IMG/VR virus record: IMGVR_UViG_3300031884_000002
Location: 124,001-188,000 of that record
Length of the DNA stretch: 64,000 nt
Strand: one strand, 5' to 3'
The notes beneath the pieces were generated by a model. The model saw nothing but the letters and a program-made list of their open reading frames with translations, was not told the DNA's origin and did not search any database. This document shows, piece after piece, positions 1-64,000 of this stretch (the first letter of the stretch is position 1; every line of letters starts with the position of its first letter). The position numbers and the translations under genes are program-made.

Positions 1-1
1 T

Positions 2-328
2 AACGCCGCTCAATTATATTTCGAGGAAAGTAATGAAAATGAGTTCACTCCACATAATAATGAACGTGGTTCAAAAAAAGAAAAAATCCTAGATGTAAAA
101 CCAGTATATATAAATAAAATGATAGATAGATTGACTAAAATCGTATCATTTGAAATGAATCCTAATGAATCTAAAAGATATTTCAATTTAGTAGATAGAC
201 ATAGAGCAGTTTGTAACGCATATTCATTTAAAATATTATTCTCACCAAATGGAATAGGAACCGGAGTTCAAATTATTTGTGGAACTTGTGATGTTAAATG
301 GGATATAACCGATTATGATAGTTGGTAA
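2..328 (+). CDS. hypothetical protein, 5' truncated by the window edge (C-terminal CxxC)
   Basis: The frame of ORF 119..328 is open back to base 2, so the gene starts before the window. Confidence 0.6.
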   Translation, partial: NAAQLYFEESNENEFTPHNNERGSKKEKILDVKPVYINKMIDRLTKIVSFEMNPNESKRYFNLVDRHRAVCNAYSFKILFSPNGIGTGVQIICGTCDVKWDITDYDSW

Positions 329-507
329 TTTATGAATATTGAAACCATAAAAATAAGCGATGACGTTTCAATTGAAATATGTCATGGACACTGGACCAAA
401 ATAATATACGAAATACCAGAAGATTACGAAGACCAAAGTTGTGAGTTTCCAATTTCAATTGAAGAACTTAGAATTTTAAAAAAATATTTAAACTCCAGAA
501 CCGATTT

Positions 508-879
508 ATGAAATTAGTATTAACATACGATATATCGGACCACTGTACTTATTCATATCCAAATCATATTCCATTTGAATATGAATCAAAAGAAAAGGCG
601 GAATATGATTTATATGAAGAGTGGCAACGAATTGGAAGAGAATTAGTCATGTATTCCAAATGGGAAGAAAAGTGTCCCAGCACATCTTCTAAACAAGAAA
701 AATGGAAAGCGTGGGATAAAATGAAACCCAACGTTAATTTAAATATTAAATTGGGAACAATTAAAGAATTGGACGTTAATGATTTTACAATATATCAATC
801 TTTGTCCAATAAACCACGAGAATACAATGAGCCAAAAATCATGACCTTGGATGAATGGTTTAATTATTATAAAGAATAA
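508..879 (+). CDS. hypothetical protein
   Basis: 123-aa ORF in a co-directional run of genes. Confidence 0.6.
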   Translation: MKLVLTYDISDHCTYSYPNHIPFEYESKEKAEYDLYEEWQRIGRELVMYSKWEEKCPSTSSKQEKWKAWDKMKPNVNLNIKLGTIKELDVNDFTIYQSLSNKPREYNEPKIMTLDEWFNYYKE

Positions 880-1111
880 TATGACAGAAAAAGATACAAA
901 CTCGGTAATTGAATTATTACAAATGGCAATATGTCCTAATTGCGATGGTAATGGAATTATCCAAACTCAATCTCGACAATATGTAACACGAGAGATGGCA
1001 CTAGATTGCGGATGTCCCGATATGGAAGGTTCAGTATTTAATGATAATGAATACGACCAATGCCAATGGTGCGATGAACGTAGGATGTTAATAAACAAAT
1101 ATAAAATATGA
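851..1111 (+). CDS. small Cys-rich (Zn-binding) hypothetical protein
   Basis: CPNCDG...CQWCD motifs; the true start may be the ATG at 881. Confidence 0.55.
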   Translation: MNGLIIIKNNMTEKDTNSVIELLQMAICPNCDGNGIIQTQSRQYVTREMALDCGCPDMEGSVFNDNEYDQCQWCDERRMLINKYKI

Positions 1112-1147
1112 ATTATTTTAGATTTGATCCTATATTTATAAAACTAT

Positions 1148-1546
1148 ATGAAGAAAAAAATTAATTTATTTTTAGATGATGAACGTCTTCCAAGACATGT
1201 ATATTGGATAGAATTACCATTGGTGGAATGGACCATTGTTAGAACTTATAATGAGTTTGTAAATGCTGTTTTAAATAACAATATTAATATCGTTAGTTTT
1301 GATCATGACCTTTGTATGGAACATTATCAAGAATATCATAGAGCCAATGATACTGATAAAAATATAAATTATAATAACATTAAAGAAAAAACCGGATATC
1401 ATGCCGCTATATTTATGGCAGAATATTGTATTGAAAACAAATTAAAATTACCAGAATATTATATTCATAGTATGAATTATATGGGAAAACAAAATATTCT
1501 ATCCGTTTTAACTTCGGCTCAAAAAGTCATTGACAATAATCTATAA
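1148..1546 (+). CDS. cyclic-phosphate processing receiver-domain protein
   Basis: LFLDDER, VSFDHDL, KTGY and HSMN motifs typical of this phage family. Confidence 0.8.
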   Translation: MKKKINLFLDDERLPRHVYWIELPLVEWTIVRTYNEFVNAVLNNNINIVSFDHDLCMEHYQEYHRANDTDKNINYNNIKEKTGYHAAIFMAEYCIENKLKLPEYYIHSMNYMGKQNILSVLTSAQKVIDNNL

Positions 1547-1557
1547 CCTGATATACT
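1530..1557 (+). promoter_or_regulatory. sigma70-type promoter
   Basis: TTGACA-N16-TATACT with extended TG, 9 nt before ATG 1567. Confidence 0.7.
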
Positions 1558-1566
1558 CCGTTCATT

Positions 1567-1821
1567 ATGAAATTACGAATTATGCTTAGTGCAATAACTG
1601 TGTTTTTATCTTTAACACTTGATAAAACAATTAACTTCTTCTATTCTCCTATTACTGGACTTGCCACTGCTAATAGTTTAAATGATAGCGTAGGTAATTA
1701 TGGATGGGCTAAGTTTGTCCGTGATGGTGAAATTAACGATTTAATCTGGTGGTCTTGTGCTGTGATTTTATCTATTATTTGGATACAATTTATGATTAAA
1801 TATAATAAACAAAATAATTAA
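1567..1821 (+). CDS. small membrane protein (2 TM)
   Basis: Two hydrophobic segments; lies directly upstream of the SPFH gene. Confidence 0.6.
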   Translation: MKLRIMLSAITVFLSLTLDKTINFFYSPITGLATANSLNDSVGNYGWAKFVRDGEINDLIWWSCAVILSIIWIQFMIKYNKQNN

Positions 1822-1827
1822 CAATTT

Positions 1828-2844
1828 ATGAAAAAACAACTACTCATCGGGCTGCTTGCTATTGGCATTGCAGCGACACTAACTGGATGTGGACCTGCTA
1901 AAGTTCAAACTCCTAAAGAAATTAAACCAAATGAAACTTGCTGGGTAATTCCACTTGATACATTGAGTCAATCAGGACAAGCAAAGTTTAATTCGGTTGA
2001 TTTTTTGAATCAACGAAAAGTTGCATCAAAACGAATTATGATTGATAAGGTTGTACGGTCAACTGGTCGTATGTGGTTTGATTATGAATGGATTGATGCT
2101 GTCCGTGTTATTACCGTTGACCGTTCATTGGTTACTCGGGAATGGACCGATAATAAAGAAACTGGAACAACTGGTAAAAGCGAAGGTATTCCGGTTAATA
2201 CCAAAGATAATATCGGATTGATTATTGGACTTACCATTACTGCAAACATCGAAGAAGATGACGCCAGCACTTATTTATATTATCACGGTGAACGAACATT
2301 AGCCGATGTCACCGACCAAAACATTCGTAGTTTTGCAGTTGCTGAATTAAATCGTCAGGTTTCGTCATTAACTCTAACTGAGTTTCAATCTAAGCAATCT
2401 GAAATATATTCCAATTTATTCCAAGATGCGGCGGCTACATTTAAAAATAAAGGTATTACTATTCAATATTTAGGAAATGCAGAAGGTTGGCATTTTAAAG
2501 ATAGTAAAATCCAAGATAGTATCAACGAAAGTTTTGTTAAACAACAAGATAATAAAACCGCTCAAATGGAACAATTGGCTACCATTACTCGTAATGCTAC
2601 CAAGGTATTAGTCAATTCCAATGAAAATGCAATCATAGTATCAACGGCTCAGGCTCAAGTTGATGCTGCAACTAAACTTGCCGCTGCTAAGGAAGCCGCA
2701 TTATTTAGAAATCAGTTACAGATTGCCCTAATCGAAGCCCAAGCCAAAATGGCAATGGCTACTAATTGGAATGGCAAGTTACCAGAAAACATTCTACCCG
2801 AAAGTTCTCCAATGTTGCTTAACCTTGGAACATCGGCAAAATAA
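1828..2844 (+). CDS. SPFH/band-7 domain lipoprotein
   Basis: Lipobox LTGC, band-7-like core (VNTKDNI...GITIQYLG) and Ala-rich coiled-coil tail ending WNGKLP. Confidence 0.75.
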   Translation: MKKQLLIGLLAIGIAATLTGCGPAKVQTPKEIKPNETCWVIPLDTLSQSGQAKFNSVDFLNQRKVASKRIMIDKVVRSTGRMWFDYEWIDAVRVITVDRSLVTREWTDNKETGTTGKSEGIPVNTKDNIGLIIGLTITANIEEDDASTYLYYHGERTLADVTDQNIRSFAVAELNRQVSSLTLTEFQSKQSEIYSNLFQDAAATFKNKGITIQYLGNAEGWHFKDSKIQDSINESFVKQQDNKTAQMEQLATITRNATKVLVNSNENAIIVSTAQAQVDAATKLAAAKEAALFRNQLQIALIEAQAKMAMATNWNGKLPENILPESSPMLLNLGTSAK

Positions 2845-2848
2845 GTAC

Positions 2849-2876
2849 TTGACAATTCTTAAAAATCTGATATAAT
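2849..2876 (+). promoter_or_regulatory. sigma70-type promoter
   Basis: TTGACA-N16-TATAAT with extended TG. Confidence 0.75.
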
Positions 2877-2888
2877 ATAAACTAAATT

Positions 2889-3134
2889 ATGAATAATACT
2901 ATGAATTATCGAAGAATAAATAACATCATCAATAATACTCAAGGAGCATTTGTTTCCTTGACTACTAAGAACTATTCTGGCACAGTTAATGTGCTGAATG
3001 TATCGGACCAATACGTTACAGTTAAACCTGTAAGCAATGGAATGCCATTGAAGTTTCACAAGAACTCTATTCTCCATTTGAAGTCATTTGGTATGGAATA
3101 TAACCGAAAGTATGCCAATTACCGTTTTCAATAA
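2889..3134 (+). CDS. hypothetical protein
   Basis: 81-aa ORF between a promoter and a terminator. Confidence 0.65.
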   Translation: MNNTMNYRRINNIINNTQGAFVSLTTKNYSGTVNVLNVSDQYVTVKPVSNGMPLKFHKNSILHLKSFGMEYNRKYANYRFQ

Positions 3135-3153
3135 AAGGTTACACTAAACGGAC

Positions 3154-3181
3154 AAGCCACTCTTAATCGGGTGGCTTTTTT
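3154..3181 (+). terminator. intrinsic terminator
   Basis: AAGCCACTC/GGGTGGCTT stem followed by a T run. Confidence 0.75.
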
Positions 3182-3182
3182 A

Positions 3183-4049
3183 TTATTTATTGATATAATT
3201 TAAAAACTTTTCTCTATAATTTTTAATAAACTCTACATTTCCATTTTCAAGTTCATTTTTAATTTTAGAAATATTTATTTCAAAATCCATTAGTTTATAT
3301 GAATAATTATTTAATTTACAAAATTGTTCCATTGCTATTTTCTTAGTAATTACTGATGGGCTTGTATGTAATCTTAATGGTTTAATTTCTATAAGTTCAT
3401 TAGTATTTAAGATAAAATCCGGTCTAGTTGTCCGTGAAGTTCCTTTATAATCAATATATTCAGTAGAATATATTTTTAATTCGGCACTTTTCCATTTTAT
3501 ATTATTTTCATCCAAATATATCATATATGACAACTCTCTAAGGCTTCTAAAAAAATGTTTTTTATAATAACCTTTCCAACCTTGTCCAGAACCTTTAGGA
3601 GATGGTTTGCCGTACATAGGATTATTTTTACCGGAACTATTTTTAGATTTTTTCTTACTTGCTTCCAATTGTTTCTGGTCGGCAATTTCTTTTCCATATT
3701 TTTTAAACCAAATATCATAAACAGATTTTCCGTACATAGGATTATTTTTCCCCGATGTTACGTCGCTCATTTTTTTACGAAATCCGTCAGTTTTCCATAT
3801 AGAAATATCTCTATTTTTTAATATTTTTTCTATTGTTTTTTTAGAATGTTTTTTTCCATAAAACGGATTTCCCATTCCAATATATTGAACAGACCTTTTT
3901 TTCATATTACACATTCTACATATTTGTTGTTTTTTATCTGCAATATTACAATTATATTTATTAGAATGAAATATGTCAATATTACATAACGGACATTTTC
4001 GCATAAACTTTTCATTGACATTTAATTTATTCTGTGGTATTGTATTCAT
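3183..4049 (-). CDS. free-standing homing-type endonuclease (NUMOD3 repeats plus PD-(D/E)XK/TnsA-like domain)
   Basis: Repeated GKNNPMYGK; FRSLREL...RPDF...IEIKP; inverted relative to neighbours. Confidence 0.75.
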   Translation of the reverse strand: MNTIPQNKLNVNEKFMRKCPLCNIDIFHSNKYNCNIADKKQQICRMCNMKKRSVQYIGMGNPFYGKKHSKKTIEKILKNRDISIWKTDGFRKKMSDVTSGKNNPMYGKSVYDIWFKKYGKEIADQKQLEASKKKSKNSSGKNNPMYGKPSPKGSGQGWKGYYKKHFFRSLRELSYMIYLDENNIKWKSAELKIYSTEYIDYKGTSRTTRPDFILNTNELIEIKPLRLHTSPSVITKKIAMEQFCKLNNYSYKLMDFEINISKIKNELENGNVEFIKNYREKFLNYINK

Positions 4050-4094
4050 GTAATATAAATATCAATCCACAACCAAGAAATCCAATAAAATAAC

Positions 4095-4556
4095 ATGACA
4101 ACTGTGTATATCCTTGTAGGCTGCCCATCCAGTGGAAAATCAACTTGGGCATCAAAATGTGAGAATCATAATGCTGAATGTGTAATATCCACCGATGATA
4201 TTAGAGAAGAATTATCGGGAGATGCAACCGACCAATCAGTATCAGGAAAAGCATTTTCTATTGCTCGTAAACGATTACAAGAATACCTTAATGAAGGTCA
4301 TTCGGTGATAATCGATGCAACTAATATGTATCGTAAAACACGCAAAGATTTCCTTGATATAGCCAAGGATAATAATTCTAAAACGGTTGCGGTTGTGTTT
4401 GAAGTTACTAAAGAAACTGCAATTGAGAGAAATGCTAAACGTGCTGCTTCGGGTGGTAGGAATGTTCCTTCCCACGTTATAGAAAATATGATAGGTAAAT
4501 ACCAACGACCAGATACTATCGAGTTTAATGAAGTTTTATTTATATCAAAATTATGA
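4095..4556 (+). CDS. polynucleotide kinase-like P-loop kinase (AAA_33)
   Basis: GCPSSGKST, ISTDDIR, VIIDATN, ERNAKR, VPSHVI motifs. Confidence 0.85.
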   Translation: MTTVYILVGCPSSGKSTWASKCENHNAECVISTDDIREELSGDATDQSVSGKAFSIARKRLQEYLNEGHSVIIDATNMYRKTRKDFLDIAKDNNSKTVAVVFEVTKETAIERNAKRAASGGRNVPSHVIENMIGKYQRPDTIEFNEVLFISKL

Positions 4557-4774
4557 TGTATTTTCAAAATAAAAATCCTAAACTTAATATAGGAAAAACT
4601 ACCGGTAAAAAGTTTGTAGTAGCATTCGATATTAAATCATATTGTATGAATGAAAATGGAGAATTAAGGGCTGAAAAAATAAATGCAGAGACTGATTTAT
4701 TAACTTTCTTAGTAGAGGGAAAATCAGTATTAAACGCTTATTTTAAAAAAGAAGATATAAAATGGAATATATGA
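4553..4774 (+). CDS. hypothetical protein
   Basis: ATGA overlap with the upstream gene. Confidence 0.5.
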   Translation: MMYFQNKNPKLNIGKTTGKKFVVAFDIKSYCMNENGELRAEKINAETDLLTFLVEGKSVLNAYFKKEDIKWNI

Positions 4775-4956
4775 CACAACAATATTTAACAGATTTAAAA
4801 GAACAAGTAAATCATAGATTACAAGAAGCCGAAAGAATATTATCGGGAGACCGTGATAATTATGATGGAGCAGATGGTGCAAGATATATACAAGATTTAT
4901 GCATTGATTGTTTGGATTTAATAGAATATATAGAAACCCAACCCATGACATTTTAA
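4762..4956 (+). CDS. hypothetical protein
   Basis: Short ORF in the operon. Confidence 0.55.
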   Translation: MEYMTQQYLTDLKEQVNHRLQEAERILSGDRDNYDGADGARYIQDLCIDCLDLIEYIETQPMTF

Positions 4957-4962
4957 AAAATA

Positions 4963-5448
4963 ATGAAACAAAGAATCATAAAATTTAGAATCTGGGATAA
5001 TCAAAATCAAATATTTGTAGAAAACAGTTCATCTTTACATTGTTTTTCTAATTGGTCGATTGATACTTTTACCGGAGAAATAATTGATTATATAGGAACA
5101 TTAGGTATTGAGCCAACTTATTCTCAAAATAAAAATCCTAATTTATATATTAAAAATCTAAAAGCGGTGAAAAAACCACGTTATATATTGCAACAATTTA
5201 CCGGCTTGAAAGATTTCAAAAAGAGAGAAATCTATGAAGGTGATATCTTGGTATCTGACCAAGACAAGTCATATAAGCATAATTATAGGGTAAGATATTA
5301 CAATGCTTCTTTTGATTTAATATCGGCATCGGATGATGGGGATGAATATGGAACATATACTGTTGATTTAGAACGGGCAATTCAAATGAAAAACGCTACA
5401 ATTATAGGTAATATATTTGAAAATCCAAAATTATTAAAGAAATCGTAA
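4963..5448 (+). CDS. YopX family protein
   Basis: IKFRIWD...QFTGLKD...EIYEGDI...IIGNIFENP. Confidence 0.9.
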   Translation: MKQRIIKFRIWDNQNQIFVENSSSLHCFSNWSIDTFTGEIIDYIGTLGIEPTYSQNKNPNLYIKNLKAVKKPRYILQQFTGLKDFKKREIYEGDILVSDQDKSYKHNYRVRYYNASFDLISASDDGDEYGTYTVDLERAIQMKNATIIGNIFENPKLLKKS

Positions 5449-5482
5449 CTCTATTGTTTCATTCCCTGTGATATTTATATAG

Positions 5483-6163
5483 ATGATAACCAATGTTAAA
5501 CGATTAAAATATGTAATACTTAGCGATTTACATTTAGGCAGTGGAGTATGCCAACATATAAAACTTATATCTTTACTAAAAAATATAAACACTGAAACTC
5601 TGGTGTTAAATGGAGACATAATTGACATCGACCATCTTAAACGATTATCTAAAAAAGATTGGAAAATATTATCATTATTAAGAAAACTAAGTAAAAATAC
5701 ACATATTGTATATATTAGAGGAAACCACGATTCTAAAATTGCCGACATAATTTCAGATTTATTGGGATTTGAATTTAAAAATAATTATGATTTTATATGT
5801 AATGAAAAAAAGTTTCATATATTACATGGCGATGAGTTTGATTCATTTATAACTAATTTTCCACTTATAACCGAAATTGCAACTGGAATATATTATTATA
5901 TACAATTACTTAGTCCTAAAAAACAAGAATTAGCCAGAGTTTTAAAACGAAGAAGTAAAAACTTTATAAAATCTTGCGAGATGACAAAAAGAAAAGCAGA
6001 AGCACTTGCAAAAGAAAAAGGATATGACTACATTGTAGCGGGTCATTGCCATTCTGCTTTCTTTTCTCCTAATAGTCCATATATTAACTCAGGATGCTTT
6101 ACGGAATTGGATTGTTCTTATATAGAAATATCAGACGATAACATTCGATTGAAATACATTTAA
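5483..6163 (+). CDS. calcineurin-like metallophosphoesterase (LpxH-like)
   Basis: SDLHLG, LNGDIID, RGNHD, LHGD, GHCH motifs. Confidence 0.85.
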   Translation: MITNVKRLKYVILSDLHLGSGVCQHIKLISLLKNINTETLVLNGDIIDIDHLKRLSKKDWKILSLLRKLSKNTHIVYIRGNHDSKIADIISDLLGFEFKNNYDFICNEKKFHILHGDEFDSFITNFPLITEIATGIYYYIQLLSPKKQELARVLKRRSKNFIKSCEMTKRKAEALAKEKGYDYIVAGHCHSAFFSPNSPYINSGCFTELDCSYIEISDDNIRLKYI

Positions 6164-6328
6164 GATATTCATTGCTTTATCAAACTTTCTTTTTAATCCA
6201 AAGTCAAATCCGTTTGGATATAAATAATTTATTATCTTATACATTCCATTTATGTTAGTTATTCTTATATAAGAACTTTTAGAACATATTCCATTTCTTT
6301 TTTGTATAGTATATTTAATTTCTAGCGA
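6131..6328 (-). pseudogene. C-terminal remnant of a LAGLIDADG-type homing endonuclease
   Basis: Open frame with no start at its 5' end: SLEIKYTI...SYIRITNINGMYKIINYLYPNGFDFGLKRKFDK. Confidence 0.5.
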
Positions 6329-6369
6329 TTAGAAAATTGAAAGTGACATAAAAAGTGACAATAACATAT

Positions 6370-6999
6370 ATGAATATTCAAGAAATAAATGTTACATCCT
6401 ATCCAATAATTCTCGTGAGTGACATTCATTGTGATATTGACAAAATGAGGAAAATTAAATCTCTATATCCTCATAATAAAATATTATGTTTAGGAGATAT
6501 TACCGATTTATACTCTACAGGTAATAATTCAAACCAACGAACTATACAATATTTTATAGATAATGATATACCGGCGTGTTCTGGCAACCATGAAGAACAT
6601 ATTTCAGGTGTTGTAAATGGAAATACCGTCATGTTTTTGGATATTCATAACTCATTGGATATTGATGATTATAAGTTACCAAAACATCAATGTAAATATT
6701 TAAACGAATTACCAAGAGGCATTAAATTAAATGTATCAAATGGTAAATATTATTTATTATACCATCATTTACCTAAAGATGTATGGGGCAGAAAAGACAA
6801 AGGAACTCTATCACGAGAAGAATTTATATCTAATTTTAGCATAACTCACGACTGTATAGGAGTGTGTCATGGACATTTACACGTTCCATTCATAGAGGAA
6901 TATAATAATTTAACCACTAAAAGAATAAGTATAGGAGCATTAAAACATAATCATTATGCTATTATAGATGAAACCGGAGTTAAACTTAAACAATTATGA
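6370..6999 (+). CDS. metallophosphoesterase
   Basis: SDIH, LGDITD, GNHE, HGHLH motifs; ATG at 6370. Confidence 0.85.
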   Translation: MNIQEINVTSYPIILVSDIHCDIDKMRKIKSLYPHNKILCLGDITDLYSTGNNSNQRTIQYFIDNDIPACSGNHEEHISGVVNGNTVMFLDIHNSLDIDDYKLPKHQCKYLNELPRGIKLNVSNGKYYLLYHHLPKDVWGRKDKGTLSREEFISNFSITHDCIGVCHGHLHVPFIEEYNNLTTKRISIGALKHNHYAIIDETGVKLKQL

Positions 7000-7118
7000 G
7001 TGATAATAAACAAATCAAAACTTTTGGAAAGGGTTCTAAACGTCGTAAAGAAAATTTTAAAAAAGTCCAAGATAACTGGGACCAAATAAAAGGGTTTGGA
7101 AAACGTAGATTAAAATAA
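6996..7118 (+). CDS. small basic protein (40 aa, not in ORF track)
   Basis: MSDNKQIKTFGKGSKRRKENFKKVQDNWDQIKGFGKRRLK; ATGA overlap with the upstream stop. Confidence 0.6.
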   Translation: MSDNKQIKTFGKGSKRRKENFKKVQDNWDQIKGFGKRRLK

Positions 7119-7156
7119 CTTTACAATTTATGTTTATATGATATAATCTATTCATT

Positions 7157-7420
7157 ATGAATATTGCTGATATAAATCCAAATCAACCAACGTCTATTAA
7201 ACAACAATCTCCAATCGATTTAAAATTAACGGGTGAAGTTAAGTGTAATAAGTGCAACGGAATAGCATTTACACAAGCCGTTATCTTTAGAAGTGTATCT
7301 GCGTTAATATCGCCAAGTGGCAAGGCTGGATTTTATCCCATCGAAACTTGGGCATGTATGTGTGGGCATATTAACGATTCATTCCTTCCTGTAGAATTAC
7401 GTGCTCCAAAACTCACTTGA
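7157..7420 (+). CDS. zinc-ribbon protein
   Basis: CNKC...CMCGH motifs; own promoter TTTACA-N16-TATAAT at 7120-7147. Confidence 0.65.
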   Translation: MNIADINPNQPTSIKQQSPIDLKLTGEVKCNKCNGIAFTQAVIFRSVSALISPSGKAGFYPIETWACMCGHINDSFLPVELRAPKLT

Positions 7421-7444
7421 CAAAAATCTAAACTCTGATATATT
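7417..7444 (+). promoter_or_regulatory. promoter of the suppressor tRNA
   Basis: TTGACA-N16-TATATT, overlapping an ATATTTAT motif. Confidence 0.65.
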
Positions 7445-7455
7445 TATTGGAGTGA

Positions 7456-7530
7456 GGCTAATTAGTTTAACGGTAAAACAAGATATTCTAAACATCTTAG
7501 TCATCGGTTCAAATCCGATATTAGCCACCA
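7456..7530 (+). tRNA. amber suppressor tRNA (anticodon CUA)
   Basis: Cloverleaf: GGCTAAT/ATTAGCC acceptor stem, D arm GTTT-AACGGTA-AAAC, anticodon loop TT-CTA-AA (CTA at 7488-7490), T arm ATCGG-TTCAAAT-CCGAT, discriminator A, encoded CCA. Confidence 0.92.
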
Positions 7531-7532
7531 AT

Positions 7533-7712
7533 ATGACCTTTGAAAGATTTAGCGAAATATGGGATATGCTGATAAAAATGCCAGATGCTAAAGAAATTGT
7601 ATTTTCAACTGGAATGTCTCAACATACAATGAATGCTTTAATTAAATACGCAAATGGAGATAAATCCGAAGTTGAAAAAATCAGAGAAGCATTACGTAGA
7701 AATAAGAGTTGA
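7533..7712 (+). CDS. hypothetical protein (59 aa)
   Basis: ATG 2 nt after the tRNA CCA; this is the real part of track ORF 7401..7712. Confidence 0.6.
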   Translation: MTFERFSEIWDMLIKMPDAKEIVFSTGMSQHTMNALIKYANGDKSEVEKIREALRRNKS

Positions 7713-7736
7713 CATTTTAGATTTTTCGAATATACT
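7709..7736 (+). promoter_or_regulatory. promoter of pth2, probably giving a leaderless mRNA
   Basis: TTGACA-N16-TATACT, with ATG 7744 only 7 nt after the -10 box. Confidence 0.7.
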
Positions 7737-7743
7737 TATAATT

Positions 7744-8142
7744 ATGAATACATAGATTGATAGTCCAACATAGGTAGATACAACACTTCGGTTATATGCT
7801 CTTGTCAGAACTGACTTGGGAATGTCCGAAGGAAAAACAGTTTCACAAGCCGGACATTCTTATATTGGTGCATTTCTTCAAGCATCTAAAGATATTCAAC
7901 AGGAATATCATAAAGAGTTTCCTCAAAGTCCCGGCACTAAAATATGTCTAAAAGTTAAATCCTTAGACAAATTACTTCAAGCCGAAGAACAAGCCAAAAT
8001 ATCAAACATTCCATACTTTCGTGTGGTTGATTCCGGCTGTTCTAATTTCTTTAATGGTGAACCTACAATTACTGCACTTGGTATAGGACCGGCAACCAAG
8101 GAACAAATACAACACATTACCAAAAAATTTCAACTCCTATAA
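7744..8142 (+). CDS. pth2: peptidyl-tRNA hydrolase, PTH2 family, with two in-frame TAG codons (7753, 7771)
   Basis: LYALVRTDLGMSEGKTVSQAGH, KICLKV, VVDSG, TALGIGP and ITKKFQLL match PTH2. The conserved first strand lies upstream of the TTG at 7816, and the only upstream ATG is 7744. Confidence 0.85.
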
Positions 8143-8151
8143 AGAGTGAAA

Positions 8152-8175
8152 ATGTATGGTAATAACACCATACAT
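8152..8175. other. perfect 9-bp hairpin between pth2 and the next gene
   Basis: ATGTATGGT-AATAAC-ACCATACAT; no U-tract. Confidence 0.6.
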
Positions 8176-8191
8176 CAATTAAAAATAAAAA

Positions 8192-8452
8192 ATGAATACG
8201 ATAAATAAATATCTAACATTCTCAACGAAACAACAATATCTGAATTATAGAACCGAATGGAAGTTCAGTTATAAATCATTAAGTATTGAAATTAGAAATT
8301 TCAAGCGAGAAATTCATGCTTCATGTCATCATATAACATGGTCAGAATATTCTCAATTACTTAAACTTAAACTTAAAGCAACCGAAATGTTACAAGAATT
8401 AAAAGAGGCTAAAATACTGGCACAAGAACAATATCAAGCATCCCATAAATAA
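8192..8452 (+). CDS. helical hypothetical protein
   Basis: 86-aa ORF downstream of pth2. Confidence 0.65.
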   Translation: MNTINKYLTFSTKQQYLNYRTEWKFSYKSLSIEIRNFKREIHASCHHITWSEYSQLLKLKLKATEMLQELKEAKILAQEQYQASHK

Positions 8453-8453
8453 T

Positions 8454-8699
8454 ATGAATATTACTAAAAATAGAGTTAATACTATAATTAACCGATATGA
8501 AACATTATTACAGGAAGTTGAGTATTTTATTAATCAACAGAACCAAGATTGGAGAAGCGGAAAGATTCGTATTGACAATGGAAATATTGAAGAGTATATT
8601 AATACCGCTTGTAATTGTCATCCGGAATATGAATGGGTTCATCGGTCAACCATAGATTCATTCATTGAATGGAATGAATCTAAAAAAACTTCAACTTGA
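8454..8699 (+). CDS. hypothetical protein
   Basis: 81-aa ORF with a CNCHPEY motif. Confidence 0.6.
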   Translation: MNITKNRVNTIINRYETLLQEVEYFINQQNQDWRSGKIRIDNGNIEEYINTACNCHPEYEWVHRSTIDSFIEWNESKKTST

Positions 8700-8735
8700 C
8701 TTTTTAGATTTTATCGCTATAATTATAATTGAACT

Positions 8736-9362
8736 ATGAAAAATATAGAGAATAGAACAATTGTGTTAAAGTTAAACAAAAACTTTATTGTAACCGACGT
8801 TGCATTGGTATCCAAAACCATATGCGACTTGGTTTCTGGTACTGTGCTTGCACTTGACATAAATTATAAATTAAATGATAACGGAACTCCCAGCGACACA
8901 TTGGACTATTTTAATCCGGTTGAATGGGATGAATGGAAAAAATTACCAATTAGAGATTGGGATTTGGTAATTCATTCTAAAAACATGACGGTCAGAGTTC
9001 CTACTGTAGTTGTTACCAAACATTACAGTAAGGTTAGATTTAAAAAGTTTAGTGGAAAGCCTACCAAAGAAGGACTTGGTATGCGTGATGGATTTACCGA
9101 TATATATACTGGTGAAGAGTTAGAACCAGATTCTGCAACCATCGAGCATATAATGCCTTTAAGCCGTGGTGGAACTGATACTTATGATAATACTGGATTG
9201 ACATTAAAATCTACCAATAATTGGAAAGGAAGTAGAACTGTAGAAGAAGCCGGATTGACATTGGTAATCAACCCATATCATCCTCGTCCAATTCCTATAT
9301 CCAGTACAATTAGAAAAGTTAGGAATAGAGATTGGTCTCATTTTTTAATGAATCATAAATAA
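8736..9362 (+). CDS. HNH endonuclease (McrA-like)
   Basis: RDGFT..., TIEHIMPLSRGG...N...NNWKGSRT; promoter TTGACT-N16-TATAAT at 8696-8723. Confidence 0.8.
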   Translation: MKNIENRTIVLKLNKNFIVTDVALVSKTICDLVSGTVLALDINYKLNDNGTPSDTLDYFNPVEWDEWKKLPIRDWDLVIHSKNMTVRVPTVVVTKHYSKVRFKKFSGKPTKEGLGMRDGFTDIYTGEELEPDSATIEHIMPLSRGGTDTYDNTGLTLKSTNNWKGSRTVEEAGLTLVINPYHPRPIPISSTIRKVRNRDWSHFLMNHK

Positions 9363-9368
9363 TTCAAC

Positions 9369-9392
9369 TCCCGCTTTAAAGCGGGATTTTTT
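9369..9392 (+). terminator. intrinsic terminator between convergent genes
   Basis: Palindrome TCCCGCTTTAAAGCGGGA followed by T6. Confidence 0.75.
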
Positions 9393-9547
9393 ATTAATTT
9401 CTTACATATTCCCAAGATACATCATCCGACGTATTTACTCGACATATCCAATGACCTACCGGAGTTTCATGAGAAATATTATTATTGGCGAGTTCAACCC
9501 ATTTTTTATGTTCGTCGCTATTCCAATATTTATCTATTAATTCTTGT

Positions 9548-10012
9548 TCAGTCAGTAGTTTCGCTGGCTTCATCTTCATCGTCTCCATCATCATTGTTTT
9601 CTTTATGGAAGTTCTCAAAATCTTCATCGGTAAGATTTAAAAGATTTACTAATGTGTTTATAATATAACACATTGTCATCTTATTAAAGTTCATACCCAT
9701 AATTCTATGTGCTATAAATATAACTAATTTATTTATAGCTGGTAGTTTATCAGACATAGAAGAAATATTCAATCCATCTTTTCTTAAAGTGCCGGGAATA
9801 GTTCCATTTTCCAACGCAGTTAATATATCATTCTCAATTTTTTGAATAAACATTTTATGTATCTCTTCCGTAGTCTTCCCTTTTTTAGCATGTTTTATAA
9901 AATACTTCTGTATATCTTTTTCGGATAATCGTCTCGCCACACTGAAACTAGAAAGTATTCCCAATTTATTTAGTATATGTGTTGGTTGAGTCATGATACT
10001 AATAAATATCAA
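9548..10012 (-). CDS. hypothetical protein with acidic tail
   Basis: 154-aa ORF. Confidence 0.6.
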   Translation of the reverse strand: MIFISIMTQPTHILNKLGILSSFSVARRLSEKDIQKYFIKHAKKGKTTEEIHKMFIQKIENDILTALENGTIPGTLRKDGLNISSMSDKLPAINKLVIFIAHRIMGMNFNKMTMCYIINTLVNLLNLTDEDFENFHKENNDDGDDEDEASETTD

Positions 10013-10021
10013 AAAAATAAT

Positions 10022-10732
10022 TCACCATCTTGATTTTTTTGATATTTCTTGTTTGGGTGAACCTTCAATCCAATCCGAATCAAATGTATTATTTCCTCCA
10101 CGGATAAATCCTCGGCCACATATAAAAGTACAGTTATAACATAGTATTTGTAAATTATCAATTAAAAAGTTTTTTCGATTTCCATCTTTATGGTCTAATA
10201 ACAATGGTATTTTTTCATCGGTTAATCTTCTTTCGCAATAACCACATATATTGCATTTAGGCTCCATAAACTTAGCTCTTATAAGTTTATCTCTAACTTT
10301 AAAATCATTTATATCAGGAAATTTATTTTGTAATATCTCAGATAATGGATATTTTCCTATATTTGGATCTAAATAGTTTGGTTTTCGTTTTCCATGTATA
10401 TCTGCTTTATAATTACCATATATTTTAGCATACTTTCGATAAGTAGTAAAATTAACTCCTAATACTCGTGCCGCCATATGAGCGTTAGTAGATTTTAAAT
10501 TAGCTTCATCTATTTCTTCTCGAAGCAAAGGTCTAGCTCCCCTTCCACCTCTTATTCTTCTGGCTGGTTCTGGAATTAACAATCCATTTTCTTTCAACAC
10601 TTCTACGCTCAACCCAGATTCATTTATAACTGCTTTATTTTTTAATGAAATAACTTCTTTTTCAAGCTGCTCCAATCTTTTAAGAGCAAATGCTAATGCT
10701 TGGTCGGAAGAAACTGAATCTACATTTTCCAT
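10022..10732 (-). CDS. HTH plus HNH domain protein
   Basis: AARVLGVNFTTYRKY helix-turn-helix; CNICG...LLDHKDGN...NLQILCYNC. Confidence 0.75.
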   Translation of the reverse strand: MENVDSVSSDQALAFALKRLEQLEKEVISLKNKAVINESGLSVEVLKENGLLIPEPARRIRGGRGARPLLREEIDEANLKSTNAHMAARVLGVNFTTYRKYAKIYGNYKADIHGKRKPNYLDPNIGKYPLSEILQNKFPDINDFKVRDKLIRAKFMEPKCNICGYCERRLTDEKIPLLLDHKDGNRKNFLIDNLQILCYNCTFICGRGFIRGGNNTFDSDWIEGSPKQEISKKSRW

Positions 10733-10733
10733 T

Positions 10734-11072
10734 TTATTTCGATTTTACATGACCGCAGATTGGTTCCTTGGCAAGATCAATATCATACTGAACTAATATT
10801 TTTTCACGAAGAAGTTCAGCACGTTTATACATACCAGCATTTAACATTGCAAAATAAGAATTATAAGTATACGGAACCTTTGGTATATCTTTATCCCATA
10901 ATACACATCCTGGGCGTATTTTTAAATGAGTTTTTTTACGATCCTCTTCGACTGCTCGTGTAAGAGCTTCCATATAAGGATCATCAAATAAGTCCACATC
11001 AACATCAAACTCTTTTTTGCTAGTTGACTCCATACACACTATTATGCTTTTTATGTTAGATTTCATTATCAT
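10734..11072 (-). CDS. hypothetical protein
   Basis: 112-aa ORF preceded by an ATATTTATA motif. Confidence 0.6.
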   Translation of the reverse strand: MIMKSNIKSIIVCMESTSKKEFDVDVDLFDDPYMEALTRAVEEDRKKTHLKIRPGCVLWDKDIPKVPYTYNSYFAMLNAGMYKRAELLREKILVQYDIDLAKEPICGHVKSK

Positions 11073-11083
11073 ATTATAAATAT

Positions 11084-11450
11084 TTATTTTACTTTCAAAT
11101 CTGCATCATTAAAATATTCTTTTAATTCTTTTGTTTTTTCATTATATCTAAAAAATTTACATTTCAAATAATCCATAATAAATTTCATTCTCATCATATC
11201 TTTTAATTTTAAATTTCCATTTCTATCATAATATATCATATGAAAACTTATGAGAATATGATATTTTCTTCTTACAGGTCGGGCAATTTCGGAACCATTG
11301 TTTCCCAATATTTTTGCATTCGCTTTTCACATATTTGTGTTTTATGTCTGTTGTAATATCGCTCGTCTCTAATCCGCTTTTGTTCTCGGAGTTCTTCAAT
11401 AGTTCGATTGAGTTTTTTTCTTCCCATATAGTTGTATTGTTTATATTCAT
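11084..11450 (-). pseudogene. internally deleted/frameshifted endonuclease gene
   Basis: The N-part (RNCPTCKKKISY) and C-part (KLKDMMRMKFIMDYLKCKFFRYNE) lie in different frames; both resemble the ends of the intact paralog at 42687..43337, with the catalytic middle missing. Confidence 0.55.
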
Positions 11451-11492
11451 ATATTATAAATATAACGTCGAAACATAAAACGACGGAATATT

Positions 11493-13121
11493 TTAACCTA
11501 TTTTACAGTCGGCGTCATTTATTAAATCTATATTATTTATTTTTAATTTCATATTATCAAATACATCTTCTTCAATTGAATCTGCTACAAATGGGATTTT
11601 AACTAATGATTTCGATTTTGAGTTCTGTCGCCATGCTCTTCCAAAACATTGTTTAATAGCTCTGGAATCATCATCTACCGATATAATAGAACATCGAGGA
11701 TGTAATCCATCCAAATCACCAAGATTCAATCCAACTCCACCTGATTTTACTTGAATTAAAAATATGTTTTTTTTATTAGATTGAAAATCTTCTTTATTTT
11801 TTATTTTTTCCTTTTCTGATACTTGACCAGAATATATGCAGTTAGTATTTAATCTTTCAGATAATACATTTATTGTCTCGGTGTAATTTATAAATAACAA
11901 TACAGACATACCTGCTTCAATTGCTTCTTTAGCTAATTCTACAAACAAATCAACTTTTAACAACTCAATTCGTTGTCTATATCGTAATCGTATTACAATC
12001 TGAGTTTCTTCGTTTTTTAAAAGTCCATCTAAACGTTTCAACTCCGTTAACATCTGTTTAAAGTTTTCATTTATAGAGGTAACTTTATCTTCATCTAAAT
12101 TATAAGCCTGAACTATAAACTCACATTCTGGAAAACTAGGAATCTCATCTCTACGTTTACGAACCCCTCGTTCTTCAAATAAGTATCTATTTATTTTTTT
12201 AAGAACTTCTTTATCATTATTAAACTCCAAACACCAAGTTCCTTTTGATACTCCGTGTTTGTAAGCCCATTCATAATATGTTTTTCCATTTTTAAACATT
12301 TTTAAACATATTCCTATAGTTTTTAAATCTAATGGAGATGTAGCTATAGTAGCACTTAAAAACATTTGTTTAAATCCTTGGTGAAATGCTTCCAGACAAC
12401 ATTTTGATGTTTTAGTTTTATAATTTTTTAATTTATGAGCCTCATCCCATATAATGATAGAATCTTTAGGAAGTTTCCACGTAAACTTATGACGTTTTAA
12501 TTCTCGTTTTAATACGAATGAAGCAATAGAAGAATCTTTTCTACCTCTAATTAAAAGTTCATAGTTTATAATTCCTTTACATAAATGCCGCAATTTAAAA
12601 TGGTCGTCTATAACTTCATTCCATTGAGAAATAACTGCTTTGGGACATACGATAACAAATGGAACATTCAATTCTCGAATGGTTCCTATTGCACTGAAGG
12701 TTTTTCCCACTCCCATTTCACTACCATCAACAGTGGCATCCCAATGTTTAATAGCAGGAACTAACTTTGATACGGCATCAATTTGCCAAGGTTTTAATAT
12801 ATCAGTATATTTTAATGTATATTCCGGAAGTTTAAATATAGGAGTATCTATGATTGGTTTTTTATAATCTTCAGGGGTAGAAAAAGAAGTTATATCAGAT
12901 TTAGTTTGAAATAATACCCATTTGTCTTTTATTTTTCCAATACTAAACCCATCATTCAACAATTTAAACTTGTTTGGCTTCCAATAATTAAAAAATCCAC
13001 TTACTAAGTTAGCAGGAATAATATATTCACGTCGCCACTTATCGAGATTTCTATATGGTTCACTCCAGTTGAATGGTAACATTATATCAATCTCCAAACT
13101 CAGGCTTACTATATCTTTCAA
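11493..13121 (-). CDS. superfamily 2 (SNF2-like) helicase
   Basis: EMGVGKT, DEAH, LSAT, SGGVGLNL, QCFGRAWR motifs. Confidence 0.88.
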   Translation of the reverse strand: MKDIVSLSLEIDIMLPFNWSEPYRNLDKWRREYIIPANLVSGFFNYWKPNKFKLLNDGFSIGKIKDKWVLFQTKSDITSFSTPEDYKKPIIDTPIFKLPEYTLKYTDILKPWQIDAVSKLVPAIKHWDATVDGSEMGVGKTFSAIGTIRELNVPFVIVCPKAVISQWNEVIDDHFKLRHLCKGIINYELLIRGRKDSSIASFVLKRELKRHKFTWKLPKDSIIIWDEAHKLKNYKTKTSKCCLEAFHQGFKQMFLSATIATSPLDLKTIGICLKMFKNGKTYYEWAYKHGVSKGTWCLEFNNDKEVLKKINRYLFEERGVRKRRDEIPSFPECEFIVQAYNLDEDKVTSINENFKQMLTELKRLDGLLKNEETQIVIRLRYRQRIELLKVDLFVELAKEAIEAGMSVLLFINYTETINVLSERLNTNCIYSGQVSEKEKIKNKEDFQSNKKNIFLIQVKSGGVGLNLGDLDGLHPRCSIISVDDDSRAIKQCFGRAWRQNSKSKSLVKIPFVADSIEEDVFDNMKLKINNIDLINDADCKIG

Positions 13122-13377
13122 TATTAGTAATGTCGGTCCTCATTCTATTATTGTCACGAATGATTCCAACCTCAACTGCTTCCGATAATAATCTTACAAA
13201 TTGAGTAGCATTCTGATCATCGGGAGAATATCCAAGTCCAACCATATCATTCATATATGAAGTTCTTGATTTTCCAAACTTTCGTTGGCACACTCCTTCT
13301 AGGTGTCTAACCACATCGATATATGTATTTAGTCTTACTACTTGTTTAATTGTTGTATCTTTAATGTAATATTTCAT
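13087..13377 (-). CDS. hypothetical protein
   Basis: 96-aa ORF. Confidence 0.6.
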   Translation of the reverse strand: MKYYIKDTTIKQVVRLNTYIDVVRHLEGVCQRKFGKSRTSYMNDMVGLGYSPDDQNATQFVRLLSEAVEVGIIRDNNRMRTDITNIERYSKPEFGD

Positions 13378-13421
13378 AATATGTTGAGTATAACTGGTTT
13401 GTCTATATAAGTAAAGTTATT

Positions 13422-14126
13422 TTATAAAAGTTTATAAGCTAATAATTTTGCATTTATTAACATTGCCAGTTTTTTCCATCCTATATCTTTTAAATGCAAT
13501 TCATTCGCCCAATCATCGTCTTTTAAAAATCCTTGTGTATTAACAAAAATACAATTTTTTTGGGTAGATGAAAAAGAAGCAAATCGTTTTTGTAATTCTT
13601 GAAGAAATAATTTTACTATAGCTACTTGATCATTCACATTAGTCCAATTTTTAGCAATTAAACTAGGCTGTAACCACGGTCCTAAAACTAAAATCCCCTT
13701 TCCCATTACAGAAGCAACTGGATAATCATAATCATGAAAAACAATCCAACAATCAGGATTTACTTCATCTCGTAATTCAAATAAAGATTCATAATCAGCA
13801 ATAATCAAATCGAAATAAGCATTGGCTCGTTTCCAGTTTATAGCTTTATTTATATCACCATCAACATTTTTATTTAATAAAATTACAAATTGTTCCCCTG
13901 CAAAATCATCTCCTCCACTAGACCAGAATAAAATATTACAATCGGTTAATGCTTCTTGTAGTCTTGCTCTTTTATTAAGTCCCATAGTTTCTTCGGTACT
14001 ATCTCCTGCTTTTCCATGATTTTCTATGGTTATTCCGGCTAATTGTGCCAAATGATCGTATAACCCGCCACCAACGAATGGAATAGGATAATCAACCCAA
14101 CTATCACCAAATGCTTTATATTTCAT
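13422..14126 (-). CDS. SGNH/GDSL hydrolase family protein
   Basis: AFGDSW, GGDD and WANELH motifs. Confidence 0.75.
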   Translation of the reverse strand: MKYKAFGDSWVDYPIPFVGGGLYDHLAQLAGITIENHGKAGDSTEETMGLNKRARLQEALTDCNILFWSSGGDDFAGEQFVILLNKNVDGDINKAINWKRANAYFDLIIADYESLFELRDEVNPDCWIVFHDYDYPVASVMGKGILVLGPWLQPSLIAKNWTNVNDQVAIVKLFLQELQKRFASFSSTQKNCIFVNTQGFLKDDDWANELHLKDIGWKKLAMLINAKLLAYKLL

Positions 14127-14169
14127 AATATTATTATTTGTTTATAACTATAAATATGATATAAATAAC

Positions 14170-14194
14170 AAAAAACACAGCTTTGTGCTGTGTT
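14170..14194 (-). terminator. intrinsic terminator
   Basis: AACACAGC/GCTGTGTT stem with a T run on the minus strand. Confidence 0.65.
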
Positions 14195-14219
14195 AATTGC
14201 TGCTGTTACTCGGAGATTA

Positions 14220-14642
14220 TTACTTATGTTTAAATGTGGAACCCAATCCTTGGGCTATTCCAAGATTAATCCATCCAGCAACCTGTTGAACTGTCGCATT
14301 GGTTCCGGTAGAAGTATATTGGTCGGCTAATGTAAATCCATTTATAATTACAGGAGCTATAAATGCATTGGTTACGCCAGCAGATTTAAGCAACATATTA
14401 ACTTGTCCAGCAGTTAATGTATTGGTTCCGGTTGAAATATCAGCCAAAACCACTTCCGCAACTATAAAGTCTGGACGATATTGAGGATTTTGCTGAACTA
14501 CTTCAGCAGTTCCAATGGAAGCTGCTGATGTGATTGCAAACTGTTCTAATGCAGTTGTATTAGGAGATTGAGTTGTACTACAACCTATAAATCCTAATAC
14601 TGTAATGGCTAATACTAACGAGGCTAATAATGTTTTTTTCAT
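14220..14642 (-). CDS. lipoprotein
   Basis: MKKTLL...FIGC signal peptide/lipobox. Confidence 0.7.
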   Translation of the reverse strand: MKKTLLASLVLAITVLGFIGCSTTQSPNTTALEQFAITSAASIGTAEVVQQNPQYRPDFIVAEVVLADISTGTNTLTAGQVNMLLKSAGVTNAFIAPVIINGFTLADQYTSTGTNATVQQVAGWINLGIAQGLGSTFKHK

Positions 14643-14711
14643 ATTTTTATATTTGTTTATTTTCAAGTTACAAGTATATCAGGTATAGATATAAATGACA
14701 ACTTATTTTAA

Positions 14712-15260
14712 TTAAAATGAGAATAGTTTAATATCAAACTTTGCAGAAAATCCATCATGTTTTTGTAAAGATGCAAAATGATTCATGGCACATAAATCAG
14801 CTCTAAAATGATGATTAAAAACTACTATATCGAAATCGGCTCCAACTCCTAAAGAAAAATCCTTTGCTCCATCGTTTAAATATGTAGTTGCCGCAGATTT
14901 TAATTCAAAATCAAATTGGTCTAAAAACTTAGTAGTTGGAAATAAAAACAATCGAATATCTTCCATAACAGCAACATGATCAATCATAATTCCACTGGTT
15001 GATGTTACATCGTAGGTTCCTAATTCTAATCCCGTACCAGTATGCTCAGTCTGCCAATATTCACTTTCAAATGAAAATCCATATGTTGATTTGGTAGCAT
15101 ATTGAGGCATAAATAAAACTGGAGCAGCACTTACATCAAACTCTCCTGCTTTAAAATGGGAATCTATGTTAGTAGCAGTAATTGGTAATGCTATCTGAGC
15201 ACTCATTGAGATTGTAAAAAATACAGTCAATAATAATGTTAATATAGTTTTTAGTTTCAT
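14712..15260 (-). CDS. secreted protein, probable small outer-membrane beta-barrel
   Basis: Signal peptide, alternating amphipathic strands, terminal Phe. Confidence 0.55.
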   Translation of the reverse strand: MKLKTILTLLLTVFFTISMSAQIALPITATNIDSHFKAGEFDVSAAPVLFMPQYATKSTYGFSFESEYWQTEHTGTGLELGTYDVTSTSGIMIDHVAVMEDIRLFLFPTTKFLDQFDFELKSAATTYLNDGAKDFSLGVGADFDIVVFNHHFRADLCAMNHFASLQKHDGFSAKFDIKLFSF

Positions 15261-15264
15261 AATT

Positions 15265-15483
15265 TTATTTTTTATTAGACCCTTGGATATGACCGAAGTA
15301 AAAAGCTACAACGGTTAATACCAATGTATAAATTGGTTCAACGATAGGGATTCCTAGCGCAGACATAATACATACAGTTAAAACTAATAATATTGCAATA
15401 ACTGCTCTTGAACTTATTCCAAATAACATAGAGCCGTCTGGCTTTGTCGAAGGAACTGTCGTATCTTTGATTTCATCTGACAT
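15265..15483 (-). CDS. small 2-TM membrane protein (holin-like)
   Basis: SSRAVIA...VVAFYFG; two hydrophobic helices. Confidence 0.55.
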   Translation of the reverse strand: MSDEIKDTTVPSTKPDGSMLFGISSRAVIAILLVLTVCIMSALGIPIVEPIYTLVLTVVAFYFGHIQGSNKK

Positions 15484-15485
15484 AA

Positions 15486-15692
15486 TTATCCTAATAGTAA
15501 TGTTTTTTTAGAATTAAAAGATTCAGTAGTATTGTCTTCATTAGACTCTTGAACTTGTCTTTTTAACATAGCCAATGCTATTTTAGGATTGACATTACCA
15601 ACTTGAAACCCAGATATACCATTTTTTTTACAAAATGATTCAAGTGCTTTATAATCTGCCGCTGACCAACTCAATAATTGTTCGTTATTCAT
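15486..15692 (-). CDS. hypothetical protein
   Basis: 68-aa ORF ending KTLLLG. Confidence 0.55.
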   Translation of the reverse strand: MNNEQLLSWSAADYKALESFCKKNGISGFQVGNVNPKIALAMLKRQVQESNEDNTTESFNSKKTLLLG

Positions 15693-15694
15693 AA

Positions 15695-16654
15695 CTATAT
15701 ATAAATATTAGGGATATATTCTTTAATTGGGATTTTATTTAACTTATTTAAAGTAAACATATTCCATTCGGTTTCCCATACATATTTTATATTATATCCG
15801 TTTTTATATAAATAACTCATACGGTTGACTGTTCTATTATATAATTCCCTATATGTTATTTTTACAACCGGATGTATATTATTATTGGGATATTTAGATG
15901 GATTACCATGCCAATAATCTCCCAAAAATTCATAAATTGTATTAGTCGTTGGATCATATCCATCTACTTTTTTTCGTAAAATGTTTACCTGTCTATGATT
16001 AACATCATTTGGTATTTTACAATATTCCAAAAATAATAATTCCGGTTTAGATATCCTTCGAATACAATACGGACATCCATGTCCGTCAAAATGGTCGTTT
16101 GGACGTTGATCGAATATATGGTTACACATATTACATATAATTTTAACAGGAATATAGGTATCAATATAATTAACTAATTTATAATCATATAACATTTTAT
16201 GAATTGATATTGCCTTTATCTTAAATGTGTCGGTATTATGATCTATGCATCCATTACATGAGGGACATCCCACCGATTTAATTAAAAATGTATCCAATTT
16301 TCTACTAAATATAAAATTACAAATACTACATTTTGCTGTTATACTATCTTCTCGTTTAATATTATTACCATCCACACAATATATAAAACTATGTTTATGA
16401 ATATTATACAACCGTTTAAGGGTAACATCAATCGAAATCACAGACAATATTGACCTTTTATCTATACCGCATTTCTTACATCCTTGCCCATGTAAATGAC
16501 TATCTGGACGAATGATAAACTCTCCATGTTTAGGACATATAATTATAACCGGTATTTTATTGTTTACATATGATACTTTTTCATATATAAAATAGTTATT
16601 ATGTTTTACATTAGATTTATTTATAAAATCTATCAATGTATTTTTCCGAGACAT
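15695..16654 (-). CDS. free-standing endonuclease (Zn-ribbon repeats plus PD-(D/E)XK-like C-terminal domain)
   Basis: CPKHG...HLHGQGC repeats; VDGYDPTTNTIYEFLGDYWHGNP; paralog of 62025..62951. Confidence 0.78.
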   Translation of the reverse strand: MSRKNTLIDFINKSNVKHNNYFIYEKVSYVNNKIPVIIICPKHGEFIIRPDSHLHGQGCKKCGIDKRSILSVISIDVTLKRLYNIHKHSFIYCVDGNNIKREDSITAKCSICNFIFSRKLDTFLIKSVGCPSCNGCIDHNTDTFKIKAISIHKMLYDYKLVNYIDTYIPVKIICNMCNHIFDQRPNDHFDGHGCPYCIRRISKPELLFLEYCKIPNDVNHRQVNILRKKVDGYDPTTNTIYEFLGDYWHGNPSKYPNNNIHPVVKITYRELYNRTVNRMSYLYKNGYNIKYVWETEWNMFTLNKLNKIPIKEYIPNIYI

Positions 16655-16655
16655 A

Positions 16656-16814
16656 TCACTTAGATTTATTTTTTAATATTTTAATATGTTCTTCTAATAC
16701 ATCGTTTATATATTTATTTAATTTAAGTTTATTGGAGGAACAATAAGTTTTAAGAAATGTATGGTTTATTTCCTCAATACTTATGTTTTTTAGATTTTCG
16801 GTTAATTCTTTCAT
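16656..16814 (-). CDS. small ribbon-helix-helix-like protein (52 aa, not in ORF track)
   Basis: MKELTENLKNISIEEINHTFLKTYCSSNKLKLNKYINDVLEEHIK...; similar to 61901..62059. Confidence 0.6.
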   Translation of the reverse strand: MKELTENLKNISIEEINHTFLKTYCSSNKLKLNKYINDVLEEHIKILKNKSK

Positions 16815-16862
16815 ATGACTATACATATAATCATAAAATCCCGAAATCGTAAAAAAGTGAAA

Positions 16863-17264
16863 TTATTTTTTATTCCGTAATTCGTCTTGTAAATCACGTA
16901 AATAAAGAGATCCTTTAAGAAATGCTTCTTCTTCTAATTTTCTAAGTTTTGGATTGTTTTGGGCATACCCCGATCCAGCATCTTCATTTCCAGTAAGGTC
17001 TCCACGTTCTCGTTGTTTTTGGTGGACACATTCATGAGCAAAACTTCTAAGTATATCAACAATAAGCCTTCCTACTATATATAATTTTATTGAATTATCT
17101 TCTGGATTATAATAAGCAGTATAACCAATAGGATCTTTAGAAGCATTTTCTTCGTCGGTTACTAAAACAATACGAGGAATTGTTTTCAGTCCCTCACCAT
17201 CGGCAATTTTTTTATATAAAATTGCTATATATTTTTTTAATAATTCTTTTTTAGAATTATCCAT
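16863..17264 (-). CDS. zincin-like metallopeptidase domain protein
   Basis: LRSFAHECVHQKQ (HExxH) with downstream EEEA. Confidence 0.7.
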   Translation of the reverse strand: MDNSKKELLKKYIAILYKKIADGEGLKTIPRIVLVTDEENASKDPIGYTAYYNPEDNSIKLYIVGRLIVDILRSFAHECVHQKQRERGDLTGNEDAGSGYAQNNPKLRKLEEEAFLKGSLYLRDLQDELRNKK

Positions 17265-17270
17265 ATAAAA

Positions 17271-18500
17271 TTATTTTACTTTCTTTAAAACTTCATTAAT
17301 TTGTTTTACCAATAATACTTGTTTCATAGTCAAAAAAGGCTTTCTGGCATATGACTCTTTAAGAGCTTTCAATTTTGATATTTTTTCACTTAATGGCAAT
17401 GCTTGTCCGCTATCTTCATCCATGCCACCTTGTTCTTCTTTTTCGTCGGCAGTTAAAACATCACGTTCTCCTTTTGGAGCATCTAATGGATTTCTTTCAG
17501 GTTCTGTTTTATCGGCATATGCACTTTCAATCGGCTGGTTACAATGGTCGCAAGTTAAATCGGCATTTTCATAATTAGGTTCTGATGCAACTATGAACCA
17601 TTGAGCATCATTTGGATCAAGTGTTAGTTCTTTATTCTGGTCTGCACATAAAGGACATAAAGCTCCACCATCTTTAGTTATATAATATAAAGGATACATT
17701 CCCGGCCAAGCAAATGCTGGATACGTTCCTTTTTCATCCATAAACTTTCCACCCGATTTATCTTCGTCCATTCCTTGAATACCAGTTTCCATATCCGTTC
17801 CAGTATATGGATCTTTTTGATTTGGTTCATACATCTTATGAGGTTTAATAGCAGAAGTATCGGCTCCACCCATTCTTTCACTTCCTCTACGGGGAAGTGG
17901 TTTAGTATCGGGATGTGTATTCTTCCATATTCTATCTAAGCGTCTATTAGCATTTCTATCAGGAGTTTTAAATACACTCTCATCAACTTTAATAGCCAAT
18001 GCATCTTGATTACTATTAGGTTCTGGAGTTTCTTGTTCGGGTGTTCCGGCAGGACGAATATCGGGTTTGTCAATTCCTAATTCTGATGGATTTTCAATAT
18101 CTACTTCTAATTCATGGGCATCGTCAACTTCTCCAGCCTGTAACTGATATGGATGTTCCTCTTCTTCGGTTTCTGGCTGGTCGTTCTTTAATTGTGAAGG
18201 ATCGTTTAAATCAGAGTTTTCAGGTGTTTTATCATAGATTGTGCTGTTTTCTTTAGCATTTTCTACTTTGTCATATCCTCCCAATGCAGATTTAGTAGGA
18301 GTTTTTGGAGTAACATCGGCATCTACTTCTTGAGTATCATTAGTAAATGGATTTTTCATATCTGATGAATTATCCGGTGCTGTCGGTTGCTCGTCTTGCG
18401 ACGGAACACTAACATCATCCTTTTCAACATTGTCATCGTTAAAATTAGGATTAACAGAAAATTCGTTTAAACCGGTCTTGATAAAATATTTATTACTCAT
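17271..18500 (-). CDS. acidic low-complexity protein with a Zn-binding module
   Basis: D/E/P-rich, with LCPLCA...CDHCN. Confidence 0.6.
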   Translation of the reverse strand: MSNKYFIKTGLNEFSVNPNFNDDNVEKDDVSVPSQDEQPTAPDNSSDMKNPFTNDTQEVDADVTPKTPTKSALGGYDKVENAKENSTIYDKTPENSDLNDPSQLKNDQPETEEEEHPYQLQAGEVDDAHELEVDIENPSELGIDKPDIRPAGTPEQETPEPNSNQDALAIKVDESVFKTPDRNANRRLDRIWKNTHPDTKPLPRRGSERMGGADTSAIKPHKMYEPNQKDPYTGTDMETGIQGMDEDKSGGKFMDEKGTYPAFAWPGMYPLYYITKDGGALCPLCADQNKELTLDPNDAQWFIVASEPNYENADLTCDHCNQPIESAYADKTEPERNPLDAPKGERDVLTADEKEEQGGMDEDSGQALPLSEKISKLKALKESYARKPFLTMKQVLLVKQINEVLKKVK

Positions 18501-18540
18501 AATATATAAATATAATAAAAATAGTCAAAGTAAGAAGTAT

Positions 18541-19494
18541 TTAAACAGAAAATGAAGGAGTAAACAGATATGATAGAAGTCCTTTATTTAAGATAATATT
18601 TTTTAATTGATTATTAAAAGACAGTTCGGATAGTTCCAATGAATTAATTAAAATTGGAATGATATTTTTATTTATTATAATAGATTTAAAATTAGTAGGA
18701 ACTCCGCTTATAATCTTAGAATTAACTATTACTTTAGTTTCTTCTATATTATCATATCCTATATAAACTATATCCCATGAAGATGGAACTTGCTTAAAAA
18801 AATTAGGAAAATATTCATTAAAATCCGGAATAAACTTAACTCCATCATTAATTATTAATATATGATTATCAGTATATGATAAAATATTATTTAATAATGT
18901 ATAATAAGTTATAAAATCATTAAAATTTTCATTCGTTTTTAGTGTGGATTTATTAAACAATATTGGATTTGTTTCTTTAACTATAACACTATTAACTGAA
19001 GAAGTTGGGGTAGTAATACAAAAAGTAGATATTCCCAAGGAATCAACACTATTAAGTTTAATATTGGGATTTATTTCAAACATTCTAGCACTGGATAATA
19101 TAGACGAAATTTCTATTCCCCCGCCATCTATATTTATAGATATTAATTTTTGTCCCAATTCTCTAACATCGTTAGAGTTTTTAATTTCATCTTTAGGACA
19201 AAATGGAGATGGAGTTTTTATTATTATCTTTGATTTTGATTTTAATGATAAATCAGGGTAAAACTTAAATGAATTTACTCCTATATTTAAAATATATTCT
19301 TCTTCTAATTTGCCATGTGAAACTATTAATGTTTTCGAAGTATATTCATCTGAGTTAAATATTAGGTCTATACATCTAATAGAGTTATCAATTAAAATTA
19401 ATTCAGATTCTCTTCCAGACCAAATAAACGAGTTGCCCAATTCATCCTTTTCAATATTATACCATCCAGAACCAAACAATAATTTGTTATTCAT
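18541..19494 (-). CDS. glycan-related protein (beta-sandwich plus degenerate GT25-like domain)
   Basis: GWYNIE...FIWS...DVRELG N-domain; LIINDG...VPSSWDIVYIG. Confidence 0.5.
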   Translation of the reverse strand: MNNKLLFGSGWYNIEKDELGNSFIWSGRESELILIDNSIRCIDLIFNSDEYTSKTLIVSHGKLEEEYILNIGVNSFKFYPDLSLKSKSKIIIKTPSPFCPKDEIKNSNDVRELGQKLISINIDGGGIEISSILSSARMFEINPNIKLNSVDSLGISTFCITTPTSSVNSVIVKETNPILFNKSTLKTNENFNDFITYYTLLNNILSYTDNHILIINDGVKFIPDFNEYFPNFFKQVPSSWDIVYIGYDNIEETKVIVNSKIISGVPTNFKSIIINKNIIPILINSLELSELSFNNQLKNIILNKGLLSYLFTPSFSV

Positions 19495-19518
19495 TTTTAT
19501 GTAACTCTTAGTTAAGAT

Positions 19519-20118
19519 TTAAAATATTCTCTTTTTCCCGTCTAACATTCTATTTTCTTTATTCTTTAATGTATCTCTAAAAGCATCAACAATTCGCTGG
19601 TCTACATCATATTTCTTTTCTCTGGCTTTAAACATGTCAGCAAATATTTTTTTAGTTTCTTCAATATTTACTCCGTCTTTTAGGTTTATGGATTCTTTCA
19701 TATTCATTGTAAGTGCGTCTTCGGATGAGTTTAACATATTTAAATTTCTATAATATTTAGGGTCTTTTTTCAAATTGGAAAGAACAATCTCTTTGGCTTT
19801 GGCTTTATCTTTCTTAATCATTTTACCTAACTCATAATCCAGTCCCATTTCTATATCATCTACGGTAGGTTTTTCTTTTTTAGAAAAAATATCATCAACA
19901 TCTTTGTTTAAATCTTGCTGATTGGTTACATCTTGTCGAGTATTACTATTGGTTCCAAGTGCTTTATTTCCATTATTAGATGTAAATGAATTGGGATTTT
20001 GACTTACATTGGGAGAAGCAAATGTACTTAAACTAGGAGCATAACTAATAGAACCATTGTTCCCTCCCATTCCGCCATCAAATGCATTTTCGGTAATAAT
20101 ATCTTTATATTTACTCAT
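19519..20118 (-). CDS. hypothetical phage protein (DUF5661-like segment)
   Basis: MGLDYEL...AKEIVLSNLKKDPKYY. Confidence 0.5.
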   Translation of the reverse strand: MSKYKDIITENAFDGGMGGNNGSISYAPSLSTFASPNVSQNPNSFTSNNGNKALGTNSNTRQDVTNQQDLNKDVDDIFSKKEKPTVDDIEMGLDYELGKMIKKDKAKAKEIVLSNLKKDPKYYRNLNMLNSSEDALTMNMKESINLKDGVNIEETKKIFADMFKAREKKYDVDQRIVDAFRDTLKNKENRMLDGKKRIF

Positions 20119-20130
20119 ACACTATAAATA

Positions 20131-20733
20131 TCATTTAATATCGTAAATACATAAAGTATGTTCTTCTGGATTTCCTTCTATGGAATAATCAGTTTCATAT
20201 CTGTTAGATGGTGAAAATCCATTATTTTCTAATATATTCCATGTATTTTTATATTGATTATCAATTCTATCATCATTAAACCGGCGACCATGGACTATTA
20301 GTTTAGATGTAATTTTTTTAAAATCAGTTAAATATGTATTTAAATCCTTTTCATATATATGTTGAAGCACCAAACTACAATAAATAACATCAAACTTTAT
20401 ACTTTTAATTAGTTCCCAATCATTTATAAACTTCACATTTAAAAATTGTCTATCATATTTTAATTTACAATATACGGATGTTAAATTAAGCATTTTTAAA
20501 TTATCATATCCAACCACATTCCAATTATCAGAATAGTTTCCCATTCCATATGTATTTCTACCTATACCACATCCAAAATCTAAAATAGATAATGGTCGAG
20601 ACTTATCTAATAATTCATATATTGACGTATCAGGATTAAACTCATTAACAGTCTTTCCTGTTAATATATAATCGGCTACAATTTCCAAATTATTATAATC
20701 TATATGGTTCCATCCATTAAATGTATCATTCAT
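20131..20733 (-). CDS. class I SAM-dependent methyltransferase
   Basis: ILDFGCGIGR, FDVIYCSLVLQHI. Confidence 0.85.
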   Translation of the reverse strand: MNDTFNGWNHIDYNNLEIVADYILTGKTVNEFNPDTSIYELLDKSRPLSILDFGCGIGRNTYGMGNYSDNWNVVGYDNLKMLNLTSVYCKLKYDRQFLNVKFINDWELIKSIKFDVIYCSLVLQHIYEKDLNTYLTDFKKITSKLIVHGRRFNDDRIDNQYKNTWNILENNGFSPSNRYETDYSIEGNPEEHTLCIYDIK

Positions 20734-21740
20734 AGTAATCTTATATTTGTTAAACTTTCAAACTTATCACAAAACTGAGACATAACTTTTTTATTATATG
20801 TTTTATCAGGTTCGTCTTCAAACCATGTCTTATAAATATCAAATGCTTCATCCGACATTTGTTTTGTTTTTTCTTCGTTTAATAATGCGGTTTCGCAGAT
20901 TTGTTTAAAATCACTTAAATCCTTTTTATAAAACCAGACGCATTTTTGTAATTTATCCGAAAACAACCAAATACCGGGATCTTTTAAAAATGGTGCCGAT
21001 ATAATTGTCGATTTTGACCGCATTGCTTCTAATGGACGATATGAAAATACAGTATTTCCTTCAAGGCTCAAACATAACGTAGAATTAGATAGAATATTCC
21101 ACCATTCTTTATTGGATATTATAGGAACTACAAACTTTTGATAAGTAGATTTATATTCATCAGATTCTTCGGAATCTATTATATAATTGAATACTAATCC
21201 TCCTTTAAAATTAGATTTTAGATATGGATCATCGTCTATAATTTTTAAACATTCTACTCTTGGATTTTTATTATTTAATTTAAGACCTCCCGTAGTGCTT
21301 CCCCAAAATACCAATTGGTTTATTTTTGTAGATGGAATAGTAACATTTAAATTGTCTATATGAAATCTAGGAACCAATATAAACTTATTTATCAATGATG
21401 AATCATATAATCCATAATCAAAATCCCATATCATACCGGTAATCCAACCATCAATTCTATGTACTATAGTATTTTTAATTCCTATAGTTACTGTAAAACT
21501 TCCATCGTCTAAACTTATAGGTAATAACTTTCCTTTATATTTTAAAAATTTATCTTCATTTGAATTTATTCTATCAGTCAGTTTTTGCATATTTACATCA
21601 TACCAATCTACCAACCATATATCAGATGACGGAATATCAAGAGTATCACTTACAGTTACTTCATTGTTTTTTGACAATGTTGTAATTAAAGGAATAATTC
21701 TTCCATAACACACTTTATTATGAGATATATGGATTTTCAT
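20730..21740 (-). CDS. glycosyltransferase (GT90/CAP10-like)
   Basis: FWGSTTG...R, LSLEGN...SYR motifs. Confidence 0.65.
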   Translation of the reverse strand: MKIHISHNKVCYGRIIPLITTLSKNNEVTVSDTLDIPSSDIWLVDWYDVNMQKLTDRINSNEDKFLKYKGKLLPISLDDGSFTVTIGIKNTIVHRIDGWITGMIWDFDYGLYDSSLINKFILVPRFHIDNLNVTIPSTKINQLVFWGSTTGGLKLNNKNPRVECLKIIDDDPYLKSNFKGGLVFNYIIDSEESDEYKSTYQKFVVPIISNKEWWNILSNSTLCLSLEGNTVFSYRPLEAMRSKSTIISAPFLKDPGIWLFSDKLQKCVWFYKKDLSDFKQICETALLNEEKTKQMSDEAFDIYKTWFEDEPDKTYNKKVMSQFCDKFESLTNIRLL

Positions 21741-22690
21741 TATAACTGAATATTATCGTACTTACAACATTCTTTTCTACATTTATAATATGGACTTTCT
21801 ACATTTAAATTATATTTCTCGGCAAACTCTCGCATATATGTAAAGGCAGTCAATACATTATTATTATATCGTTCAGATTCTTTACTATATAATGCAGGAA
21901 ATGACATAAACAATATTCTTAATTCCTCTCTAAAATTAGAATTGTTCTCTATTTTTAATTTTTTAATCAAATCATTAGAGGTTATTATATTCCATTTTTT
22001 CTTAAATGTTTTTAAATTTTGATATTCTGGAGTTTTTATTAAATCACCAATTGATAAATTGTTATTTACATGAACGTATGGATTCATAAATCCAGATAAT
22101 GTTACAGACTGAAAATACTGTAAATGAGATTTCATATGGTTAATAAAATAAGGCATATATACCCATCTATCATCTTCATTTCTAAACAGTTCATGTGCTC
22201 CAAAATTTGTCATCAATTCTATATTTTTTTTCTTTTTTATATATCTAGCACCAACAAACAGTCCCGGACAGTTCATAAATTCTTCGGTGTTCTGTGGAAC
22301 TGGACTTGGATTATAAATACCTTCTTGATGATGAGCATAGCATAATCGAACACAACTATGATTATTCAATTCGCAAAATTCTGTTATTTTATTAAGATCT
22401 TTTAGAAGGGATGGTGCTGGGGTTTCGTCAGCATCCAACCACATACACCAATCATCGAATGGTATATCACGTATTTGAGCACGGCGAGCAGATTCTAATT
22501 CAAAAAATTGTTGAAACTGATCTACTCGTACATCATTTCCAACTTCTTTTTGTAATTTTTCTTTAAACTCCAATGGTCCGCTATTAAGAATACCACACGT
22601 ATCAAAATACTGCTTAGATACTTTTATTGTATTCGCAGTCAATTCTAACCTATCATCACATCCATATAAAATTCTTAAATGTTTTTTCAT
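21740..22690 (-). CDS. glycosyltransferase family 2-like
   Basis: SARR...WCMWLDADE...GAHE. Confidence 0.65.
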   Translation of the reverse strand: MKKHLRILYGCDDRLELTANTIKVSKQYFDTCGILNSGPLEFKEKLQKEVGNDVRVDQFQQFFELESARRAQIRDIPFDDWCMWLDADETPAPSLLKDLNKITEFCELNNHSCVRLCYAHHQEGIYNPSPVPQNTEEFMNCPGLFVGARYIKKKKNIELMTNFGAHELFRNEDDRWVYMPYFINHMKSHLQYFQSVTLSGFMNPYVHVNNNLSIGDLIKTPEYQNLKTFKKKWNIITSNDLIKKLKIENNSNFREELRILFMSFPALYSKESERYNNNVLTAFTYMREFAEKYNLNVESPYYKCRKECCKYDNIQL

Positions 22691-23535
22691 AATAAATTAT
22701 CCCATAAAGTGTGAATAAAATAGTCATACATTCCATTTCTATAAATAAATGTATAATAATTATCAGTTAAAAATTTTTTCATTTCATCGCTATGAAATAA
22801 TCTAAATATTATTACTCTGCGTTTAGTAAAATTCTGCTCATCATCTAAAAAAGATTTAATTATAGAAACATCTATAAAATCACGAATTGCCACAAAATAT
22901 AATATTGTAGGACATCTTTTAGATTGCATTGTTTGATGTAATGGATAATCTTTACTTGTTAATTCAATACCGTCCCAATTAAATTGAGATTTCAAAATAC
23001 CCATATCATATGCATTATCAATATTGACATAATATCCATCAGTCATTCCACGTAAAATACTTATTACAGGACATTGTAATTCTTTTTTTGAAATTGCCGG
23101 ATTTCCATATACTATATCATTAGGCTCAACATTATGAGTAACTACAGAACCTGCTCCTACCATAGAATTTTCCCCTATTTCATTTCCACACACCAATGTT
23201 ACATTGGCACATATACTAGCACCCTTTTTTATGTACGTTTTCATAAATCTATGTTTCCAATCTCCTATTGCTCTTGGAAAAAAATCATTTGTAGTTATTA
23301 CATTTGGTCCTATAAATACATCATTTTCTATTTCTACGCCTTCATATATGAGAGAATGATTTTGAATTTTACAATTATCTCCCACCGTAACAGAAGGACC
23401 AATATAAACTCCCTCCCCAATTACACAATTAGAACCTATCTTTGCATCTTTACAAATATGAGCGTAAGCCCAAATTTTGGTATTATCTCCTAAAAAGGTT
23501 GTTTCAACAATTGCAGTTGGATGTATAAAAGTCAT
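22687..23535 (-). CDS. hexapeptide-repeat sugar N-acetyltransferase with a C-terminal extension
   Basis: IHPTAIV, left-handed beta-helix repeats, FIGPNV.TTND, VGAGSVVT, YGNPA. Confidence 0.85.
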   Translation of the reverse strand: MTFIHPTAIVETTFLGDNTKIWAYAHICKDAKIGSNCVIGEGVYIGPSVTVGDNCKIQNHSLIYEGVEIENDVFIGPNVITTNDFFPRAIGDWKHRFMKTYIKKGASICANVTLVCGNEIGENSMVGAGSVVTHNVEPNDIVYGNPAISKKELQCPVISILRGMTDGYYVNIDNAYDMGILKSQFNWDGIELTSKDYPLHQTMQSKRCPTILYFVAIRDFIDVSIIKSFLDDEQNFTKRRVIIFRLFHSDEMKKFLTDNYYTFIYRNGMYDYFIHTLWDNLL

Positions 23536-24617
23536 ATTTTATAAAATTTTTTCATTAATTCACTAGCATGTTCTAGGTCTGGCAATCCCCATTCACTTTC
23601 ACTGGTATATATATTTGAAAACGATTCCATTCCTTCTACTTTCCCCATTTTATATTTAACCAATCCATTATAATTAAATCCAAGATAATCTATCTGTCCT
23701 CCGTAACCAGTACAAATAATTTCATTATTATAATGAAAAGCGTCAAATATAGTAAGTCCAAATCCTTCTGATTTAGTTAAACTAACATAACAATCTCCCA
23801 ATGAATGTAATGCTAATATTTCATCACTACTTAGGTTATCTAATAGACATATTATTTCAGGCGTATTATTATATTGTTTTAATATATCAATTATTAAGGA
23901 TTTACAATACTCTTTATTTTCATTACTATATGATTTATAATGTGTTTTTAATATCAATCGGACATTATCTTGCCGATTAAATGTTTTACAATATGTATGA
24001 ATTAAATCAGATATGCCTTTACGAGCATTCAACTCACCAATGGAATAAAACGTGTATTTATCATGAGACGTAATTTCTTTATTCGTTATACTATCAGTTA
24101 ATTTAATAGTAGATTTATCGGGAAGTTTTTTAGGAAGAAATATATGAGGAACTACTTTAATAGGAATAGTTACTCCTGAATCTTTAAATGCCGCTTTATT
24201 ATATTGTGAAGGACACCATACTTCATTTACGGTTGAGTTTATACTATTAACCCATTGAGTAGGAAGTATATTAGTTTCCCAAGTACAATATCCGTATACT
24301 GATTTATCCTTTAATTTATTCTTTTTATCTATCCAAAACTTGGTCCATAAATCAGGAGTACTATGTAATATAGCCATATTATATTCTTTTATATCTTTAT
24401 ATATTAAAGATTTTATAACTATATCGTAAACATCATCACTATTTAACTTTGAGTCATCGAAATATAATGGTTCCCATGTTATAGGTATTCCTCTTGAGAA
24501 ATAATTAAATAAATATCCTTTTGCAGCCTGTGCATAACCGCTAGTTCCGTACTGCCCATAATATAATATTCCACGTATCAATGAACTTGATACTATGGAT
24601 AAAGTAGCATTAATCAT
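23532..24617 (-). CDS. glycosyltransferase family 4
   Basis: SGYAQA, TWET, RKGI, TKSEGFGL motifs. Confidence 0.85.
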   Translation of the reverse strand: MINATLSIVSSSLIRGILYYGQYGTSGYAQAAKGYLFNYFSRGIPITWEPLYFDDSKLNSDDVYDIVIKSLIYKDIKEYNMAILHSTPDLWTKFWIDKKNKLKDKSVYGYCTWETNILPTQWVNSINSTVNEVWCPSQYNKAAFKDSGVTIPIKVVPHIFLPKKLPDKSTIKLTDSITNKEITSHDKYTFYSIGELNARKGISDLIHTYCKTFNRQDNVRLILKTHYKSYSNENKEYCKSLIIDILKQYNNTPEIICLLDNLSSDEILALHSLGDCYVSLTKSEGFGLTIFDAFHYNNEIICTGYGGQIDYLGFNYNGLVKYKMGKVEGMESFSNIYTSESEWGLPDLEHASELMKKFYKI

Positions 24618-25395
24618 TATTTAATTTATGTTCTTCTAAATATTTTTTTCTAGCATTATATGCTTCTTCTTCTGTTAAAAATGTTCCTAATTCAATATAT
24701 TTTCTATTTATATAAACATAAGATCTCCAAGGAAGTTTACTTCTTTTAGTAGATTTGCATACTCCAGTATATTGGGAAGAAGACTTAAATTTTTTACAAA
24801 ACTCTATAAAAAATTGTTTTAAGTTTATATTTCTATAAACTGATAATTTATCTGAAAAATTAAGTTTACAGTTTAACCCATATAAATAGAGAGCAACTTT
24901 ATCATATGCCTCAGCAGCTTCAATTTCAGAATGAAAATAATGACGATAATTCTTTTTATTCTTATATATTTTAACCTCAAAATGAGTATCTCCTTTTACG
25001 TCCCGGCGTTGATGAACTCCTATATACTTAGATGATGAATTTTTATTTTTAGAATGATTTCCTTGATTTAACTTACTTAATGTATTTTTTGTAATTTCAC
25101 TCATAACTTCATTTCCATATGTTCCTAAATTTAGGTTATATCCAGTAGGAGCCAATGAATTATATTTTAATATAAAAGTCTTTTCTTTTTCACATACATC
25201 TATAAAATTATTAGTAGTATATATAATTTCTTTACTAAAATTATGTTCTCCGTATTTTCGTAATGCTCGTGATAAATATGAATTAGAATATGGACTCCTA
25301 TGAGTCTTCATACGAACATTTAATGTATTTTTAGTTCTTCCTATGTATAATTTTCCATTTATTTTATTTTGTAATTTATATATTTTATGTTCCAT
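24610..25395 (-). CDS. GIY-YIG homing endonuclease with AP2-like domains
   Basis: KIY...NKINGKLYIG; SSKYIGV...EAAEAYD; LGTF.TEEEA. Confidence 0.85.
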   Translation of the reverse strand: MEHKIYKLQNKINGKLYIGRTKNTLNVRMKTHRSPYSNSYLSRALRKYGEHNFSKEIIYTTNNFIDVCEKEKTFILKYNSLAPTGYNLNLGTYGNEVMSEITKNTLSKLNQGNHSKNKNSSSKYIGVHQRRDVKGDTHFEVKIYKNKKNYRHYFHSEIEAAEAYDKVALYLYGLNCKLNFSDKLSVYRNINLKQFFIEFCKKFKSSSQYTGVCKSTKRSKLPWRSYVYINRKYIELGTFLTEEEAYNARKKYLEEHKLNND

Positions 25396-25477
25396 ACATA
25401 CTATAAATATAGTACAATATGGAAAAAATATAAATTATTTTTATGAATTTATTATATGTAATGACCCAACGTTTAAA

Positions 25478-25717
25478 TTAGTTGGCTTTATTTCCATTTT
25501 GGTCTACTAAAGTGAAAAAATAAGAACACCCAGCCGCCTGAGAGAACTCGATAACATTTTTGCGTTCCACCATAGGCACATAATTTACCTTAAGTTCAAT
25601 AGTAGGGAGTCCACTATCTTCGTGTTTGGGATATACTACTACATCTCTAAACCATTCTCTAGAACCAAATACTTTAAGTGTATTTTCCAATATTAGATTT
25701 ACTCGTTCTTTTGTCAT
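25478..25717 (-). CDS. hypothetical protein
   Basis: 79-aa ORF. Confidence 0.55.
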   Translation of the reverse strand: MTKERVNLILENTLKVFGSREWFRDVVVYPKHEDSGLPTIELKVNYVPMVERKNVIEFSQAAGCSYFFTLVDQNGNKAN

Positions 25718-25722
25718 ATATT

Positions 25723-26679
25723 TTATTTTATTGTCTTTAATATTTTGTGAATTGTTGCTACAAATGTTATTTCTCGTTCAAATACTAATGTACTTTGATA
25801 AACTGCATCGGCTAAAATTAAAATAACATCGGGCGACTTATCTCCACTATAAGTATCGACTACTTCAAATAAATACTTATATACTTCTCCATAATTAGAA
25901 AACGAAGCGTCTGCCACCAGTTGTCGTATCTCAGTAAATGCTTTCCAATTTGACGGAGATTGTTTTATTAACTCTACCAATTTTAATTTATAGTCATAAT
26001 CAATGGATGATACATTTGAAATCTTAAGTTCAGTTCCATCTATACATTGTTGAGCGTAATTGATTATTTTTCTTAAATCGGGAAAATAAGATTTTACTAT
26101 AAACGCAACCGATTCATTCTTAAATGTAATTTTTTCAAGTGTTAATATCTTAATTAAATGTTTCATTACTGCCACTTTATCCATCGGTTTAACTTCAAAC
26201 GACTGACAACGAGAACGAATTGCTTCTATAACTTTGTCTTGGTTATTAGAAGTTAAAATAAATCTAACGGAAGCCGAATATGTCTCCATTAGATTTTTAA
26301 GCATACATTGTGCTTCAGGAGAAACTCGTTCAAACTCATCTAAAAATATTATTTTAAGAGGTTGAAATCCAGTTGTCATTGCAAAATCTTGCACTTTATT
26401 ACGCATCGAGTCAATACCAGTTTCATCCGATGCGTTTACCATCAATGAATCACATGGAATATTTTTAATCAGTAATTTAGCAAGGCTGGTTTTACCTGTT
26501 CCGGGGCTTCCGTATAGTAATATCTGCGGTATTTCTTTTTTATCAAGCCACATTCGTATAGATTTAAGTAAATCTTCATTTCCTATGAAATCTTCAATTT
26601 TAAGTGGTCTATATTTCTCCACCCATAAAGATGAAGTTTTACTTACGTCAATTTCTTCTTCAAATTCAAATTTAATCAT
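25723..26679 (-). CDS. clamp loader AAA+ subunit (RFC small/T4 gp44-like)
   Basis: WVEKYRP, GSPGTGKT, NASD, LDE, SRC, PDLRK motifs. Confidence 0.92.
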   Translation of the reverse strand: MIKFEFEEEIDVSKTSSLWVEKYRPLKIEDFIGNEDLLKSIRMWLDKKEIPQILLYGSPGTGKTSLAKLLIKNIPCDSLMVNASDETGIDSMRNKVQDFAMTTGFQPLKIIFLDEFERVSPEAQCMLKNLMETYSASVRFILTSNNQDKVIEAIRSRCQSFEVKPMDKVAVMKHLIKILTLEKITFKNESVAFIVKSYFPDLRKIINYAQQCIDGTELKISNVSSIDYDYKLKLVELIKQSPSNWKAFTEIRQLVADASFSNYGEVYKYLFEVVDTYSGDKSPDVILILADAVYQSTLVFEREITFVATIHKILKTIK

Positions 26680-26682
26680 ATA

Positions 26683-26844
26683 TTATGTTTTCCTCCAACT
26701 ATTAAATGGAACGTATAATTTTACATCATCCACAATTCCTGTTTTTTTATCTTCATATTTTATATATGCAGATATGAATGCTCTACTTTTATTTGTAATT
26801 ATAGTTAATCTGGTTCCTTTTTTATTAGATTTTATATTCCACAT
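26683..26844 (-). CDS. small hypothetical protein (53 aa, not in ORF track)
   Basis: MWNIKSNKKGTRL...; fills the gap in the operon. Confidence 0.45.
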   Translation of the reverse strand: MWNIKSNKKGTRLTIITNKSRAFISAYIKYEDKKTGIVDDVKLYVPFNSWRKT

Positions 26845-26854
26845 AAATTATTTA

Positions 26855-27151
26855 TTACATCAATTCAAGGTCAATACACCAATCTTGGATATCATCACAA
26901 GTATGACATACCCAACCCCATTTAGTCGCAACTAAGTTTCGGTCCATACTTACAAATTTTTTATTGAGGTCGTTAAAATCTTCTTCGGTTTCCCTTACTA
27001 ATTTATTGTTTTTAACTACAAATCGAGTATGGTATTTATCCCTACATGGGCCACATGTATAAGGATGTCCTCCTCCATTTTCTTGGTAATCATTTAATTT
27101 TTTAACCAAATCATCAGACCAAGGTGCCGTTACATATTTTATATCACTCAT
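26855..27151 (-). CDS. hypothetical Zn-binding protein
   Basis: HPYTC...GWVCHTC. Confidence 0.6.
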   Translation of the reverse strand: MSDIKYVTAPWSDDLVKKLNDYQENGGGHPYTCGPCRDKYHTRFVVKNNKLVRETEEDFNDLNKKFVSMDRNLVATKWGWVCHTCDDIQDWCIDLELM

Positions 27152-27182
27152 AATCCAAGTTTAATATAAAACTTGTAAAAAA

Positions 27183-28115
27183 TCAACTTATTTTATTTCG
27201 TTTTTCAATATTTCCAATTGATATCATATCTCCATTTTTCCTTGCTATCGCAGTAGTTTCCCATAGTGGTTGTATATTAGTATAGTGAACTGCCTTTAAT
27301 AGTTCTTCCTTATTTGTTAAATCAAAAAAACTAATAGGAATAATATGATCCAAGTTCCATCCGTTTTTTCCATAATTTTCCCAAGTCATTCCCTGTTTAA
27401 ACCTACTTTCAATATATTTTCTAAAATCTGAAATAGAACATCCTAAATCTCTAACTGCCGAACCCAATTTAGCATTACCCATTAAAGCACACCACAATCG
27501 GGTTCTTAAATTACATCCTATTTTAACATTTATGTTATTGTTTCTTCTTAATTTCCGAACTTCATTTATATGAACTCTATTATTTCTATATCGTTTTTTT
27601 ATATGTTCTCTATTTTCCACATAATATATCTTACCGGAATTGGATCGTTTCTCTTTATTTTTAAGATGATATTGTTTGTGATAAATAGACCTCTTTTCTT
27701 TGCGAGTGGACCAATATATTTTGCTTTGTTCTTTAACTTTTTCTTTATTTTTAATATAATAATTATGTCTGTTCTGCTTTATTTTATATTTGTTATTCTT
27801 CTTATAAGTAATAAAATATTCTTTTCGTTTATACTTTGTTTTTTCTCTATATATTTTATTTTTTTCTTTATTTTCTTCTTTATTTTCTTCTTTATTTTTC
27901 AATCTATACTTAATAAAATATTCTTTATTATTTTTTCTATATTCTCGACATCTAATATTATTTTTTTCTTTATTTTTTTGATGATACTTTGCTCTCTTTT
28001 CTTTTGTTGTCAAAATAGTAGAGCATTCTTTTTTTACAACATTTTTCTCTATTTCTGGTGTAATAGTCACGTCTCCATTTTCGTTGGGCGTCTCTAAGTT
28101 GTTCTTTTGTTTCAT
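27183..28115 (-). CDS. HNH-type endonuclease with a basic repetitive N-terminus
   Basis: LGCSI...GMTWENYG..GWNLDHIIP...HYTNIQPLW. Confidence 0.78.
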   Translation of the reverse strand: MKQKNNLETPNENGDVTITPEIEKNVVKKECSTILTTKEKRAKYHQKNKEKNNIRCREYRKNNKEYFIKYRLKNKEENKEENKEKNKIYREKTKYKRKEYFITYKKNNKYKIKQNRHNYYIKNKEKVKEQSKIYWSTRKEKRSIYHKQYHLKNKEKRSNSGKIYYVENREHIKKRYRNNRVHINEVRKLRRNNNINVKIGCNLRTRLWCALMGNAKLGSAVRDLGCSISDFRKYIESRFKQGMTWENYGKNGWNLDHIIPISFFDLTNKEELLKAVHYTNIQPLWETTAIARKNGDMISIGNIEKRNKIS

Positions 28116-28134
28116 ATATTTTTTTTCTTCCCAT
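27970..28134 (-). CDS. small basic MGRK protein overlapping the endonuclease start
   Basis: MGRKKIYETKEQLRDAQRKWRRDYY...; preceded by an ATATTTATA motif. Confidence 0.55.
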   Translation of the reverse strand: MGRKKIYETKEQLRDAQRKWRRDYYTRNREKCCKKRMLYYFDNKRKESKVSSKK

Positions 28135-28191
28135 AATTAGGTTATCCTTATAAATATATAACAAACAACATAAAAATCCAAACATTTACAT

Positions 28192-28938
28192 TTATTTTGT
28201 ATTACTGAATTGATAGTAATTACAGTCGAATAAATCACTGGAAAATGATAATTTAATTAAACCTCCCTCATTTTCATATATTTCCATAATACCACCCGAC
28301 ATATCAGTATTATTACGGTAACTTTCTGCTAATTGAGTAACTGGAAATTGTAATCCCTTACTTAATTTTGTATTTATAATTGCAGACGGAGGAGATATTC
28401 TAATCTTATTAGAATTAGAAGTTAAATAACCAAATACAAACTCAACTTTTTCTTTCTTATTCATTGCTACAGAAAATAATGCAGTTTCATCCAATGCAAC
28501 CTTTGCCTTTAAAAATTGCTTGGTAAAATCATCGGAAAAAGGAATAACTACATTTGGAGTTCCTATATCACCAAGTCCAATAGGAGTTTTAGGTATTGCA
28601 ATCGGGTCTGCCGCCCCGTAATACGTCTCCACATCATCCGATGCGAAATTAAGTCCTAATACCTTGTCTCCATTAAGATTTAATGATAATTTGATTTCAT
28701 CGGTAAATGGAGAAATAATTGCTTTAAGTTTTTCACAATCCCCCGCACAGATTACAGCATCATTTGGTCCTAATTCATTAAAATTTTTAAGAATGACATC
28801 ACTTAAAAATGACATATTATCTGCGGTGGCTCTTGTATGTAATATATTTTTACAAACTATATATTTAATTTTAGCCTTTGATATTATCTTACCAAGACTA
28901 AACTTTTTAATATAACTGTCCAATATTTCTTTTTTCAT
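28192..28938 (-). CDS. DNA polymerase sliding clamp (gp45-like)
   Basis: About 250 aa with an alternating beta/alpha pattern, between the clamp loader and the polymerase. Confidence 0.65.
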   Translation of the reverse strand: MKKEILDSYIKKFSLGKIISKAKIKYIVCKNILHTRATADNMSFLSDVILKNFNELGPNDAVICAGDCEKLKAIISPFTDEIKLSLNLNGDKVLGLNFASDDVETYYGAADPIAIPKTPIGLGDIGTPNVVIPFSDDFTKQFLKAKVALDETALFSVAMNKKEKVEFVFGYLTSNSNKIRISPPSAIINTKLSKGLQFPVTQLAESYRNNTDMSGGIMEIYENEGGLIKLSFSSDLFDCNYYQFSNTK

Positions 28939-28980
28939 TTCACTATATTATATCAGGTTTATTTTTACTGTAAAGTTATT

Positions 28981-29202
28981 TTAACCCCAATACTCATATG
29001 GATTTAAATCATCCGTAGAAGTTATACCTTTAATATAAATACGAGCAACCGTTCTATCATTATCTTTAGATGTTAATTTAGCATATAAAAACGCAATATT
29101 ATCATCAATAACAACTCTGACATTAGACCACATGGGACGTTTAAGTTCCCACCATTCTTTTATTATTTGATTAGTAATAACCCCTTCCCGGAAGATACAC
29201 AT
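28981..29202 (-). CDS. hypothetical protein
   Basis: 73-aa ORF. Confidence 0.45.
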   Translation of the reverse strand: MCIFREGVITNQIIKEWWELKRPMWSNVRVVIDDNIAFLYAKLTSKDNDRTVARIYIKGITSTDDLNPYEYWG

Positions 29203-29776
29203 ACATTCCTAAATTGCGAAGATGATAATAATTACGCATACCAGTATCAAAATCATAATCATTAGAACTTCGGTCTTTTTTAAAATAAAGACCTTTCACT
29301 TTACATTCGGAAATAGTAAATCCAGCATTCCAATTTTTAGGATTCCATCCATCATCTGCTTTCTCGTAATCAAACTTGGTGAATGTATCATCAAGTCCAA
29401 TATAAAGCGTATATGCTTTCCATTGAAACTCTTTAAAAGAATCATCGATAGAAACTTTACCAAATATTTCATTAGTTGGAGATGTTAAATTACCAATATT
29501 CATTGAAATATCTGTTAGAACTCCTATTTTTCTTGCTGCTTCATATTCTTCGGGTTTCCATGTAGTATAATGATTTGGAAGAGTTAATTCTTTATATTTT
29601 TTCCAATCTTCTTCATCTGCTGGAATAAGGTCAATTACACGTTTTCCTTTTAAGGCTAATAATTGCTCGTATATACTATCTCTTGCCGAAGTTGAAATAT
29701 ATACTTTATCACCTTCCCAACTTGGAAGTGATATTGGAGCATGGTCCGATAGTAATTTTCTCCATTCAATAATCAT
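29171..29776 (-). CDS. hypothetical protein
   Basis: 201-aa ORF. Confidence 0.6.
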   Translation of the reverse strand: MIIEWRKLLSDHAPISLPSWEGDKVYISTSARDSIYEQLLALKGKRVIDLIPADEEDWKKYKELTLPNHYTTWKPEEYEAARKIGVLTDISMNIGNLTSPTNEIFGKVSIDDSFKEFQWKAYTLYIGLDDTFTKFDYEKADDGWNPKNWNAGFTISECKVKGLYFKKDRSSNDYDFDTGMRNYYHLRNLGMYVYLPGRGYY

Positions 29777-30114
29777 ATAGGCGTTAATGTAGCAGTTTCC
29801 TCTATCTTCATATATTCAGACAGATATACTTTTGAAGTACTATGTTCTTTCATTCGTATATTCTTTATTTTAATAGGAATAACATATCTATTTTCTTTTT
29901 TCTTAAACTTTCGAGAATACTGTAAGCATTCAACCAAAGTTCCCAGTGAATGGAAGCCGCTTAAATATTTCTTACCATTAACTCCTTCACTAACCATTTT
30001 AATATTTGCTTTAATCCATTTGTTTATAGGAAGTATTCGAGAACCATTTATTCCGTGAAATAAGGTTTTCAAGTTTCCGTGGTTATCCATCTCTACTAAT
30101 CTATATGTTCTCAT
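29773..30114 (-). CDS. hypothetical protein
   Basis: 113-aa ORF. Confidence 0.6.
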   Translation of the reverse strand: MRTYRLVEMDNHGNLKTLFHGINGSRILPINKWIKANIKMVSEGVNGKKYLSGFHSLGTLVECLQYSRKFKKKENRYVIPIKIKNIRMKEHSTSKVYLSEYMKIEETATLTPI

Positions 30115-30284
30115 ATTGTATAATCAAGGTAAAGGATGATACTGTTCTAATAATTGCGTTAAAAAATATCTATCAAATATAATCATACTTAAAATTATTA
30201 CTAATACATATATTATAACTTTAAGTGTTAATTTAATATTTTGAATCCACCACCATTGTTTAATTTTTTTAGATTTGTCTGTCT

Positions 30285-30545
30285 TCATATTGTATAATCT
30301 TTATAAGGTAATTTTTTCTCCCATATTCTATATGCTTCTTCTGCTAATTTATCATCTGTCCAAGGAGCAGTAATCAAAGATAATTCTTTCAATGGCTTAT
30401 GCTCATATCGCTTTAATCTTTTAGATTTTCCACCACAATATTCAAACACATATTCTGGTCTCATATCTTTTCCTTTACAATCATACGCAATGTAATATGC
30501 ACCAGACCATTCCATACCAAATATTCTATGTATTTTCATATACAT
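30285..30545 (-). CDS. hypothetical protein
   Basis: 86-aa ORF. Confidence 0.55.
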   Translation of the reverse strand: MYMKIHRIFGMEWSGAYYIAYDCKGKDMRPEYVFEYCGGKSKRLKRYEHKPLKELSLITAPWTDDKLAEEAYRIWEKKLPYKDYTI

Positions 30546-30940
30546 TTATCCTGTGCTTCTTTTAATCCACAGTCGCATAATATGGCACTTCCCCACATCG
30601 TATCTTCCTTCCATCCTAACTCTTTAAGCATTTGTAATTGTTCTTCATTTGTTCTATATGCTAAATCCTTACATATTCCTTCATATTTTCTAATCCAACA
30701 ATTAGGTCTATGAATAGGACGTTTAGTAGCCCACATAGCGAATGCTCCAACTATATCTTTTTTAAGAGTCCATTGGTCTTTTTTATTATTCCATTCATCA
30801 TCTCCCTTTAATCTATCGAATGTTTTCGGCATATTATTTATAGCAGAAGTAAGTTCATTCATACATGCCGGATTTAAATATCCTTCATCAGTTAATAATG
30901 GTTGTTGTATAATTTCGTCGTATTTTATTTCTTTATTCAT
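30536..30940 (-). CDS. hypothetical protein
   Basis: 134-aa ORF. Confidence 0.6.
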   Translation of the reverse strand: MNKEIKYDEIIQQPLLTDEGYLNPACMNELTSAINNMPKTFDRLKGDDEWNNKKDQWTLKKDIVGAFAMWATKRPIHRPNCWIRKYEGICKDLAYRTNEEQLQMLKELGWKEDTMWGSAILCDCGLKEAQDKCI

Positions 30941-31120
30941 AAATTTAATATATTTTTAAGTATCTCTGGTATTTTCTTTATATTGTAATATGGGATTCGT
31001 AACAAGTCAATTTTATTTATTTTGGCATATTCATTTTTCATCTTATCATGTTTTCGTAATCGTTTAAATTCAACTTTAGTAAATTTATGTTTTCCAACTC
31101 TAATTCCATCGTAATGTTGT
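30937..31120 (-). pseudogene. decapitated endonuclease C-terminus
   Basis: QHY...HDKMKNEYAKINKIDLLRIPY is the usual tail of these PD-(D/E)XK endonucleases; the upstream part is replaced by a hairpin. Confidence 0.6.
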
Positions 31121-31156
31121 GCGCCCCCTATCCCTTTAGGGTAGGGGAGCATTCAC
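31121..31156 (+). mobile_element. IS200/IS605-like right-end remnant
   Basis: GC-rich hairpin CCCCTA-T-CCC-TTTA-GGG-TAGGGG followed by AGCATTCAC, in otherwise very AT-rich DNA. Confidence 0.55.
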
Positions 31157-33738
31157 CAACTTTCACTAAAATCAAATGTCTTAAGTGCCTTTTGACTACC
31201 TCGATTCGGAAGTTGCCTATTTATAGCACTATATATTTCTAATAATTTACTCTTTAATTCTCGTTCATACATTTTATTTTTATCGACATATTGTGCGATA
31301 AATTCTAATAATTTATCGGGGTCGGTATCATCTCCTTTAAATGCCACGCAATCAATGGCATATGGATTATATGGAAGCAAATATATCCATTTACACTTAT
31401 CCGAATGACGAATTAAATCATATTGTTTATTTAATTTCCAAATATTAAGTAAATCATTATAATTATTACCAGATTTAGCCGTTATAGGTGCTCCTTTAAC
31501 AATATCAAATCTATCTCTTCCTTTTGGAGAATAATGTTTATCTCCTTTGCGGGATATAAACTTAATTGAGCTTGTTTTTGCTAAATCTATAGCATCAATA
31601 GATGGTATCTTTTCTTCCATTTCCATTATTTCTTCATCTATCAATAATAAATCTTTACCTCTTAATATATCCTCTAAAACTTTACCTACAACTGACTTAA
31701 AAAATTTAGGATATGAACTTCTTACTGTATCAATACCCATTACTTTTACTTGACCAATGTTTCCTTGCTTATCTTTAACTACTGACATAGTTTCCATGTC
31801 ATATACTTTAAGCATGGCATATCGTTTCTTAGCAATCCAAATAGAACGTTCAGCAATAACATCGGGAACTATTTTAATACGATTTCGTGAAGGTGAAACA
31901 TTAAACACCTTTGGCACCATATACTCATAAAACTTATTTATTCTGTCGGCTGCTTCCGTTACAAATTTAATTGTATAATCGGTCATCTCCTCTTCCTTTA
32001 TATTTTCAAGTTTTCCTAATTCTTTAGTTGAAAAATAATTAGAATCAGTATCGACATAGATAATAAAATCATTTTTAGGAGGAGTTACTTTATACTTATT
32101 AAACTTTTTAACATATAAATCATTAACTACCTGTTCGGCATATTTAATAATAGTCTGACCTGTAGAAGTAACAGATGCGGCATTATCAATATCATAAAAC
32201 CTAAAGATTGGAAGTCCCAACACGCCATATACAGAATTAAGGAAAATCTTCTGTCTTAATTGACGACGATTATAAAATGCCGCCATTTCTTTATTTCCTT
32301 CTTTGGCATACTTTTTAGCTAATTTTCGATATTCTACCCGCTCCGAAAACCATTTATCCAATATGGTAGGTATAACCCCCAGTTTATTCATTTTATAAAC
32401 AACTCCGCTGGATGATACGGAAATACTATGATTTAACATCATAATATTAAACTCATCAATAGTATAAAGCATCCCGTTAAGATTTATTTCTTTAATATTT
32501 CCATTATTAAAAGAGTTCCAATCCCAATCCTTAACAACCCCTATTTTGGTATCGGGACTTATGTTTAATGACATGATTACACTCGGATAGAGAGACGTAA
32601 TATCAGCAGAACAAACCCATTCATAAATACCGGGAGTAGGTATTTTAACATATGCTCCTTCAAATCCTTCATCATCGGAGTTTTCCATCTCTTCATATGC
32701 TTCTCTACCGCCAGCCGGTTTATTGGGAGCAATCAATTTATTAGCATGTAAATAATCTACAATAGCCCCATCAATAAACCTCGATGACATTTGAAACCAT
32801 TCATATGGAATATGACCTTTATGACATACTCCAAGAGCAAGGTTTATATAATCATACTTTTCGTTTAACTCGACTACTACTTTAACATCGACTAAATTAT
32901 ATTCTACAAATCTATCAATATCAGTTTTATACAAAGTATCTAAATTTCCTTTATATGTTAATTTTTGATGTTTAAGTTCTTCATCTTTGGCTACATTGGC
33001 TAATGAATATGAAGACTTCATCTTTTCACAAAACTTTTTATATAAATCAATGTAATCGAGAGAAGATACTCCTCCTATAACCATTTTTTTAGTATATAGA
33101 TTTTGATATACTTGCCCCAATGGGGATAATTTATAAACGGCTGATTTTCCCAATACATTTTTAGCTCTATTATATAGATATGGATTATCGAAGAAGTTTA
33201 TGTTCCATCCCGATATAATAGTAGGATTTATATTCGTCCATAGATTTATAAAATAAGTAAGCAATTCAGTCTCGGTGCTAAATGATTTAGTTATTTCGTT
33301 TCCAACAGTTTTATTTTTTACTTTTTTATCAGGGTCTAATATAAGAGAATAATATTTATCACCGGTATAATCATATGTTGCTATAGCAGTGATTGCCTTA
33401 TCTCCTTGCATTACATCGGGAAACCCACCTTCGGTTGAAGTTTCTATATCATATATCAATATTCTATGACCTTTGCTAATATCATCATTATTTGGATATA
33501 AATCCAATAATATTTTCATTTCTGGGTTTAAATCAGATTCAAATAAGGTTGGGTCATTATCATCATAAGAAGTTATACGTTCAAGTTTATCCCCAAATAA
33601 ACTAACATAACATCCTATATCTGACTTTTTATATGCGTATCTAAAATCGGTAATAGGATATTGCTGCCATCTATCATCAGCATCATCCAATACCGATACC
33701 ATTCCATTATTTTTATTATTATAAATTGCTTTATACAA
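31153..33738 (-). CDS. family B DNA polymerase (T4 gp43-like)
   Basis: Exonuclease YDIET, GWNINFFD and YNLVD; polymerase DITSLYPS, KIFLNSVYG, YVDTDS and KKRY. Confidence 0.97.
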   Translation of the reverse strand: MYKAIYNNKNNGMVSVLDDADDRWQQYPITDFRYAYKKSDIGCYVSLFGDKLERITSYDDNDPTLFESDLNPEMKILLDLYPNNDDISKGHRILIYDIETSTEGGFPDVMQGDKAITAIATYDYTGDKYYSLILDPDKKVKNKTVGNEITKSFSTETELLTYFINLWTNINPTIISGWNINFFDNPYLYNRAKNVLGKSAVYKLSPLGQVYQNLYTKKMVIGGVSSLDYIDLYKKFCEKMKSSYSLANVAKDEELKHQKLTYKGNLDTLYKTDIDRFVEYNLVDVKVVVELNEKYDYINLALGVCHKGHIPYEWFQMSSRFIDGAIVDYLHANKLIAPNKPAGGREAYEEMENSDDEGFEGAYVKIPTPGIYEWVCSADITSLYPSVIMSLNISPDTKIGVVKDWDWNSFNNGNIKEINLNGMLYTIDEFNIMMLNHSISVSSSGVVYKMNKLGVIPTILDKWFSERVEYRKLAKKYAKEGNKEMAAFYNRRQLRQKIFLNSVYGVLGLPIFRFYDIDNAASVTSTGQTIIKYAEQVVNDLYVKKFNKYKVTPPKNDFIIYVDTDSNYFSTKELGKLENIKEEEMTDYTIKFVTEAADRINKFYEYMVPKVFNVSPSRNRIKIVPDVIAERSIWIAKKRYAMLKVYDMETMSVVKDKQGNIGQVKVMGIDTVRSSYPKFFKSVVGKVLEDILRGKDLLLIDEEIMEMEEKIPSIDAIDLAKTSSIKFISRKGDKHYSPKGRDRFDIVKGAPITAKSGNNYNDLLNIWKLNKQYDLIRHSDKCKWIYLLPYNPYAIDCVAFKGDDTDPDKLLEFIAQYVDKNKMYERELKSKLLEIYSAINRQLPNRGSQKALKTFDFSESW

Positions 33739-34294
33739 GAGTTTTAAACTTTCTTCGTTGTTTAGTTATTTCGTATAACACTATACCAGTACAAGTTCCA
33801 AGATTCAAGCTTTCAATAATACCATACATTGGAATGTTTATGCATAGTTTACTTCGTTCTATGGCAGTATCGCTTATTCCTCTGGATTCATTTCCAAACC
33901 AAACTGCTAACTTAGGATGGGTAAACTTACCTTCATCTAATAATACATTTTCCTTACCTTTGACGTGCGGAGACGTAACCACAGAAACATACTTATTTTT
34001 ATCCAAATAATCCAAACATTTATCAGTGGTAGGAAACACTTTAACATACGTCCATTTAATGGCAGATGCCGATATTTTATTTAAAGAAGTCCTATCTCTC
34101 ATGGTTTCCCATTTATCTGGTAATATTTTATTTCCATCTACCACATATAACTTTTCAACTCCTAATGCATTTACATTTCGGATAGTCGAACCTATGTTTT
34201 CGATTGTTTTTGGATTTTCCAAAACTGCAATTAAAGTAGTGCATCGTGTGCCTTTAACTTTATCTGCTCTAATTCTCAATGATGATTTTTCCAT
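33731..34294 (-). CDS. trmH: SpoU/TrmH-family RNA 2'-O-methyltransferase
   Basis: ENIGSTIR, FGNESRGIS, IPMYGIIESLN. Confidence 0.9.
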   Translation of the reverse strand: MEKSSLRIRADKVKGTRCTTLIAVLENPKTIENIGSTIRNVNALGVEKLYVVDGNKILPDKWETMRDRTSLNKISASAIKWTYVKVFPTTDKCLDYLDKNKYVSVVTSPHVKGKENVLLDEGKFTHPKLAVWFGNESRGISDTAIERSKLCINIPMYGIIESLNLGTCTGIVLYEITKQRRKFKTLV

Positions 34295-34297
34295 ATA

Positions 34298-34684
34298 TTA
34301 TTTAGGTTCTATCGAAGATGTTATTGATTGTTCTACTGAGCCAGTTATCTCTTGTTTAGGAGCCTCAATAGAGGAAGTGGGTGCGGGTGGCTTAGGAGTT
34401 TCAATTTTATTTATATCTACCTTAACATCCAATTTCAACATTAAAGATTTAAAAGTTTCATGTCCTTCCGGATTTATTTTTTGAAATGAATCTAATAGAT
34501 GTTTAATTAAAATATCTTTTTTAAGCCATTTCAAATGGGAAACCTCAAATTGTCTATGAATAAACGAAATTGGGTTTACCGTATTTATAATACTTAAAAG
34601 AAGACATAACTCGTCTTCGGAAAATGAATTGATTAATTCAGACAATAACATACTGTATGATATCAAATTAAAGTTAAATGTCAA
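34298..34684 (-). CDS. hypothetical protein
   Basis: 128-aa ORF; start uncertain. Confidence 0.55.
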   Translation of the reverse strand: MTFNFNLISYSMLLSELINSFSEDELCLLLSIINTVNPISFIHRQFEVSHLKWLKKDILIKHLLDSFQKINPEGHETFKSLMLKLDVKVDINKIETPKPPAPTSSIEAPKQEITGSVEQSITSSIEPK

Positions 34685-35560
34685 TTACAAAATAATCTTA
34701 CTTGCTTTTTGGTCGCAAGTACCATCTTTAGCATATTGGCAATATTTGCAATTTTTCTTTTTTAATCCGGGAATTTTAGGATATGTTTTATCAGTCAAAT
34801 ATTCCCCATCCTTATTAAAACATTCATTAACAAACTTAGAAAACTCTTGTAAGGTTTCATCGATATCTGCTTTATGAGACGACGGAACAAATACATTCAA
34901 CCTAGTTTGAGGATAATTTGCATTTTCATAGGTCTTTCGTTTTAATATAAAAAACTCAACATTTATTTTACTTAAAGGAATATTATATTTCTTACTATAT
35001 AATGCTTTATATAAACGAAGCTGTGCCAATTTTGTAAAATCTTCTTTTTCAGAAGTCCATCCCCTGCCTGAAGTTTTAAAATCTACGATTCTAATATTAC
35101 CCGATAGTTTTTCCTTAAGAACTAAATCTAAAAATGAAGTAACATTCAACTTATTAAATATTGCTTCATTGATTTCAGTTTCAATTCCTAATAATTCAAA
35201 CTTATCACGAGGGAAATATCGGCGTCTATTTTCGGGTAATATAAACTCAGACAAAATCAAACGTCCATCTTCTACAAACTCATCCAATTCGGCTTTAGTA
35301 TGAGGGATTTTTTTCTTATCTATTTCCTGTTGAAACTCTGATTTAAACATAGTATTTAAATCTATAGAGGCTGCTTGAGATTCTCCTTCATTATACAAAG
35401 TTTTTAAATAATGTTGAATTGTTTCGTGAATTGCGGTCCCAAACGATAAATTAAGAGTATCCTCAAACTTTCGTTTATTTAGAATATAATCATTATAATA
35501 TTTATTAGGGCATTTGAACCAAGTTGAAAATTGAGAATATGATACTCTTTTATTAGACAT
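34685..35560 (-). CDS. PD-(D/E)XK RecB/Cas4-like exonuclease
   Basis: SYSQF...CP, FGTAIH, LDLV, IVDFKT, QLRLY, CKYC..C. Confidence 0.88.
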   Translation of the reverse strand: MSNKRVSYSQFSTWFKCPNKYYNDYILNKRKFEDTLNLSFGTAIHETIQHYLKTLYNEGESQAASIDLNTMFKSEFQQEIDKKKIPHTKAELDEFVEDGRLILSEFILPENRRRYFPRDKFELLGIETEINEAIFNKLNVTSFLDLVLKEKLSGNIRIVDFKTSGRGWTSEKEDFTKLAQLRLYKALYSKKYNIPLSKINVEFFILKRKTYENANYPQTRLNVFVPSSHKADIDETLQEFSKFVNECFNKDGEYLTDKTYPKIPGLKKKNCKYCQYAKDGTCDQKASKIIL

Positions 35561-35604
35561 TTAAAGAGTATAGCAAGAAATAGAACAACCGTAAAGTTAT
35601 TATA

Positions 35605-36303
35605 TCAACACTCCGTAGAACGTCCTAGATTTTCATCAACTGTGAAGGTAGTATTATATCGTTCATTAGTAGAACGTTGCCGCTCTATTGTTTTAGTATG
35701 TAACAATGCATATTCTTCTTCTTTTGGAAGAATTGCATATTCTTTAAACCCATCGATTCTCTCGTGTAATTTTCCAATCCACTTGATACGAGGATAATCC
35801 CGCTTAAATATTCTACTTTGATAATCTCCGATATTCCAATTTATCCATTTATGTGGATTATTAATATCCCATCCATAACGGGTAGCATCTTCCTGTGTTA
35901 CTCCTATAAAATTATTTATACGAGGAACTCTGTATAATTCAATGTTCGGATTACTTTCCAATAAATATTTGAGATTATAATATATCAATCTATCAGGTGG
36001 AAATTCATCCGCATCAATATGAAATATATAATCGCCACTAGATTCTTCTATACATTTGTTCTTAAAAGCGGCATAATTTTTGTTAAGTGAGTGGTAAAAT
36101 ACTTTTACATTAAAAAACTCTTTATTTAAATCTTTATATGCCAATGCTACATTTTCAGTTTCTTTTATAAAATTATCTTTATCAATGACTATTATAATTT
36201 CATCTTTACCGGTTAAACATTGGTTTATTTTACATAACAATTTTTGTAATGAATCAACTTCATTACAACAAGTTATACAATATGATATATTTGGATAATT
36301 CAT
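35605..36303 (-). CDS. glycosyltransferase family 2
   Basis: ISYCIT..NE, FHIDADE, DYQSRIF, LHE. Confidence 0.85.
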   Translation of the reverse strand: MNYPNISYCITCCNEVDSLQKLLCKINQCLTGKDEIIIVIDKDNFIKETENVALAYKDLNKEFFNVKVFYHSLNKNYAAFKNKCIEESSGDYIFHIDADEFPPDRLIYYNLKYLLESNPNIELYRVPRINNFIGVTQEDATRYGWDINNPHKWINWNIGDYQSRIFKRDYPRIKWIGKLHERIDGFKEYAILPKEEEYALLHTKTIERQRSTNERYNTTFTVDENLGRSTEC

Positions 36304-36307
36304 ATAA

Positions 36308-36568
36308 TTAATATTGCTTTTTTTTCAATGCTAAATATAAGGCATCTGTCCTATCAGACGTATTATTTAAGTTGGATATTAACTCATCTCGGGGTTCAGT
36401 ATCGATATAACCATAATAACTACCACTCCCCAATATAAGTAATACATTATCATATATTTGAATATCGGGACATGCAGAACTAGTATAAGTAAACGTAGAT
36501 TTTTTTATTAAATCTTCATAATATTTAACTCTATCATACCAAAACTCAAACTTAGGCGTAATATTCAT
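36308..36568 (-). CDS. hypothetical protein
   Basis: 86-aa ORF. Confidence 0.5.
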   Translation of the reverse strand: MNITPKFEFWYDRVKYYEDLIKKSTFTYTSSACPDIQIYDNVLLILGSGSYYGYIDTEPRDELISNLNNTSDRTDALYLALKKKQY

Positions 36569-37311
36569 AATTTTATATTATCAAATACTTCTCCACAATT
36601 TTCTCTAATAACCAATGATGCTCTATGGTCGTATGGTGTATTATCTCTATTTAATATAATCAATTTACAGGTATCGGATACTTCTTCTAACAATCCTGCG
36701 GCGGGTTGAACTTGAAGGCTAGACCCTATGGCTAATACTACATCTGCCAATTTTAATTGTTTCATGGACTCTTCAAATGTTTCATCATTTAACCATTCGT
36801 CAAATAACACCGTGTTAGGACGAATAATACCACCACATTCACAAATAGGAATGTCAGTAGTTTCCATTACTTTATTAAAATATTCAACCGTATATCTGGC
36901 TCCACATGCACTGGCACATTTGAATACGGAATAATTTCCATGTAATTCCAATACATTAGTATTTCCAGCAAGATTATGTAAATTATCAATATTTTGAGTT
37001 ACAACCGCTTTAAGTTTTCCTACCTTCTCAAGATTAGATAGAAACAAATGAGACCGATTTGGTTTTTTATCTAATAATACATTCATTCTGGTTTTAAAAA
37101 ACTTAAAAAACATAGGTTTGTTTTTTCTTTCTCTTAAAAATCTGCCGCTTAATATTTGTTCGGGAGAAAGACCATCGAAATCTTTCATATATAAACCACC
37201 CGAAGAACGAAAATCAGGTATATTGGATTCGGTTGATATACCTGCACCGGTAAATGCTACTATATACTTAGCATTATTTATATATTCTTGTAATTGTTCT
37301 ATATTATTCAT
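36565..37311 (-). CDS. cobB: Sir2-family NAD-dependent protein deacylase
   Basis: FTGAGISTESNIPDFRS, TQNIDNLH, ELHG, Cys4 zinc site, GSSLQVQPAA. Confidence 0.93.
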   Translation of the reverse strand: MNNIEQLQEYINNAKYIVAFTGAGISTESNIPDFRSSGGLYMKDFDGLSPEQILSGRFLRERKNKPMFFKFFKTRMNVLLDKKPNRSHLFLSNLEKVGKLKAVVTQNIDNLHNLAGNTNVLELHGNYSVFKCASACGARYTVEYFNKVMETTDIPICECGGIIRPNTVLFDEWLNDETFEESMKQLKLADVVLAIGSSLQVQPAAGLLEEVSDTCKLIILNRDNTPYDHRASLVIRENCGEVFDNIKL

Positions 37312-37889
37312 TTAAACTTTATAGTAATAGTATCTACTTCTTTATTGGATGTTAATTTATCATTCGTAAATGTTTTATTAAAATCATTAAGTGTTTTATT
37401 ATCGGTTTTCAATAAATTATTATCAATTTCTAATTGTTTAATAGTATCTTCTCGATTATAATTTTTAAGTTTTAAACTTATAATATCATTTCCAAGTTGT
37501 TTATTTTCAGTTTCTAATTTAGAAGCATTATTCTTTAAATATATAATTTGATTTTTAAGGTTAAGATTTTCAATGCTGAGTTCAGACATTCTATCTGCTG
37601 ATTCCTTAAACAAGATATGTAATAACGCATTATCAAATAAAATAGGAGTATGTTTTCCGGTTAATATGAATGCATGGTTATTGTCTGTAAAGGGAATTGC
37701 CTCTGCACAATTTCCTATTTTTTCATTTAAGATATCTGCCATTGCACTATTATGCGTTAATACAACACATTCTCTACTATCACTTGACCATGCGTAGGCT
37801 CCGTTTAACATTTTAGTAGTATGACCTACTTGACGAGTTGCATCATAATAAGCAACTAATTCGTTTAACTTACTAAATATACTTGACAT
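37308..37889 (-). CDS. hypothetical protein with coiled coil
   Basis: RQVGHT motif and heptad tail. Confidence 0.55.
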   Translation of the reverse strand: MSSIFSKLNELVAYYDATRQVGHTTKMLNGAYAWSSDSRECVVLTHNSAMADILNEKIGNCAEAIPFTDNNHAFILTGKHTPILFDNALLHILFKESADRMSELSIENLNLKNQIIYLKNNASKLETENKQLGNDIISLKLKNYNREDTIKQLEIDNNLLKTDNKTLNDFNKTFTNDKLTSNKEVDTITIKFK

Positions 37890-37900
37890 ATTTTATTAAA

Positions 37901-39241
37901 TTATTTCATCGGGACAAGCTTCGGGAGGCTTATTTTCTTTAATTTTGGAAGCACAATTGCCGCTTGTCTAGCTATTTCAGGAACATGTTTATCCAATATA
38001 GAATGAAATTGTTTATCCATCTCTTCAACTGAAAATTTAGTAGTATTTTCAATTCGTAATTTTTCAGCTTTATCCAATATATCTTGATTATAATTAAAGA
38101 AATAAGATTTCATTTTTTCAGCCGCTTTATTATAATCAACCACGAACCATTGACTCTCTTTAACAAACCAATCATTTACTACTTCAGCCGGAACTTGTTG
38201 AAGAGTTCCTTCAAAAAAATCAGAATGTTCTGGATTCATATAATCTAAATGACCAGACCAATTTGGTAGAATAGTAGGTTTACCCAATACAGTTCCGGTT
38301 AATCCAGACATACCCCAACTTTCACCGTGACTAAAACTAACAAATACTTTAATTTTATCAGAATTAACCAATGCATTCATTTCAGAATCGGTCAAATCTC
38401 CATAAAACAAATAAACATTAGGAAGTTTAGCATTGGGAAGATTGTGTTTTACCATACTGGTAATATCATTTAATTTATTTACACAATCATGTCTATCTAC
38501 CACTCCTATCTGAGCACCATTCACCTTAAGTATTAAACATGGTGGATTTTCAATTCCGGCGAAGGCTCGAAGAAATGTCTCAATTAATCTACCAGTATCT
38601 TTTCTATCAGAATTACCATTTCCCGACCACATTCCACTATAATAGAAAGCAAATGTTTCTGGTATTTTTACCAATTCTTCTTCAATCGAAGGAAGTTTTT
38701 CATTGGTCTTTTTATAAATAGAAGTATTTATTCCCCATGGCAATACTTCGATTGATTTATTAAATTTCAATGGTTCTTGAGTTCCATTTGGGTTTTTCTT
38801 AACATATTCGGTTTTAAGTGCAACCTCTTTATTAAAATTAGACATAACTATACTCAAGTTAAATCTATTCATTCCCTCAATAAATTGAGGGCTTAATGCA
38901 GAGTTTTCAGTAAGAGCAGAAATACCAATGTTGTAATTTCCATGTGGTTGCCATTCGTTGGGAATACTCACATGAAAATATATGTCTGGTTTTTTATTTA
39001 TATTACCTCTAACAATTAAAGATAATAATTCTTTAGTTTCTGGGTCTTGTGCCAAATCTTCTATACTACGTTGGCCCGTTGCGCCCCAAGGGGTAAGAAC
39101 TATTCCCAATTGATAATCCTTCTTTTTACAATATCGCAAAAGAGATTTACCTATTTCTAATGAATATCTACCATATCCCGACGCAGTTTGCAATGCAGAT
39201 TGGTAAATTACTAATGGTTTATTATTTAATATGTCAGTCAT
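37901..39241 (-). CDS. glycosyltransferase family 4
   Basis: SGYG, DRKD, SHGESWG, WSGHLDY motifs. Confidence 0.85.
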   Translation of the reverse strand: MTDILNNKPLVIYQSALQTASGYGRYSLEIGKSLLRYCKKKDYQLGIVLTPWGATGQRSIEDLAQDPETKELLSLIVRGNINKKPDIYFHVSIPNEWQPHGNYNIGISALTENSALSPQFIEGMNRFNLSIVMSNFNKEVALKTEYVKKNPNGTQEPLKFNKSIEVLPWGINTSIYKKTNEKLPSIEEELVKIPETFAFYYSGMWSGNGNSDRKDTGRLIETFLRAFAGIENPPCLILKVNGAQIGVVDRHDCVNKLNDITSMVKHNLPNAKLPNVYLFYGDLTDSEMNALVNSDKIKVFVSFSHGESWGMSGLTGTVLGKPTILPNWSGHLDYMNPEHSDFFEGTLQQVPAEVVNDWFVKESQWFVVDYNKAAEKMKSYFFNYNQDILDKAEKLRIENTTKFSVEEMDKQFHSILDKHVPEIARQAAIVLPKLKKISLPKLVPMK

Positions 39242-39804
39242 AAACTTTTCATCTTTTCTCGTATTTGTTCCTCATATGGTTTAATATGAGAAATATTTCC
39301 ACCGTGTTTTTTATACTCTTCGATAATATCAGAATTGGTTCGGGGAGGAATTGGTAATGTATTATTATGTGTTACGAATCCCTTAACATTAAGGTCAACT
39401 GCTCCAATAGATTCTTTGGTTATTGATATTATATTTTTATCATATTGTTTCGATAAATCAATTGCCGCATCTAATTTATCAATCGACTTAACTGATGGAA
39501 TTGGTTCTGGTTTAATATCAGTACTTCCAAATCCTTTTTCTGCTCGTTCGGTCTGTGATAATTCATCGACTAATTTAAACTCGTGAACAGTATATGCCGA
39601 AAATATAATTTGAGCCATTTTATCTCCAATATTAATTTTATATGGCTCTTTTCCAAGATTTATTAGAATAACTTTTATTTCTCCACGATAATCGCAGTTA
39701 TGTATTAAAAAATCATTACAAAAAAAATTATGATTATTCTCTACTGTTATATCATATGTCTTTTTTTTAACTTTACTTATTGATTTTATTGTTGATAATT
39801 TCAT
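39238..39804 (-). CDS. dut: split dUTPase, C-part: 36-aa C-intein plus dUTPase motifs III(end)-V
   Basis: MKLSTIKSI...TYDITVENNHNFFCNDFLIHN|CDYRGEI...GDKMAQ...RAEKGFGST. Confidence 0.9.
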   Translation of the reverse strand: MKLSTIKSISKVKKKTYDITVENNHNFFCNDFLIHNCDYRGEIKVILINLGKEPYKINIGDKMAQIIFSAYTVHEFKLVDELSQTERAEKGFGSTDIKPEPIPSVKSIDKLDAAIDLSKQYDKNIISITKESIGAVDLNVKGFVTHNNTLPIPPRTNSDIIEEYKKHGGNISHIKPYEEQIREKMKSL

Positions 39805-40675
39805 TTATTATAGTTTTTAATTCTGTTTTGGAATAACATACATAAAAGTCATTGTTATATTTTAATTTAGCCGCTAATGTTTTTTCTATTAAATTTTTAT
39901 CTGGAAACCCCTTCATCTCAATTACTATTCGTCTTCCTGTATTTAATATCAACTCAAAATCGGGTAAATATCTTCGCATTTTTCCTTCACAATCAATATA
40001 TTCTATCACATCGAAGTTTCTTCGCCAAGTTTTTATATTTTCATTAGAGTCGAATATTGTCATAGCCTCTAACTCCAATCCACTTGCATAAAAAATATTT
40101 TTATAATATCCAGTTTTAAAATGATTAGATACAAAATCCAATTCTCCAGATTTACATTTATCCGCCAATGTTTTGGATATTTTATTCCTCCATATTTCGA
40201 AATTATCTTCGTCTCTAAAATATTTAGTACACCCCCCTTCTTCTCCCCAATATTTATTATAATTTTGCTTCATAAACTCCGAATGCTTTTGTAAATATGG
40301 ATATATTTCTTTCGTCCTTCCAGTTAAGTGTTTTTTATTTTTCTCTCCAATTAACCTAACTCGGTCGTCAATTTCTTTAGTTAGACCAATATTCCAATTT
40401 TTATGACCTTCTTCATATGTTTTTTTAATTATTTTACTCTGTCGTTCTTTTAACTCTGTAGTCCATTTTGTCTTTCGAGAAGCATTAGTTTTATTTCTAT
40501 ATAATGGATTTTTCCAATTTTCCTCCATCATTTTACTTATTCTTTTCTGTTCTTCATCTGAAACGACTGGACCATATGTTTTTTTATAAACATCAACTGA
40601 TAATTTATGAGTTTTAATAATATGGTCTATTAATCTTCTATTTGTCGTATGTCCGCATATTTCACATTTTATCAT
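39773..40675 (-). CDS. free-standing endonuclease (C2H2 finger, TnsA-like PD-(D/E)XK) between the dUTPase halves
   Basis: CEICG...HIIKTH; YASGLE...RYLPDF...IEMKG. Confidence 0.78.
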   Translation of the reverse strand: MIKCEICGHTTNRRLIDHIIKTHKLSVDVYKKTYGPVVSDEEQKRISKMMEENWKNPLYRNKTNASRKTKWTTELKERQSKIIKKTYEEGHKNWNIGLTKEIDDRVRLIGEKNKKHLTGRTKEIYPYLQKHSEFMKQNYNKYWGEEGGCTKYFRDEDNFEIWRNKISKTLADKCKSGELDFVSNHFKTGYYKNIFYASGLELEAMTIFDSNENIKTWRRNFDVIEYIDCEGKMRRYLPDFELILNTGRRIVIEMKGFPDKNLIEKTLAAKLKYNNDFYVCYSKTELKTIINEIINNKINK

Positions 40676-40733
40676 AATATTTCCTTAGTAATCATTATCT
40701 ATGTATAAATAGCGATTACAAAGGGAAAATTCA

Positions 40734-41240
40734 TTAAAAGTGTAATATTTTTTCACCTAATTTTAGTTCGTCGGCACGTTTTATTCCAGTTTCGGTATAT
40801 ACTTGAGTACCCGGTGTTATTTCTATATAATCATCATCAGTTTCTATTGCTAATAATTCTTTATCTCCTAAAGATACTATAGCAGATACAAAATCTCGCT
40901 CCAATTCTAAATTTTCATTAACTGAATATACAATATCATTTATTCTCAATTCTTCTATAAATTTTTGACCCTTTTCAGTCTTAATAGTACAATCCCCCGA
41001 AAAACAATCTATCGTGCCACCTAACACATCAATCCCATTTTTAAAAGATAATCCACTGCGGGGAGATATTCTTCCAAATAATCCCGTTGGAATTGCTATA
41101 TTTATACCAGTTTTAAACAGTTTTCGTTCCAATGGCTGGAGTTCATAACTTTCAATACTATATAAGTCATATCCTGCGGCATATGATGTTCCTCTAGTTG
41201 GAACAACCGCATTTACATCTGTCTTTTTAAGTTCAATCAT
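40734..41240 (-). CDS. dut: split dUTPase, N-part: dUTPase motifs I-III plus 90-aa N-intein
   Basis: AAGYDL, PRSGLS, GGTID|CFSGDCTI...RADELKLGEKI; stop TAA; ATG 41240 follows a TTGAAT/TATACT promoter. Confidence 0.9.
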   Translation of the reverse strand: MIELKKTDVNAVVPTRGTSYAAGYDLYSIESYELQPLERKLFKTGINIAIPTGLFGRISPRSGLSFKNGIDVLGGTIDCFSGDCTIKTEKGQKFIEELRINDIVYSVNENLELERDFVSAIVSLGDKELLAIETDDDYIEITPGTQVYTETGIKRADELKLGEKILHF

Positions 41241-41272
41241 ATTCACATAGTATAACCATTTTGTGAAAACAT

Positions 41273-42289
41273 TCAACTTTTTATAGAATGTGTCTCATTT
41301 TTAATACTTTCTATTTTAGATTTCATTTCATCTCTATCAATTTTGGGTATTTCAAATCCAACTTGTTCTCTGGTTGTGATATTACCAATATAATCTTTAA
41401 TTGAAAATACTCCAAATGACTTTGGTTTAACCCAATTAGAAAATACAAACTCCATAGTAGTAATAAACTCTTTACCCATTCTTTTTTCCGAGAGACCCGT
41501 TGAACTTAACATCCATTCTCTTCCTTCTTTTCCATAATGTTCTCTGGTTTTATGGGGTGTCATATACCAATACATAAATCCAACTCCAAAATCTTCCCAT
41601 CTTGTCATTTCATCAAATATGTAAGGAGTAGGAGGGCTTCCTTGAACGTAACGGGCTACTGGATATACTGGATACGCCCATCGTCCACATTTCTTAACTT
41701 TACCATCACTATTACTTCCCCAATTTCCGGTAAACTCAATTTGATTTCCATTATCATCCACGAAGTTCATCTGGTCCTGAAGACCTCCAGTTACAGTTGC
41801 AATAATAGGAGTTCCTGCCATTATACTTTCAGCCGTTGATAATCCGAATCCTTCACTTGAAGACGCACACACAGTAACATCAACGCTATTATATAACAAG
41901 TTCAATTCTTCGGGCGAAACCTTACCGGGAGAAAATATAATATTGTAATTAGGACATAATGCTTCTTTTACTGCAATATTATTAGTTCCGGCATCTAAAA
42001 TTATTTCCGAGTGAATAATAAACAAACACTTGGATGCTTCTTCTTTAGTTAAACTGTCACAAAATTGTCTATATGCTAGAATTGCATTGCTTATTCGTTT
42101 TCGGTTAATATTTCTAGAATTTAAAAATAGAACGAAATTATAATCTTTTCCTTGAAATAATTTACGTTTAAACTCTATTAACTTTGGATCGGTTGCCGCT
42201 ACCGGATGAAAAGTTTCCGATGAAATCCCATGTGGGACATGGTGAATAAGCTTCTTATTTATAATTTTCCCATTTATTTTATATGACAT
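41273..42289 (-). CDS. glycosyltransferase family 4, C-terminal part
   Basis: Begins at VPHGI; NSRNINRK, SSEGFGL, TGGLQDQ. Confidence 0.85.
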   Translation of the reverse strand: MSYKINGKIINKKLIHHVPHGISSETFHPVAATDPKLIEFKRKLFQGKDYNFVLFLNSRNINRKRISNAILAYRQFCDSLTKEEASKCLFIIHSEIILDAGTNNIAVKEALCPNYNIIFSPGKVSPEELNLLYNSVDVTVCASSSEGFGLSTAESIMAGTPIIATVTGGLQDQMNFVDDNGNQIEFTGNWGSNSDGKVKKCGRWAYPVYPVARYVQGSPPTPYIFDEMTRWEDFGVGFMYWYMTPHKTREHYGKEGREWMLSSTGLSEKRMGKEFITTMEFVFSNWVKPKSFGVFSIKDYIGNITTREQVGFEIPKIDRDEMKSKIESIKNETHSIKS

Positions 42290-42293
42290 ATAT

Positions 42294-42491
42294 TTAATGT
42301 TTTAATTTATCATTTTCAAGTTTATCAAAAAATTCATTAGTTTCGTCGTTTGGATGTTTAGAATTTATAATATAAACTTTATCTTTTGTATCCTCAAAAT
42401 ATTCAGATGCGGGTCTAATTCCATCTTCTAAAGATAAACTTTCTATCTGACCTGTTATTTTATTATATTTACTTGATGTTATATTTATCAT
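42294..42491 (-). CDS. hypothetical protein
   Basis: 65-aa ORF. Confidence 0.5.
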   Translation of the reverse strand: MINITSSKYNKITGQIESLSLEDGIRPASEYFEDTKDKVYIINSKHPNDETNEFFDKLENDKLKH

Positions 42492-42700
42492 AATTTATTT
42501 ATAAATGTTCTATGTTCTTTTAATGTTATAATCTTTCCATTTCCTTTATCTAAAGTTTCTATATGGGTATAATTTATATTTTCGAGTGCTATTTTCACTA
42601 ACCATTTCGACATATTATATGCATTTTCATCACAGTATTTTTTAATTCTATCAAAATCTTCTTTATCTATATTCACTACTCTTTTTTCACTTGTTTTCAT
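42488..42700 (-). CDS. ribbon-helix-helix-like protein
   Basis: KRVVNIDKEDFDRIKKYCDENAYNMSKWL. Confidence 0.55.
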   Translation of the reverse strand: MKTSEKRVVNIDKEDFDRIKKYCDENAYNMSKWLVKIALENINYTHIETLDKGNGKIITLKEHRTFINKL

Positions 42701-43337
42701 AATATTCATTTATAATAGATTGAAGATGTTCCGTCTTATTTCCTATACTTGAATCTACTTTTTTAATTTTTTTAAGTTTATCATCTATCCTATAAAATTC
42801 ACATTTTGTATTTTCCAAAATATAATTTTGACGTATTATATCTTTTATTTTTGATTTTGTTTTATTGTGATGGGACTCATCCCATTCAATAATTACTTTT
42901 AGAGTTGGTTCATAATAATCCAAAAAATATCTATATATTCTATATTCTCCATTATTTTTTCCATGTCTTCCATTCCATTTTAGTTTTTCATTTAAGTAAT
43001 TAAAAAAATCACATGCTCTGGAATTTACAGATACTCTCGTTTTTCCATTCAATACATTTCGTATCATCACTTGTCTATGTTTCTCTTTATATTCCGGCGT
43101 ATTCATAGAATCTACCCAAATTTTTGATTTTTTATGTCCGGTTGCTATATTTTTTCTCCATTCATCCGAAAATGGAGGTCGTGGCTTGCCTTTCAATTTT
43201 TTTGATTGTGATATTAATTTACATTCCCAACATTCTCGTTTAATATTGCGATTAGCGTAATATGAACCTCGTGTTTTATAATATCTTATTTTATTACATG
43301 TAGGACAATTATCAAAATATTTTATTTCTTCACTCAT
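42687..43337 (-). CDS. free-standing endonuclease (Vsr/DUF559-like)
   Basis: CPTC; YFLDYY...IIEWDESHH...KDIIRQ...CEFYRI. Confidence 0.75.
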   Translation of the reverse strand: MSEEIKYFDNCPTCNKIRYYKTRGSYYANRNIKRECWECKLISQSKKLKGKPRPPFSDEWRKNIATGHKKSKIWVDSMNTPEYKEKHRQVMIRNVLNGKTRVSVNSRACDFFNYLNEKLKWNGRHGKNNGEYRIYRYFLDYYEPTLKVIIEWDESHHNKTKSKIKDIIRQNYILENTKCEFYRIDDKLKKIKKVDSSIGNKTEHLQSIINEYYENK

Positions 43338-43384
43338 ACATTATAAATATAACGAAAAAATAGAAAACATTAAAAAAAATAAAA

Positions 43385-43939
43385 TTAAATAAACTTTATT
43401 AGATTTCCATCGGCATCAAATTCACCATCTATAGATAAACAATTCAACGGATCACACGTCCATTTATGAAGATTATGTGTCTGCTTACTTATTCCAAATA
43501 ACCCATCACATGAATCATAAAAAGGTCTATTCCAAATAGGATATGGCAGCGCATCCCATATACTCCAATAAACTATAGGAATACCCATAGAATGAATAGC
43601 GGCTTCAACATTAAAAAGCCACCCATAAAATCTTGGGTCTGTAATCATGCATATCGCATTTGGCTTTTCCATTTCAATTACCTGAAAAAGAATATTTGCA
43701 TCTCCATATCCATGTGTAGAATATATTTTGGCATAGGAATCTTTAATATTTAATTCGTGATTAAATACAGGGGAAATATCAGCTACTTTTCCCGCTTCTG
43801 GATGTTGACTGGCTCCTCCTATCATCGCCCAATCATATTTATGTATTGTTTGTTTTACTAATTCTTTAGAGGCACATGCTACGCCAGAAAAGAATCTTAT
43901 ATCATCTCCAATAAGTAATATTTTTTGTTTTTTATCCAT
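43385..43939 (-). CDS. glycosyltransferase family 4, N-terminal part
   Basis: KILLIGDD.RFFSGVA, TDPRF, WDALPYP, CDGLFGISKQT. Confidence 0.75.
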   Translation of the reverse strand: MDKKQKILLIGDDIRFFSGVACASKELVKQTIHKYDWAMIGGASQHPEAGKVADISPVFNHELNIKDSYAKIYSTHGYGDANILFQVIEMEKPNAICMITDPRFYGWLFNVEAAIHSMGIPIVYWSIWDALPYPIWNRPFYDSCDGLFGISKQTHNLHKWTCDPLNCLSIDGEFDADGNLIKFI

Positions 43940-44203
43940 AATTTTTATTTTTTATAACTTCCAGATAATTCTGCATTAATGTGAATAACACATATTTTTC
44001 CTATCCATTTTCCTATAATAAAAGAATGAGGCTCACAAAACTCTGCAATTTTTTTGTAATATATATCGGGGATGGCAACCATGTGCCGATCTTCTTTATT
44101 ACTTGGACTTTTCTTCATACATGTTATACATATAAGCGAATTGTAAAAAAATGTAAAATATTTTAAACTTTAGTTTTTTTCAATGATATTTATATCAAGT
44201 TAC

Positions 44204-44857
44204 ATGAATACAATAAATAAAAATATGAATGAAATATATGATAATACCTATTACGAATGCGGTTTGAAAACAGGAATCAGTCTATATACAAATTATAGAT
44301 GGATTCCAGAAGTAAGTTTTCCTATAGCCCATACTATAATAGAAAAAATAAAAATAAATGAAAATAACACTATCCTTGATTTTGGATGTGCCAAGGGATT
44401 TTTAGTAAAGGCATTTAGGATGTTAAATGCGTCAGCATATGGAGTTGATATTAGCCAGTATGCTATAGAAAACTGTGATCCTTATTGTAAAGATTATTTA
44501 AAACATATAAACAATATAGAAGAAATTTCTAATATATTCAATTTTAAATTTGATTTAGTAATTGCTAAAGATGTATTTGAGCATATTCCATATGAAGCCA
44601 TTGATGATACTATAAAAACATTAAAAGAAAATAGCAAAAAACTATTCGTGGTAGTTCCATTGGGCGATAATAACAAATATATTATACCAGATTATGAATT
44701 AGATAAAACCCATATTATTAAAGAAAACTTAAATTGGTGGAAAACAAAATTTAAAAATGCAGGATATAAAAACATAATTAGTAAATACTATATCAAAGGA
44801 ATAAAAGATAATTGGTCATTCGAAAAACATGGAAATGGGTTTTTTATATGTCAATAA
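44204..44857 (+). CDS. class I SAM-dependent methyltransferase
   Basis: ILDFGCAKG, GVDISQYA, DVFEHI. Confidence 0.85.
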   Translation: MNTINKNMNEIYDNTYYECGLKTGISLYTNYRWIPEVSFPIAHTIIEKIKINENNTILDFGCAKGFLVKAFRMLNASAYGVDISQYAIENCDPYCKDYLKHINNIEEISNIFNFKFDLVIAKDVFEHIPYEAIDDTIKTLKENSKKLFVVVPLGDNNKYIIPDYELDKTHIIKENLNWWKTKFKNAGYKNIISKYYIKGIKDNWSFEKHGNGFFICQ

Positions 44858-45846
44858 TAAAACATAAAAAAATTAAACTATATTCGTTCGGAGCTAAAAT
44901 AAATAATAATCAATCGAATATAACATTTTTTGATTGTCATTGCATACCGCATTTAATAGATACTCTTAAAACAAAGGGATATGAAATAGAATGGTTAAAT
45001 CTTAGTGGAGATGGATCATTTACATATAACAACGATTGTAACGTATTGATAAATCAAGGATCGTTTAACATATTCGAGTTTGAAGATAAAACATTTAAAA
45101 CATGGGACTGTGGAGATCACCCAAGTCTATCATTGAAATTATGCAAATCCAAAAATTTCATAGGAGCAGCAATTGGACAATATAATAAACAATTATGGGA
45201 TGATAATATAAAAATTAAAATTTTAAGAGATAATATTAAACCAGGTGTTCATACTGAATTGCATTGGCAATTTGGTGATAACAATTATAAAGATATCTAT
45301 TTATATAGAAATCAAATAAAGTTGGACGAAAGATTATTATGGAGAGGAAGTTTATATGAAGATCGACCAGATATAAACGAATTTAAAGGAAGACAATTTA
45401 TAATAAAACTAAAAGAAAAACTAAAAGAAAAATTTATATTTGGATATTTTAGAATTCCATTTGATGAATATATAAAAGAATCTATTAATTATAAACTTGT
45501 ATTATGCAGTGGAGTTGGGGGAGGATATTCATGTGGAGATTATTGTTTCAGAGATGCTGATATGTATGCATTAGGGATTCCAACCATAAGACCCAAATAT
45601 GCTATCGAAACATATATTCCATTAATTCCAGATTACCATTACATATCAGTAGATCCCGAATTTGATGAAAGTTTTAAATATAAAAACCATGATAAAATTG
45701 CTGATAAAATAATTAAACGGTATAATGAAACTATAAATGATGACGAATATTTAAAATATATTGCAAACAATGCAAGAAAATGGTATAATGATAGCATCGT
45801 ATATCCTAACATTATAGAAAATATAATAAAATCATTAGATTTATGA
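44848..45846 (+). CDS. putative glycosyltransferase (GT-B-like)
   Basis: LLWRGS, CFRD..MYALG, YIANNARKWY; glycan-cluster context. Confidence 0.5.
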   Translation: MSIIKHKKIKLYSFGAKINNNQSNITFFDCHCIPHLIDTLKTKGYEIEWLNLSGDGSFTYNNDCNVLINQGSFNIFEFEDKTFKTWDCGDHPSLSLKLCKSKNFIGAAIGQYNKQLWDDNIKIKILRDNIKPGVHTELHWQFGDNNYKDIYLYRNQIKLDERLLWRGSLYEDRPDINEFKGRQFIIKLKEKLKEKFIFGYFRIPFDEYIKESINYKLVLCSGVGGGYSCGDYCFRDADMYALGIPTIRPKYAIETYIPLIPDYHYISVDPEFDESFKYKNHDKIADKIIKRYNETINDDEYLKYIANNARKWYNDSIVYPNIIENIIKSLDL

Positions 45847-46700
45847 ATAAAAAAGATTTAATAGTTACAACTATAAGTGAAAACTACAATTGGGTAGATA
45901 TTAAAAATTGGATTGTATCTCTTAAAAAAACATCATATTCTGGTGATATATTAGCAATTTGTTACAATTTCAAAGAAGGAAGTGAATATATTAAAAAATT
46001 ACAAGAGCATAATATAATTGTGTTGTGTCCTACTAACACTTATAGAGGAACCGAAGAAAAAAATTTCCTATGGCATTCGGGTTATGTTAATCCTCAAAAT
46101 GCCAATATTTTAATTCATAATATTCGTTTATTCCATTTGTGGCAATATTTTGTAGAAACAGGAGATGATGTTAATTATGATAGAATAATTTTCACCGATG
46201 GAAGAGATGTGGTATTTCAGAGAAATCCATCTGAATGGTTGGATAAGAATATGACTAAAGACATTTTAATTCCGTCCGAAGGAGTGTTATATGACAACGA
46301 ACCTTGGAATAAGAACGAAGCATTAACAAATTATGGTCCATATATTTATGAATATATTCTTAAAAATAAACCAGCTTGTAATGCCGGTACTTTTGCCTGT
46401 AAAACTTCGATATGTAGAGATTTTTTACTTATTAAATATTTAATGGTTAATAACATAGGACACGCCCATCAATCTTGTTTTAATATTATAACCAATACAT
46501 TACTCAAGGATAAATGTCAATGGGTAGATTATAAAGATTTATGGGCGTTACAAATTGGAGCAATTGTTAATGAACTTGATAAACATTCATATGTTAAGGA
46601 TAACATTGTATATTGTAAATATAAAAACGAACCATATTATTTAGTTCATCAATATGATAGAGTTCCATCTATGAAAGCATATTACGATAATAATTTATGA
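45843..46700 (+). CDS. GT-A fold nucleotide-sugar transferase
   Basis: FTDGRDVVFQ, CNAG, VHQYDR. Confidence 0.7.
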   Translation: MNKKDLIVTTISENYNWVDIKNWIVSLKKTSYSGDILAICYNFKEGSEYIKKLQEHNIIVLCPTNTYRGTEEKNFLWHSGYVNPQNANILIHNIRLFHLWQYFVETGDDVNYDRIIFTDGRDVVFQRNPSEWLDKNMTKDILIPSEGVLYDNEPWNKNEALTNYGPYIYEYILKNKPACNAGTFACKTSICRDFLLIKYLMVNNIGHAHQSCFNIITNTLLKDKCQWVDYKDLWALQIGAIVNELDKHSYVKDNIVYCKYKNEPYYLVHQYDRVPSMKAYYDNNL

Positions 46701-47992
46701 GTTTACAACACACATATCAAAACATACTTGGGTTTTTTAATTTCCAAGATATTTATCTGGACCAAATAAATAAGGCAAACAACGGATATAAATTTGTAGA
46801 AATTGGTTCTTTACTTGGTAAAAGTTCCGCTTTTATGGGAGTAGAAATTAAAAACTCTGGCAAAAAAATACAATTTGATTGTGTTGATTTCTGGGATGTT
46901 AGGGGAGTAAAAGAATTGGAAAAACCGGGAGACCAGACAGGATTATGTTATTCAGTTGATGGTGATGATATATTATTCGTTAAATTTAACGAAAATATGA
47001 AATTGGCTAATATAGATGATATTATAAATACTCACAGAATGTCTTCTATTGATGCTTCTAAGTTATACGAAGATGAATCATTGGATTTTGTGTTTATTGA
47101 TGCCAGTCACGAATATATTGATGTAAAGGCAGATTTAGAACATTGGTTTCAAAAAGTTAAATGGGGAAGAACCATCGCAGGGCATGATTATGATTGGGCC
47201 GGTGTTAAACAAGCAGTAGATGAGTTTTTCGGAGCAGAAAATATTACAGCATCCGGAACCAGTTGGATATATCATAAACCAAAATATAAATATTCAATCA
47301 TTATATCATATAGAGACAGAGAAGAACATTTACAAACATTATTACCGGTTCTACAAGATAGATTTAAAAGAGTTAAATATGAAATTATAATAAGTGAACA
47401 GAATGATGCTGAATTATTTAAACAGAATGTATTATATAATGTAGCCACATTAAATTCTACCGGAGACGTTTTAATATTCCACGATGTTGATTATATTCCA
47501 TCGGAAAATGTAAATTATTTAGTCAATGATTTAAATACTCCAGTATATCCAATAACCAATGTTATTTTTTTAGATAAAGATGGAAATGAATTGGATATGG
47601 AACAAGTTCCAGCCGGATACAGAATATTTAAAACGGATGCCTCTAATTTTCATGGTGGTGTATTTACATTAACTCGTCCAATATATGATAAAATGAATGG
47701 ATTAAATCCTTGTTTTGCGGGATGGGGATGTCCCGATGTGGATACACGAGAACGAGTAAAAGAAGCAGGATTTATATGGAAACGAAATCCAATTGGTGTA
47801 TTTTTTGCACTATACCATAAAAACCGAGACCCCGGTGTAAATGACGAAGCGGAAGTAAAAAATAGAAGTATGGCTTATAATAGACCATTAAGTATTACAA
47901 AAGGAAAAGATGATTTCTCATATACACTTGAGAAATTTGAAAGTGGCATTCCAAATGTTATATGGTTAAAAATATCTAATATAAAAATATGA
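46697..47992 (+). CDS. methyltransferase (Methyltransf_24) fused to a GT7 galactosyltransferase-like domain
   Basis: VEIGS..GKS, FIDASHEY, GHDY; then YRDREEHL, FHDVD, GWG. Confidence 0.82.
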   Translation: MSLQHTYQNILGFFNFQDIYLDQINKANNGYKFVEIGSLLGKSSAFMGVEIKNSGKKIQFDCVDFWDVRGVKELEKPGDQTGLCYSVDGDDILFVKFNENMKLANIDDIINTHRMSSIDASKLYEDESLDFVFIDASHEYIDVKADLEHWFQKVKWGRTIAGHDYDWAGVKQAVDEFFGAENITASGTSWIYHKPKYKYSIIISYRDREEHLQTLLPVLQDRFKRVKYEIIISEQNDAELFKQNVLYNVATLNSTGDVLIFHDVDYIPSENVNYLVNDLNTPVYPITNVIFLDKDGNELDMEQVPAGYRIFKTDASNFHGGVFTLTRPIYDKMNGLNPCFAGWGCPDVDTRERVKEAGFIWKRNPIGVFFALYHKNRDPGVNDEAEVKNRSMAYNRPLSITKGKDDFSYTLEKFESGIPNVIWLKISNIKI

Positions 47993-48384
47993 ATATAGAA
48001 GTATCAACTGGCGAAATATTTGACAAAGTTACTATATTAGAAGTTAAACTGATGAATATTCCAGTAAGCGAAGAATATAAATTAGAAAATGTAAAAAAAG
48101 AATATGAAAAATTAAAGTTTATATATGAAGTTACCGATTATCATACAAATAATGAATTACATGATTTAGTCGCCGCATTATTCAATACAAACTCTACGCT
48201 ATGGCATATAGAAGATAACTTAAGAATTAAAGAAAAAAATAAAGAGTTTGATAATGATTTTATTCAATTGGCAAGGTCAGTATATTTTACCAATGATAAA
48301 CGAGCAAATATCAAAAAAGAAATAAATAAACTTACTAAATCAGAGTTAATAGAAGAAAAAAGTTACGAAAAATATACAATATAA
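47989..48384 (+). CDS. DUF6165-like protein
   Basis: VSTGEIFDKVTILE, LWHIED, ARSVYFTNDKRA, EEKSY. Confidence 0.75.
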   Translation: MNIEVSTGEIFDKVTILEVKLMNIPVSEEYKLENVKKEYEKLKFIYEVTDYHTNNELHDLVAALFNTNSTLWHIEDNLRIKEKNKEFDNDFIQLARSVYFTNDKRANIKKEINKLTKSELIEEKSYEKYTI

Positions 48385-48389
48385 AACAT

Positions 48390-49019
48390 ATGGATAATCC
48401 AAATTTAAAATTAATATCAAAATATTTTATTCCTAAAAGGGTGTTAGACATTGGAGCGAATAGAGGACAATTTCATAATGATTGTAAATATTTTTATCCG
48501 GATTGTTTTATTTATTCTATAGAAGCAACTAGGGAATGTGAACCTGACTTAGCCAAGCAAAATCCCAATTATTATATAGGATTTCTTGGAGATGAAAAAA
48601 AATTAATTAAATTTTATAAAAACAAAACAGATTTAACTTCTACTGGTAATTCAAAATACAGAGAATTAACAAATTATTATAGAGATGATAATATAATAAT
48701 AACCGAAGAACCGGTTATATTATTAGATGAATTATTTCAAGAAAAATTTAAACCAGATGAATATTTTGACTTGATTAAATTAGATACTCAAGGATCAGAA
48801 CTCGATATTATGAAGGGGGGTAAATTAACATGTAATAAAAGCAAAGGTATATTAATAGAATTAAGTATTAAAAGATATAATGAAAATAGTCCACTAATGG
48901 GTGAAGTTAATGACTACATTCAAAATATGGGATTTGTTCCTGTAGAAGAATTATTAGTTACACGACATCCATTTACTGGAGAAATTAGTCAATGTGATGT
49001 TTTATATATAAAAATATGA
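48390..49019 (+). CDS. FkbM-family methyltransferase
   Basis: LDIGANRG, IKLDTQGSEL. Confidence 0.88.
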   Translation: MDNPNLKLISKYFIPKRVLDIGANRGQFHNDCKYFYPDCFIYSIEATRECEPDLAKQNPNYYIGFLGDEKKLIKFYKNKTDLTSTGNSKYRELTNYYRDDNIIITEEPVILLDELFQEKFKPDEYFDLIKLDTQGSELDIMKGGKLTCNKSKGILIELSIKRYNENSPLMGEVNDYIQNMGFVPVEELLVTRHPFTGEISQCDVLYIKI

Positions 49020-49912
49020 ATAAATGCTTGATTATTACCTATGGATATTTTGGAGATATTTTTTTCCAAACTTCTATTGCTAAAAAATTGAAAGAAGAAC
49101 ATCGATTTGATAGAGTTGATTATCTAATAGGATTTCCACAAATATTACGATTGATTAAAAATAATCCATATATTGACAATGTATATTTAACAAATGACCC
49201 AACTCCATTTCCAAAAGCAGATGAATTACTGTTAGCACAATATGATACGATATTCCAAATGAAATCGTTCTCTTTTATTGAACCTCCTCCTATGGAATGT
49301 CAATCTTGGGTTGGTATAATAAACAAAAGTTCAGAGTTTCATATTTACACAAATCCAGAATACGATGAAATAGCCAAACAAAATATTTTAGAATTAAAAC
49401 AAACGAATAATAAACCGGTTGTTGCTATGCCAGTGGATTGGAAAGAAAGAACATTTCTATTCACGGAAGAAGAATATAAAATAGGAAAGAATCATTCTGA
49501 CCAAACTGGATATGGAGGAAAACGAAGAGATATAGAATATATAAAAGAAAAATTATCGGAACATTTAAACCTACTTATAGTGGGACTTCCTATTGATGTT
49601 AAACAGACGATGACTGTCAATGTTCCAGAAAACGATCAAACCTCAATATTATTTCAATGTTCTATTTTAAAAGCATGTGATTTATTCATCGGGTCGGAAA
49701 GTGGAATGTGTAATATGGCATCCGGAGTAGGAACAAAAACTATAATCACCGGAGATTTCGTTCATCAATTATACGGATGGAATGGAGCATTACGAAAAAT
49801 TAAAGAACCTAAACTTGGACCTATTCACTATTTCAAAGATAAAGGACATATAGAATTGAATCCATTTTTAACTGATAATGAAGTCGTAAAAGAAATATTA
49901 AAAAACATATGA
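49016..49912 (+). CDS. glycosyltransferase family 9-like
   Basis: GYFGDI, NNPYID, FIGSESG. Confidence 0.75.
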   Translation: MNKCLIITYGYFGDIFFQTSIAKKLKEEHRFDRVDYLIGFPQILRLIKNNPYIDNVYLTNDPTPFPKADELLLAQYDTIFQMKSFSFIEPPPMECQSWVGIINKSSEFHIYTNPEYDEIAKQNILELKQTNNKPVVAMPVDWKERTFLFTEEEYKIGKNHSDQTGYGGKRRDIEYIKEKLSEHLNLLIVGLPIDVKQTMTVNVPENDQTSILFQCSILKACDLFIGSESGMCNMASGVGTKTIITGDFVHQLYGWNGALRKIKEPKLGPIHYFKDKGHIELNPFLTDNEVVKEILKNI

Positions 49913-50607
49913 ATAACTTTTTTGTATTAGGATATAATGGATGTAATTATTTTGATAAATGGTATGATAGAGAACAATTTAAAAATACTAAATTATATTA
50001 TTTCGATAATAATAAACAACAATTATCGGATATATTGAAAAAAGATTTAGTTTATACCACTACAAAAAATATAGGATGTTCCGGAGGTTGGAACTTAATG
50101 TGTGATTATGCTTTTAAGACATTAAATTTGGATAGAATTATAATAGGACAAGAAGATGCTATGATTTCTGAAGAAATATTAGAAGCTTTATATGAAAAAT
50201 GTAATCCCAATACAATAGTTGGCACTTATGATAATAGTTTTGATTTTGCGGTGTTTTCTTTACATAAAAATACATTTCATTTGGTAGGAAGAGCCGACGA
50301 AAATTTATTATTTGCTGGATGTGAAGATGACGATTATAAATATAGATGTAAATTAAATAATATAAAAATTGAAAGTTTAGGAATTCCGCATTATTATAAT
50401 GTTAGTATTGCTAATAATGATAATTGTAAACCAAGGGAAACTTCAGTATATAATTGTGAATATGTAAAACGGAAATGGGGGAATTGCACATATAATATTC
50501 CTTTCAATGATATAAATTATAAACAAACTCCCACCGAAATGTTTATAAAATATTATGGGAACGTGCCGGAATATCCAAGTGAATCAGAATATAAAAATAT
50601 AAAATAA
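49909..50607 (+). CDS. glycosyltransferase family 2-like
   Basis: NIGCSGGWN, DEN...CEDDDY.YR. Confidence 0.7.
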   Translation: MNNFFVLGYNGCNYFDKWYDREQFKNTKLYYFDNNKQQLSDILKKDLVYTTTKNIGCSGGWNLMCDYAFKTLNLDRIIIGQEDAMISEEILEALYEKCNPNTIVGTYDNSFDFAVFSLHKNTFHLVGRADENLLFAGCEDDDYKYRCKLNNIKIESLGIPHYYNVSIANNDNCKPRETSVYNCEYVKRKWGNCTYNIPFNDINYKQTPTEMFIKYYGNVPEYPSESEYKNIK

Positions 50608-50608
50608 T

Positions 50609-51229
50609 ATGGATATTTCAACCTTACAACAAATAAAAACTAAATATAATTTTAATCCATCTACTATGTTAGATATAGGTGCCAATAATGGATATTTTTC
50701 TAATTTATGTCTTCAAGTTTGGCCCAATATAGATATAACTATGATAGAGGCAAACTCTATACATGAACCGGCATTAAAACAATTAAACTTGGAATATAGT
50801 ATTTGTTTACTTGGAACCCAAGATTTACCAGAGGTTAATTTTTATAGAAGTAAAATGGAACAAGGTTCAACTGGATGTTCCATATATAAAGAAAAATCTA
50901 ATTTTTTTAGTGATGAAAACTTGGAAATTGTTAAACTTCCAATGTATAAACTTGATAATTTAACACCATATAGTTTTGATTTTATTAAAATGGATACCCA
51001 AGGCTCAGAACTTGATATAATAAAAGGAGGAATACAAACTATTAAAAGATGTAAATATCTTTTAATTGAAGTATCATTGAAAAAAACAAATGAAGGTGCT
51101 CCATTAAAATATGAAATTATTGAATACTTAAAATCCATAGAATTTAATGAAATTGATATTCTATATAATCATTACAATAATGGAGAATTATTACAACAAG
51201 ATATTCTATTCAGAAACAACAGTATATAA
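50609..51229 (+). CDS. FkbM-family methyltransferase
   Basis: LDIGANNG, IKMDTQGSEL; paralog of 48390..49019. Confidence 0.88.
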   Translation: MDISTLQQIKTKYNFNPSTMLDIGANNGYFSNLCLQVWPNIDITMIEANSIHEPALKQLNLEYSICLLGTQDLPEVNFYRSKMEQGSTGCSIYKEKSNFFSDENLEIVKLPMYKLDNLTPYSFDFIKMDTQGSELDIIKGGIQTIKRCKYLLIEVSLKKTNEGAPLKYEIIEYLKSIEFNEIDILYNHYNNGELLQQDILFRNNSI

Positions 51230-51262
51230 AAACTTTACAATTAAACAAAAATATAATAAAAT

Positions 51263-52228
51263 ATGACTATGAATAACAAAAATATAAGAAACGGAGTTCC
51301 GGTAAAAATAGGAGATAAGTATTTCGAACTTACAGTTATTGAAATGGCGCAAAAAAATAAAAGAGGAGAACAATGTTGGAAATGTTTATGTGGATGTGGA
51401 AAAAATACAATCTTAGTAGGGAGTGCGATAGGAATAAATCGAACATGTGGATGTTCTCATTTCAGATTGGGAAATAAAAGCTGTCACTTTAAAGGATATG
51501 GAGAAATATATTCGTCTTTATGGACTTCTATTCAAATAGGCGCAAGGGAACGAAATTTAGAATTCAATATTACAATTGAAGATGCGTGGAATTTATTCAT
51601 AAAACAAAACAGAAAATGTGTATTATCTGGAGAAATTTTAACATTTAGATCAAAATCAGAAATTGCAGATGGAACCGCATCGTTAGATAGAATAGATTCC
51701 AGTAAGGGATATACTATTGATAATATACAATGGATACATAAAGATTTAAATTTTGCCAAACAAAAATTATCTCAACACGAATTTATAAATTTATGTAAAA
51801 AAGTAGCATATTTTAATAATAACGAATGTATCACTAAATTAGGACCATCTCATAAAGATGAACGTGGAAATATACAAATGATATTAGAAAAATGTGAATG
51901 TAAAAGTGTGTCTGTGATTACAAGCAAACCAAATACTACACGAGCAACTCATTGGCACAAATTGGATTTTCATTATTGTATAGTATCAAGAGGACAAATT
52001 TATTATTATGAAAGACCAGTTGGAAGTGTAGAAAAACCAACTTTAACCATAGTAAAAGAAGGAGAATTATTTTATACTCCTCCAAGAGCGGAACACGAAA
52101 TGTTTTTTCCTATAGATACTGAATTTTATTGTTTTAGCGGACTGGATAGAAAATCCGAACATTATGAATCGGATACAGTGAGATTACCAGAGAAATTAAG
52201 AAACATATATAATAATTGGAAGGATTAA
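51263..52228 (+). CDS. HNH-like endonuclease fused to a cupin (sugar epimerase/isomerase-like)
   Basis: WKCLCGCG...SLDRIDSSKGY..DNIQW...N; then KDERG...RATHWHK...H...YTPPRAEH. Confidence 0.72.
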   Translation: MTMNNKNIRNGVPVKIGDKYFELTVIEMAQKNKRGEQCWKCLCGCGKNTILVGSAIGINRTCGCSHFRLGNKSCHFKGYGEIYSSLWTSIQIGARERNLEFNITIEDAWNLFIKQNRKCVLSGEILTFRSKSEIADGTASLDRIDSSKGYTIDNIQWIHKDLNFAKQKLSQHEFINLCKKVAYFNNNECITKLGPSHKDERGNIQMILEKCECKSVSVITSKPNTTRATHWHKLDFHYCIVSRGQIYYYERPVGSVEKPTLTIVKEGELFYTPPRAEHEMFFPIDTEFYCFSGLDRKSEHYESDTVRLPEKLRNIYNNWKD

Positions 52229-52229
52229 A

Positions 52230-53438
52230 ATGACTAATACTGTTACCTCTTGTCGGTTATGTGGATGTTCTGATATACCTATAATATGGGATTTCGGAAA
52301 ATCTCCATTAGCAAATGCATTTAAAACAAAAGAAGAATTAAACAATTCTGAATTGGAGTTTCCACTTAGATATTTTAAGTGTAATAATTGTCACTCGGTT
52401 CAATTAAAAGATGAAGTTAGTTCAGATATTTTATTTAAAGAATATTTATATGAAAGTCCCCCTAATTTAATTCCTCATTTCAATGAAATGGCAAAAACTA
52501 CATCCGAATATTTAGAACTTTCTAAGAATGATTGGGTATTTGATATAGGTTCTAATAATGGAATATTATTATCAGAATATAGAAAATTAGGATATAATAT
52601 AATGGGAATTGAACCGGCTGCTAATATAGCAGAAAAAGCTAGAAAAAATAATATCCCAACTATGACTGCATTTTTCACTCCTCAGACGGCAGAAGAGATA
52701 AATCTAATGTCACAGTCTCCTAAATTAGTAACGTGTTGTAATTGTTTCGCTCATATATCAGATTTAAATGAAATTGTAGTGTCATTAAAAACGATAATGC
52801 CTAAACAATCTTATTTTGTATTTGAAAATGCATATTTATTAAATACTATAGAAAATCTAGATTTTGGACAATGTTATTTCGAACATTTTTATTTACATTC
52901 AGTTGCTCCTCTATTAACATTATTCGAAAAACATGGACTTGAATTATTTAAAGTAGAATATAATAACGTTCAAATGGGGTCTATTCGAGGATATGTTAGA
53001 TGGAAAGAAAATACTAAACTCCCATTGGATTCAAGTGTTGCTAATGCAATTGACAATGAATGTCAATTTGGATTGCTTGATATGGATACATATTTAGATT
53101 TTAAAATAGATATTGATATTATAAAATCATCGGTTAGAGATACACTCGAAATATTTAAAGAAAACGGAAGTTCAATAGCGGTCTATGCTTGGCCAGCTAA
53201 AATGACATTATTAAATAAATATTTTGAAATAGAAAAATATTTAGATTATGTAGTAGAAGAATCATCTCTAAAAATAGGAAAATATGCCCCCGGAACACGC
53301 TTGGAAATTAAAAATATAGATTATTTCAAGGAAAATGACCCAGATTACTGTGTATTAGGAGCATATAACTTTGAGAAAGATATAAAAGCAAAACACAATT
53401 GGTATAAAGGACTATGGGTTAATCCATTAAAATTATGA
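52230..53438 (+). CDS. NDP-hexose C-methyltransferase
   Basis: CRLCG...PLANAF...C..C, DIGSNNG, NCFAH, YFEH. Confidence 0.85.
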   Translation: MTNTVTSCRLCGCSDIPIIWDFGKSPLANAFKTKEELNNSELEFPLRYFKCNNCHSVQLKDEVSSDILFKEYLYESPPNLIPHFNEMAKTTSEYLELSKNDWVFDIGSNNGILLSEYRKLGYNIMGIEPAANIAEKARKNNIPTMTAFFTPQTAEEINLMSQSPKLVTCCNCFAHISDLNEIVVSLKTIMPKQSYFVFENAYLLNTIENLDFGQCYFEHFYLHSVAPLLTLFEKHGLELFKVEYNNVQMGSIRGYVRWKENTKLPLDSSVANAIDNECQFGLLDMDTYLDFKIDIDIIKSSVRDTLEIFKENGSSIAVYAWPAKMTLLNKYFEIEKYLDYVVEESSLKIGKYAPGTRLEIKNIDYFKENDPDYCVLGAYNFEKDIKAKHNWYKGLWVNPLKL

Positions 53439-54352
53439 TAAAACAAAAACTCTTAATAACCGGTGTATTGGGATATATTGCTCGTGGATTTTGTGAGTTA
53501 TATAAAAATGATTACGATATAATTGGAATTGATAATAATTTCATTCCCGATAAAGTAAAATGGCTTACTGAAAATGGAATTAAGTTTTACCATCGTGATT
53601 TATTCAACATTAAAGAGTTGTTATCCACTGCTGATATTGTATTACATACCGCAGGAATAACAGCAGTTCCAACCGTTAAAAGTCAAAGCAATCCTACAAT
53701 CGATGCCGAAATATATAAAGTAGGAGTAGAAGGAACCCGACAAATAATAGAACATACATCTAAAGAATGTCAGATAATGTTTTTATCAACTCATGTTGTA
53801 TTTGAATCATTGTCAGATTCGATTTCTGATATAACAGAAGTATATCCACCATGTCCCGAACTTGCATATGCCAAATCAAAATATCAATCAGAAAAAGATT
53901 TATTATACTCCAACAAAAAGTTTATAACATTGAGATTAGCAAGTGTGTATGGATATAATGACTGTATTAGATGGAAAATATTACCAAACTTATTTTCAAA
54001 AATGGCATCGGTTGACAATAAACTAAAAGTATTTGGAAATGGAAATAATATTAAACCGTTAGTTGGAATTGAGGATGTATGTGGAGCCATTAGATGGTTA
54101 CAATTCAGCAGCCGAACCCATGACCACAATGGACAAATATATAATATAGTAAATGACCATAAAACAGTAAAAGAATTGGCAGAAATATGCAAAACATATA
54201 ATCCCCAATTAAATATTGAGTTTACTAATGATGAAATACCAAATCTAGGATATTCATTATCAAATAAAAAAATAAAAGACACTGGATTTATATTTCATCA
54301 AACCGTGGAAGAGAATATAGGAGAGATGATGTCATTTTGGAAAAATAAATGA
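53435..54352 (+). CDS. NAD-dependent epimerase/dehydratase
   Basis: ITGVLGYI, YAKSK, RLASVYG. Confidence 0.88.
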   Translation: MIKQKLLITGVLGYIARGFCELYKNDYDIIGIDNNFIPDKVKWLTENGIKFYHRDLFNIKELLSTADIVLHTAGITAVPTVKSQSNPTIDAEIYKVGVEGTRQIIEHTSKECQIMFLSTHVVFESLSDSISDITEVYPPCPELAYAKSKYQSEKDLLYSNKKFITLRLASVYGYNDCIRWKILPNLFSKMASVDNKLKVFGNGNNIKPLVGIEDVCGAIRWLQFSSRTHDHNGQIYNIVNDHKTVKELAEICKTYNPQLNIEFTNDEIPNLGYSLSNKKIKDTGFIFHQTVEENIGEMMSFWKNK

Positions 54353-55299
54353 AAATATTATACATTTCTAAGTTTCATATTAGTGATTTCATGGCAGATG
54401 TAGTGTTTCATGGATTGAAATCGCTATATGGTAATGATGTTATAGATTATCATCCTCAATGGTACATGTACGATAATATTGATAAAAAATCATTATTAAC
54501 AACATTTCACGGAAGAGGATTTACATTATGTGGAAATCTTCCATTTTCAGATAAAATAGATAGGTCTGATATAGAAAATAAAATTAAAAATAAATACTTC
54601 GATTTAATAGTATATGGTGCAATATATAGAAATCTAGATTTGTTGGAATTAGTATTGGGTAATTACGAAAAAAATAAAATTATTTTTATAGATGGGCATG
54701 AAATATTAACAATATATGATGATTTGATTAAAACTGGACTGTATTTCAAAATGACAATGGAAACCGATATTAAAAATGTGTTTCCTATTTGGCTGGCTAT
54801 GCCAAAAGAAAAAATATGCAAAATAGACGTAGTTAAAGACAAACTAATAGCAACTAACGTCCCAGGAGCACATCAAACATTGATATTCAATACTGAAATA
54901 GAATACTACAAAGATTATCAACAATCTATGTTTGGATATACTTGGAAAAAGGCATGTTGGGAGTCTTTAAGACATTGTGAAATAATAATGAACAAGTGTA
55001 TTCCATTGTTTATAGATATAAAACATTGCCCAATTCAAAGTCTCCAAAAACTACCAAAAGATATTTTATTAGACGTATTCGATATTTTTAAAAATATCGA
55101 TAAATCGTTTTTAGATAAACAATTTATATATAACCAACATTTGTTAATAACAAATTTTGATTTTAATATATTTAATGAATTAGAAATAGATTTCGATAAA
55201 TACGCAGAAATCAATTCCAAATTATATAATTATTTATGTAACAATTTAACCACCGAACACGTCGCAAAATATATAATAGATACAAGTAAATCATGTTAA
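54349..55299 (+). CDS. putative glycosyltransferase
   Basis: FIDG, KKACWESLRHCEI; glycan-cluster context. Confidence 0.5.
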   Translation: MKILYISKFHISDFMADVVFHGLKSLYGNDVIDYHPQWYMYDNIDKKSLLTTFHGRGFTLCGNLPFSDKIDRSDIENKIKNKYFDLIVYGAIYRNLDLLELVLGNYEKNKIIFIDGHEILTIYDDLIKTGLYFKMTMETDIKNVFPIWLAMPKEKICKIDVVKDKLIATNVPGAHQTLIFNTEIEYYKDYQQSMFGYTWKKACWESLRHCEIIMNKCIPLFIDIKHCPIQSLQKLPKDILLDVFDIFKNIDKSFLDKQFIYNQHLLITNFDFNIFNELEIDFDKYAEINSKLYNYLCNNLTTEHVAKYIIDTSKSC

Positions 55300-55988
55300 C
55301 GATATTTTACAGAATAAGCAACAATTCATATAAAAAAAATAGGTTGACACATGCTACCAAGGAACATTGTCTTAATAATTTTTTATCTATATTTGGAAAA
55401 TATAATATAAATTTAATTGCGGATAATGTAACGGAACCATCGTTATTAGAGTTTATAAAATCGAAAGAATCTACCAATTTTAAAATAGAATATACGAATC
55501 TAAATAACGCTCATGCATTTAGACATTCCATGCGTAGAGCATGTAAAGAATTAAAAGATAATGATTTAATTTATTTGGTAGAAGATGATTATTTACACTT
55601 GCCTAATTCGGATACAATTTTATTAGAAGGATTGCAAATTGCAAATTATTGTACGCTTTATTGCCATCCAGATAAATATATAAATGCAAATTGTGGAGGA
55701 AATCCACAAGTTGAAGGTGGAGGAGAAATTACCAGAGTTGTTTTAACTAACTCATCATATTGGAAACTTACTAATAGCACAACGATGACATTTGCTACTA
55801 ATATAAAAACATTAAAAGAAGATGTAGATATATGGGAAGAAGCAACAATCGAATCATATCCACGAGATTACTGGGCGTTTTGTAAATTGATAGATAAGGG
55901 GAGAAGTCTAATATCTTCTATTCCGGCAAAATCTACACATACAGAAATACCGTGGTTATCTCCGTTGATTGATTGGACTAAAGTTTAA
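55293..55988 (+). CDS. GT-A fold glycosyltransferase-like protein
   Basis: YLVEDDYLH. Confidence 0.65.
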   Translation: MLTIFYRISNNSYKKNRLTHATKEHCLNNFLSIFGKYNINLIADNVTEPSLLEFIKSKESTNFKIEYTNLNNAHAFRHSMRRACKELKDNDLIYLVEDDYLHLPNSDTILLEGLQIANYCTLYCHPDKYINANCGGNPQVEGGGEITRVVLTNSSYWKLTNSTTMTFATNIKTLKEDVDIWEEATIESYPRDYWAFCKLIDKGRSLISSIPAKSTHTEIPWLSPLIDWTKV

Positions 55989-55990
55989 TA

Positions 55991-56019
55991 TTGACAATTT
56001 TTAAAAACTCTGTTATATT
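55991..56019 (+). promoter_or_regulatory. sigma70-type promoter
   Basis: TTGACA-N17-TATATT with extended TG. Confidence 0.6.
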
Positions 56020-56027
56020 TATACTCT

Positions 56028-56654
56028 ATGAAAAATAAAATTATTACAACATTGTCAATTCTTATATTGACGGTATTAAATTCAATTGCAACTCCCACTG
56101 TTACATTGTATCAAAACTCATATTCATATGGTTCAGGTGGTCAATTTACTGCGGTAACTAGTGGTAATGGAACATTTCAAACATTTTGCATAGATACATC
56201 CCATGAGTTTACGCCCGGAACGTCGTATAACTATTCAATTGGAAACTATACGTATGTAGGGTCAGGCAATCAATTAACTATCGGAGTTGCTTATTTATAT
56301 AATTCATTCTTAGAAGGTAATTTAAACGGATACCAATATGGAGATGCTAATTCTGCTGGTTCATTACAAAATGTAATATGGTCTCTTCAAAACGAGTCAT
56401 ATGGAAACTCCGAAGCGTCATTTGTATCTGGAAACCCATTTTATAATGATTTAATTACTCAATTTTTAACTATAAACAATGCAGAATTATCATCCAATGG
56501 GGCATATGGAATAGAGGTAATGAATCTATATGATTGTAATAATAATCAAATTCAAAGTCAATTAGTATCGGTCCAAGAACATGGAACGTTATTAGTAAGT
56601 TCGTTTTTATTACTGGGATTAATTCCACTTAGAAAATATTCATATTGTAAATGA
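56028..56654 (+). CDS. PEP-CTERM-like exported protein
   Basis: Signal peptide; S/G/N/T-rich body with FQTFCI; C-terminal VQEHGT, TM helix and basic tail (RK). Confidence 0.65.
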   Translation: MKNKIITTLSILILTVLNSIATPTVTLYQNSYSYGSGGQFTAVTSGNGTFQTFCIDTSHEFTPGTSYNYSIGNYTYVGSGNQLTIGVAYLYNSFLEGNLNGYQYGDANSAGSLQNVIWSLQNESYGNSEASFVSGNPFYNDLITQFLTINNAELSSNGAYGIEVMNLYDCNNNQIQSQLVSVQEHGTLLVSSFLLLGLIPLRKYSYCK

Positions 56655-57421
56655 TAAGTATAATTATTCCAACATTTAAAGAACCAAAATATTTGGATTC
56701 ATGTATAGAGTCTGCCATAATGGGGCAGACTTTTTTAACTAATCAAATTGTAGTAGTAGTCGATGGAACATATGAAGAAAATAAAGAAGTATTAGAAAAA
56801 TGGAAAAATAAAATAACTCCTATTGTATTTGAAACTACGATGGGACAAAATGCAGCAACGAACCACGGAGTTTATAATTCTGCTAATGACTATATTCTTA
56901 TAGTAAACGATGATAATGTGTTTCCCATTGGATGGGATAAAATATTAATTGATAATTATCAATCTAGAACAGTAGTAACCCCAAATCAAATAGAGCCACG
57001 CTATAGCATATTTAAATCATTTATAATTCATGATTTCGGGCAGACTATCGAAACATTTAATTTAAAAAACTTTCAAGAAAAAGAACCATCTTTTAGAAAT
57101 AAGTTATTCGCACAATCAGATGGAAACACACTTCCTATATTTATGAAACGTAAAGATTATGTTTCTATAGGAGGATGGGATGAAGGATTTCCAAGTGGGC
57201 ATGTAACTGATTTAGATTTCTTTTATAAATGTAATATAAATAATATTAAATCAGTTAGAAACATGGCATTAAACTTCTACCATTTTTCTGGCGTGGCAAC
57301 ACGCAGTCCAGAAAAAATAAAAGAAACTCAAACAAAGGAAAAATCTGGGTTTGACTATTTCTTTTATAAATGGAAATCATATCCTAAATATGATAGGGAT
57401 GTTAATTTTAGATTTGATTAA
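56651..57421 (+). CDS. glycosyltransferase family 2
   Basis: ISIIIPT, VVVDG, VNDD, GGWDE. Confidence 0.88.
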   Translation: MISIIIPTFKEPKYLDSCIESAIMGQTFLTNQIVVVVDGTYEENKEVLEKWKNKITPIVFETTMGQNAATNHGVYNSANDYILIVNDDNVFPIGWDKILIDNYQSRTVVTPNQIEPRYSIFKSFIIHDFGQTIETFNLKNFQEKEPSFRNKLFAQSDGNTLPIFMKRKDYVSIGGWDEGFPSGHVTDLDFFYKCNINNIKSVRNMALNFYHFSGVATRSPEKIKETQTKEKSGFDYFFYKWKSYPKYDRDVNFRFD

Positions 57422-58227
57422 ACAGTATGAATTAACTGTTTAATTCCATCATATATATTCACTTCTTGATAAAATCCCAATTCTTTGAGTTTAGTAATAT
57501 CTAACCACATATTCTTTACTTGTACTATTTTATGAAACTCCGTTGCATCAATAGAATGTATTTTACTCGTTGATTGTGCTTCTGATATAGAAAAGCGTAT
57601 AGCATCTCCGAATATTTGAGGTATTCCACTTCCAATATTTATAATTTGGTTAGTATCAGATTTATGTATACATAAATGTATAGCTTTACATACATCAGTA
57701 ACATACATATAATCCCTAGTAAAGTGTCCGTCATAATAAAGGTTTATATCTTTATTATTTTTAATTTCGTCTATAAGATACTGTAAAGCATTCTTTTGCT
57801 TAGATACTCGGTTATCGTCTGGTCCATACACATTACATAATCTTAGTATTCTATACTTTATATTATTAACTTTACAATATGTTTCTACCAAACGTTCTGC
57901 TGCTTGTTTGGTTATTGAATAATAACCTTTAGGATTTCCAATATATTCTTCTTTTGCCGGTAATGGAACATCTCCATATACAAACCAACTACTTATAAAG
58001 TTAAAAACAGTATGGGAATGACAATTTTCTAATACTTTGATAAGTTTAGTTAAATTAGTATCGACATCTATTTGTGGACGATTATAATTATGAGTAGTGC
58101 TTATCATATATAATACATTGTTATACGTTGGAAAATTATCTTCCCTATTATGTATGTGAGTATCAGGATATAATTTTTTATAATTACTTCCAATAAAACC
58201 CGTACCACCAAATAAATCGACTGTCAT
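57418..58227 (-). CDS. NAD-dependent epimerase/dehydratase
   Basis: GGTGFIG, YSITK, RLCNVYG, RDYMYV. Confidence 0.88.
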   Translation of the reverse strand: MTVDLFGGTGFIGSNYKKLYPDTHIHNREDNFPTYNNVLYMISTTHNYNRPQIDVDTNLTKLIKVLENCHSHTVFNFISSWFVYGDVPLPAKEEYIGNPKGYYSITKQAAERLVETYCKVNNIKYRILRLCNVYGPDDNRVSKQKNALQYLIDEIKNNKDINLYYDGHFTRDYMYVTDVCKAIHLCIHKSDTNQIINIGSGIPQIFGDAIRFSISEAQSTSKIHSIDATEFHKIVQVKNMWLDITKLKELGFYQEVNIYDGIKQLIHTV

Positions 58228-58310
58228 ATAGAATATATTACAACTTTTATTAAATATTGTCAATTAAAAATATTTGATTGTGTTTCGTTTATCGTATATA
58301 CTTATAATAT

Positions 58311-58463
58311 ATGGGACGAAAATCATTAAATAGAACATACGAAGAAATTCTTAAACTTAAAAGAATAAATGCCAATAACTATTATAAATTAAATAAAGAA
58401 TTGGTAAATAAAAAACGAAGAAAATTATACAATGATTTAAAAAATAAACATAAACACTTATGA
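58311..58463 (+). CDS. small basic MGRK protein (50 aa, not in ORF track)
   Basis: MGRKSLNRTYEEILKLKRINANNYY...; ATGA overlap with the GIY-YIG gene. Confidence 0.6.
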   Translation: MGRKSLNRTYEEILKLKRINANNYYKLNKELVNKKRRKLYNDLKNKHKHL

Positions 58464-59431
58464 TAAAAAATCCAACCAAATTACAACTTAAAAAATTAAA
58501 AGGAATTGTATATTTAATAAAAAATAAATTGGATGGAAAATGTTATATAGGAAAAACAAAACATAGATTTTCAGATAGATATTCATCGTCTAATTGGATT
58601 AAATATACTACAAATAAATATTTAAAAAACGCAGTTATCAAACATGGAATTGAGAATTTTAAAGTATCAATATTAAAACACGGAATATTAGATAATGAAA
58701 AATTATTAAATTATGAATTAAAATCAATAGAAAAATACAATTCAATTGTGCCAAATGGGTATAATTTCGTAAAAGAAACAGGGGAAGAACATCGAGAATT
58801 TAGTGAAGAAATGAGATTAAATCAAGCAATATCTCAATGTAAAGGAAAAATTTATAAAATTAAAGAAATATCAACAGGAGAAATTAAAGAGTTTAGATGT
58901 CCTAAAGAAATAATAGATAAATATAAAATAAAAGAACAAAATCTCAACCAATTATTCATTGGAAGTATAAGACGTTTAAAGGGAATTTGCTTGCCGGAAA
59001 CAAATCCAGAACAATATGGAAAAAATAGCAAACTTAAAACGTTAGTAGATCAATATGGAAAAATATACCAATTTTATAATTGCAGTAAATTTGGAAGAGA
59101 AAACAAATGTGGAATAAATATGATATTACAATTATGTAATGAAAAATGTTTAATAGCAAAATCTAAAGATGGACGAATATTTAGACTGGAAAAAACATTG
59201 TTAAATAGTACGGAATATTTAATATCCACCAAAGAAATAAATGTTAATCAAAAATATAAAACAATAATATTAACAAAAATAAACGATAATACCGATTTTA
59301 ATATAAATATAAATGAAATCCATAAATTTTGCAAAACTCATAATATATCAAAACGAGAAATATATACATTAACTAATAACGAACAAAAAACAAGCAAAGG
59401 ATTTAAATTAAAAAATATTATTTATTTATAA
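58460..59431 (+). CDS. GIY-YIG homing endonuclease
   Basis: GIVYLIKN...CYIG, HGIENF, PNGYN; inverted between rfbH and the epimerase. Confidence 0.85.
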   Translation: MIKNPTKLQLKKLKGIVYLIKNKLDGKCYIGKTKHRFSDRYSSSNWIKYTTNKYLKNAVIKHGIENFKVSILKHGILDNEKLLNYELKSIEKYNSIVPNGYNFVKETGEEHREFSEEMRLNQAISQCKGKIYKIKEISTGEIKEFRCPKEIIDKYKIKEQNLNQLFIGSIRRLKGICLPETNPEQYGKNSKLKTLVDQYGKIYQFYNCSKFGRENKCGINMILQLCNEKCLIAKSKDGRIFRLEKTLLNSTEYLISTKEINVNQKYKTIILTKINDNTDFNININEIHKFCKTHNISKREIYTLTNNEQKTSKGFKLKNIIYL

Positions 59432-60717
59432 TTCCTCAATACATTCTCCATATATTTAAAATTTTCACTGTCCCAATTAGGATTGGCTCCGACGAAAAAT
59501 AATCTATATAAAATATCATTAGCAACTGGATAATCTAAATAATTTCCATACTGTTTAAACCCCGGTTGCATCAATATATTTGATCCAAATAAATATCTGG
59601 TCTGAATTCCATTCATCTCCAAAAAATTAACTAATTTATCTTTAAAATTTTTATTAGGACATATTAAACACGTTCCAAACCAAGAAACATCAGCATCTTT
59701 TAAAGTATTTATAAAGGTTAACTCTGGGATATACATATGAAATAATGCTTGAGTTAACTCTTTATTTTCTTTTCGTTTTTTATGTATAATATCTATTTTT
59801 TTAAGTTGTTCTATTCCCATTGCGCCTTGAAGGTCTAATAACTGACTATTAAACCCCGGCCTAAAATAAGTATATTTATGATCTTGGATATCATTTAACT
59901 GAGGTATCCATTTACTAAATCTAACTTTGCACTGCCCATCCATACTTAAATTCTCTTGGCCCCTACAATAGCACCCATGTCCCCAACGGCTTAAACTTCT
60001 ACATATGTCTGAAATTTTCTTATTATCTGTAGATATCATGCCACCAGAAATTGTAGTGAGATGGTGAGCCATATAAAAACTGCAACTTGTAGAAATAGCA
60101 TATTCATTGAACGATTTTCCGTTATATAATGAACCATTACTATCACATCCATCATTTATTAGTATTACATTATATTTTTTTGAAATTTCAACTAATTTAT
60201 CCATATTAGGTAAATTTCCAAGTGGAGGAGAAACAAATATAGCAACTGTATCTTTATCTATTTGATTTTCTATTTTACGTAAATCAAAATTTAAAGTGTC
60301 AGTCTCTATATCAACTAAATTTAGTTTTAAATTATTATATAATAATGCACTATAAGTTGTTGGAAACCCAGATATAGAACATATTATATTAGAATTATCT
60401 TTCCATTTATAAAATTCCTTCAATGCTGATATCATTATCAGATTAGCGTCAGACCCACTACTTACAGATACACTATATTTATTACATACCTTTTTAGAAT
60501 ATTCATCCTCAAATTCTTTCACTTTATCGCCCGCAGCCGCCCATTTAGATGTTAAAAATGTCTCTATAACAGAGACAAGTTCCAAATCATCTATAAAAGG
60601 AGTATTATAATATAATTTATTATTAGAATTGGAATAATTCCATTTTGGAAGTGGTCCATATTTCGTCTTTAATTCATCTATAAACTTTGATATGTCGGTT
60701 CGAATTCCAGTATCCAT
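59422..60717 (-). CDS. rfbH: RfbH/DdhC-like PLP-dependent NDP-4-keto-6-deoxysugar 3-dehydrase (DegT family)
   Basis: SSGSDAN, GFPTT, SFYMAHH (His at the catalytic Lys position), CYC...C, DHKY, SWFG. Confidence 0.82.
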   Translation of the reverse strand: MDTGIRTDISKFIDELKTKYGPLPKWNYSNSNNKLYYNTPFIDDLELVSVIETFLTSKWAAAGDKVKEFEDEYSKKVCNKYSVSVSSGSDANLIMISALKEFYKWKDNSNIICSISGFPTTYSALLYNNLKLNLVDIETDTLNFDLRKIENQIDKDTVAIFVSPPLGNLPNMDKLVEISKKYNVILINDGCDSNGSLYNGKSFNEYAISTSCSFYMAHHLTTISGGMISTDNKKISDICRSLSRWGHGCYCRGQENLSMDGQCKVRFSKWIPQLNDIQDHKYTYFRPGFNSQLLDLQGAMGIEQLKKIDIIHKKRKENKELTQALFHMYIPELTFINTLKDADVSWFGTCLICPNKNFKDKLVNFLEMNGIQTRYLFGSNILMQPGFKQYGNYLDYPVANDILYRLFFVGANPNWDSENFKYMENVLRNYK

Positions 60718-60768
60718 TCTAATATAATACAGTATAGTTTGTTAAGTGTCAAGTATATTTATTGATAT

Positions 60769-61098
60769 ATGTTAACAATATGTTGTATAATTTCTATATT
60801 GCTCCTGTGTCAATTCAGAACTGAGTTTTGGATAGAATATTGTAAATTATGCAACCTAAATAATATTTCCTTTTATGAAGATTATGAATTAAAAAAATCA
60901 AATGATGTTACATTGGAATATTTAGATTATTTAAGACAATATCATAACTGTTTTTTCATACGCCTTATAACCTGTCCTATATGTTTAACAATTTGGCTCG
61001 GTATAATGGCTGGAATATTTACCTTATCATTAATTGAAATCCCTATATTTATCATTGGTTCTTTGATTATATTTGGTATAGTTAATAAACTAATATAA
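60769..61098 (+). CDS. membrane protein with CPIC motif
   Basis: Hydrophobic segments; LITCPICLTIW. Confidence 0.55.
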   Translation: MLTICCIISILLLCQFRTEFWIEYCKLCNLNNISFYEDYELKKSNDVTLEYLDYLRQYHNCFFIRLITCPICLTIWLGIMAGIFTLSLIEIPIFIIGSLIIFGIVNKLI

Positions 61099-61388
61099 TG
61101 ATTATAAAAAATGCAACAGAATGTAACAATTTCATAAAAGAAAATGGATTATCTTCATTTGATTCTATGTTCGGACAATTAGACCAATGTTTAACTAAAT
61201 ATCTAACTAAATGTAATTGTCATAAAAAAGAAGATAAAATTAAACTATATCAATCTTGCAATTCTATTTATTACAATTTAACTTCGCAAGCTATACCAAG
61301 ACTACGAGGGCAGATTTTACAACAAACCGGACATAGAATTATATATTTCTATGATAACAATAAACTTATTGGGTCAATAGGTCATTAG
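61098..61388 (+). CDS. hypothetical protein
   Basis: 96-aa ORF; ends TAG-GTT-TAA. Confidence 0.55.
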   Translation: MIIKNATECNNFIKENGLSSFDSMFGQLDQCLTKYLTKCNCHKKEDKIKLYQSCNSIYYNLTSQAIPRLRGQILQQTGHRIIYFYDNNKLIGSIGH

Positions 61389-61758
61389 GTTTAATTTTCC
61401 TAAGAGTATTTAATTCTTCGGGTAATTCTTTATTATCTATCATATATTCGGTTTCAATTAAACATAATATATTCCATGCCGCAGCAATTGCATGATCTTC
61501 ATCACGTTGACCATCCATAAACTTATATAAATGTCTAAATGCAGAATCTAAATATCTATTAAGCGGAATACCTTTACGCCAATTATCGTCTCCATACTTC
61601 TTACTGCCATTCTCAAAATGTTCAGCCAATCTAGTTATTGCATGACACGGAAGTAAATCAAATCTTCCCTTTCCCTCTTGAGTATCTCTACGTGCTCCAG
61701 TACTAAATTCCTGTCTATAACCAGAATCTTTAACTTCGAATTGGGGTTCATTATTCAT
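61366..61758 (-). CDS. dATP/dGTP diphosphohydrolase domain protein (DUF5664)
   Basis: FSTGARRD..EGKGRFDLL, GSKKYG..NWRKG, SAFRH, EDH...AAWN. Confidence 0.85.
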   Translation of the reverse strand: MNNEPQFEVKDSGYRQEFSTGARRDTQEGKGRFDLLPCHAITRLAEHFENGSKKYGDDNWRKGIPLNRYLDSAFRHLYKFMDGQRDEDHAIAAAWNILCLIETEYMIDNKELPEELNTLRKIKPNDLLTQ

Positions 61759-61822
61759 TGTTTTTATCTTCTAATAATTCATTTGCTTCTTTATCGGAAA
61801 GTCCAGTTGATTTTAATATCAT
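61751..61822 (-). pseudogene. orphaned duplicate of the clamp-loader (gp62-like) C-terminus
   Basis: MILKSTGLSDKEANELLED versus QILSSTGLTEKEIQEILDS at the end of 62948..63436. Confidence 0.6.
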
Positions 61823-61900
61823 TCACTATAGTTTATCATTTTTCTTATAAAAAGTAAACTTTTTTTACACTTTTGCATTTTTGTATTATATTTATTCTAT

Positions 61901-62059
61901 ATGACATTAAAAACCTTACGAATATCAGAAGAAACTCATACAGCATTAAAAATTTTTTGTGCTAAAAATAAATTAAAAATTAACAATGAAACTGATAAAA
62001 TAATACATTCATACTTAAAAAAATATGAAAACAAAACTAACAACAAACATATTTATTAA
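61901..62059 (+). CDS. small ribbon-helix-helix-like protein (52 aa, not in ORF track)
   Basis: MTLKTLRISEETHTALKIFCAKNKLKINN...; paralog of 16656..16814. Confidence 0.62.
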   Translation: MTLKTLRISEETHTALKIFCAKNKLKINNETDKIIHSYLKKYENKTNNKHIY

Positions 62060-62951
62060 TAGATCTAATATAGTACATAATAAAAAATATGATTATTCCA
62101 CTTCAAATTACATAAATTCACATACTAAAATTTTAATTATATGTAATATTCACGGGAAATTTTATCAATTGCCATATCATCATTTAAGAGGAATAGGTTG
62201 CCCTAAATGTGGGAAATCTAAAAAATTAACAATTGAAGAGTTTATATTAATATCTAATAAGAAACATAATAATAAATATAATTATTCAAAATCTATATAT
62301 GTAAATAACCATACTAAACTAATAATAAGTTGTCCTAAACACGGTGATTTTTTACAAAAGCCAAACGATCATATGAATGGACATGGATGTGATATATGCG
62401 GAGGAAAAATAAAAATAACTTCTAAAGAATTTATTATTAAAGCAAATTTAATACATAATAATAAATTCGATTATTCTAACATAGAATATACAAATACAAC
62501 CACAAAAACAAATATAAAATGTGTTAAACACGGAGAATTTTATCAATTACCATCAAGTCATTTACAAGGAGTGGGATGCCCCAAATGTAACTATGAAAAA
62601 CTTGCGTTAATTAAAGTATCCAAAGCAGAATCTGATTTTTTAGATTATATAAAAATCGACATAAATAATAGATCTAAATTTATAGAAAATTATATAGTTG
62701 ATGGATATGACCCATTCACCAATACTATATATGAATTCTTAGGAGATTATTGGCACGGTAATCCTAAAAAATTCAAACCAAATAAAATTAATAAGAGTGT
62801 TAATAAAACATATAAAGAATTATATGATTATACATTTCATAGATTTAAAAACATTAAAACTATAGGATATAACATAAACTATATATGGGAAAGTGATTGG
62901 AACACTTTTAAAGATGGACTAACAAAAAAACCAAATATATTTAAATTTTAA
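62025..62951 (+). CDS. free-standing endonuclease (Zn-ribbon repeats plus PD-(D/E)XK-like C-terminal domain)
   Basis: Three C..HG.F.Q....H..G.GC repeats; VDGYDPFTNTIYEFLGDYWHGNP. Confidence 0.8.
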   Translation: MKTKLTTNIFINRSNIVHNKKYDYSTSNYINSHTKILIICNIHGKFYQLPYHHLRGIGCPKCGKSKKLTIEEFILISNKKHNNKYNYSKSIYVNNHTKLIISCPKHGDFLQKPNDHMNGHGCDICGGKIKITSKEFIIKANLIHNNKFDYSNIEYTNTTTKTNIKCVKHGEFYQLPSSHLQGVGCPKCNYEKLALIKVSKAESDFLDYIKIDINNRSKFIENYIVDGYDPFTNTIYEFLGDYWHGNPKKFKPNKINKSVNKTYKELYDYTFHRFKNIKTIGYNINYIWESDWNTFKDGLTKKPNIFKF

Positions 62952-63436
62952 TATTCCGATTCACTATCTAATATTTCTTGTATCTCTTTTTCTGTCAATC
63001 CAGTAGAACTTAAAATTTGTTCAAGTTCAACACTTCCGTTTGGAATAGTCAAAAGTAGCGATACATATTCATTTGCTTGATACGATGGAACTTGAAATCT
63101 ACCACCAACAAGTTTTAATATTTCTTTATGATGTCTAAGTTTTTTAGATTTTATCCAAGGATAAAACTTATCAGATTTAGGAATAATTGCAATCAATAAT
63201 TTATAAAATTGAGCCGATGGTATTTTATCCAATACTTGGTATAATTGTGCCATTTCTTCTAAAATATTAGCATCCATTGATAATGCTCTCAATATCATAA
63301 AATGATTAAACGATTTTTTATCTTCTTCTGATAATTCTAAATAATAGGTAGGAGACTGGATTTGACGTATGTGTTTAACATGGTCAAATATAGATTTTTT
63401 CTTGGGACCTGTATTTTCAGATTTCTTCTTCATCAT
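62948..63436 (-). CDS. clamp loader small subunit (T4 gp62-like)
   Basis: SIFD, FMILRALS, QFYKLL, FYPWIK pattern. Confidence 0.7.
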   Translation of the reverse strand: MMKKKSENTGPKKKSIFDHVKHIRQIQSPTYYLELSEEDKKSFNHFMILRALSMDANILEEMAQLYQVLDKIPSAQFYKLLIAIIPKSDKFYPWIKSKKLRHHKEILKLVGGRFQVPSYQANEYVSLLLTIPNGSVELEQILSSTGLTEKEIQEILDSESEY

Positions 63437-63689
63437 CTGCTTTATGTTTTGATTTATAGAGTGATGTTTTCTTATGATTTCGTTCAACTATTAATATTCG
63501 GTTTAATAAAGACTGATCGTTTTTTTGCAAAATATCATCATTATCTTGAAGAATATCCATTTTCTTAAGTATAAAAGGAACATCTTGAGATGTCAACTTA
63601 ATCATTTTCTTATTAAGAAAATAGAATAATATATACACTGTAACTATACTTATACTAAGTAATATCAGAGAAATAATTAGATATATCAT
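63417..63689 (-). CDS. membrane-anchored hypothetical protein
   Basis: N-terminal TM helix. Confidence 0.5.
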   Translation of the reverse strand: MIYLIISLILLSISIVTVYILFYFLNKKMIKLTSQDVPFILKKMDILQDNDDILQKNDQSLLNRILIVERNHKKTSLYKSKHKADDEEEI

Positions 63690-64000
63690 TGTTTATATTT
63701 CGAAGTATATTTTCCATCCCAATCAACGTCTTCAATATAAAGTTCTTTATATGGATTGGTATGTTTTTTATTTTTTTTATTTTTTACGTTTTTATACTTA
63801 TCACGATTTTCTTTAAATGATTTCCCCATATTTTTAGTAGTTAAATGTTTTCATTGCCATACATATATATTAGATATGATTGTTAAAAACATTATTAACC
63901 CAGAGAAAAAAGACAATGTAATTGGAAATGTCTTTCATATATTCTATCCTGATATAGCCAATTCCATATTATTTGATAGTGATTTATCTTCGTGTATCAT

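What the first reader, a model, noticed from the sequence alone, without database searches (positions are those of the whole stretch)
7456..8142. Amber-suppressor tRNA next to a peptidyl-tRNA hydrolase that needs double amber read-through
Seen: a tRNA with anticodon CTA at 7456-7530. About 210 bp downstream, a promoter (7709-7736) places ATG 7744 at the probable transcript start, and the frame reads ATG AAT ACA TAG ATT GAT AGT CCA ACA TAG GTA GAT ACA ACA CTT CGG TTA TAT GCT CTT GTC AGA ACT GAC TTG, i.e. MNT*IDSPT*VDTTLRLYALVRTDL. Both stops are TAG in the same ACA-TAG context, and there is no ATG/GTG/TTG between the second TAG and the conserved strand. The rest of the gene is intact. Established: the xxxVRxDL strand is part of the PTH2 fold core; Pth recycles dropped-off peptidyl-tRNA; very short minigenes (lambda bar) provoke drop-off; prfB uses an early internal stop as a release-factor sensor. 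Inference: full-length Pth2 is made only when the suppressor tRNA outcompetes RF1 twice, a roughly squared, switch-like sensor of termination status. Otherwise only the MNT tripeptide is made. This would be targeted stop-codon gating of a translation quality-control gene in a region that is otherwise standard code. I do not know of a description of this arrangement.
Basis: partly seen in the sequence, partly recalled or inferred. Interest (0 to 1): 0.92.

Follow-up and report, generated by a model that had tools for sequence, protein, structure and literature searches.

The report
Suppressor tRNA gates phage Pth2 gene
A 354-kb phage carries its own amber-suppressor tRNA next to a peptidyl-tRNA hydrolase gene that can be translated only by reading through two early TAG stops; the same pairing, with the stop always matching the phage tRNA's anticodon, recurs in over a hundred related phage loci, so it looks like a conserved translational switch that I could not find described.

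Summary
There is a tRNA(CUA) at 7456-7530. A strong sigma70-type promoter ends 7 nt before ATG 7744. The frame reads MNT-TAG-IDSPT-TAG and then a complete PTH2 domain, and no start codon lies between the second TAG and the first beta strand.

It is neither an error nor decay. A second sample gives the identical sequence. Among 146 distinct relatives, 111 have an in-frame stop before the domain with no usable start after it. The codons between the stop and the internal Met show clear coding periodicity.

The stop matches the phage's own suppressor wherever one was found:
- TAG with CUA in 42 non-redundant loci.
- TAA with UUA in L007.
- TGA with UCA in cultured Agrobacterium phage Atu_ph07 and in L182/L183. 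Their close relatives Phosso and L185 use TAG with CUA.

The window (90 ORFs) is otherwise standard code. Related phages still use the cognate stop as a terminator, so this is gene-specific gating, not general recoding.

In some relatives the tRNA gene sits in frame inside the leader. I found no published description.

What the coupling is for is inferred: it probably ties peptidyl-tRNA recycling to suppressor activity.

The parts
7417..7444 (+). sigma70-type promoter-like site upstream of the tRNA (TTGACA, 16 nt, TATATT, TG before the -10)
   Evidence: 11 of 12 match. The tRNA starts 12 nt after the -10 hexamer.
7456..7530 (+). amber-suppressor tRNA, anticodon CUA, CCA end encoded, short variable loop
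   Evidence: ARAGORN. Rfam tRNA 63.6 bits. The amino-acid identity is not resolved.
7533..7712 (+). 59-aa ORF between the tRNA and the PTH2 promoter. It starts 3 nt after the tRNA CCA end. It is not part of the conserved module.
   Evidence: no Pfam or PHROG match. It is absent from the closest relative L012, where the tRNA ends 142 nt before the internal Met.
7709..7736 (+). sigma70-type promoter-like site placing the transcript start at or next to ATG 7744 (leaderless or nearly leaderless mRNA)
   Evidence: 11 of 12. The same layout (TTGAC, 16-17 nt, TAnnnT, 7-10 nt, ATG) is found upstream of PTH2 in 46 fetched loci; at most of them the ATG opens the leader.
7744..7755 (+). leader mini-ORF ATG AAT ACA followed by the first in-frame TAG (7753-7755)
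7756..7773 (+). five linker codons (IDSPT) and the second in-frame TAG (7771-7773), in the conserved context ACR TAG GTN
   Evidence: Context statistics, motif.
7774..8142 (+). PTH2 (archaeal/eukaryotic-type peptidyl-tRNA hydrolase) domain, 122 codons plus TAA. The first strand is at 7789-7809 and the internal Met at 7822.
   Evidence: Pfam E=5e-25. Sequence match to PDB Pth2 chains from their residue 2. AF2 pLDDT 93 with a strand at residues 6-12. TM 0.81-0.89 to solved Pth2 structures.

Best explanation
This is a conserved two-part phage module. It consists of a suppressor tRNA and a PTH2 peptidyl-tRNA hydrolase whose translation requires that tRNA.

Shown: a promoter-like site puts the likely transcript start at ATG 7744. 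The frame meets TAG at codons 4 and 10. The complete PTH2 fold follows, with no start codon of its own.

Inferred: without charged tRNA(CUA), release factor 1 ends translation after three residues. With it, both TAGs are decoded and a 131-residue active enzyme is made. PTH2 output therefore follows suppressor activity relative to RF1.

Inferred purpose: suppressor read-through sends ribosomes past normal stops and raises stalled or non-stop complexes and peptidyl-tRNA drop-off. The coupling would supply the tRNA-recycling enzyme exactly when, and as much as, suppression is occurring. It may also delay the enzyme until the tRNA has matured.
For: - Anatomy of the window.
- The region upstream of the internal Met is translated. 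Across 65 representatives under 90% identical, summed entropy over the 12 codons before the Met is 9.6, 3.4 and 19.6 for codon positions 1, 2 and 3. This stretch aligns with residues 2-12 of solved Pth2 and is a confident strand in the model.
- 58 of 65 representatives have an in-frame stop before the strand and no ATG/GTG/TTG after it. Of 146 distinct sequences, 104 are gated by TAG, 4 by TGA and 3 by TAA.
- All gated sequences fall in one clade of 129 (support 90). The outgroups start normally.
- 34 of 44 representatives with enough flank have a same-strand suppressor tRNA 53-680 nt upstream. The pairs are 42 TAG/cta, 1 TAA/tta and no mismatch.
- Independent switches of stop type: L007 TAA with tta; Atu_ph07 TGA with its only suppressor tRNA-Sup-TCA, while its relative Phosso has TAG and tRNA(cta); L182/L183 TGA with tca, while their relative L185 has TAG with cta.
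- Spacing between two leader stops is a multiple of 3 in 28 of 29 cases, covering 12 of 13 distinct lengths.
- A purine follows the stop in 117 of 124 loci.
- The gating is gene-specific. The window has no other TAG-interrupted ORF. Related phages still use the cognate stop as a terminator: Phosso TAG 28 of 168, Atu_ph07 TGA 20 of 57.
- tmRNA genes lie within a few kb of PTH2 in seven loci from several branches of the tree.
- Suppressor read-through is known to create non-stop complexes handled by tmRNA, and Pth recycles dropped-off peptidyl-tRNA (PMC3985003).
Against: - There is no expression, proteomic or aminoacylation evidence. The inserted residue is unknown.
- The promoters are consensus matches only, and such matches are not enriched in the region as a whole.
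- The window tRNA has a mismatched last pair in its anticodon stem.
- The codon after the stop is usually Val (GTT). It is GTG in 6 of 124 loci, so re-initiation cannot be fully excluded in those.
- Lineage L190/L191 has a plain ATG start and no stop, yet keeps the tRNA. The tRNA therefore has some other role, and gating is dispensable there.
- Only about 82 of 354 kb of this genome was seen, all of it early or replication-type genes. Late genes could also carry TAG.
- The biological purpose of the coupling is inferred from general knowledge, not tested.
Confidence: 0.8

Rival explanations
1. This is ordinary genome-wide recoding. The phage reads TAG as an amino acid in late genes (code 15), and PTH2 is simply one more late gene that happens to contain TAG.
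For: TAG is rare as a terminator in this genome: 2 of 90 ORFs in the window and 5 of 118 with the flanks. Both TAG terminators in the window have a backup stop within two codons. The part of the genome seen holds only early-type genes. Phage stop-codon recoding with suppressor tRNAs is known.
Against: The stops are confined to the first codons, before the domain, at a conserved place and in a conserved nucleotide context in over 100 divergent loci. No other ORF in 64 kb carries one. Flanks of relatives show no TAG-merging signal above the TGA/TAA controls. Atu_ph07, Phosso and L182/L183 use the cognate stop as a frequent terminator.
Confidence: 0.08
2. The leader is a separate regulatory mini-ORF. 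PTH2 starts by termination-reinitiation, or by non-canonical initiation at the codon after the stop, without any need for the suppressor.
For: A Val codon follows the stop in 69 of 124 loci, and it is GTG in 6. Gene callers start several database proteins at that GTG.
Against: In most loci the codon is GTT or GTA, and ATT, GAA and others also occur; none of the common ones is a normal start. This model does not explain why the stop triplet changes together with the tRNA anticodon. Nor does it explain why spacing between two stops keeps the frame.
Confidence: 0.06
3. The real product is the 106-residue protein from the internal ATG 7822, as most gene callers annotate it. The upstream part is untranslated.
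For: Most database homologs are called at 106-107 aa from this Met. The Met is invariant.
Against: The 12 codons before the Met vary almost only at third positions. They form the first strand of the fold in solved structures and in the model. The same Met is internal in archaeal Pth2. No Shine-Dalgarno-like sequence precedes it.
Confidence: 0.03
4. The gene is a pseudogene, or the TAGs are assembly errors.
For: Two stops lie within ten codons of the start.
Against: The sequence is identical in a second sample. The stops are kept in relatives of 40-93% identity while the domain is under purifying selection.
Confidence: 0.01

Closest known systems
Phage stop-codon recoding with suppressor tRNAs and 'code change modules' (Borges et al., bioRxiv 10.1101/2021.08.26.457843)
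   Same: A phage-encoded suppressor tRNA lets in-frame stops be read, and this is proposed to act as post-transcriptional control. That paper also notes standard-code phages that carry suppressors.
   Different: There, the stops are spread through many structural and lysis genes and the codon is effectively reassigned. Here, one or two stops sit at a fixed site in the leader of a single gene, in genomes that still terminate at that codon. That paper does not mention a peptidyl-tRNA hydrolase.
prfB (release factor 2) autoregulation through an early in-frame UGA
   Same: An early in-frame stop makes the yield of a translation factor depend on how efficiently that stop is recognised (my own knowledge).
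   Different: prfB is recoded by a +1 frameshift and senses its own product. Here the recoding is in-frame read-through by a dedicated tRNA, and the product is not a release factor.
Lambda bar minigenes and Pth
   Same: Two- to four-codon ORFs ending in a stop are the classic source of peptidyl-tRNA drop-off that Pth must clear (references listed). Many leaders here are Met plus 1-3 codons plus a stop.
   Different: bar minigenes are free-standing and toxic. Here the mini-ORF is fused in frame to the hydrolase gene. Whether drop-off occurs on it is untested.
Programmed read-through in viruses (Q-beta A1 protein, retroviral gag-pol)
   Same: An in-frame stop is decoded at some frequency to make a longer functional protein (my own knowledge).
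   Different: Those cases use host near-cognate tRNAs, extend a complete protein at its C-terminal end, and yield a minor product. Here the virus supplies a cognate tRNA and the stop precedes the whole functional domain.
PTH2 genes of jumbo phages (Iyer et al. 2021, PMC7824862); orphan suppressor tRNAs of XacN1 and Atu_ph07 (PMC5852040, PMC6102473)
   Same: The enzyme family and phage groups are the same. Those papers list PTH2 and suppressor tRNAs separately.
   Different: None of them links the two. The XacN1 authors found no target for its suppressors, and its PTH2 is in fact not gated. The Atu_ph07 homolog is annotated as a hypothetical protein starting at the internal Met.

Membership tests
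PTH2 peptidyl-tRNA hydrolase (Pfam PF01981) | Sequence match to the family profile over its full length | tested here: met
   E=5.3e-25, 88 bits against a cut-off of 23, profile 2-115 of 115
PTH2 peptidyl-tRNA hydrolase (Pfam PF01981) | The alpha/beta fold of solved Pth2 structures, including the N-terminal strand | tested here: met
   AF2 pLDDT 93.1 with a strand at residues 6-12. TM 0.81-0.89 to 2zv3, 3erj and 1xty.
PTH2 peptidyl-tRNA hydrolase (Pfam PF01981) | Conserved Lys of the GK motif and the conserved Asp. From memory, these are K18 and D86, the active-site residues of the Sulfolobus enzyme. | tested here: met
   K21 and D86 of the piece are invariant in the family alignment. They align with the corresponding residues of 1xty. 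Their catalytic role is recalled, not tested.
PTH2 peptidyl-tRNA hydrolase (Pfam PF01981) | Hydrolysis of peptidyl-tRNA | not testable with these tools
   Needs an enzyme assay or complementation of a pth(ts) strain.
Nonsense-suppressor tRNA | Canonical cloverleaf with an anticodon complementary to a stop codon | tested here: met
   ARAGORN anticodon CTA. Rfam 63.6 bits, full model. The loop reads U33, CUA, A37, A38.
Nonsense-suppressor tRNA | Expressed, processed and aminoacylated | not testable with these tools
   There is a promoter-like site and an encoded CCA only. The identity search was inconclusive.
Programmed stop-codon read-through | An in-frame stop at a conserved site, with the downstream frame under coding selection and lacking its own start | tested here: met
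Programmed stop-codon read-through | A decoding agent that matches the stop | tested here: met
   Stop type and anticodon agree in all 43 linked representatives and in the three switched lineages plus the Phosso/Atu_ph07 pair.
Programmed stop-codon read-through | The read-through protein is detected | not testable with these tools
   Needs mass spectrometry or a reporter.
Genome-wide stop-codon reassignment (code 15) | In-frame TAG in many genes, and TAG not used as a terminator | tested here: not met
   None of the other 89 ORFs in the window needs TAG. TAG ends 5 of 118 ORFs in this genome and 28 of 168 in Phosso. The late genes of this genome were not seen.
Leaderless mRNA | Transcript start at the start codon and no Shine-Dalgarno sequence | tested here: inconclusive
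   The -10 hexamer ends 7 nt before the ATG and no SD is present. The same spacing is seen in relatives. The transcript start itself is not measurable here. Phosso has a GGAG before its leader ATG.

The most novel reading that the evidence does not exclude
In a subset of relatives the suppressor tRNA gene lies inside the PTH2 reading frame. The order is: promoter, leaderless ATG, a few codons, TAG, the tRNA (often exactly 12 nt after the TAG), then PTH2, all in one open frame. If this is functional, the transcript is a feedback device. While suppressor is scarce, ribosomes stop at the TAG and the tRNA folds and is cut out. Once suppressor is plentiful, ribosomes read through, run over the tRNA sequence so that it cannot mature, and make PTH2 instead. 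That would be a tRNA that limits its own production through translation of its own precursor. The window holds the unlinked, two-promoter version of the same module. Basis: in 12 of 12 loci with no ATG between the tRNA and PTH2, the upstream ATG is in frame and the frame is open through the tRNA. Where PTH2 has its own ATG this holds in only 1 of 5 (Fisher p=0.002). The embedded tRNAs are good tRNAs by Rfam, 57-64 bits.
Probability: 0.3. Interest if true: 0.92.

Novelty: new variant of a known kind. Interest (0 to 1): 0.88.

Why it matters
- It gives the orphan suppressor tRNA of at least one standard-code jumbo phage a concrete, conserved target. The Atu_ph07 authors named no specific one (the XacN1 authors found none, and its PTH2 is not gated).
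- It shows natural, gene-specific use of a stop codon as a regulatory codon read by a virus-supplied tRNA. This is distinct from wholesale code change and may be an early step towards it.
- It corrects the annotation of over a hundred PTH2 genes that are called 16 or more residues short.
- It links suppression, peptidyl-tRNA recycling and, in some phages, a neighbouring tmRNA into one quality-control cluster.
- Two related cultured phages carry swapped pairs (Atu_ph07 TGA/UCA, Phosso TAG/CUA), so the idea can be tested directly.
- The compact promoter, leader and tRNA cassette is also a ready-made orthogonal expression switch.

Tried and rejected
- Nucleotide search of 6000-10000 against 50,697 phage records found no match. 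Cultured phages have only distant PTH2 homologs, under 43% identity.
- I first suspected that the motif ACR-TAG-GTT was a phage promoter or processing site, because a copy often precedes the tRNA. I rejected this. The motif is not enriched in the window (3 found, 2.2 expected). It almost never occurs elsewhere in the flanks. Its copies keep the reading frame. Its stop triplet changes with the anticodon.
- An initiator-type tRNA starting at TAG was rejected: the G1-C72 pair is intact and the anticodon stem does not have the three G-C pairs.
- No RNA structure that might promote read-through was found in the leader (z=-1.06).
- tRNA identity: comparison with 111 other phage tRNAs and two BLAST searches gave only a weak Lys-like signal for some relatives and nothing for the window tRNA.
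- A crude scan for general TAG recoding in flanks gave fewer merges for TAG than for the TGA and TAA controls.
- Walking out from the window to reach late genes gave 17 kb more of early-type genes.
- The apparently intact database proteins P0001, P0003 and P0011 turned out to be gene calls starting at a GTG right after the TAG.

Full report
**What is in the window.** ARAGORN finds a single tRNA in the 64 kb, at 7456-7530 on the + strand, with anticodon CTA. Rfam's tRNA model matches it end to end at 63.6 bits. Its CCA end is encoded. An 11-of-12 sigma70-type promoter match lies at 7417-7444.

A second 11-of-12 match (TTGACA, 16 nt, TATACT) lies at 7709-7736 and ends 7 nt before ATG 7744. From that ATG the frame reads three codons, TAG (7753-7755), five codons, TAG (7771-7773), then 122 codons to TAA 8140-8142. 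Both TAGs follow ACA and precede a purine.

The first canonical start after the second TAG is TTG 7816, then ATG 7822. A 59-codon ORF with no known relatives fills 7533-7712.

**The protein.** The piece after the second TAG matches Pfam PTH2 at E=5e-25. Profile positions 2-115 of 115 begin at its sixth residue. It aligns with solved archaeal Pth2 chains from their residue 2. An AlphaFold model built on 32 relatives has pLDDT 93.1, with a strand at residues 6-12, upstream of the internal Met at residue 17. The model superposes on 2zv3, 3erj and 1xty at TM 0.81-0.89. A protein starting at ATG 7822 would therefore lack the first strand of the fold.

**Not an error, not general recoding.** The window belongs to a 353,772-bp viral contig. 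A contig from a different sample is identical over the 12.8 kb compared, including both TAGs. Sixteen contigs over 200 kb carry a neighbouring gene.

Of 90 ORFs in the window, none but this one needs TAG read-through. Their terminators are TAA 53, TGA 35 and TAG 2, and both TAG terminators have a backup stop within two codons. The window holds replication, repair-type and sugar-modification genes and no structural genes. Whether the late genes of this genome carry TAG remains open.

**Relatives.** Searches of IMG/VR, JGI metagenomes, GTDB genomes and GenBank phages gave about 190 loci.
- In 65 representatives under 90% identical, the 12 codons before the internal Met have summed entropies of 9.6, 3.4 and 19.6 at codon positions 1, 2 and 3. 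This is the signature of translated sequence.
- In 58 of the 65, an in-frame stop precedes the strand with no ATG, GTG or TTG in between.
- Over all 146 distinct sequences, 104 are gated by TAG, 4 by TGA and 3 by TAA (one of the TAA cases is doubtful). Thirteen have a GTG or TTG by chance after the stop. Eighteen start at ATG, and 13 of those 18 lie outside the gated clade.
- On a tree, all gated genes fall in one clade of 129 sequences (support 90).
- Database proteins that looked intact are gene calls starting at a GTG right after the TAG.
- The window's closest relatives also have two TAGs.

**The link to the tRNA.** Of 44 representatives with at least 700 nt upstream, 34 have a suppressor tRNA on the same strand, 53-680 nt before the internal Met. 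Stop and anticodon agree in every case: 42 TAG with cta, 1 TAA with tta.

The rare types are the informative ones.
- L007 has two TAA stops in the usual context and a tta tRNA.
- Cultured Agrobacterium phage Atu_ph07 has Met plus five codons, then TGA, before its PTH2 homolog. That gene is annotated as a hypothetical protein starting at the internal Met. The only suppressor of this phage is tRNA-Sup-TCA.
- Its relative Sinorhizobium phage Phosso has TAG at the corresponding place and an annotated tRNA(cta).
- L182 and L183 have TGA and a 76-77 nt tca tRNA, whereas their 75%-identical relative L185 has TAG and a cta tRNA at the equivalent position.

I see no explanation for these repeated joint changes other than decoding of the leader stop by the phage's own tRNA.

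**Gene-specific, not a code change.** Related phages still end many genes with the cognate stop. The figures are TAG 28 of 168 in the Phosso regions read, TGA 20 of 57 in Atu_ph07 (267 genome-wide according to its authors), and about 27% TGA in L182/L183. Flanks of relatives show no excess of TAG-split ORFs. The stop sits at a fixed place, 1-45 codons before the first strand and mostly 4-8.

**Context and leader.** The codon before the stop is Thr in 75 of 124 loci (ACG or ACA). The codon after it is Val in 69 (GTT in 52). The next base is a purine in 117. A purine in that position is the classical favourable context for nonsense suppression in E. coli (my own knowledge).

Many leaders are Met plus one to three codons. 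In 46 loci a TTGAC, 16-17 nt, TAnnnT promoter ends 7-10 nt before an ATG, which in most of them opens the leader. This suggests leaderless or nearly leaderless transcripts. No stable RNA structure follows the stops in the window. Where two stops occur, their spacing is a multiple of 3 in 28 of 29 cases over 12 of 13 distinct lengths, so the stretch between them is read as codons.

**An unexpected variant.** In several lineages the promoter and ATG lie upstream of the tRNA. A mini-ORF ending in the same ACR-TAG-GTT motif comes first, then the tRNA (exactly 12-13 nt later in 7 of 21 cases), then PTH2. In 12 of 12 loci with no ATG between the tRNA and PTH2, the upstream ATG is in frame with PTH2 and the frame is open through the tRNA. 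Where PTH2 has its own ATG the figure is 1 of 5. These tRNAs score 57-64 bits in Rfam. This suggests that ribosomes can translate across the tRNA precursor, which would give feedback on tRNA maturation. I report it as the most novel reading, not as established. The loci are related, so the counts overstate independence.

**Mechanism and purpose.**
- Shown: the anatomy, its conservation, the coding constraint and the covariation.
- Inferred with good confidence: PTH2 is made only when the suppressor decodes the leader stop or stops in competition with the release factor.
- Inferred with less confidence: why. Read-through caused by suppressor tRNAs produces non-stop complexes that tmRNA must rescue, and Pth recycles peptidyl-tRNA that drops off (review PMC3985003). 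Phage tmRNA genes lie within a few kb of PTH2 in seven loci from several lineages. Metallophosphatase and kinase genes of RNA-repair type are recurrent neighbours. Making the hydrolase in proportion to suppression fits this picture.
- One lineage lost the stop and kept the tRNA, so the tRNA is not there only for PTH2.

**What is known.** Borges et al. describe phage suppressor tRNAs, code-change modules and regulation of late genes by recoded stops, but not a hydrolase. Iyer et al. note PTH2 in jumbo phages without any stop. The XacN1 authors could not find a target for its suppressors. The Atu_ph07 authors listed the opal suppressor and two hydrolases separately. Three full-text searches found no description of the pairing. 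Absence from that library is not proof of absence from the literature.

**Verdict.** The finding extends well beyond the window. It is a new variant of suppressor-tRNA-based control in phages: gene-specific, aimed at a translation quality-control enzyme, and directly testable in two cultured phages.

Noticed in passing
L070 2609-3012; L071 1752-2159; L122 2401-2750; L171 5286-5634; L182 7694-8203; L183 6732-7235; L184 4767-5158: Phage-encoded tmRNA genes lie within a few kb of the gated PTH2 gene in several lineages. Those in L182-L184 are the two-piece alphaproteobacterial type (Rfam 102 bits in L182).
   Followed up: partly
L003 4374-4453; L004 3657-3735; L190 2203-2282 and 2285-2366; L191 1626-1705 and 1708-1789: tRNA-like genes with eight-base anticodon loops (ARAGORN 'anticodons' gcaa and taaa) lie just downstream of PTH2 in several relatives. 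They may decode four-base codons or may simply be odd tRNAs.
   Followed up: no
window 15695-16654 (-) and 61098-61388 (+): These are the only two of 90 ORFs that end in TAG. Each has a second in-frame stop two codons later (TAG TTA TGA; TAG GTT TAA). TGA ends 35 ORFs despite 29% G+C.
   Followed up: partly
window 7533-7712 (+): A 59-codon ORF starts 3 nt after the tRNA's CCA end. It has no Pfam or PHROG match and is absent from the closest relative L012.
   Followed up: partly
window 4095-4553, 5483-6160, 6355-6996 (+): An AAA_33 kinase (polynucleotide-kinase-like) and two adjacent calcineurin-type metallophosphatases lie just upstream of the module. A metallophosphatase is also near PTH2 in Atu_ph07, Phosso, L177 and L190, and Atu_ph07 has an RnlA-type RNA ligase close by.
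   Followed up: partly
window 7483-7498 (anticodon stem of the tRNA): The last pair of the anticodon stem is an A-C mismatch (marked in the Rfam alignment). The stem therefore has four pairs, or the loop nine bases.
   Followed up: no
L173, L174, L175 (Verrucomicrobiota MAG contigs; L175 from a 1.83-Mb contig): The tRNA(cta)-PTH2 module with its leader TAG occurs on contigs binned as Verrucomicrobia. One is very long, which points either to an integrated element or to the host group.
   Followed up: no
window about 20000-60700; L181 1-8700: A large cluster of glycosyltransferases, a DegT-type aminotransferase, epimerases and methyltransferases. It looks like a sugar-modification pathway carried by the phage.
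   Followed up: no
L003 about 2560-2980; window 8736-9359: HNH endonuclease genes lie next to the module. In L003 one is inserted between the tRNA and PTH2, in the same frame as the upstream mini-ORF.
   Followed up: no
L180 1987-3099; L181 16266-18528: The same genome, outside the window, carries an IS605 OrfB/TnpB-type gene and intein-containing ribonucleotide reductase genes.
   Followed up: no
L188 12308-12829, 19675-19941, 31193-31765, 32686-34608 (Phosso): Phosso is annotated with IF-3, ribosomal protein S21, ribosome recycling factor and threonyl-tRNA synthetase genes. Recycling factor promotes peptidyl-tRNA drop-off, which may bear on the role of PTH2.
   Followed up: no

Follow-up and report, generated by a model that had tools for sequence, protein, structure and literature searches.

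A predicted split intein in a fractured phage dUTPase gene, with a PD-(D/E)xK endonuclease gene between the halves

How can a working dUTPase arise from a gene that is broken inside a catalytic motif, with an endonuclease gene lying between the two parts? This question is raised by a locus in a 64-kb stretch of DNA (64,000 nucleotides, hereafter the window), the source of which is a giant phage. Protein ligation, labelling, cyclisation and dual-vector gene delivery all rely on naturally split inteins, of which there are few. We propose that the locus is a fractured dUTPase gene encoding two polypeptides which, judging by their sequences, are probably joined post-translationally by protein trans-splicing.

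Results

Layout of the locus

Three genes follow one another on the minus strand: dUTPase-N with an N-intein, an endonuclease ORF, and a C-intein with dUTPase-C. Their features are as follows.

41240-40737, minus strand: gene 1 (N-gene), 168 aa; dUTPase motifs I-II, part of motif III, N-intein
41007..41240, minus strand: N-extein, dUTPase residues 1-78, ending GGTID (Pfam and PDB matches)
40737..41006, minus strand: N-intein, 90 aa; block A CFSGD, block B TPGT against the intein TxxH
40731..40736, minus strand: in-frame double stop TAA TGA of the N-gene, read from the sequence
40680..40728, minus strand: conserved hairpin of the 5' UTR preceding the endonuclease; the 3' arm pairs with the Shine-Dalgarno AAGGA
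40675-39773, minus strand: gene 2, 300 aa; putative free-standing homing endonuclease of three-part build
39773..39804, minus strand: overlap of endonuclease and C-gene, 32 nt
39804-39238, minus strand: gene 3 (C-gene), 188 aa; C-intein, then Cys and the remaining dUTPase
39697..39804, minus strand: C-intein, 36 aa; blocks F and G canonical (YDITVENNHNFF...LIHN)
39514..39696, minus strand: dUTPase part of the C-extein; +1 Cys, CDYRGE (rest of motif III), motifs IV and V (GFGST)
39238..39513, minus strand: C-terminal extension of about 90 aa past motif V, and stop codon

An earlier note on this DNA had described an N-gene that is dUTPase up to GGTID and then runs from CFSGD through a 90-aa acidic N-intein to a TAA stop, a separate 300-aa endonuclease ORF between the halves, and a C-gene that opens with a 36-aa basic C-intein ending IHN, followed by CDYRGE. 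Direct reading of the sequence bore out this description and the coordinates of all three ORFs on the minus strand, the C-gene junction reading LIHN then CDYRGE. The charges proposed for the halves were also confirmed, the N-intein being acidic (net charge -10, pI 4.4) and the C-intein basic (net charge +3, pI 9.4). The C-gene ATG, a point absent from that note, sits 32 nt inside the endonuclease ORF. This 3' tail of the endonuclease is kept in the related locus L006 (L numbers denote relatives of the locus), although the endonuclease body has been lost there. A second copy of the dUTPase intein was not found within the 64-kb window. A further fractured gene was suspected in three ORFs that lie in frame upstream of the DNA polymerase gene, but these are separate genes, coding for a SpoU methylase and a PD-(D/E)xK nuclease.

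The dUTPase halves and the C-intein

The N-extein runs through motifs I and II into motif III, as far as the catalytic Asp. Residues 11-82 of the N-gene correspond to positions 3-74 of the Pfam dUTPase family (E 1.3e-14), and PDB dUTPases match the N-extein at E 3e-19 in an alignment that ends at the junction between ID and C. The C-gene covers positions 68-128 of the same family (E 7.8e-14), with PDB dUTPases matching the C-extein at E 3e-12. The halves abut in the dUTPase profile (PF00692); all five motifs are present between them, the break falling inside motif III. Jointly they carry the motif III catalytic Asp and the motif V GFGST of trimeric dUTPases, and the predicted spliced junction reads GGTID-CDYRGE. 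No family match was obtained for the C-terminal extension in Pfam and NCBIfam scans; it is conserved in L006 and short or different in L003, L005 and L007.

C-gene residues 16-37 pass the NCBIfam model intein_Cterm (26.1 against a cut-off of 15.6 bits). The family profile of the C-intein aligns with Spl DnaX (9e-8) and, from one end to the other, with the C-intein of gp41-1 (E 3.4e-6), which it matches residue for residue with an identical split point. In all ten C-halves examined, Asp in block F, His at the penultimate position and Asn at the end do not vary. The His of block F is almost as constant, being replaced by Asn in L016, and the +1 residue is Cys, or Ser, another nucleophile, in L015.

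The N-intein and its block B

Matches of N-gene residues 79-168 to Hint/intein families were weak, and the N-intein scanned alone remained below the curated cut-offs of Pfam and NCBIfam. Its family profile matches solved inteins (Spl DnaX 2e-5, Ssp DnaB 1.5e-4, Npu DnaE 2e-3), and the top 40 PDB matches found by Foldseek with its AF2 model (pLDDT 88.7) are all Hint/intein folds (TM 0.60-0.67). Cys1, the block A nucleophile, is invariant in 35 aligned N-inteins, and the Asp at -1 is invariant in the dUTPase intein family.

Block B has its Thr, and the position of its His is occupied by Thr (TPGT). Thr or Ser stands at this position in every member of the dUTPase family; the non-dUTPase relatives recovered by the same searches keep the His, which is the single most conserved intein residue (PMC6333167). 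The loss of this His across dUTPase inteins had not appeared in the earlier note.

Such a family-wide loss would favour a reading in which the intein halves no longer splice and form a high-affinity heterodimerisation module, the dUTPase fragments being held together non-covalently like those of the split NrdA of the Aeromonas phage Aeh1; a precedent exists in a fractured RNR assembled without splicing (PMC3045599). We consider this unlikely. Cys1, the terminal Asn, the penultimate His, the block F Asp and the +1 Cys/Ser are kept down to about 35% identity, and a mere docking module would need none of these splicing residues. Also, a 126-aa Hint domain inside motif III, straight after the catalytic Asp, would hardly be tolerated, and a few natural inteins that lack the block B His do splice (PMC6333167). 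Trans-splicing of the two polypeptides is the reading that we retain.

Signals between the halves

A motif resembling a promoter (TTGTAA-16-GATAAT, 40721-40694, 9/12) had been attributed to the endonuclease gene. It does not rise above chance, 21 sigma-70-like sites having been found in this AT-rich DNA against 15.9 +/- 4 in shuffles. The control element is probably a conserved hairpin that would sequester the ribosome-binding site, rather than a promoter. The hairpin upstream of the endonuclease has a minimum free energy of -14.7 kcal/mol (z -4.1), and equivalents with different stem sequences are present in L003, L005, L011, L013 and L016 (z -2.4 to -4.2). RNAalifold gave a weak consensus on the endonuclease 5' UTRs (-1.5 kcal/mol) because the stems differ in register, and single-sequence folds were clearer. 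A similar hairpin has been described in 15/16 fractured-gene endonucleases. At the hairpin loop the T4 late promoter box TATAAATA is found solely on the other strand, and therefore no late promoter is claimed.

The stop at the end of the N-gene keeps its position in every related locus. The C-gene starts with Met, and the N-gene stop and the separate C-gene start recur in all loci examined. Phage homing endonucleases often lie inside group I introns, and the window contains a tRNA with a CUA anticodon; both would suit a joining of the halves at the RNA level, through a group I/II intron with the endonuclease inside it or through recoding, with translation of a contiguous intein. We find this hardly credible. 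The intron is disfavoured because no Rfam family matched over 38800-41600, even at E<=1, and because only 48-107 nt separate the halves in the endonuclease-less relatives, which is too short for a self-splicing intron. Moreover, the N-gene terminates in TAA TGA rather than TAG, and the conserved Met start of the C-gene aligns with the start of the gp41-1 C-intein.

The endonuclease

The N-terminus of the 300-aa protein forms a C2H2-like finger (C4, C7, H18, H23), its middle part is helical, and its C-terminus (residues ~187-300, window 39776-40117) is a PD-(D/E)xK nuclease. E201, D239, E253 and K255 (E...PD...ExK) are invariant in the family alignment, which has no conserved His. The AF2 model has a pLDDT of 79, above 90 in both end domains, and the core of the nuclease domain consists of a helix (H199-210) followed by four strands (pLDDT >90). 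Its best Foldseek matches are TnsA, Bax1, VRR-NUC and NucS, that with TnsA having a weak E of 3.5e-3 and a probability of 1.0. Phmmer and profile searches against PDB sequences returned nothing useful, so that the fold search alone was informative there. Among protein families, the endonuclease matches PHROG 218 (E 2e-11) and, weakly, Pfam RE_endonuc; Phage_endo_I matches two of its homologs. It shares 30-34% identity over ~100 aa with T4-type gp4, and tblastn against 50,697 GenBank phage records detected the nuclease domain only, in gp4 of T4-like phages.

Two other identities were considered and rejected. A GIY-YIG nuclease found no match in Pfam, NCBIfam or PHROG, the predicted fold being PD-(D/E)xK, and an EDxHD (Vsr-like) nuclease found none to 3R3P/Vsr by phmmer, by profile or in the Foldseek top 50. 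From sequence and model, the protein is predicted to be a canonical PD-(D/E)xK nuclease of the TnsA/T4 gp4 type with a C2H2-like finger. Its family differs from the nuclease families described in fractured genes (GIY-YIG, Vsr-like EDxHD). The earlier note had given no nuclease type.

Family, selection and mobility

The layout was recognised in 12 distinct metagenomic loci examined by hand. Among the best 80 IMG/VR loci of a search made with the C-intein alignment, 40 have it; 30 of these 40 have the endonuclease, 6 lack it and 4 are cut off by the contig end. Such recurrence of the three-part arrangement in independent contigs goes well beyond what chance would give. An exhaustive HMM search with the N-intein gave 72 hits, and a word-indexed search yielded 4 clusters only, understating the family. 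Clustering at 50% identity gives ~35 protein clusters, none of which ends more than 13 aa from the N-intein end, and the insertion site is the same in all members. Since a contiguous dUTPase intein was not found among the 72 representative hits or the 40 IMG/VR loci, the family is apparently always split. Neither blastn of the 4.4-kb locus nor tblastn of the N-intein matched any of 50,697 GenBank phage records, and the pattern used for GTDB species genomes picked out none that encodes a relative.

Purifying selection on the intein halves is strong, their dN/dS being 0.05-0.20, as low as in the flanking genes, also in comparison with the endonuclease-less L006; values for the endonuclease are 0.23-0.30. 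Phage dUTPases are often dispensable and this one is interrupted at a catalytic motif, as would be expected of a gene in decay, broken up by a mobile element, heading for loss and without functional product. This is very improbable: the reading frame stays open in each extein, each intein half and the endonuclease, lineages whose synonymous divergence is saturated show dN/dS of 0.04-0.3, and dozens of independent contigs share the layout.

Two observations point to mobility of the element. In L011, a member of the endonuclease family lies directly downstream of an intact 145-aa dUTPase gene. Also, phages that share 30-54% identity in the exteins and 45-56% in the flanking genes have inteins with 70-86% identity.

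Discussion

Proposed mechanism

In the trans-splicing model, the acidic N-intein and the basic C-intein would associate into a Hint domain, Cys1 would attack the Asp(-1)-Cys1 bond, the +1 Cys would take over the N-extein, and the terminal Asn would cyclise and release the intein. This would yield a dUTPase of 230 aa in which motif III again reads GGTID-CDYRGE. The endonuclease gene occupies the canonical endonuclease/split site of the intein; its translation would probably be throttled by the hairpin hiding its ribosome-binding site, and its 3' end supplies the start codon of the C-gene. It would presumably cut dUTPase alleles that lack it, thus spreading the cassette among related phages.

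Comparison with known systems

Published hosts of fractured genes and split inteins are gp41, IMPDH, DnaE, NrdA, NrdJ, ligase and terminase (Dassa 2009, PMC2677866). The layout had been assigned to the fractured-gene type of gp41-1, NrdJ-1 and IMPDH-1, and every sequence-level feature that this assignment requires was found. The order of N-half, endonuclease and C-half is that of the genes described by Dassa (gp41-1 to gp41-8, NrdJ-1, IMPDH-1, NrdA-2; PMC2677866), as are the opposite charges, the endonuclease 5' hairpin and the overlap of endonuclease and C-gene (32 nt here, against the 6-69 bp typical of fractured genes; PMC2677866). As in gp41-1, the C-intein is ~36 aa long, and the two begin at one and the same position of the alignment. 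Variants without endonuclease exist, as for gp41-7, and a phage or metagenomic origin is common to both. Unlike those genes, the present one has dUTPase as its host, with insertion straight after the motif III catalytic Asp, an endonuclease that is not GIY-YIG or Vsr-like, and a block B of TxxT/S instead of TxxH. The earlier note had proposed a new split intein in a host new to this layout. dUTPase is indeed new as a host, being missing from the list of PMC2677866, and we found no publication that pairs a split intein with a dUTPase; the intein itself is not a single case but one of a sizeable metagenomic family.

The N-intein model is 20% identical to gp41-1, 25% to NrdJ-1 and 24% to Npu DnaE. 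Like the DnaE inteins of Npu and Ssp, the present one is naturally split and of class 1 type, has Cys at positions 1 and +1, and combines an acidic N half with a basic C half of ~36 aa; the N-intein model superposes on the N-fragment of Npu DnaE (TM 0.67/0.61). In DnaE, however, the halves are encoded far apart, there is no endonuclease, the block B His is present, and host gene and lineage are others.

As the block B His is absent, fast gp41-1-like chemistry cannot be assumed here; the first splicing step would need some compensation and could be slow or inefficient. Inteins of the Tko CDC21-1 type are likewise natural and without this His; some compensating mechanism, or assistance by the extein residue at -1, has been invoked for them (PMC6333167). 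They differ in being contiguous and archaeal, with Leu at -1, whereas the dUTPase family is split and viral, with Thr/Ser in block B and an invariant Asp at -1. A wider reading, which we advance tentatively and regard as rather doubtful, joins these elements into an obligately split, ancient lineage that has given up the block B His and is paired with an undescribed homing endonuclease family. The catalytic Asp(-1) of the host, or the Thr/Ser replacing the His, may then activate the scissile bond on the N-terminal side, and an extein-assisted splicing chemistry may have co-evolved with one active site; the endonuclease family may also move alone, next to intact dUTPase genes.

The endonuclease resembles I-Bth0305I and the EDxHD enzymes (PMC3239194) in its modular build, with an N-terminal DNA-binding part and a ~110-aa C-terminal restriction-endonuclease-like nuclease, and those enzymes likewise occur inside fractured genes (PMC3239194). 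I-Bth0305I has a NUMOD2/HTH N-terminus in place of the C2H2-like finger found here. The nuclease domain is similar to both TnsA of Tn7 and the T4 gp4 'head completion' protein (PHROG 218), neither of which is a homing endonuclease or has the finger and the helical N-terminal two thirds. The split nrdA of Aeh1 with mobE (PMC3045599) is comparable as a phage nucleotide-metabolism gene with a free-standing endonuclease and hairpin-controlled translation of the latter; it lacks an intein, and its fragments come together non-covalently.

Significance

Orthogonality to the split inteins used in engineering is plausible on sequence grounds, because the dUTPase intein is distant (20-25% identity) from gp41-1, NrdJ-1 and Npu DnaE. 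The family is thus a credible source of orthogonal pairs, offering dozens of natural variants with a short C half (36 aa). It also provides many natural sequences that, judging by selection, work without the block B His, and the constant Asp(-1) makes the way in which the N-S acyl shift is activated a directly testable question. With the present endonuclease, the types of nuclease found in fractured genes number three. Finally, the relatives illustrate stages on the path that has been proposed to lead from invasion by an endonuclease to genes that stay split: the endonuclease beside an intact dUTPase gene, the endonuclease within the split intein, and the endonuclease deleted with its 3' tail kept as the start of the C-gene.

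Organization of the fractured dUTPase locus

The window belongs to the 353.8-kb viral contig IMGVR_UViG_3300031884_000002. Its G+C content is about 29%, its genes are phage-like and densely packed, and one of them encodes a family B DNA polymerase. The fractured dUTPase locus comprises three minus-strand ORFs with a glycosyltransferase-like gene on either side:

41240-40737 (-): ORF 1 (N-gene), 168 aa, dUTPase at its start (Pfam positions 3-74, E = 1.3e-14)
40675-39773 (-): ORF 2 (endonuclease), 300 aa
39804-39238 (-): ORF 3 (C-gene), 188 aa, starting 32 nt inside ORF 2

The alignment of ORF 1 to solved dUTPases ends exactly at GGTID, and is followed by CFSGD..., 90 residues in all, and then by TAA TGA. 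Residues 1-36 of ORF 3, with LIHN at their end, score above the cut-off of the NCBIfam intein C-terminal model, and dUTPase resumes from Cys37 (Pfam positions 68-128, E = 7.8e-14). The exteins meet inside motif III, immediately behind the catalytic Asp, and jointly they hold all five dUTPase motifs. The three ORFs were re-read, and with the agreeing Pfam and NCBIfam matches they bear out the coordinates and sequence statements of the earlier note. Its description of an acidic N-intein and a basic C-intein is likewise matched by computed values (net charge -10, pI 4.4 and net charge +3, pI 9.4, respectively). The order N-gene, endonuclease, C-gene is, as had been claimed, the fractured-gene split intein architecture of Dassa et al. 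(2009), and the 32-nt overlap of ORFs 2 and 3 falls within the 6-69 bp that these authors reported for the endonuclease/C-gene overlap (PMC2677866).

The C-extein extends about 90 aa past motif V (39241-39513, minus strand) without any family match; this extension is kept in the metagenomic locus L006; L003, L005 and L007 have a short or unrelated one, and L010, L012 and L013 have none. The dUTPase locus lies inside a block of glycosyltransferase-like genes (36565-37311, minus strand, and the flanking genes 37901-39241 and 41273-42289), with a Sir2-family gene nearby, and the split dUTPase of L003, L005, L006 and L007 has the same pair of glycosyltransferase genes on its flanks. Elsewhere in the window, ARAGORN detected a tRNA with anticodon CUA (7456-7530, plus strand; labelled tRNA-Pyl), possibly an amber suppressor. 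TAG ends 1 of 75 long stop-to-stop frames (TAA 46, TGA 28), and no long frame split by an in-frame TAG was seen within the window.

Identity of the intein halves

When scanned alone, the N-intein stayed under the curated Pfam and NCBIfam thresholds. A profile built from six relatives matched solved inteins over the full length of the profile (Spl DnaX, 2e-5; Ssp DnaB, 1.5e-4; Npu DnaE, about 2e-3). The AlphaFold model (35-sequence alignment) reached a pLDDT of 88.7, and its best 40 Foldseek matches in the PDB were all inteins or Hint domains, including the N-fragment of the natural split intein Npu DnaE (TM 0.67/0.61), gp41-1 (TM 0.60, 20% identity) and NrdJ-1 (TM 0.51, 25% identity). Together, profile, model and Foldseek matches settle, at the level of sequence and predicted fold, that the N half is an intein. 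Over its entire length, the C-intein profile aligned to the gp41-1 C-intein, with the two starting Met residues paired (E = 3.4e-6); this places the break at the structural position that it has in the known phage split inteins.

Blocks A, F and G of the dUTPase intein are canonical. In block B, the TxxH motif of Ssp DnaB and Spl DnaX aligns with TPGT in the window. The position of the histidine is occupied by Thr or Ser, never by His, in every dUTPase-associated N-intein examined (26 full-length representatives plus fragments, the 28 dUTPase rows of alignment A7, and 36 IMG/VR loci), and the related N-inteins that the same search yielded from DnaE, helicase, ribonucleotide reductase and other hosts have the histidine. 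This histidine is described as the single most conserved intein residue; natural inteins without it form a very small subset, in which extein residue -1 can compensate (PMC6333167). Here, residue -1 is the dUTPase catalytic Asp in every dUTPase-associated N-intein. The missing histidine does not show inactivity, and the first splicing step would have to be activated differently.

The missing histidine also favours the only serious rival to splicing, namely a non-covalent assembly of the two halves. However, all other splicing residues are strictly retained, including a Cys-to-Ser swap at position +1 in the locus L015, which speaks against this rival. We read the dUTPase intein as the known fractured-gene architecture with two variant features, and trans-splicing is predicted from its sequence. 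The host had been proposed as new, and indeed neither dUTPase as a host protein nor this insertion site was found in the literature searched; the same holds for this intein family with its His-less block B and for the endonuclease family.

Distribution and proposed evolutionary stages

The tripartite layout recurs at the same dUTPase site in other metagenomic loci: L003, L005 (whose dUTPase is far more divergent and contains an insertion), L007, L008 and L009 (one type), and L010, L012, L013, L014 and L016. The N-gene of L007 (2127-2242) was called at 132 aa with its first ~37 residues missing, probably an assembly or frameshift difference, the equivalent genes of L008 and L009 having the full 169 aa.

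When 1.84 billion representative proteins were searched exhaustively by HMM for the 90-aa N-intein, 72 matches were obtained, about 35 of which were dUTPase N-fragments stopping at most 13 residues from the N-intein end; no contiguous dUTPase intein was among the 72. One match (P0051, a 93-aa fragment) has an N-intein running without a stop into ...DISIDVEADYRGKVLDMWP, which resembles motif III of dUTPase; the allele may be degenerate or rearranged and lack a C-intein. In IMG/VR, scanning with a C-intein pattern yielded 170 relatives, of which the best 80 were classified; 40 of these 80 were dUTPase loci, distributed as follows.

dUTPase loci among the best 80 of 170 IMG/VR relatives of the C-intein
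Family endonuclease between the halves: 30 of 40
Endonuclease missing, 107-nt spacer: 6 of 40
N-gene lost at the contig end: 4 of 40
Contiguous intein: 0 of 40

With the pattern employed, none of 185,579 GTDB species genomes gave a match, nor was there any match to the locus or the N-intein in GenBank phage records.

In L006, whose flanks and N-extein share 86-95% identity with those of the window, only 48 nt (3294-3344) separate the halves. They align to the ~27 nt that immediately follow the N-gene stop and to the ~24 nt of the endonuclease ORF that immediately precede the C-gene ATG. Because all outgroups carry the endonuclease, the simplest account of this arrangement would be that the body of the endonuclease was deleted and the stretch required for starting the C-gene stayed. 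Further split dUTPase loci without endonuclease are L015 (103-nt spacer, 1330-1432) and L038-L043 (107 nt). Conversely, L011 (402-1759) holds an intact 145-aa dUTPase without intein (motif III GICDSSYRGE), followed directly by a 288-aa endonuclease of the same family, 48% identical and with a homologous upstream hairpin. Taken together, these loci fit the published gene-breaking model, in which a free-standing endonuclease invades an intein and is then lost, leaving the gene permanently split (PMC2677866).

The spacers of 48-107 nt in the endonuclease-less loci also argue against joining of the halves at the RNA level. Such joining is unlikely, as no intron model matched, the N-gene ends in a double stop and the Met start of the C-gene is conserved.

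Divergence and selection

Between lineages, identity was 70% for the N-intein and 78-86% for the C-intein, 30-54% for the exteins, 45-56% for the flanking genes and 52-55% for the endonuclease. The dN/dS ratios were 0.05-0.20 in the intein halves, about 0.07 in the flanking genes (close pairs) and 0.23-0.30 in the endonuclease; these selection data contradict a pseudogenisation of the fractured dUTPase. Compared with L006, its closest relative, the window showed a synonymous divergence of 0.43-0.56 in the intein versus 1.0-1.3 in exteins and flanks, which, over only 126 codons, is suggestive of a more recent exchange.

The endonuclease and its proposed control elements

The endonuclease family is small (12 clusters in a word-indexed search, none named), and no full-length homolog was found in GenBank phages. 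Among 11 aligned members, an N-terminal signature C-x2-C...H-x4-H is conserved, and E201, P238-D239, E253 and K255 are invariant in the C-terminal part. The AlphaFold model (mean pLDDT 79, above 90 at both ends) consists of a small finger of beta-hairpin and helix, a helical central part and a nuclease core of alpha-beta type, whose best Foldseek neighbours were TnsA, Bax1, VRR-NUC and NucS. By sequence, it is linked to PHROG 218 and to gp4 of T4-like phages (30-34% identity), and Pfam Phage_endo_I matches two of its homologs.

The EDxHD (Vsr-like) type was ruled out, as the EDxHD histidine is absent and neither I-Bth0305I nor Vsr matched by sequence, profile or fold ranking; GIY-YIG was ruled out as well. 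Being neither of these, the endonuclease represents, as judged from sequence and modelled fold, a third type of nuclease for fractured genes. Its nuclease domain also has distant relatives in IMG/VR that lie between the intein halves of ribonucleotide reductase genes. In L051 (798-3975; similar in L052 and L063), for instance, the gene fractured by a split intein encloses a 349-aa ORF with a distantly related C-terminal nuclease domain (SWEL...YLPDF...LEIKG) and a differing N-terminus.

The promoter-like motif attributed to the endonuclease did not hold up, the sigma-70-like site being at chance level. Immediately upstream of the start, we found a conserved hairpin with the Shine-Dalgarno sequence in its 3' arm (-14.7 kcal/mol, z -4.1), and hairpins of the same geometry but other sequence occur in L003, L005, L011, L013 and L016 (z -2.4 to -4.2). 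Dassa et al. (PMC2677866) described such hairpins for 15 of 16 endonucleases from fractured genes and connected them with translational attenuation.

A 216-aa ORF (42687-43337, minus strand), located some 1.4 kb upstream of the fractured dUTPase, gave weak matches to DUF559, a Vsr-like endonuclease domain, and to a PvuRts1I-like N-terminal domain; it may be another free-standing nuclease.
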